A stretch of 24,000 nt of DNA from Bacteroidales bacterium (GCA_029934735.1 JAOZLR010000001.1:4718-28717); one strand, 5' to 3'. Numbered from the stretch's first letter, positions 1 through 24,000 are shown. A program made the numbers and translations. The notes: a model not told the origin generated them from the sequence alone.

Positions 1-1334
1 ATACTGCTTACAATATATTTATTGTGCAATTGAAAAACGGTGTCAGTGCCCGTTTCTGCTTCCACTCCCTGAGATGTAAAAATGAGTTTTGCATCATCTT
101 CCTGAGGCAATTCAGTCTCCTGCCTGTTTTGTGTGAATTCTTCATCGCCATATAGCTTTTGCCAGTTGCGTGTATCAGGTTTTTGGTGGTGCTGAAACGA
201 TGGTTTTTCTCCATGCTGAGTTTCAACATCAAAGGGATTGTAATTTTCGTCAACCTTAACTGTTGGCTGATTTACCTCTACGCTCCTTGGAAGAGGTGTT
301 ATATCAATACCTTTCTCTATGTCAAAGTCAATGGAAGGGGTAAGGTTAAATTTACCAAGTGCCTGTTTGACAGCTGAGCTCAGCATTGCATATATCACCT
401 GATTATTCTCAAAATTAACCTCCGTTTTAGTCGGATGGATATTTATGTCAATCTCGTTGGGATTTATATCAAAATAGATGAAGTAGCTGGGAAATGTATC
501 CGATGGGATAAGCTCTCTAAAAGCGTTGTCAATAGCATGATTGAGGTATGGATGTCTTATATATCTGCCATTCACAAAGAAATACTGCTCGCCTCTTGTC
601 TTTTTTGCAAACTCCGGTTTCACGATGAATCCTGTAATGTTAACCAGATCGGTTTTTTGCACAACAGGAATTAGCCTGTTATTATAAGCAGCACCAAAAA
701 GTGATGCAATCCTTTGCTTTAAAACCGACTTTGATAATTGAAAAAGCTCTCTGTTCTCATTAAAAAAAGTAAATTTTATCTCGGGATAGACAAGTGCCAC
801 CCTTTGAAACTCTTCTATAATATGTCTTAGCTCGGTTGTATTACTTTTTAGGAATTTTCGTCGTGCCGGAATGTTAAAAAAGAGGTTTTTTATTGAAAAG
901 GATGTTCCGTTTGCAGCAGAGCATGGTTCGTGGCTTTTAACTTCCGAACCTTCAATTTTAATGCAGATTCCCACTTCATCCTCAATTCTCTTAGTCTTAA
1001 GCTCTATTTGTGCGATAGCCGCAATTGAGGCAAGTGCTTCCCCGCGAAACCCTAATGTTCTGATAGTAAACAGGTCTTTGGCATCGCTGATCTTTGATGT
1101 GGCGTGCCGCTCAAAGCTCATTCTTGCATCAGTCTCCGACATTCCACACCCGTTGTCAATAACCTGAATAAGTGTCTTGCCAGCATCCTTAATTATAAGT
1201 TTAATATCATCGGCACCTGCATCAATGGCATTTTCGAGTAACTCCTTAGCGGCCGATGCAGGCCTTTGAATTACTTCTCCGGCAGCAATCTGGTTAGCAA
1301 CAGAATCAGGTAAGAGGTGTATTATATCTGACAT
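1..1334 (-). CDS. mutL: DNA mismatch repair protein MutL (first 444 codons; the 3' end lies beyond the left edge of the window)
   Basis: Absent from the ORF track because no stop codon falls inside the window. Manual minus-strand translation from the ATG at 1334-1332 gives MSDIIHLLPDSVANQIAAGEVIQRPASAAKELLENAIDAGADDIKLII..DNGCGMSETDARMSFERHATSKI..LGFRGEALASIA. These are GHKL ATPase motifs typical of MutL. The frame stays open to position 3. Confidence 0.93.
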   Translation of the reverse strand, partial: MSDIIHLLPDSVANQIAAGEVIQRPASAAKELLENAIDAGADDIKLIIKDAGKTLIQVIDNGCGMSETDARMSFERHATSKISDAKDLFTIRTLGFRGEALASIAAIAQIELKTKRIEDEVGICIKIEGSEVKSHEPCSAANGTSFSIKNLFFNIPARRKFLKSNTTELRHIIEEFQRVALVYPEIKFTFFNENRELFQLSKSVLKQRIASLFGAAYNNRLIPVVQKTDLVNITGFIVKPEFAKKTRGEQYFFVNGRYIRHPYLNHAIDNAFRELIPSDTFPSYFIYFDINPNEIDINIHPTKTEVNFENNQVIYAMLSSAVKQALGKFNLTPSIDFDIEKGIDITPLPRSVEVNQPTVKVDENYNPFDVETQHGEKPSFQHHQKPDTRNWQKLYGDEEFTQNRQETELPQEDDAKLIFTSQGVEAETGTDTVFQLHNKYIVSS

Positions 1335-1392
1335 TAATTATAATCGATGTTAAAAATTCGCAATCTATTATTGCCTGTACAAAATCCCAGGC

Positions 1393-1662
1393 TTACTTAA
1401 AAAAGAAATAGTAAAGAAATGCAATGACAATGGCGATATATATTACAACACTGACATTTGCTTTCCTCTGTCGTACAGAAGAGCCTTTTCGCACTCGCTT
1501 CCAGTCTTTTCCAACACGGCTTTTAAAATCAGGCTTTTCCCCATCCTTCGAAATACCAAGCTCTCTTTTTCTTTGTTCCCAATACTCCTTCTCCTCATCG
1601 TAATAACGAGTTTGGAAATTAAACCTCTTGGGTTTAGGAGTTTTGAAAAAGACAATTCTCAT
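1393..1662 (-). CDS. Hypothetical small basic protein with a C-terminal transmembrane anchor
   Basis: 89-aa ORF directly upstream of mutL on the same strand. It is Lys/Arg-rich and ends in the hydrophobic tail VSVVIYIAIVIAFLYYFFF. A TAccTTTG box lies on the minus strand at 1679-1686. I recognise no family. Confidence 0.5.
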   Translation of the reverse strand: MRIVFFKTPKPKRFNFQTRYYDEEKEYWEQRKRELGISKDGEKPDFKSRVGKDWKRVRKGSSVRQRKANVSVVIYIAIVIAFLYYFFFK

Positions 1663-1709
1663 TTCAATTTATTTTTTGCAAAGGTATGGAATTTGATAGA
1701 AGAAATCGC

Positions 1710-1717
1710 TATTTTTG
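1710..1717 (+). promoter_or_regulatory. Candidate Bacteroidota -7 promoter box (TATTTTTG) for the GroES-like gene
   Basis: Matches TAnnTTTG, 22 nt upstream of the ATG at 1740. It lies inside the longer ORF-track version (start 1686), which argues for the 1740 start. Confidence 0.4.
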
Positions 1718-1739
1718 TGATATTAAAAACGTAGAAGTA

Positions 1740-2123
1740 ATGGATATCTCAAAGGATAATAAACTTAGAAATTTAATTGTTGTTGGCGACAGACTTTTGA
1801 TTAAGCCTGTTTCGCATACTTCAAAGACTAAAAGCGGACTGTATCTGCCACCGGGATATAAGGAGAAAGAGGAGGTGCAGTCAGGATATGTTATAAAAGC
1901 AGGGCCGGGATTTCCAATACCATTGCCAGGTAGCGATGTTGAGGAGCCCTGGAAAAAGCCGGATGAAAACATTAAATATATTCCCTTACAAGCGAAGGAA
2001 GGCGATCTGGCAATTTTTTTACAAAAAGGTGCTGTTGAGATAATGTATGAAGGTGAGAAGTATTTTATTGTCCCTCAACATTCTGTGCTTTTGTTGGAAA
2101 GGGATGAGGATTTGTTTGGATAG
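1740..2123 (+). CDS. GroES/Cpn10-family co-chaperone-like protein
   Basis: LIVVGDRLLIKPVSHTSKTKSGLYLPPG...SGYVIKAGPG...EGDLAIF matches the Cpn10 beta-barrel pattern (mobile-loop region followed by a GxG turn). Start moved from 1686 to the ATG at 1740 because of the promoter box at 1710-1717. Confidence 0.7.
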   Translation: MDISKDNKLRNLIVVGDRLLIKPVSHTSKTKSGLYLPPGYKEKEEVQSGYVIKAGPGFPIPLPGSDVEEPWKKPDENIKYIPLQAKEGDLAIFLQKGAVEIMYEGEKYFIVPQHSVLLLERDEDLFG

Positions 2124-2193
2124 TTTGCAGGATATGTGACAGAAGAAATAACAAAAAAAAAGAAATGTTGGAATGTTGCCCTATTGGAACCAT

Positions 2194-2240
2194 CTGGCGC
2201 AAGTCTTATATGCTGGCCTTGTGGGTTGTTGACTTGTGGC
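2194..2240. repeat. REP-like imperfect hairpin, left flank of the RAYT gene
   Basis: Arms GGCGCAAGTC (2197-2205) and GACTTGTGGC (2231-2240) are near reverse complements, separated by about 25 nt. Confidence 0.6.
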
Positions 2241-2246
2241 ATTACT

Positions 2247-2798
2247 TTATTCAATAATCTCAATCTCAATTAACCCCTTTATCCCTACATAATCCCTTGC
2301 ACTGCTATAGACATAATCTTCTGGTTTTTCAACAAAGCCTGATTTTACAGGGTTGTTGTGTATATAATTTAATTTTTGTTCAATCATTTCATTATTGTAT
2401 AATTCTATCGGATGATTGTCCTGTTGCCAAAATTGATTTGATGTATTATTGGCGTTTTGTTTACCTTCCTCAGCAAAAGCCTGTAATAGCCACTTTTTTC
2501 TGCTTTCTGTGGGGTTGTTTTTAATCGCTTTGATAATTTCAACTGAGGTGAACTTTTTCAAATCCCTCATGATGTTTTCAAGATAATAACCTTCGGATGC
2601 AGATACAATCATATGTACATGGTTTGTCATTATAACATATGCTTGTGTCCGTAAACCTTTCTTGTCTCGACAATAAACAAAACTATCCAACAGTATACCC
2701 CTATACAAATTACGGGTAAAAACATCTATCCACCTAATCACAGTGTATGTTATGAAATACATGCCTTCAGGATTTCTAAATTTATATTTGCGGCTCAT
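2247..2798 (-). CDS. REP-associated tyrosine transposase (RAYT) / IS200-like Y1 HUH transposase
   Basis: 183 aa. HUH motif in TNHVHMIV; C-terminal catalytic-Tyr region LNYIHNNPVKSGFV. Size and motifs are typical of the Y1_Tnp family (PF01797). Confidence 0.88.
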   Translation of the reverse strand: MSRKYKFRNPEGMYFITYTVIRWIDVFTRNLYRGILLDSFVYCRDKKGLRTQAYVIMTNHVHMIVSASEGYYLENIMRDLKKFTSVEIIKAIKNNPTESRKKWLLQAFAEEGKQNANNTSNQFWQQDNHPIELYNNEMIEQKLNYIHNNPVKSGFVEKPEDYVYSSARDYVGIKGLIEIEIIE

Positions 2799-2802
2799 CG
2801 TA

Positions 2803-2810
2803 CAAAGATA
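2803..2810 (-). promoter_or_regulatory. Candidate -7 box (TATCTTTG on the minus strand) for the RAYT gene
   Basis: Only 4 nt separate the G of the box from the ATG at 2798. This implies a leaderless or nearly leaderless transcript. Confidence 0.35.
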
Positions 2811-2840
2811 TAAAGTATAGCTAAAATTTGTCGGTTAAAT

Positions 2841-2902
2841 TAAACCCAGGCACAAGTCCCTGCCTGCAATGCTATCCGCCAGACTTGCGCCAGTTGGGTT
2901 TA
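2841..2902. repeat. REP-like imperfect hairpin, right flank of the RAYT gene (inverted relative to the left copy)
   Basis: TAAACCCAGGCACAAGTC (2841-2858) pairs imperfectly with GACTTGCGCCAGTTGGGTTTA (2882-2902). The outer arm overlaps the stop codon of the ABC ATPase gene (2900-2902). Confidence 0.6.
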
Positions 2903-3574
2903 AACGTACCTCTCAGGAAGATACCCTCTCTCCTTTAATTCCGATGGCTCATTTATTTCTATGCAGTTTTGATCGGTCAGGAGAATTAATCTGTTGCAAA
3001 GTTTCAGTATATTACGATAGTCATGATCAGCTATCATAAAGCATTTTTCATCTTTTTTACTTTCAATGAGCTGGATAATTCGCTCTTTTAGCAACGGTTC
3101 TATCCCTGAGAATGGTTCGTCAAGAAGGATAATTCCGGCGGGATGGTTTACAATAAGCAGTATCTCGAAATAACGCGACTCCCCTGAAGATAGTTCCATT
3201 GGCTTTTTTGTGAGATACTTATTGATTAAAGTGTCCTGCCTAATCTCCTCTTTTATCCTCTGATCTTTGATAAACAGGTCAATGATCTTATTTAATGAAA
3301 TATTTGCAGGCAGGAAGCTGTTCTCTGGAAGATATGCAACGAGGTTTCCTTTTTGAAATGGTTTGTCAATAATTTCGTTGTTAATTCGCAGATGCTTGAA
3401 TTGAGGTGTAACTGTCCCGAAAATAATTTTCAACAATGTACTTTTTCCACTTCCGTTTCTTCCGAGTACACCTGTAATATCTCCAATCTTACAATTAAAA
3501 TACACATTCGACAGGATTCTCCGGTTGCCGTATGAGTGTGTCAGACTATCTATTTCGAGTGCACTATATGGCAT
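2900..3574 (-). CDS. ABC transporter ATP-binding protein
   Basis: Walker A GRNGSGKSTLL, signature-like LSSGESR, Walker B IILLDEPFSGIEP, H-loop region ADHD. 224 aa. Confidence 0.88.
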   Translation of the reverse strand: MPYSALEIDSLTHSYGNRRILSNVYFNCKIGDITGVLGRNGSGKSTLLKIIFGTVTPQFKHLRINNEIIDKPFQKGNLVAYLPENSFLPANISLNKIIDLFIKDQRIKEEIRQDTLINKYLTKKPMELSSGESRYFEILLIVNHPAGIILLDEPFSGIEPLLKERIIQLIESKKDEKCFMIADHDYRNILKLCNRLILLTDQNCIEINEPSELKERGYLPERYV

Positions 3575-3887
3575 TGATAATGATTATTAGAATATAAACA
3601 GCAAGTACAACAGGCAAATTGAACAACCAGGCAGCACTAATAAGCTGGATTTTAGTCAGACCGAGGTTATAGTAAAAATAGAAACGTTTGCGATATTTTA
3701 AAAAGTAAAAATAGATTGCAAATAAAAAACCGCCTGTAAACAAAGAAAAAGAAAAGACCGAGAAAAAACCTGTAAGAGAGCCAGTTGGTGAATTGCCTGC
3801 AAATAATCCAAAAAAACCAATAGTAACTGAAATTATCAGGTTAAATCTGAATATCTCTTTTGAAAAGTTAAGTGCAGGCCTAAACAT
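3564..3887 (-). CDS. Small polytopic membrane protein, translationally coupled to the ABC ATPase
   Basis: 107 aa with 3-4 hydrophobic segments. It overlaps the downstream ATPase start by 11 nt (3564-3574). I recognise no family. Confidence 0.6.
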   Translation of the reverse strand: MFRPALNFSKEIFRFNLIISVTIGFFGLFAGNSPTGSLTGFFSVFSFSLFTGGFLFAIYFYFLKYRKRFYFYYNLGLTKIQLISAAWLFNLPVVLAVYILIIIINAI

Positions 3888-3919
3888 TATATCTTATAAA
3901 TATGGTAAATGGCCATATT

Positions 3920-4453
3920 CTATTTTGTCGGAATTTTTGCAAGAACAGGAAATCTTTGCTGCGCAAGATAGAAAGCTCCAAAGAACAGGGTATTATAAAA
4001 AAGATCACCGAGAACACCATTATTCAGGAATGGCAATCCTGCTGTGTAACTCTCAAGTAGTCCTGCAAAATTCTGAGGATAAAACGGACTTCCAATCCAC
4101 ACTGCAAAGTTTGTAATTACAAAGAACAGAACTGATGAACTTACAGAAGCAAGCAGCAGTGACCCAATCTTAACCCGGTTTTTTAACATCATCCCGAATA
4201 CTACAATAATTGCAAAGCTAAGGTAAACAGCTATCATATATGAATGGAAACCAAGGAGCATATCCGAAATAAACAGGGCTGCCATTGGTATTAAGAAAGC
4301 CAGATATTTCTTGTTAAAATAAGTACCTCCAAAAAGGGCCATTGCAGCTATAGGAGTGAAATTAGGCCAGTGGGGGATAAGCCTGAAAGCAGCACCAGCA
4401 ATAATGACTGTAAGAATAAATAAGAATCTGGGGTTTAATGTCTTGTTGTTCAT
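3920..4453 (-). CDS. Polytopic membrane protein, DUF6580-like (putative transport protein)
   Basis: 177 aa. The N-terminal RLIPHWPNFTPIAAMALFGGTYF motif is as I recall it for the DUF6580 family. About 5 TM segments. Candidate TACTTTTG boxes lie on the minus strand at 4482-4489 and 4520-4527. Confidence 0.65.
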   Translation of the reverse strand: MNNKTLNPRFLFILTVIIAGAAFRLIPHWPNFTPIAAMALFGGTYFNKKYLAFLIPMAALFISDMLLGFHSYMIAVYLSFAIIVVFGMMLKNRVKIGSLLLASVSSSVLFFVITNFAVWIGSPFYPQNFAGLLESYTAGLPFLNNGVLGDLFYNTLFFGAFYLAQQRFPVLAKIPTK

Positions 4454-4533
4454 AGTTCAAATGTTTTAGATTTTACGATTACAAAAGTAAATAAATCATG
4501 GATATGAATATTAATAAAACAAAAGTAATTCAA

Positions 4534-5745
4534 TCAATTATCTACAAAGTTCTCATCTCCATATATTGCGAGACCGCCAAGAGCTGTTTCCCTATATAAA
4601 CTCGGGATATCTTTTCCAGTTTCTTTCATTACTTTTGTAACAACATCAAAGCTTATAAAGTGCTTGCCATCAGACAGAATAGAGAACCGTGCTGAATCGA
4701 ATGCTCTTACAGCACCATGTGCATTTCTTTCGATGCAGGGTATCTGGACCAATCCGTTTATTGGGTCGCAGGTTAAGCCGAGATGATGTTCTAACCCCAT
4801 TTCAGCAGCATATTCTATTTGAGAGGGAGAGCCACCGGCCAACTGTGTTGCTGCAGCTGCTGCCATAGCGCAAGCTGTACCAACTTCTCCCTGGCATCCA
4901 ACTTCGGCACCTGAAATTGAAGCATTTTGTTTTACAATATTCCCGATTAACCCTGCGGTTGCCATCGCCCTGATAATTTTATCATCACTAATCTCAAAAT
5001 GCTCCTGGCTTATTTTTAATACAGCAGGTAATATTCCCGACGAACCACAAGTAGGAGCAGTAACTACTTCTCCTCCTGAGGCATTCTCTTCGGATACAGC
5101 AAGTGCGTATGCAAAGATTTTACTGATAGTCCTGGAGTGATCACGCAAACCCTTTGATTTTGAATAATAGGAGGCTGCTTTCCTTTGTAGTTTTAATCCC
5201 CCGGGAATAAGTCCTTCGTTTGTAATTCCATTGGATATAGCCTTCTTCATTACTTCCCAAACTTTATGGAGGTAATCTTTTATTTCATCCCCTTCGGTTT
5301 CAAATACAAGTTCCCAAAATGTTTTACCAGTCTCTTTGTAATAGTTTAAAACATCCTGCATGTTTTTTTGGCTATAAATGTTTGTTGGTTTTGAGTTTTT
5401 GTTTTTATCGTCAACAATTTTTCCGCCTCCAACACTATACACCAACCATTTGTCGGGTTCACTGTTTTTGTCTGCTACTTCAAATTCTAAGGCGTTTGGA
5501 TGAAAATCCTTAGCTTCATCCTTTTTCCAGATAATTTCAACATTTGCAGGTTCTAATTCATTTATTATTGCAATATCAGTCAGATGTCCTTTTCCTGTTA
5601 ATGCTAAGCTGCCATATAAAGTAACTTTAAACGATTTTGCTTTCGGATGTTTGCTTTTATATTGTTGGGCAGCTCTGTCCGGACCCATTGTGTGACTACT
5701 TGAAGGGCCTCTTCCAATTCGAAATAATTCTTTTATTGATTCCAT
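4534..5745 (-). CDS. sdaA: L-serine ammonia-lyase (iron-sulfur-dependent L-serine dehydratase, single-chain form)
   Basis: N-terminus MESIKELFRIGRGPSSSHTMGP is diagnostic. Cys-containing segments TAPTCGSSG, GCQGEVGTACAMAA and LTCDPINGLVQIPCIERN match the Fe-S serine dehydratase family. Confidence 0.93.
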   Translation of the reverse strand: MESIKELFRIGRGPSSSHTMGPDRAAQQYKSKHPKAKSFKVTLYGSLALTGKGHLTDIAIINELEPANVEIIWKKDEAKDFHPNALEFEVADKNSEPDKWLVYSVGGGKIVDDKNKNSKPTNIYSQKNMQDVLNYYKETGKTFWELVFETEGDEIKDYLHKVWEVMKKAISNGITNEGLIPGGLKLQRKAASYYSKSKGLRDHSRTISKIFAYALAVSEENASGGEVVTAPTCGSSGILPAVLKISQEHFEISDDKIIRAMATAGLIGNIVKQNASISGAEVGCQGEVGTACAMAAAAATQLAGGSPSQIEYAAEMGLEHHLGLTCDPINGLVQIPCIERNAHGAVRAFDSARFSILSDGKHFISFDVVTKVMKETGKDIPSLYRETALGGLAIYGDENFVDN

Positions 5746-5758
5746 TTTCTATAACTTA

Positions 5759-6847
5759 TTATTTTAGTTTCGGGTGTATTTTTATTATATCCTGTATCAA
5801 ATATTCTATTGGCTCTCTTCTGTTTTTCGAAATTTTTCTATTGTCTGCATTGATTATAATAACCATATCCAGCTCAGGAATAATGTTTATTATCTGTCCA
5901 CCATTTCCAGGAATAAACCAAGCATTAAATCCATACTCTGTTTTTACCATCTGCCACTGGTAACAACTATAAAAAGGATGGTGAATTTCAATATATGGGC
6001 TAAATATTTCTTCTATCCATTTTTCTGATACAATTTCATTTTCGTTCCATTTTCCCTTATTCAAATGTAAAAGTCCATATTTGGCAATGTCTCTTGATTT
6101 TAGTTTTAATCCGCCACCACTATCATAAACTCCATTTTTTTCAAACCAGTCATATTCTTTTATGCCAAGAGGTTTAAAAAGATATTCTTCTGCAAATTCT
6201 GCAATATTTTTACCAGTTGTCTTTTTTATAATTTCGCTTAAAATAATATTGTTAGGTCCACTATACACATATTTTGTTCCGGGAGCTGTATCCATAGGTA
6301 GCATTATTGCTGATTTTAACCAGTCATTTGTTAAATCCATTTGTCTGCCCATATTATTTGGGTCAGTAAGAGGTAAAGATTGCTCATCCCATTGAAAACC
6401 CGAGGTCATCGTCAACAAATCTTTAATGGTTATTTTATTTTTCAGTGTGTCTTTTTTTAGATTTTTATATTCAGGGAAGAAATCTAACATTTTTTGGTCA
6501 ACGCTTTTAATATACCCTTGTTCTATTGCAACACCAATCAATAAGGAATTAAAACTTTTTGTATTAGATGCCAAAAAATGCAGTCTGTCCTTTTTCCATC
6601 CATTGTAATATTGCTCTATCACCAAGTCGTTATTTTCAATCACCAGTAAACTATGTATATTTCCATATTTGCCATTACAAATGTCTTTATTTAATTTGCT
6701 GAATCTGACTGTATCCAACTTGTTCTCTTCAAGTGTAGAAACATTCAGTCCATCATTAATATCATTTGGTTTCTGATAGGAACAATTATCTTTTGTATTG
6801 CAACCTACTAAACCTAAAATAATCAAAATGCTTATAATATTTTTCAT
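5759..6847 (-). CDS. Serine hydrolase / beta-lactamase-family lipoprotein
   Basis: SxxK motif in LASNTKSF. The ORF-track start (6943) overlaps the upstream gene. The internal Met at 6847 gives a lipoprotein signal peptide, MKNIISILIILGLVGC, and sits 1 nt after the upstream stop codon. Confidence 0.85.
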   Translation of the reverse strand: MKNIISILIILGLVGCNTKDNCSYQKPNDINDGLNVSTLEENKLDTVRFSKLNKDICNGKYGNIHSLLVIENNDLVIEQYYNGWKKDRLHFLASNTKSFNSLLIGVAIEQGYIKSVDQKMLDFFPEYKNLKKDTLKNKITIKDLLTMTSGFQWDEQSLPLTDPNNMGRQMDLTNDWLKSAIMLPMDTAPGTKYVYSGPNNIILSEIIKKTTGKNIAEFAEEYLFKPLGIKEYDWFEKNGVYDSGGGLKLKSRDIAKYGLLHLNKGKWNENEIVSEKWIEEIFSPYIEIHHPFYSCYQWQMVKTEYGFNAWFIPGNGGQIINIIPELDMVIIINADNRKISKNRREPIEYLIQDIIKIHPKLK

Positions 6848-6848
6848 A

Positions 6849-7304
6849 TTACTTGCTGTTATTTTTAACTGATACTTGAAGCGAAGAAGATATTTTTTCT
6901 GCTTTATTGAGGATATAATCTTTTTCTCCTGACATAAGTTCAATATTTCTATCAGGTAAAGTCAAAAAGAGTTTGTAAACGTCATTAGTTTCGGTTCTGC
7001 TTATAGAAAGTACGCTCATATTTTGTGTTTCTCTTGTTTTTACTATTTGAAGATTAATTGTTGACTTTATACTCACCCAGTCTCCTTTCTTAATTGCAAA
7101 AAAACCGATATATCTTTTTAACCTTCTATTGTCAGTATCTATTATTATCCCTGATTTAATAAATAGAAATAGCAGTGATAATACGAAAAATAATATCCCG
7201 TTCCAATCTAAAACTATCATTCTCCAAATACCGATAACGAATAACATTATTCCTAAATAAATGAAATTTTGTGGAAGGGTGCCTGTTTTGTAATTCAATA
7301 TCAT
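6849..7304 (-). CDS. Hypothetical membrane protein (two N-terminal TM helices plus a soluble domain)
   Basis: 151-aa ORF whose stop abuts the start of the hydrolase gene. A candidate TATTTTTG box lies on the minus strand at 7376-7383. Confidence 0.6.
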   Translation of the reverse strand: MILNYKTGTLPQNFIYLGIMLFVIGIWRMIVLDWNGILFFVLSLLFLFIKSGIIIDTDNRRLKRYIGFFAIKKGDWVSIKSTINLQIVKTRETQNMSVLSISRTETNDVYKLFLTLPDRNIELMSGEKDYILNKAEKISSSLQVSVKNNSK

Positions 7305-7450
7305 TATTCAAAAAATTTTTAAACCAGATTATCTTTTCCAGTTCTTTTTTTATTCACCGTATTATAATTATTGAACAAAAATAAGACTTTTTAAATGATA
7401 ATATGCGAATTTGATAAGCAAATACTATTTAGTACAAATAGTTATTATGT

Positions 7451-7458
7451 TACTTTTG
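7451..7458 (+). promoter_or_regulatory. Candidate -7 box (TACTTTTG) for the MATE transporter gene
   Basis: TAnnTTTG match 27 nt upstream of the ATG at 7486. Confidence 0.4.
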
Positions 7459-7485
7459 CAAGACTTTAGAATTACGGAATTTTAG

Positions 7486-8841
7486 ATGAAAGATTTATCG
7501 GTAGGGAAGGAGAGTAGGTTAATATTGCAGTTTGCTACACCAATGCTGCTTGGCAATGTGTTTCAGCAACTATATAATATTGTTGACACCATCATCATTG
7601 GCAGGTTCATTGGTAAAGAGGCTCTTGCCGCTGTGGGCGCATCATTTCCAATACTGTTTGCTGTAATTTCTTTGGTAATAGGATTTGCAACAGGAGCGAC
7701 AATAATTGTTGCGCAATATTTTGGAGCAAAGCAGATGGAAAAGGTGAAACGGACTATTGACACCTTTTATATTGTTATGTTTTTTGCGTCAATAGTTTTC
7801 AGTGCACTTGGTATCTATTTTAGTGATGATATTTTCCGACTTATCCAGCTCCCGGAAGATGTACTACCATACGCCAGTCTCTATCTTAAGATTTATCTTT
7901 CGGGTCTGGTATTTTTTTTTGGATTTAATGGCACCTCTGCAATACTCCGTGGGCTTGGCGATTCAAAAACACCGCTCTATTTTCTGATAATTTCCACTTT
8001 TGCTAATATCTTTTTCGATCTTCTTTTTGTTGTTGTATTCAAATGGGGAATTGCAGGTGTTGCAATTGGGACTATTATGGCTCAGGGCGGAGCATTTATT
8101 ACAGCCATCATCTATCTTAACAAATATCACAAAGTGGTTAAGTTTTCGCTGAAGAATATGGTGTTCGACAGAGATATCTTTAAGAAGAGTGTCAGAATAG
8201 GCCTTCCTTCAGGTTTGCAACAATCCTTTGTAGCGCTTGGTCTTATGGCTTTAATCTGGATTGTCAATCTTTTCGGTACAGATACGATAGCAGCTTATTC
8301 TGTTGCCATGCGTATTGACTCAATTGCTATGATGGCTGCAATGAACTTTGCTTCTGCTCTCGCAACTTTTGTTGGACAAAATCTTGGTGCTAATAAACCT
8401 GAAAGGGTGAGATCAGGTTTGATTGCCACACTTAAAATGACTACAATTATTTCGATCACAATATCTATAATTGCAATTTTATTTTCTAAGCAACTTATGG
8501 GCATATTTACAACCGATGAGAATGTAATAGCCATAGGTGCGAGGTATCTTATCATTGTGAGTTCTTTTTATGTTTTGTTTTCAACACTTTTTGTGATTAG
8601 CAGCGTTATGCGTGGTGCTGGCGATACTTTAGTTCCGATGTTTATAACTTTACTTGCATTATGGGTTGTTCGCATTCCGGCTGCCTATTTCCTGTCGAGG
8701 CATTTCGGGGTTGATGGCATCTGGTGGTCAACACCGATGGGCTGGTTTGTTGGCATGACATTCTCATTTATATATTACAAGACAGGCCGCTGGAAAAGGA
8801 AAGCAGTGGTGAAGTATGATGAAGACAAGCTGGTCTTGTAA
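7486..8841 (+). CDS. MATE family efflux transporter
   Basis: 451 aa with about 12 TM segments. The N-terminal pattern LQFATPMLLGNVFQQLYNIVDTIIIGRFIGKEALAAVG is typical of MatE (NorM/DinF-like) proteins. Confidence 0.9.
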   Translation: MKDLSVGKESRLILQFATPMLLGNVFQQLYNIVDTIIIGRFIGKEALAAVGASFPILFAVISLVIGFATGATIIVAQYFGAKQMEKVKRTIDTFYIVMFFASIVFSALGIYFSDDIFRLIQLPEDVLPYASLYLKIYLSGLVFFFGFNGTSAILRGLGDSKTPLYFLIISTFANIFFDLLFVVVFKWGIAGVAIGTIMAQGGAFITAIIYLNKYHKVVKFSLKNMVFDRDIFKKSVRIGLPSGLQQSFVALGLMALIWIVNLFGTDTIAAYSVAMRIDSIAMMAAMNFASALATFVGQNLGANKPERVRSGLIATLKMTTIISITISIIAILFSKQLMGIFTTDENVIAIGARYLIIVSSFYVLFSTLFVISSVMRGAGDTLVPMFITLLALWVVRIPAAYFLSRHFGVDGIWWSTPMGWFVGMTFSFIYYKTGRWKRKAVVKYDEDKLVL

Positions 8842-8850
8842 TTATATTCA

Positions 8851-8958
8851 TGTAAGAGCATCTACCCCAAATGTAAGAGCGTCCACGCTCGTACTCAAAT
8901 GATAGAGCGTCCACGCTCGGATTCATGCAACCCCAAATGTAAGAGCGTCCACGCTCGG
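8851..8958 (+). repeat. Array of four short hairpin repeats (one degenerate) with core AGAGCGTCCACGCTCG
   Basis: Exact 16-nt cores at 8876-8891, 8904-8919 and 8942-8957, plus a degenerate copy TGTAAGAGCATCTAC at 8851-8865. Two copies share the longer unit CCCCAAATGTAAGAGCGTCCACGCTCG. The core can fold as GAGCG-TCCA-CGCTC. The array lies between two convergent genes. Confidence 0.8.
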
Positions 8959-8991
8959 ACTTATACAACTATTAAACCTTACAGATAACCA

Positions 8992-9876
8992 TTATCTTGC
9001 TTTTAGCCCTTTCAATACTTTCACGGCCTGTCTTCTTCCATAATCTATCATCTCCTCAGACCGGTAGAATTCAAACATATCGCAGGAGTATCTGGAGATT
9101 GGGATAAGGATATCTGGCTTATGTCTTTCAATAGCAATTTCAGTAAGTCTCATCTGCATAGCATAAAGAGATCTATTCATTAAGTCAAAATACCCGGCAT
9201 GTTTCTCCTTTTCTGCGTTAAAGAATTTTGACCAATGCTTATTGATATGACCAAAGGCTTTCTTGTAATTATTCTCTTCTTTTTCGGTGGGCCTGTATTT
9301 TACTGATGGCCTGTAACGAATGTCCGCATTCAGATCAACAGCAACAAGAATGTCACCTTCTGAGCGTTTAACAAACTCAATAGGCATAGGATTAAGAACA
9401 CCACCATCAACAAGATATGAGTTTTTATATTTTGTTGGAGTAATGACTGTTGGGATTGCAACTGAGGCTCTTATTGCATCTGTAAGACTGCCAGATGTAA
9501 AAATGACTTCCTTGTGGTTATTAATATCTACGGCAATTGCAGCAAAAGGAAGCTTTAAATCTTCTATTTTTACATCTCCAATAATTCTCCCTATTTCTTT
9601 AAAGATTTTTTCGCCCTTTATAAGTCCGCCTTTTGTAATAGCAAAGTCCATAAGCCTGATTATATCAAGCTTACTCAGACTTATTACCCAATTTTTATAC
9701 TCTTCCATTTTTCCGACGGCATAAACGCCACCAACAACAGATCCAATTGATGTTCCCGCAATAGAAGTTATGTTGTAACCTCTCTTTAAAAGTTCTTCAA
9801 TTACACCAATGTGAGCCATTCCACGTGCACCACCACCGGAAAGCACAAGAGCTACATTATTATTTTCTTTAGTCAT
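8992..9876 (-). CDS. Patatin-like phospholipase
   Basis: Oxyanion motif LSGGGARGMAHIG, nucleophile elbow GTSIGS (GxSxG), and the catalytic Asp in VDGGV. Confidence 0.9.
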   Translation of the reverse strand: MTKENNNVALVLSGGGARGMAHIGVIEELLKRGYNITSIAGTSIGSVVGGVYAVGKMEEYKNWVISLSKLDIIRLMDFAITKGGLIKGEKIFKEIGRIIGDVKIEDLKLPFAAIAVDINNHKEVIFTSGSLTDAIRASVAIPTVITPTKYKNSYLVDGGVLNPMPIEFVKRSEGDILVAVDLNADIRYRPSVKYRPTEKEENNYKKAFGHINKHWSKFFNAEKEKHAGYFDLMNRSLYAMQMRLTEIAIERHKPDILIPISRYSCDMFEFYRSEEMIDYGRRQAVKVLKGLKAR

Positions 9877-9891
9877 TTTTATTAATATAAT

Positions 9892-10001
9892 TTTCTGTTG
9901 CCATATCGCCGCGTGATCATTTCAGTTGTTTTTCTGCGTCGCTGCGTTGCCGCGTGATCATTTCAGTTATCTTTCTGCGTCGTTGCGTCGCCGCGTGATC
10001 A
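9892..10001. repeat. 41-bp tandem direct repeat, about 2.7 copies, relatively GC-rich
   Basis: Units at 9892-9930 (degenerate), 9931-9971 and 9972-10001 (partial). GCCGCGTGATCA recurs at 9908-9919, 9949-9960 and 9990-10001, a 41-nt period. Confidence 0.85.
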
Positions 10002-10674
10002 AATTAGAAATCCCCAAAATACTCAACTCGCTATCAAACTCATCAGAATAAGAACAAACAGATAGTTTATAATCATCAGCTAATTGGTATTGCTTGAAAT
10101 TTACGTCCTGAGCGCTGTCAACATCACTAAATAGATGAAACTGTCCCTTGCTACCGGAAATGGTAAATGTGCTGAGTGGCTTAGTCAGACCCTTACCAAG
10201 AAGTTTCAGGTAGCTCTCTTTCATTGTCCATAAATCAAAGAAATACTTCAGTTTTTTATCTCCTGTTTTAGAAAACAACTCTCTCTTTTCTATTTCCGAG
10301 AAGAACCTTTCAGCGATTTCAAAATTTACAGGCTTAATTTTTTCAATATCAACACCCACTTCAAAATCATTACAAAATGCTGCTACGACCCATTCGCCAC
10401 TGTGTGAAATATTAAAGTAAACAGGATTTTTTTCAAGATATGGTTTACCCTTTTCGGATTTTATAAAATTGAAACTACCAATAGTGTTTTTGAGTTTGTC
10501 TGCGAGAATCCTCCTTGTCATCAACTCACCAAGCAATGATCGTTGCAGAACAATAACGATTCTATATCTAAGCATAGACTCCCTGAGTTCTCCTGGAAGA
10601 AGTGATAGAAGTTCATTTTTTACTTTCAGAAACTCCTGCTCCGATAATATTTTTATAGCGTAAACCTCAATCAT
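9967..10674 (-). CDS. 4'-phosphopantetheinyl transferase (Sfp type)
   Basis: GKPYL...FNISHSGEWVVAAF...VGVDIEKI...WTMKESYLKLLGKGL are the Sfp/ACPS superfamily motifs. The last ~12 codons (LITRRRNDAER) are encoded by the tandem repeat. Confidence 0.88.
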   Translation of the reverse strand: MIEVYAIKILSEQEFLKVKNELLSLLPGELRESMLRYRIVIVLQRSLLGELMTRRILADKLKNTIGSFNFIKSEKGKPYLEKNPVYFNISHSGEWVVAAFCNDFEVGVDIEKIKPVNFEIAERFFSEIEKRELFSKTGDKKLKYFFDLWTMKESYLKLLGKGLTKPLSTFTISGSKGQFHLFSDVDSAQDVNFKQYQLADDYKLSVCSYSDEFDSELSILGISNLITRRRNDAER

Positions 10675-10698
10675 TGTTCATTTATAGAATTGATTTTG

Positions 10699-10706
10699 CA
10701 AAAGTA
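10699..10706 (-). promoter_or_regulatory. Candidate -7 box (TACTTTTG on the minus strand) for the PPTase gene
   Basis: 24 nt upstream of the ATG at 10674, in the divergent intergenic region shared with ligA. Confidence 0.4.
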
Positions 10707-10707
10707 G

Positions 10708-12828
<2,121 letters not shown>

Positions 12829-12937
12829 GATATTGGGGCGTACTGTTGCGCCTCTGTACAAGAGAGTTAATAGTCCATAGTAAAACAAATTACTAATTTA
12901 ATTGTTAGTATTTATAATCAAATTTAAAGATATAGTT

Positions 12938-14008
12938 ATGAAATTTTTAAAAATAATAGGAATCATTCTGGTAGTACTTGTTGCTACCTTTTTTATAGTT
13001 GCTGCTTTTCTTCCAAAGCATTTTCATGTTGAACAGTCTGTTGTGATTGACAGGCCTGTCGAATACCCTTTTAATCAGGTTAACACATTGAATAACTGGC
13101 AAAAATGGTCACCCTTTTCACAGAATGATTCTACTATGGTCAATTCCTATACCGGCCCGGCAAGCGGGGTCGGGTCAATTATGTCGTGGAGTAGTAAGAA
13201 ACAGGGAACAGGCTCAATGAAAATTACCGAGAGCAACCCATTGAAAAGGATTGGTACAGAGTTAGACTTCGGGGAACAGGGCAAGAGTTTGTCATATTTT
13301 AATTTTGTTGAGAAAGATGGAAAGACAACCATTTTTTGGGGTATGGATACAGACCCAGGCTATCCGGTTGAAAGGGTTGTTTATGCTTTAATGAAAAGTA
13401 GTATGGAGGCAGTTTTTGATAAAGGGCTTCAAAATTTGAAATCAGTTAGCGAAAGCATTCCCATTGAATCGGGTAAACCGGAAATTTTGTCTTCTGTTGC
13501 ATTGCTAAAAAGCATTGATAGTGATGCAACGAGAGGTGATAAAATGCCTGCTCTTTATGCTTTAACGCTTAATGATGTTTTTGTTGCCGTTATTAAGGAT
13601 TCGTGCACATCTGATGAGATGGGAAAAGCGATGGAAAGGGATTACGGAAAATTGATGAGTTATATCTTTCAAAACCATAAGGATAGTTTTGGAAAACCGG
13701 CAACTTTGTGGTACAGTTATGATGAGGAGACAACCTTTGGAGTTTTTGAAGCAGCAATACCTGTAAGCCAGTCGTCTCAAGGCAAAGACAATATTATGAT
13801 TAAGAAAATGCAACCCAATAAAGTCATAGCAGGGATTCATTACGGACCATATGAGAATACGATGTATATGTATCAAGCCATTATGAAATATCTGAAAGAT
13901 AATAATCTTGAGGAAGCCGGCGGTCCCATTGAGATATATCTTAATGACCCCTCAACAGAGCCTAACCCTGAAAAATGGGAAACGGTTATTATGTTCCAGG
14001 TGAAATAA
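12938..14008 (+). CDS. Membrane-anchored SRPBCC (START/polyketide-cyclase-like) domain fused to a GyrI-like small-molecule-binding domain
   Basis: N-terminal TM/signal anchor MKFLKIIGIILVVLVATFFIVAAF. An SRPBCC-like segment follows (VIDRPVEYPFNQVNTLNNWQKWSPF...). The C-terminus is GyrI-like (IAGIHYGPYENTMYMYQAIMKYL...GGPIEIYLNDP). The ORF-track start at 12902 is a TTG; the ATG at 12938 is preferred. Confidence 0.75.
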   Translation: MKFLKIIGIILVVLVATFFIVAAFLPKHFHVEQSVVIDRPVEYPFNQVNTLNNWQKWSPFSQNDSTMVNSYTGPASGVGSIMSWSSKKQGTGSMKITESNPLKRIGTELDFGEQGKSLSYFNFVEKDGKTTIFWGMDTDPGYPVERVVYALMKSSMEAVFDKGLQNLKSVSESIPIESGKPEILSSVALLKSIDSDATRGDKMPALYALTLNDVFVAVIKDSCTSDEMGKAMERDYGKLMSYIFQNHKDSFGKPATLWYSYDEETTFGVFEAAIPVSQSSQGKDNIMIKKMQPNKVIAGIHYGPYENTMYMYQAIMKYLKDNNLEEAGGPIEIYLNDPSTEPNPEKWETVIMFQVK

Positions 14009-14146
14009 CAACCTGTGTATTTGCAAGCAACCGGTATGCTTTATTTCTTTCGGGATAGCCCGCTACCGGAAGCTGAGTTCAATGCCGAAACTTCGGTATT
14101 CAAATAAGTCATACCAACAAGATGCAGAGATACAGATTAAAATATG

Positions 14147-14178
14147 CCGAGCGTGGACACTCTGCACACATAGTGGGG
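14147..14178 (-). repeat. Single inverted copy of the GCGTCCACGC hairpin repeat family
   Basis: The reverse complement reads CCCCACTATGTGTGCAGAGTGTCCACGCTCGG, compared with CCCCAAATGTAAGAGCGTCCACGCTCGG at 8931-8958. The copy lies between convergent genes. Confidence 0.7.
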
Positions 14179-14195
14179 TGAAGTCTCAATTAGCA

Positions 14196-14615
14196 TTAGA
14201 CCTTTATTAACTTCACAAAACTCTCCGGGGTTAATACTCCAATTTCACTTTTCTTATAGTCTTTAACATTCCGGGTGATAATTACTTCGATTTCTCCGTA
14301 ATTTATTGCAGCAAAGTTTTGCAAAGCATCTTCAAAGTCTTTAAATTCTGAATTAAGTGCTCTTTCTATCACTAGCCTGTCCATTTGCAGAACATGTGTA
14401 ATTGTCAATAATTGCTTTAATTTATCAATAACTTTTTCATGTCTTGCAGTCCGACGTAATAAATAATAAATATTGCTAATTATTACCGGTGTAATAAACC
14501 CGTCTAATTGTTTTTGTTCACAGAGGCTTAAAATTATTGCTGAATTGTCTGAATATGGTTTTCTGTCGAAGAAAAAGTCAAGTATTACATCTGTGTCAAT
14601 CAATATTCTTTTCAT
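14196..14615 (-). CDS. PIN-domain toxin (VapC-like ribonuclease)
   Basis: 139 aa. N-terminal ILIDTDVILD, then acidic residues in FEDALQ and ITRNVKDY, as expected for a PIN fold. Overlaps the upstream small ORF by 4 nt. Confidence 0.85.
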   Translation of the reverse strand: MKRILIDTDVILDFFFDRKPYSDNSAIILSLCEQKQLDGFITPVIISNIYYLLRRTARHEKVIDKLKQLLTITHVLQMDRLVIERALNSEFKDFEDALQNFAAINYGEIEVIITRNVKDYKKSEIGVLTPESFVKLIKV

Positions 14616-14860
14616 ACCTTGTATTTTTCAGAAAGTCCTTCTGATAATTCTTCTTTATAATTAAAATATTCAGGTGCTTTGAAACTTCCTCGTAATGAAT
14701 TTACAAGAGGTGAAATATCTTCAATAACCCTCTGCTCCGTTGTAATTGCTCTTAGATAGCTCTCAATTATATCTGATAAACTCCGTCCTTTATCTTTTGC
14801 ATAAGATTTTGCTTTCTCAATAATGGATTGTTCGATTGTCAGTGTTAATTTTGTATTCAT
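14612..14860 (-). CDS. Antitoxin-like small protein (RHH-like / DUF6364-like) paired with the PIN toxin
   Basis: 82 aa. The N-terminal KLTLTIEQSIIEKAKSYAKDKGRSLSDIIESYL pattern suggests a ribbon-helix-helix-type DNA-binding head. The 4-nt ATGA overlap with the PIN gene gives classic type II TA architecture. Confidence 0.75.
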   Translation of the reverse strand: MNTKLTLTIEQSIIEKAKSYAKDKGRSLSDIIESYLRAITTEQRVIEDISPLVNSLRGSFKAPEYFNYKEELSEGLSEKYKV

Positions 14861-14885
14861 AAGTCAATATTTAATATTACACGTG

Positions 14886-14893
14886 CAAAGATA
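14886..14893 (-). promoter_or_regulatory. Candidate -7 box (TATCTTTG on the minus strand) for the TA operon; a second, similar box lies at 14914-14921
   Basis: 25 nt upstream of the ATG at 14860. The box is part of a direct repeat, CGTGCAAAGATA / CGTGCAAATATA, spaced 27-28 nt apart. Confidence 0.4.
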
Positions 14894-15308
14894 ATAAATT
14901 TTATACGTCCGTGCAAATATATTTTGAAACTGGCAGTATTAACTGATCATTTAAGTGGTACTCTTAAGACTGAAATGGGTGGCAAGCATAGACCAAAATA
15001 ACCAAAACTCCTACTACACAAGACAGACTTTAGTAGAAAGCGTCACCCAAAGCCTTCTTTTTACTGATGTCAAATCAGATATGTTTTTATCCATAATAAA
15101 ACTGTTTATTAGAAAAAAACTAAGATTTAGTCTAATTGAATAAGGTCAGGGTTTGAATTCCTCAATATCTTGGCCCTTCGTCCCAAAAGTTTTTATACTC
15201 CTCGGCAAGGTCTTTATTTACCTCTGGAATAGCAAGGCTTTCGTGACAAACCGGACAGAAAAAATCAAATATTTTATAAGTTAATCTGAAATATTTTAAG
15301 TTTTAGTT

Positions 15309-15316
15309 TACTTTTG
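15309..15316 (+). promoter_or_regulatory. Candidate -7 box (TACTTTTG) for the DUF4831-like gene
   Basis: TAnnTTTG match 41 nt upstream of the ATG at 15358. Confidence 0.4.
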
Positions 15317-15357
15317 TGTATCGTTAATAAATAATATGTTGTAACCAAATAGTAGCT

Positions 15358-16539
15358 ATGATGTCTGCAATAAAAATATTCAAAAGAGGAATCAGCCTCT
15401 CCATTTTATTATTCGGATTTCTCTGTTCGGTGGGGCAGGTTAATGTTTATCACGTATCCGAATCAACCGACCTTAGCGGTAAGAAAGGGTTTTTTTATGC
15501 TCTTCCTCAAACAATTATTCGTGTTGATGTTACTGTTGTAAAGCACGAGCATCTGAAAGGTCCTTATGCTGAATATGCTGCAAAATATCTCGATCTTGAA
15601 GATGTTATAATGAATGATTATGATGAATATGAAATAACCGGCATTGAATTAAACACGATTGCCGTTCCTGATCCTTCTCAATATTATTTTGCCGAAGTTG
15701 ATCCAAAAGCAACTAAAGATGGTAAGGCTAAGCTCTTTTCGTTGACCGAATCCGGCCTTGCAATGGGACTGAATGGAACTATTGATGCCGAAGCACTGAA
15801 GGAGCTAACAGGTAAGAGTGCTGATTTTTCAGGAGCTTACAAAGACCTATTCAAATATTTCGCTGAGACTAACCTTTATGAGCAAACAGATACAATTATT
15901 AAAAAGGTTGTTGTTGACACCGCGGTTATTGAAAAAAAATATTTTGACCATAAATGGGTTGAAAAGTCAGACGAGCAGAAAGCAATTGAGGCTGCCAATA
16001 TGATTAGCAAGATCAGGGAGAACCGTTTTAACCTACTTACAGGCTATCAGGAAGTGGCTTACGATGCCGGAAGTATAACATATATGGATGAACAACTTAA
16101 GCAGATGGAATGGGATTATCTTACTTTGTTTACAGGCCTTTCGATAGACAAAACATATAAATATACCTTTACAGCCCTGCCTAAGGCTGATGCTGAAAGC
16201 ACGTTAGTACCCGTTTTTTCATTTTCGGAGCGCAATGGTGTTGCAGGTGTGAACGCTTCAGGTGGAGAAAAAGTGAATCTCAAAATCGAAAAAACAGGAG
16301 ATATCGGGCAATTATCAGACAAGGTTGCATCAATGAATCAGGATGGTATAGATGGACAGGGGTTTTATTACAGAATACCTGAGACTGCTATTGTAAGTCT
16401 AAAAGTGAATAAGGATATAAAAGTTCAGAAAATATGCGCCATCAGCCAGCTTGGTGTTGTTATTGCTTTACCGGCAAATGCCTCTGTTGTACAGTTTCAT
16501 CCTGAAACGGGTGGTATCAGGACTGTTATTTTGGAGTAG
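15358..16539 (+). CDS. Secreted hypothetical protein, DUF4831-like
   Basis: 393 aa with signal peptide MMSAIKIFKRGISLSILLFGFLCSVGQ. The segment FFYALPQTIIRVDVTVV...GPYAEYAAKYL resembles my recollection of the Bacteroidales DUF4831 family. The family call is tentative. Confidence 0.6.
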   Translation: MMSAIKIFKRGISLSILLFGFLCSVGQVNVYHVSESTDLSGKKGFFYALPQTIIRVDVTVVKHEHLKGPYAEYAAKYLDLEDVIMNDYDEYEITGIELNTIAVPDPSQYYFAEVDPKATKDGKAKLFSLTESGLAMGLNGTIDAEALKELTGKSADFSGAYKDLFKYFAETNLYEQTDTIIKKVVVDTAVIEKKYFDHKWVEKSDEQKAIEAANMISKIRENRFNLLTGYQEVAYDAGSITYMDEQLKQMEWDYLTLFTGLSIDKTYKYTFTALPKADAESTLVPVFSFSERNGVAGVNASGGEKVNLKIEKTGDIGQLSDKVASMNQDGIDGQGFYYRIPETAIVSLKVNKDIKVQKICAISQLGVVIALPANASVVQFHPETGGIRTVILE

Positions 16540-16593
16540 CAGGGTTTTTTCTCATATGAATGGACAGTCTGACAAACCCGCTAATGATTTATA

Positions 16594-16619
16594 GACAACG
16601 AGACAGCGTCTACGTTGTC
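16594..16619. other. Intergenic hairpin (7-bp stem GACAACG/CGTTGTC, 12-nt loop)
   Basis: Read directly from the sequence. The loop and inner stem, AGCGTCTACG, resemble the AGCGTCCACG core of the repeat family, so this may be a degenerate copy. Confidence 0.4.
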
Positions 16620-16683
16620 ATTTGTATTAGAAATATCTTGCTGTCAAACCCAATTACTTGATAAGTATAGATAGCTTTATAAC

Positions 16684-16717
16684 AAAAAAACCGAAGAGTT
16701 CATTCTTCGGTTTTTTT
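16684..16717. terminator. Bidirectional rho-independent terminator between convergent genes
   Basis: AAAAAAA-CCGAAGA-GTTCAT-TCTTCGG-TTTTTTT. A 7-bp stem is flanked by an A-run and a T-run, 145 nt after the + strand stop and 23 nt after the - strand stop. Confidence 0.8.
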
Positions 16718-16739
16718 GTTGAACTATATAAATGACAAG

Positions 16740-18473
16740 TTATCTTATAAGTACAAGACTTACAGTTCTTGTATTTGCTCCTGATGTCAGGCGGCAATAA
16801 TAGACACCTTCTGCAAGGTCTGCATCAGCTGCAAATGTTACATTGTAACTGCCAGCCTGTTGCGATTCGTTTACAACTGTTTTTACCTCTTTACCATAAA
16901 TATCGAATATAGACAAGTTAACAATACCTGTTTTATTCAAACTGTATCTGATTGTAACCTTTTCTTTAAAGGGGTTAGGATAAGCACTAACCGAGACAAA
17001 ATCTGTTTTTTGTGGATTATCTCCTATGCCGGTAAGCTGTGGAGTAATTCTTCCGTAATAGACATCCTGCTCACCGTTTAGAGTGCTTGCCCAGGCGAGG
17101 TGTGCGCTGCTCTCGTCGGAAACCATATCGAAGTAGTCTCCCATTTTATTTTGGTTTGGCCATCCTTCATGTGGATCGAAAGCATCTGACAATCTTTCAT
17201 TTACAGACCATGTCTCTCCCTGATCTAGAGAATACGAATAATAAAGTGAAGACCAGTATATTCCAGGGTTATTATCGCGTGTATCAAGCCAGACTACGTC
17301 AATACGTCCGTTTGGTGCAACTGACATTGTGCCGAACCACTGGACATTACTTGTTCCGAAGTCATCATTAATCTTTATCGGAGCTGTCCAGAAACTTCCA
17401 CCATCAGTACTTTTAATAAACATCACATCTCCATCGTCAGAATTTGAGCTTCGTTTAACAGATGCACAAACGTAAACATTGCCGTGTCCGGGTCCACCTG
17501 ACTTGTCAACATCAATCCAAGCTTGTCCAAGCAATCCTGCAGGATTAACATCTGTCCATCCGGTAAGGTATCCATCAAGATTAATGGATACATAATTTTC
17601 CCATGTAGGTATGGTGCCTGAATTCATTGCATTAGTTGATTTGACGACAATCATATCACTATAACCACCTCCTCCAACTGTGTACAGATTTCCATCTGCA
17701 TCCACAGCAAGTGTTCCCCAATATGGAGAGCCGCTAATTTCGGTACAATCTTCATAACTCACACCCTCGTCAACAGAGCGAGTGAAAAATCCGGGATAGC
17801 AAATACTATATGATTGGTTCCAGTTTGCATAAATGTTTCCATCTCCTTCTCCTCCGGTTCCGTCGATCCTCATCCATTGCTTATCTCCACCTTGAGCAAA
17901 TGCAGTATCAACCCATTCAATACCACCAACTTCGGTTTTATATACATCGCACCAGTAGTTGCTATTGTCATCCTTTGTAAGGCTATTGTAATAAAATCTG
18001 CCTTCACTATCAACATCAAGAACCGGATCGGAACGGAAAACGCCAGGATCAATAACGCCTGGGAAAGTCCAGGTTTCCCCACCATCAAGTGTATATCCGT
18101 AACCTGCCTGACGAAAATTGCTGCTTACATTATCAAATTGTCTCCACCCGATTGCCATTCTGTTAAGATCCGCTGGATCAACTGCAATGGATGGTTCATT
18201 GCCCGCATCACCGAGAATATTTTCACCGGTTTCGTTTACATTGACCTGTGTCATAAAAAAGATGCTGTTTTCATAATGATATGCAGGAGAGGTTTCCCCT
18301 TTTGTATTCGGCATATATTTGTCATCAGGTGTCTCATTATGCATTAAATCTATTTTGTCTCTTGAGATTCCATTTTGGGCAAATGAGAGTGCAGGTGCTA
18401 GTATTAGAATGCCAAATAGTAAAACTATGCTACTCAGTCTGTTGTGATTTGTTTTTGTAAAAAACTTTTTCAT
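16740..18473 (-). CDS. Secreted BNR/Asp-box repeat (sialidase-fold-like) protein with a T9SS C-terminal sorting domain
   Basis: Signal peptide MKKFF...LAPALSFAQ. Three Asp-boxes (TLDGGETW, STDGGSFW, SLDQGETW). The C-terminal ~80 aa, YPNPFKEKVTIRYSL...GVYYCRLTSG...LVLIR, are typical of the Por secretion tail. Confidence 0.85.
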   Translation of the reverse strand: MKKFFTKTNHNRLSSIVLLFGILILAPALSFAQNGISRDKIDLMHNETPDDKYMPNTKGETSPAYHYENSIFFMTQVNVNETGENILGDAGNEPSIAVDPADLNRMAIGWRQFDNVSSNFRQAGYGYTLDGGETWTFPGVIDPGVFRSDPVLDVDSEGRFYYNSLTKDDNSNYWCDVYKTEVGGIEWVDTAFAQGGDKQWMRIDGTGGEGDGNIYANWNQSYSICYPGFFTRSVDEGVSYEDCTEISGSPYWGTLAVDADGNLYTVGGGGYSDMIVVKSTNAMNSGTIPTWENYVSINLDGYLTGWTDVNPAGLLGQAWIDVDKSGGPGHGNVYVCASVKRSSNSDDGDVMFIKSTDGGSFWTAPIKINDDFGTSNVQWFGTMSVAPNGRIDVVWLDTRDNNPGIYWSSLYYSYSLDQGETWSVNERLSDAFDPHEGWPNQNKMGDYFDMVSDESSAHLAWASTLNGEQDVYYGRITPQLTGIGDNPQKTDFVSVSAYPNPFKEKVTIRYSLNKTGIVNLSIFDIYGKEVKTVVNESQQAGSYNVTFAADADLAEGVYYCRLTSGANTRTVSLVLIR

Positions 18474-18605
18474 AATTATTTTTCTTTTAAAACATTAAAG
18501 TATATGTGATTTATATATTGGACAAATGTATGTGTTTTTTGGTTGTATGCAGTCGAAATATTGTTTATGTTATGTCAGAAGTAATTATATACCCAAGTTT
18601 CGTTA

Positions 18606-19412
18606 TTATAGTACTTTTCTGATCTTAACAAGTTTTCCCAGAAGATCTTCCAGAAGATTAAGTGGCAACATATTGGCGCCGTCGGAAAGGGCGTTTGCAG
18701 TGTCGGGGTGTGTTTCTATGAAAAGTCCGTCAATACCAACTGCTATTCCAGCTTTAGCGATGATTTCAATAAGCTCTGGTTGGCCTCCAGTTACTCCTGC
18801 TGCCTGGTTTGGTCTTTGAAGTGAGTGGGTGCAGTCCAGAATGACCGGAACATTCAATGATTGCATTGCCGGTATTCCTCTATAATCAACAACGAGATCC
18901 TGATACCCAAATGTAGTACCTCTTTCTGTAAGCATAATCTTGTTATTACCTGAGTCCAGAACCTTCTGAACGGCATACTTCATAGCCTCTGGCGATAAAA
19001 ACTGCCCCTTTTTGATATTTACAACCTTACCGGTCTTTGCTGCTGCTACCAACAAATCTGTCTGCCGGCAAAGGAAAGCTGGAATTTGTAATACATCAAC
19101 AAATTCGGCAGCAAGTCTTGCCTCTTCAGGACTATGTACATCAGTAAGAATGGGAATATTGAGCTCGTCTCTGACCTTTTTAATTACCTCAAGTCCTTTC
19201 AGGTCACCTATTCCGGTAAAAGAATCCAGCCGTGAACGGTTTGCCTTATTGTATGAGGCTTTAAAAATGTAGGGAATTTGCAGCTTGTCGGTTATAGCCA
19301 TTATTTTTCGGGCTATCTCAAGAGGCATAGTCTCATTTTCCACAACACACGGACCGGCAATTAGAAAAAAGTTACCGGAATCTTTATATCTTAATAATGG
19401 AATGTCAAACAT
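18606..19412 (-). CDS. kdsA: 3-deoxy-8-phosphooctulonate (KDO-8-P) synthase
   Basis: FLIAGPCVVENE, FKASYNKANRS, LTDVH, KKGQFLSP and DCTHSLQ are characteristic of KdsA. 268 aa. Confidence 0.93.
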   Translation of the reverse strand: MFDIPLLRYKDSGNFFLIAGPCVVENETMPLEIARKIMAITDKLQIPYIFKASYNKANRSRLDSFTGIGDLKGLEVIKKVRDELNIPILTDVHSPEEARLAAEFVDVLQIPAFLCRQTDLLVAAAKTGKVVNIKKGQFLSPEAMKYAVQKVLDSGNNKIMLTERGTTFGYQDLVVDYRGIPAMQSLNVPVILDCTHSLQRPNQAAGVTGGQPELIEIIAKAGIAVGIDGLFIETHPDTANALSDGANMLPLNLLEDLLGKLVKIRKVL

Positions 19413-19433
19413 AATGTTTTATTTTATTGAGCA

Positions 19434-19441
19434 CAAATATA
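19434..19441 (-). promoter_or_regulatory. Candidate -7 box (TATATTTG on the minus strand) for kdsA
   Basis: 21 nt upstream of the ATG at 19412. Confidence 0.4.
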
Positions 19442-19481
19442 CATATTTCAAAAAAACACCTGTATATATTAATAAGAGTGG

Positions 19482-19499
19482 GCAAGCGTCCACGCTTGC
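19482..19499. repeat. Perfect hairpin GCAAGCG-TCCA-CGCTTGC, a variant of the GCGTCCACGC repeat family
   Basis: It shares the 10-nt core GCGTCCACGC and an upstream TAAGAG with the 8851-8958 array. Intergenic, upstream of the kdsA promoter box. Confidence 0.6.
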
Positions 19500-19543
19500 A
19501 TGAAAAAACTGAAAGAACAAAAATATACATTTATAATCTGATA

Positions 19544-20134
19544 TTACTCAACAAACTCAAATGCTTCCACAAGGGTTTTTAGCGAACATATCCGTTTTTC
19601 CCAATCCCCTGATTTGTAAACAAGTGTTTGCAGAAGATATATCTCATTTACATCCGGCTTTTTAATGTAAACCACATTGCTGACAATGAACACATCATCT
19701 TCTTTCATCTCAAAGGCGAGCCAGTAGCTTTTTTGATCGTTAACTTCTATTATACCCGTTTCAAGAAGATTGAATACTGCGGACTTCTTCATTGATTTGA
19801 TTTCATTTCTGAAATATGTTTCAAGTGAATCGGTTGTTTTATAGCCCGAAACCGAAAGAGACATCAGCTTTGAATTATCATTGTCAATATCCAGGGCATT
19901 AGTGCCGAATATTCCATAAATAGTATCGGAATAGACCTCCTGAATATCCCAGCTATATGGCATTGTAATCATAAATTTATTCCCCGGATCTCCAATGGTT
20001 ATCAGGTCGCCAAAATCAGAATCGTCACTGCAATTATTATAACTTTCAGATACCGGAATACCCTCAAATGTTTTTCTTGAATGGCATCCAGAAACTGTTA
20101 TGACAATAATTGTAAAAAATAAGAGTCTCTTCAT
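19544..20134 (-). CDS. Hypothetical lipoprotein
   Basis: Signal peptide with lipobox MKRLLFFTIIVITVSGC. 196 aa. I recognise no family. Confidence 0.7.
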   Translation of the reverse strand: MKRLLFFTIIVITVSGCHSRKTFEGIPVSESYNNCSDDSDFGDLITIGDPGNKFMITMPYSWDIQEVYSDTIYGIFGTNALDIDNDNSKLMSLSVSGYKTTDSLETYFRNEIKSMKKSAVFNLLETGIIEVNDQKSYWLAFEMKEDDVFIVSNVVYIKKPDVNEIYLLQTLVYKSGDWEKRICSLKTLVEAFEFVE

Positions 20135-20151
20135 TTAACGATATATTTCTG

Positions 20152-20159
20152 CAAAGGTA
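20152..20159 (-). promoter_or_regulatory. Candidate -7 box (TACCTTTG on the minus strand) for the lipoprotein gene
   Basis: 17 nt upstream of the ATG at 20134. Confidence 0.35.
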
Positions 20160-20263
20160 CATTTCTGAGTTTGTTTTTTCCATATTGTTTGAAATAAAAA
20201 TTTTATAGAAACAAATAAGCAAATAACTTCCTTTTGAAAATATGCGTTGTTGATGAGTTTTAT

Positions 20264-20271
20264 TATTTTTG
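20264..20271 (+). promoter_or_regulatory. Candidate -7 box (TATTTTTG) for the vsr-dcm-orf109-HNH-Z1 cluster
   Basis: 28 nt upstream of the vsr ATG at 20300. It is the only such box I see before this tightly packed co-directional cluster. Confidence 0.4.
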
Positions 20272-20299
20272 CTGATATTTTAGAATGTTTATCTGAATT

Positions 20300-20722
20300 A
20301 TGTCTGACGTACATGACAAAATAACTAGGAGTTATAATATGTCAATGATAAAGGGTAAAGATACAAAACCTGAAATTATTGTAAGGAAATTTTTGTTTCA
20401 GAATGGATTCAGATACAGAATCAATTTTACAAAATTGCCAGGAAAACCTGACATTGTCTTGCCAAAGTACAAAACCGTTATTTTTATTAACGGGTGTTTT
20501 TGGCATGGACATAAAAATTGCAACTATTTTGTAGTTCCAAAAACCAGAACAAAATGGTGGATAGAAAAAATAAACAAAACCAAAGAACGTGATGTTTTGA
20601 TAATGAATGAATTGAAAAAACTCGGATGGAGAATATTTGTTATATGGGAATGTGAATTAAAAAGGGTAAAAAGAGATAAAATTTTTGAAAAATTATTACT
20701 ATTTTTGAAAAAATTAAACTGA
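20300..20722 (+). CDS. vsr: Very short patch repair endonuclease (T:G mismatch-specific)
   Basis: TRSYNMSMIKGKDTKPE...GKPDIVLPKYKTVIFINGCFWHGHKNC...WW..KI..TKERD are the Vsr family motifs. 140 aa. Its stop overlaps the dcm start (TGATG). Confidence 0.92.
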   Translation: MSDVHDKITRSYNMSMIKGKDTKPEIIVRKFLFQNGFRYRINFTKLPGKPDIVLPKYKTVIFINGCFWHGHKNCNYFVVPKTRTKWWIEKINKTKERDVLIMNELKKLGWRIFVIWECELKRVKRDKIFEKLLLFLKKLN

Positions 20723-21897
20723 TGAATTTTATCGATTTGTTTTCAGGTGGTGGAGGCTTGTCTGAAGGCTTTGTCCGACAGGGATTTAAGCCTGTTGCTC
20801 ACGTTGAAACAGACAGGGCATCATGCAATACTATATTAACCAGAATCGCATATTATTATTTATCAGAAACCGGTAATAATGAGGTATATATTCAATATCT
20901 GAAGAGGCAAATAACTCGAAATGAATTGTATGAATATCTTCCTGACAGTCTAAAAATGTCCATAATTAATAAACCTATTGGAAAAGAAAGTAATAGGGAG
21001 ATATTCAGACGGATAAATGATGTGAAAGGGACTAAAAAAATTGATTTGATTATCGGAGGACCTCCTTGTCAGGCGTACTCTCTTGTTGGCAGAGCAAGAG
21101 ATGCATATAGTATGAAGTATGATGAAAGAAATTACCTTTATGTTCAGTATGCTGAATTCCTTAAAAAGTTTGAACCTGAATTCTTTATTTTTGAAAATGT
21201 TTCAGGTATGCTTTCTGCTAGAACCTCTGGCGGGGAAAAATACCTTGAAAAAATGATCAGGTTGTTTCGTGAGGTTGGATATGAGACTGAGTATGAATTA
21301 TTAAATGCTAAAGATTTTGGGGTTTTACAAAATAGAAAAAGAGTTATTCTAATTGGTAAAAAAGGAACTAAAAAAGGTTTTTATCCAAATTTCAAAAAGA
21401 AAGACTCAAAAGTTAATGTCGAAGAAATATTTAAAGGATTACCTAAATTAAAAGCAGGAGAAGGTAATTTTTTTGAAACAAAGTACACAAAAGATACTTC
21501 CGAATACCTAAAAGAAATTAAAGTTCAAAACGGTTTAGATTTTACAACACAACACATTGCAAGACCACATAATGAGCAAGATAAAGAAATATATCGAATT
21601 GCAATAAATAAATGGAATGAAAATGGAGAACGTTTAAATTATAACGATTTACCTGATAGATTAAAATCCCATAAAAATAGAAATTCTTTTACTGACAGAT
21701 TTAAAGTTGTTGCAGAAGAATTACCTGCTTGTCATACTGTTGTAGCACATATAGCAAAGGATGGACATTATTATATCCACCCAGATATTAAACAAAATCG
21801 TTCAATAACACCGAGAGAAGCAGCTAGATTACAATCATTTCCTGATGATTATTTCTTTGAAGGTCAAAATGACAAGCCTAGTAGAACTGCTGCATAA
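20722..21897 (+). CDS. dcm: DNA (cytosine-5)-methyltransferase, apparently truncated at the C-terminus (motifs I-IX present, motif X absent); possibly a pseudogene
   Basis: Motif I DLFSGGGGLSEGF, IV GGPPCQAYS, VI FENVSGM, VIII QNRKRV, IX RSITPREAARLQSFPDDYFF. The ORF stops at ...SRTAA-TAA, and no GNAVP-like motif X follows in any forward frame. Confidence 0.85.
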   Translation: MNFIDLFSGGGGLSEGFVRQGFKPVAHVETDRASCNTILTRIAYYYLSETGNNEVYIQYLKRQITRNELYEYLPDSLKMSIINKPIGKESNREIFRRINDVKGTKKIDLIIGGPPCQAYSLVGRARDAYSMKYDERNYLYVQYAEFLKKFEPEFFIFENVSGMLSARTSGGEKYLEKMIRLFREVGYETEYELLNAKDFGVLQNRKRVILIGKKGTKKGFYPNFKKKDSKVNVEEIFKGLPKLKAGEGNFFETKYTKDTSEYLKEIKVQNGLDFTTQHIARPHNEQDKEIYRIAINKWNENGERLNYNDLPDRLKSHKNRNSFTDRFKVVAEELPACHTVVAHIAKDGHYYIHPDIKQNRSITPREAARLQSFPDDYFFEGQNDKPSRTAA

Positions 21898-21908
21898 AAA
21901 ATAACATT

Positions 21909-22238
21909 ATGAATACTATTACTAAAACAGAGATTGACGCTTATAAAGAACTAAAAAAACAATATACAAATATTGTAAACACTAGCATTCTTGAAAATTG
22001 TAATAAAATAGTTCAAATTGGTGCATATACTGCTGAAATTGACAAGAATAATATTGTTACTCTTTCTCGAAATAAGTTCCCTTCTCAGTTTACTGAAAAA
22101 TCAGCAAATGATATTGTAAATATGAACTGGACTTCATCCAATAATAAAAAGGCAAATATTGAGATTTATAATATTAAAGATTGGTATAGAGGAAAAATAG
22201 AAGCATTAAATTTCATTATTAAAAACTATAATAATTAA
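21909..22238 (+). CDS. Hypothetical 109-aa protein (orf109), translationally coupled to the HNH nuclease gene
   Basis: Uninterrupted ORF in a dense operon. It starts 11 nt after the dcm stop and ends 1 nt before the HNH start. No TM segment, signal peptide or motif that I recognise. Confidence 0.55.
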   Translation: MNTITKTEIDAYKELKKQYTNIVNTSILENCNKIVQIGAYTAEIDKNNIVTLSRNKFPSQFTEKSANDIVNMNWTSSNNKKANIEIYNIKDWYRGKIEALNFIIKNYNN

Positions 22239-22239
22239 T

Positions 22240-23010
22240 ATGCAGAGACGTAATTGGACAAAAGATGAACTAATTCTTGCTTTTTCTTTATACCTTAAAC
22301 TTCCTTTTGGAAAAATGCATAGAAATAATCCAGATATTATTTATTTATCTAAAATAATAAATAGAACACCTAGTGCTGTCGCAATGCGTCTATCTAATTT
22401 TGCTAGTTTAGATCCATTTCATCAACAAAGAGGAGTAAAAGGTTTAACAGGAGGAATATCTATTTGTAAACCAATTTGGGATGAATTCATAGGTAATAGA
22501 GAGGATTTATTATATAAAAGTGAAAATATTTTAGCAAAGAAAGAAAATACAGATATAGAACTAAAATATTCGGATATTTTAAAAGATACTCAAAATTTAA
22601 AAGGTGAAATAAAAGAGCGTATTGTAAAGACAAGAGTTAATCAATCTGTTTTCAGAAAAATTATTTTATCTACATATACTCAAAAATGTGCAATAAGTGG
22701 AATTGATATTCCTCAATTATTAGTAGCAAGTCATATTATCCCGTGGTCTAAAAGCGAAAAAGAAAGATTAAATCCTTCAAATGGTATATGTTTATCATCA
22801 TTATATGACAAAGCATTTGATATTGGCTTAATAGGAATAAAAAAGGATTATACAGTGATATTATCCAATAAAATAAAGGATAAGTCAAAAATGGATTATT
22901 ATAATACTTATTTCAAGAATATAGAAAATCAAAAAATATTATTGCCAGAAAGGTATCAGCCTGATTTGAATTTTTTAGAATATCATTTAGATACCATTTT
23001 TCAAAAGTAA
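22240..23010 (+). CDS. HNH-family nuclease of the predicted-restriction-endonuclease type (COG3183 / HNH_2-like) with an N-terminal SANT/Myb-like helical domain
   Basis: RVNQSVFRKIILSTYTQKCAISGIDIPQLLVASHIIPWS...NPSNGICLSSLYDKAFDIGLIGI matches the HNH_2 beta-beta-alpha-Me pattern (catalytic His in ASHI; Asn in NG). The N-terminus is NWTKDELILAFSLY...RTPSAVAMRLSNFASLDP. Confidence 0.8.
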   Translation: MQRRNWTKDELILAFSLYLKLPFGKMHRNNPDIIYLSKIINRTPSAVAMRLSNFASLDPFHQQRGVKGLTGGISICKPIWDEFIGNREDLLYKSENILAKKENTDIELKYSDILKDTQNLKGEIKERIVKTRVNQSVFRKIILSTYTQKCAISGIDIPQLLVASHIIPWSKSEKERLNPSNGICLSSLYDKAFDIGLIGIKKDYTVILSNKIKDKSKMDYYNTYFKNIENQKILLPERYQPDLNFLEYHLDTIFQK

Positions 23011-23049
23011 ATTGTCAGAAAAACAAAAGGACGTTGGGACAGGCGAGGA

Positions 23050-24000
23050 ATGGTTGTTGGAAATGTTCAATCAGGTAAAACAGCAAATTATACAGGACTT
23101 ATTAATAAAGCAACTGATGCAGGATATAAATTAATAATTGTAATTGCTGGAATTCACAATAGTTTAAGGGCTCAAACTCAAAGTAGAATAGATGAGGGCT
23201 TTATTGGTAGAGATAGTTCTGATTTCATTTTAAGACAACGAAATATTAAAACTGGAGTCGGACATATTAAAGCTGAAACAGAAATATATTCTTTTACTTC
23301 TTCTGATGCAAAAGGTGACTTCAATAGAAATATAGCAACTAGAATTAATGTTCCTATTGGTGGACAAAGTCCTACCGTTTTAGTTATTAAAAAGAATAAA
23401 AGTATATTAGAAAATTTAATTTTATGGTTACATCAGTTTGCCATTGACAATGGAAATGGTGAGAATAAAATATTTGATGTTCCTCTATTGTTAATTGATG
23501 ATGAAGCGGATAACGCTTCTGTAAACTCAGGGACTGAATTAGATGTTAAAACCATTAACCGATTAATAAGAACTCTATTAAACTTATTTAATCAAAATAC
23601 TTTTATAGGATATACGGCAACCCCATACGCTAATATTTTTATTCCATCTTCCTGGAGTAAAAATCTGGAAACAATGGTAAAAGATATCAAACTTAAAGTG
23701 GGTGAAGACCTATTCCCTCGGGACTTTATCGTAAATATCCCTCCTCCCTCCAATTATATTGGAGCTGTTCAGGTTTTTGGATTTGAAAATGAAGAAACTG
23801 GTGAAGAACACGAAGGTTTAGATATTATAAGATTAGCCGAAGACCAAGAACCATTATTCCCGAAAAAAATAAATAAATATAATAAAGATGAATTACCTGA
23901 AGATGTTCCTTCTTCTTTGAAAACAGCAATTAAATCGTTTATCTTAACTTGTGCAATCAGGCGATTAAGAGGACAGGAAACGAAGCATAATTCTATGCTT
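23050..24000 (+). CDS. Z1-domain family SF2 helicase-like P-loop ATPase (partial; runs off the right edge; the N-terminal region appears to be missing)
   Basis: Manual translation in the same frame as the HNH ORF, open from 23011 to 24000: IVRKTKGRWDRRGMVVGNVQSGKTANYTGLINKATDAGYKLIIVIAGIHNSLRAQTQSRIDEGF...LLLIDDEADNAS...GYTATPYANIF...ILTCAIRRLRGQETKHNSML. Walker A is at 23059-23082 and DDEAD at 23497-23511. The first ATG is at 23050. Confidence 0.8.
   Translation, partial: MVVGNVQSGKTANYTGLINKATDAGYKLIIVIAGIHNSLRAQTQSRIDEGFIGRDSSDFILRQRNIKTGVGHIKAETEIYSFTSSDAKGDFNRNIATRINVPIGGQSPTVLVIKKNKSILENLILWLHQFAIDNGNGENKIFDVPLLLIDDEADNASVNSGTELDVKTINRLIRTLLNLFNQNTFIGYTATPYANIFIPSSWSKNLETMVKDIKLKVGEDLFPRDFIVNIPPPSNYIGAVQVFGFENEETGEEHEGLDIIRLAEDQEPLFPKKINKYNKDELPEDVPSSLKTAIKSFILTCAIRRLRGQETKHNSML

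Follow-up and report, generated by a model that had tools for sequence, protein, structure and literature searches.

Towards the right end of the 24,000-nt stretch of DNA analysed here (the window), a gene for an HNH endonuclease is followed, immediately beyond its stop codon and in the same reading frame, by coding sequence of a Z1-family helicase-like protein that has almost no N-terminus. This locus raises the question of whether the two genes once formed, or by read-through still form, a single protein, or whether they were brought together by one replacement event. According to the account favoured here, to which a probability of about 0.8 is assigned, a small cassette would have replaced part of an existing island, leaving an inherited scar, two separate genes, a retained short mzaC, and an autonomous HNH endonuclease. 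All window features described below are encoded on the plus strand.

Reading frame across the HNH stop codon

The HNH_2 endonuclease ORF (positions 22240-23010, 256 aa; assigned by Pfam HNH_2 and PADLOC) ends in ...EYHLDTIFQK, with the TAA stop at 23008-23010. The next codon stays in the HNH frame, and positions 23011-23082, which read ATT GTC AGA AAA ACA AAA GGA CGT TGG GAC AGG CGA in the first half and GGA ATG GTT GTT GGA AAT GTT CAA TCA GGT AAA ACA in the second, encode IVRKTKGRWDRRGMVVGNVQSGKT. The earliest ATG, GTG, or TTG in the Z1 frame after the HNH stop is the ATG at 23050, 3 codons ahead of the glycine of the Walker A motif (GNVQSGKT, 23059-23082). In these details the sequence confirms the original prediction, which also held that an in-frame junction is by itself weakly suggestive; that caution was well placed, the frame being different in each lineage.

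Among loci with the same junction, the mzaC frame relative to HNH is 0 in the window, +1 in L008/L009, and +2 in L004/L005, and the relatives have extra in-frame stops. The segment from the HNH stop to the start of mzaC homology (23011-23019, ATTGTCAGA) is an unconstrained spacer of varying length (9 nt in the window, 8 nt in L004/L005, and 13 nt in L008/L009, where 43 nt separate the HNH stop from the ATG), and the 9-nt version is homologous to neither flanking protein. The family-invariant P121 of mzaC is replaced by R in the window and by H in L008.

Because lineages with a common junction differ in frame, the two alternatives raised earlier, namely stop-codon read-through and a recently broken HNH-Z1 fusion protein, are rejected. 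A leaky in-frame TAA, or a recent nonsense mutation in a single HNH-Z1 fusion ORF, would draw on nothing more than the in-frame arrangement of the window and the leader codons between the spacer and the ATG, which look translated. Such an explanation is very improbable, however, given the +1 and +2 frames with their additional stops, the spacer without homology to either protein, and the ends of the HNH homologues. Among 5472 of the latter, the 120 listed have lengths of 255-269 aa and align over 98-100% of the query, and all six that were aligned or read directly stop at the same point, sharing the last residue. These lengths and the shared end point indicate that the stop at 23008 is genuine. 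Judging from the compared sequences, the in-frame join is an accident of the 9-nt spacer, with neither a fusion protein nor programmed read-through. As a general caution, read-through should not be concluded from a stop that lies in frame between two recognisable coding regions until the frame in relatives has been checked.

As for an assembly chimera or a sequencing error, the window probably derives from a metagenome-assembled contig, and nothing specific speaks for such an artefact. The same architecture recurs in assemblies made independently from different samples (L004 and L005, L008 and L009, L016 and L017), and window positions 21339-22451, across the left junction, are matched with 100% identity by a separate Logan assembly (L018), which makes this explanation hardly credible. 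Since related metagenomic lineages carry the same junctions, the scar is inherited and not an artefact.

Gene order before and after the probable replacement

Upstream of the cassette stands an intact vsr gene (20300-20722) for a very-short-patch repair endonuclease of 140 aa (Pfam Vsr, E = 2.9e-33), which also precedes dcm in L016. It is followed by dcm (20722-21897; Pfam, PADLOC), encoding a C5-cytosine methyltransferase of 391 aa. The earlier claim that the dcm 3′ end was removed is borne out: the Pfam DNA_methylase match (E = 1e-51) stops at profile position 300 of 324, the PADLOC DrmMII match spans positions 5-390 of 422, and the window protein ends in ...EGQNDKPSRTAA*, whereas its 70%-identical homologue in L001 goes on as ...EGQTEKPSRTSAFKQIGNAVPVLLAEEIAKKIKDIY. 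Compared with the full-length L001 Dcm, FKQIGNAVPVLLAEEIAKKIKDIY is missing, and the last ~21-24 aa are lost. Motifs I-IX are kept (including FIDLFSGGGG, GGPPCQAYS with the catalytic PCQ, ENV, and RxxTxREAARLQSFPDD); motif X (QxGNAVP) and the C-terminal helix are absent. In the DNA alignment, dcm homology ends with ...SRTAA at the left junction (21893-21908; L016 sequence ...GCTGCATATAAACATGAACAATATG), and the dcm stop TAA (21895-21897) sits at a Tyr/Phe codon position (TAT in L016, TTT in L001).

The canonical order of related loci is dcm ... mzaB (GHKL ATPase, ~495 aa), full-length mzaC, mzaD, and mzaE. In L001, L002, and L003, MzaB (NCBIfam NF041932, E about 1e-118) lies directly upstream of full-length MzaC, with MzaD and MzaE after it, and these loci provide the intact arrangement that the original prediction had proposed to look for by comparison with syntenic loci. 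The relatives showed no MzaA. All the canonical loci examined have MzaB, and in the window there is no HATPase ORF between dcm and Z1, this interval holding only a 109-aa ORF and HNH. The 1.1-kb cassette that stands there takes the place of mzaB together with motif X of dcm and the 5′ end of mzaC.

The first cassette gene is the 109-aa ORF (21909-22238), a member of an uncharacterised small-protein family; the ORF is conserved in L004, L008, L012, and L016, and its pN/pS is roughly 0.25-0.65 (typically ~0.5). The family comprises 54 cluster representatives at E <= 1e-3 and has the consensus LExCNxIVEVGAxT..YPTQFT..WY. Comparisons with Pfam, PHROG, NCBIfam, and PDB gave no similarity. The idea that this protein supplies the lost dcm motif X in trans, which came from the likeness of QIGAYT to QIGNAV, was rejected: the wider family has IVEVGAxT, in which the Q is not conserved, and the frame of the ORF relative to dcm varies.

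The left junction, at dcm codon ~391 just before motif X, is common to the window and four other metagenomic lineages, and the right junction, at mzaC codon ~122, to three lineages (the window and two others). In L008/L009, dcm ends in ...FFEGGRSAA* and is followed by the 109-aa ORF, HNH, and a 793-aa MzaC starting MVVGNVQSGKT, with intact MzaD (327 aa) and MzaE (791 aa) downstream. Both junctions are the same in L004/L005, where a later deletion fuses the Z1 remnant to the last ~80 mzaE codons. L016/L017 share the left junction, and of Z1 they retain no more than a decayed remnant of 65 nt; L012 consists of a vsr remnant, a 108-aa ORF, and HNH; and P0242 is a further dcm-end/109-aa junction. 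Taken together, the canonical and scar-bearing loci support the earlier proposal that one event took the dcm 3′ end, the intervening genes, and the Z1 5′ end.

The starting point would have been a Vsr-Dcm plus MzaBCDE-like island (paraMORC GHKL ATPase, DEAD-Z1 helicase, PD-(D/E)XK nuclease, and AIPR protein), in which a single recombination event swapped an internal segment for the 1.1-kb cassette encoding the 109-aa protein and the HNH_2 endonuclease. The segment replaced would begin with the last ~21 dcm codons (motif X), take in mzaB and any further genes in between, and end at mzaC codon ~121. Afterwards the scar would have been passed on by descent, and the cassette with its immediate flanks may also have been moved between related islands by homologous recombination, of which there are signs. 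Along the alignment of the window with L004, identity rises in a step at about 21600 (from ~79% to ~88%), pS is 0.40 in the cassette vs 0.67 in distal dcm (0.51, with pN of 0.04, for dcm positions 21613-21864), and the dcm of the window resembles that of L001, which is full-length, more closely than that of L016. In a sliding comparison of the right flank, the identity of the window with L008, L013, or L001 gave no clear breakpoint, and the upstream chromosomal flank has no synteny with any locus compared.

The architecture seems to be rare, since L012, from metagenome_contigs, was the sole match to a profile of the 109-aa ORF, with none in genome_contigs, and a junction-spanning DNA pattern had no match in genome_contigs or viral_contigs. 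As a case of defence-island turnover the locus is clean and datable: a small nuclease cassette appears to have overwritten three genes in part in one step, and separate lineages later inherited, recombined, and further eroded the scar.

Extent of the mzaC truncation and constraint on the remainder

The ORF after HNH matches Pfam Z1 and ResIII and represents an N-terminally truncated mzaC, encoding a DEAD-Z1 helicase-like ATPase. Counted from ATG 23050, it runs past the window end (23050-24000, 317 codons without a stop), with the Walker B motif DDEAD at 23497-23511 and the Z1 domain starting at ~23914. It matches NCBIfam MzaC (NF041933) with E = 1.3e-85 (residues 5-330 on profile positions 126-460 of 806, the sequence being partial) and PADLOC MzaC with E = 6.9e-76 (residues 6-330 on positions 132-465 of 952). 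Positions 1-125 of the MzaC profile are unmatched in the window, and homology begins at K122. Full-length close homologues (74-90% identical over the shared part) read ...DKILDKCVNPKTKGRWDRRGMVVGNVQSGKT, and because their W stands at ~residue 127, ~121 N-terminal residues are absent, in good agreement with the original estimate of about a hundred residues missing ahead of WDRRG and Walker A. An AF2 model places a helical domain at residues 1-117, a linker at 118-126, and strand beta1 at 127-134. The breakpoint falls inside the linker, between the helical N-domain and beta1 of the RecA-like core, so that the whole DEAD-Z1 motor would still be encoded. No PDB relatives of MzaC were found by sequence, and a literature search on the MzaC N-terminus returned nothing.

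The ten codons K122-G131 (KTKGRWDRRG, 23020-23049) form a leader upstream of the first canonical start that evolves like coding sequence, with 5 synonymous and 0 non-synonymous changes between the window and L008. Within it, the family hardly varies at W127-R130, the residues with which strand beta1 begins in the AF2 model. Neither the window nor L008 has a canonical start codon upstream of the leader, and a start at ATG 23050 would lose most of beta1 together with the near-invariant WDRR. The short mzaC is probably co-transcribed with HNH and still translated, its likely start being ATG 23050 or possibly the AUU at 23011 that abuts the HNH stop. A scan of positions 20100-23400, which does not cover Bacteroidota promoters, reported promoter-like sites not above the shuffled expectation and no terminator between HNH and mzaC.

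Regarding the coding region within the window, mzaC of the window and L008 differ with dN/dS of about 0.05 (pS of 0.69, saturated), and 92 of the 92 invariant or near-invariant family positions from W127 on are kept in both, as far as position 24000 of the window. The truncated gene has no excess amino-acid distance to full-length outgroups, the window Z1 being closest to the full-length P0003 (92.7%, and 87.9% for L008). At the sequence level this pattern shows purifying selection and not decay, and therefore the truncated gene should not be taken for a dead one. Some of this apparent selection could, nonetheless, be older than the arrival of the cassette in each lineage, since the cassette-bearing loci are not monophyletic on either flank.

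A less probable but serious possibility is that the truncated mzaC and dcm are non-functional leftovers awaiting deletion, and that their conservation reflects recent arrival of the cassette by homologous recombination into intact islands, with junction-proximal sequence corrected by the recipient. Consistent with it are the lost mzaB, the conserved WDRRG codons with no canonical start ahead, the further deletions that took the MZA part in L004, L012, and L016, and the identity step at ~21600 along with the paraphyly of the cassette-bearing loci for both Z1 and dcm. However, the right flank of the window and L004 is as similar as the cassette (89% vs 88%), which suggests that it was co-inherited with the junction, and even so the 19 codons at the right junction differ by 5 synonymous and 1 non-synonymous changes. 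In addition, short mzaC, mzaD, and mzaE are intact over 5.7 kb in L008, with all conserved positions, although the cassettes stand at pS of about 0.67, and the spacer beside the leader has decayed freely, which implies that time has elapsed since the junction formed.

In the favoured account, with short mzaC retained, its product would long have been useful together with mzaD and mzaE, yet dispensable. The short mzaC with mzaD and mzaE was lost in three of five lineages (L004, L012, and L016), so selection on this part seems weak or intermittent, and deletion of mzaC in sister lineages suggests that it can be done without. Continued activity of the truncated MzaC with MzaD and MzaE would mean that neither MzaB nor the N-domain of MzaC is essential for such systems.

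The HNH endonuclease and comparison with known systems

The product of the second cassette gene scores 47.3 bits against Pfam HNH_2 (PF13391; cut-off 21), and its H165, N178, and N181 are invariant in 42 homologues. In PADLOC it matches HNH PDLC04132 (E = 1.8e-93) and Type II HNH PDLC03546 (E = 1.9e-40). An all-helical N-terminal domain (aa 1-~110) precedes the C-terminal HNH nuclease; in the AF2 model the former has pLDDT of ~90 and the HNH core is of low confidence. The nuclease half (residues 122-213) matches VcaM4I 6yex at E = 1.4e-11, residues 84-255 match NCBIfam PT-DNA_restrict at E = 3.6e-17, which is below the cut-off, and the best Foldseek matches, VcaM4I and TagI, are both weak. The N-terminal 110 aa have no PDB fold match at E <= 0.001 and no Pfam domain, and no recognisable modified-base reader (EVE/PUA, SRA, or SBD) was detected there. 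The window HNH thus resembles VcaM4I, TagI, and ScoMcrA-like PT-dependent enzymes in its homologous C-terminal nuclease half and in occurring alone, without a cognate methylase. It differs from them in the all-helical N-domain without detectable EVE, SRA, or SBD similarity and in being placed by PADLOC also near the "Type II HNH" model.

HNH is conserved between the window and L004 (omega about 0.08). Elsewhere, in unrelated contexts, it is found solitary and without an accompanying methylase, and homology does not extend beyond its stop; the closest cassette relatives include L006, where it stands alone in a housekeeping context. Viral sequences contain one full-length match (45% identity) and otherwise matches to the nuclease half only; of three matches in the plasmid collection, two are really gonococcal chromosomes. 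On this comparative evidence HNH is an autonomous gene ending at its own stop codon, and its product would act alone as a restriction endonuclease, probably a modification-dependent one. If so, simultaneous disabling of the neighbouring cytosine methylase would be advantageous.

As for the helicase-like gene, it compares best with the MzaABCDE (MZA) anti-phage system, tested in E. coli as mzaABCDE (bioRxiv 10.1101/2022.06.16.496414), and with the paraMORC-SFII(Z1)-NRE-AIPR restriction-like operons (Iyer, Abhiman & Aravind 2008, PMC2292703), for which an association with dcm/vsr has been described. The window shares with these operons the match to MzaC and the association with dcm and vsr, and L008, which has the same junction, carries MzaD and MzaE downstream. 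In contrast to them, it lacks MzaB (the GHKL ATPase) and the ~121-aa N-terminal domain of MzaC, and scores are far below the NCBIfam equivalog cut-off of 1500 (the 330-aa window fragment has 288 bits and the L008 protein 548). Since all scores fall far below the equivalog cut-offs, the window and its relatives appear to form a distant MZA-like clade.

CglI and NgoAVII are restriction enzymes composed of an R subunit and a DEAD-Z1 H subunit (PMC5861437, PMC4267653). The window motor is likewise of the DEAD-Z1 type, with DDEAD as Walker B and an unusual Walker A that contains Q, and its gene lies directly after a nuclease gene and near a methyltransferase gene. Like the truncated MzaC, the H subunit has essentially no N-terminal extension, the DEAD domain being N-terminal: Walker B occupies residues 157-161 in the CglI type vs 163-167 in the window fragment, and the PADLOC Helicase_II profile is in register with the latter (119-209 on 116-199). 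The original prediction had counted Z1 homologues that naturally start a few residues before Walker A as evidence against a truncation; CglI-type DEAD-Z1 proteins do start close to it, and the replacement event stands. Unlike the CglI type, the window nuclease is HNH_2 and not PLD + B3 and is widespread as a solitary gene, and the helicase-like protein belongs to the MzaC clade, is short by truncation, and has relatives accompanied by MzaD and MzaE.

These likenesses give some substance to the view that the exchange was a functional module swap, in which HNH and the 109-aa protein replaced MzaB and the MzaC N-domain and created an undescribed hybrid defence system: a CglI/NgoAVII-like pair of nuclease and DEAD-Z1 motor with MzaD and MzaE. 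On this view, ribosomes would begin the short MzaC at a non-canonical start coupled to the HNH stop, and the coding-type constraint on the ten leader codons would thereby be explained. It also suits this view that the tight arrangement of HNH and short mzaC is kept in three lineages, that a partner gene and a presumed docking domain were removed together at a domain boundary, and that the DEAD-Z1 motors of CglI function without an N-domain, their nuclease being a separate subunit. However, HNH homologues are overwhelmingly solitary and persist after loss of the short mzaC, lone HNH genes in housekeeping contexts are among the closest cassette relatives, and the L008 leader has no plausible start codon, so a hybrid system seems unlikely. 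It would follow that members of this HNH family require methyl-cytosine and spread at the expense of resident dcm genes, which they overwrite, as at the Neisseria pheS-pheT site.

That site (NmeBI / NmeDI) is a known place of cassette turnover in R-M and defence loci (PMC7973814, PMC2095814). At the N. gonorrhoeae NmeDI site, a remote but full-length homologue of the window HNH stands directly after vsr and a dcm stub, occupying, as in the window, the place expected for the 3′ part of the methylase and the restriction gene. The breakpoints (dcm being cut after motif IV) and the companion ORF differ from those of the window, and there is no MZA module. That members of this HNH family recur just after a disabled dcm, both in N. 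gonorrhoeae and in Bacteroidota-like metagenomes, suggests a conflict between a methyl-directed nuclease and the resident methylase.

Replacement of the dcm–mzaC interval

Comparison with related loci shows that an MZA-like defence island here bears the scar of a replacement and that this scar is inherited, which upholds the main reading of the original prediction. The HNH_2 endonuclease ORF (22240-23010, 256 aa; Pfam HNH_2, 47 bits) ends ...LEYHLDTIFQK-TAA, and the next 24 codons, read in the HNH frame, are IVRKTKGRWDRRGMVVGNVQSGKT. The first ATG, GTG, or TTG past this stop in that frame is ATG 23050, three codons ahead of the first Walker A glycine. The sequence is as claimed earlier: in-frame Z1 coding sequence directly after the HNH TAA and an ATG close to Walker A. 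The downstream frame is open through the window end (330 codons) and matches Pfam Z1 and ResIII, NCBIfam MzaC (residues 5-330 on profile positions 126-460 of 806), and PADLOC MzaC (profile positions 132-465 of 952).

All close homologues of this DEAD-Z1 helicase fragment (74-90% identity across the shared part) carry an additional N-terminal stretch ending ...TDKILDKCVNPKTKGRWDRRGMVVGNVQSGKT, with a Trp at about residue 127. Since homology in the window begins only at K122 (AAA 23020), ~121 helicase residues are absent, in agreement with the proposed loss of the N-terminus. The AlphaFold2 model of a full-length homologue, P0004 (30-sequence alignment, mean pLDDT 79), has a mostly helical domain at 1-117, a loop at 118-126, and strand β1 leading into the P-loop at 127-134 (WDRRGMVV). 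Because the modelled loop separates the helical domain from β1, the right breakpoint is predicted to fall in the interdomain linker, and the RecA-like core would still be wholly encoded. In public contigs, frameshifts break several "full-length" MzaC genes into two or three called ORFs (L001 7453-10228, L002 10001-12747, and L011 10001-11746); they reflect either sequencing errors or decay, and because of them database matches seem to reach at most 580 aa.

Contigs with full-length homologues share the order GHKL ATPase (~495 aa), Z1 protein, DUF4420 PD-(D/E)XK protein, and AIPR protein, i.e., MzaB, MzaC, MzaD, and MzaE by NCBIfam names. Among these canonical relatives, L001 and L002 have dcm upstream of the MZA genes; no dcm is seen in L003, where type III CRISPR-Cas genes take the upstream place. 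Iyer et al. (PMC2292703) described an operon type with this gene order (paraMORC, SFII-helicase, novel-endonuclease, and AIPR, together with DCM and VSR). The mzaABCDE anti-phage system, which has been tested in E. coli (bioRxiv 10.1101/2022.06.16.496414), is of this type too. The arrangement in the window is a variant, not seen before, of already known kinds of system, not a new kind. The window has no ATPase gene, and its dcm-to-Z1 interval holds only a 109-aa ORF (21909-22238) and the HNH gene, referred to here as the cassette. An intact vsr (20300-20722) stands directly ahead of dcm (C5-cytosine methyltransferase, 20722-21897), to which the Pfam model is matched only up to position 300 of 324. 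The L001 Dcm, 70% identical to that of the window, ends ...EGQTEKPSRTSAFKQIGNAVPVLLAEEIAKKIKDIY, and the window Dcm, ending ...EGQNDKPSRTAA*, stops short of this point, so motif X and the last helix are gone.

Within 18000-24000, GC content is highest in the kdsA region (0.33-0.43), lower in vsr/dcm and mzaC (0.28-0.33), and lowest in the cassette (0.25-0.28), the entire island being AT-richer than the chromosomal flank. A 577-aa secreted protein (16740-18473, minus strand) ends in the kind of C-terminal tail that is typical for type IX secretion substrates. This tail, the low GC content, and Bacteroidota annotations among several homologues all point to a host from the Bacteroidota.

Junctions and reading frame in other lineages

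Cassette-bearing metagenomic lineages were represented by two samples per locus, except L012 (one sample) and P0242 (protein only). Both junctions are the same in L008/L009 (74% nucleotide identity to the window), where the left one reads ...FPDDFFFEGGRSAA* and the stop-to-ATG distance on the right is 43 nt; their MZA part consists of a 793-aa MzaC starting MVVGNVQSGKT and intact MzaD (327 aa) and MzaE (791 aa). L004/L005 (85% identity) also share both junctions. In L004 (1744-2043), a subsequent internal deletion has taken out the whole of mzaD along with most of both mzaC and mzaE: Z1 sequence breaks off after GNVQSG and runs straight into the last ~80 codons of the AIPR/mzaE gene, with RhuM-like and PemK toxin genes beyond this joint. 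L016/L017 have the same left junction (...SRTAA, then YKHEQYDYRKRI*) and are further deleted on the right, Z1 being reduced to a decayed 65-nt remnant (SGKAANYTRLINNATDAGYKLI) after HNH. L012 lacks both dcm and MZA: a vsr remnant is directly upstream of a 108-aa ORF and HNH, followed by an unrelated gene. In P0242 the left junction alone is seen, and it is the same, the dcm end being read through into the small ORF. Because the same junctions recur across lineages and the 1.1-kb Logan contig L018 is 100% identical to window 21339-22451, the junctions are real and inherited. The TAA of the window dcm arose later, by a point change where the original junction lies; the codon at this position is TAT in L016 and TTT in L001.

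The spacer, defined as the stretch from the HNH stop to the first mzaC-homologous base (AAAACAAAAGG), differs between lineages with the same junction: 9 nt and frame 0 in the window (ATTGTCAGA), 8 nt and frame +2 in L004 (ATCTTTTA), and 13 nt and frame +1 in L008/L009 (ATCTTTTAACCAT), with two more stops in the HNH frame. HNH homologues are 255-269 aa long with 98-100% query cover (120 listed of 5472 found), and the protein stops at the same point in all 6 loci covered by alignment or direct reading. Solitary copies of the gene, surrounded by housekeeping or other defence genes, are present in L006/L007, L010, L014, and a Hymenobacter plasmid, homology ending at its stop codon. The variable frame, the HNH lengths, the common stop point, and the solitary genes rule out both alternatives offered earlier, stop-codon read-through and a recently broken HNH-Z1 fusion. 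The in-frame junction in the window is a coincidence.

On neither flank do the cassette-bearing loci form a monophyletic group: the window Z1 has its closest relative in full-length P0003 (92.7% vs 87.9% to L008), and the window dcm is nearer to L001 than to L016. When window 21265-21900 is compared with L004, nucleotide identity rises abruptly from ~79% to ~88% at about 21600, roughly 300 nt inside dcm, which indicates a recombination tract that took in the cassette and ~300 nt on its left. In addition, pS is lower in the cassette (0.40) than in distal dcm (0.67). From these patterns, the cassette and its near flanks appear to have recombined between related islands, in which case some of the measured mzaC constraint may pre-date cassette arrival.

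Constraint on the truncated genes

As for decay of the short mzaC in the window and L008, the evidence is mixed and leans towards none. Over 322 codons the two have pS 0.69 (saturated), pN 0.094, and omega about 0.05, the same omega as between the window and full-length homologues. Neither short protein has lost any of the 92 positions that are invariant or near-invariant from W127 on in the 30-member full-length alignment; the sole conserved position missing is P121, just outside the junction. Amino-acid distances from short forms to full-length outgroups are no greater than among full-length forms. Like the truncated product, the CglI H subunit is a DEAD-Z1 motor naturally without the N-domain: its DEAD domain is N-terminal, with Walker B at 157-161 (PMC5861437). 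Numbered from 23011, the window fragment has Walker B at 163-167, and the PADLOC Helicase_II profile aligns with it in register. Against retained function, the MZA part is deleted in 3 of 5 lineages and MzaB is missing. The odds that the short MzaC still functions seem roughly even. The apparent survival of an MZA module without MzaB and the N-domain is one of three points of interest.

The second is coding-like conservation of codons that lack a start codon. In the leader KTKGRWDRRG, ten codons from the spacer to ATG 23050, the window and L008 differ by 5 synonymous and 0 non-synonymous changes (p about 7e-4 for 5/5, with an expected synonymous share of about 23% by count of possible single-base changes). 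Between the window and L004 (19 codons) there are 5 and 1, respectively, the flank being as similar as the cassette itself. The spacer next to it has diverged without restraint, so coding-type constraint begins at K122; the leader covers most of β1 and the near-invariant WDRR. Yet neither the window nor L008 has a canonical start codon ahead of the leader: the window offers just AUU 23011, directly at the HNH stop, and in L008 AAG is the one near-cognate codon. Candidate explanations are non-canonical coupled initiation, correction of mismatches as far as the edge of heterology while the cassette spread by recombination, and chance.

The truncated dcm is likewise constrained beside its junction (21613-21864, pS 0.51, pN 0.04; gene body pN/pS about 0.08). 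Its last ~10 codons vary freely between lineages (window 21864-21897, QNDKPSRTAA; L004 600-655, VKNINNHTVLNYYYGYN; L008 60-88, GRSAA).

Cassette genes and broken dcm

The 109-aa ORF is a real gene, being kept in 5 of 5 lineages at 43-79% identity. It belongs to a family of ~105-125-aa proteins (54 cluster representatives, 208 profile hits) and matches neither an annotated family nor a solved structure. In P0312 (134 aa, from a 1.05-Mb NCBI contig) the first 22 Vsr residues (MSDVHTPEQRSFNMSRIRSKDT) are fused to a family member, which suggests another insertion of this family into a vsr/dcm module.

The C-terminal half of HNH is homologous to the modification-dependent VcaM4I (6yex, E = 1.4e-11) and also resembles, below cut-off, the phosphorothioate-dependent family; the N-domain, confidently all-helical in the model, has no PDB fold match. 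L006 (1358-2202) and L007 have a lone HNH gene, with 88% identity to that of the window, flanked by thioredoxin-family and Ppx-GppA genes. As the final ~65 nt of the 109-aa ORF survive ahead of it, this copy stems from the two-gene cassette.

The third point of interest is recurrent pairing of the HNH family with broken dcm genes. In N. gonorrhoeae (L019, NZ_CP119142.1 369350-380099; locus 3965-5756), a full-length HNH homologue (38.7% identity) lies between pheS and pheT. Ahead of it come an intact vsr, then a dcm stub that matches just Pfam positions 1-67 of 324, then a 113-aa ORF of unrelated sequence. In meningococci the pheS-pheT site holds the NmeDI system (PMC7973814); R.NmeDI, a 351-aa protein (PMC2095814), differs from the gonococcal homologue. 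In two cases from remote phyla, the HNH family stands where the dcm 3' part and its neighbours used to be. This fits, but does not prove, a putative methyl-directed nuclease that a cell can keep only once the resident methylase is disabled.
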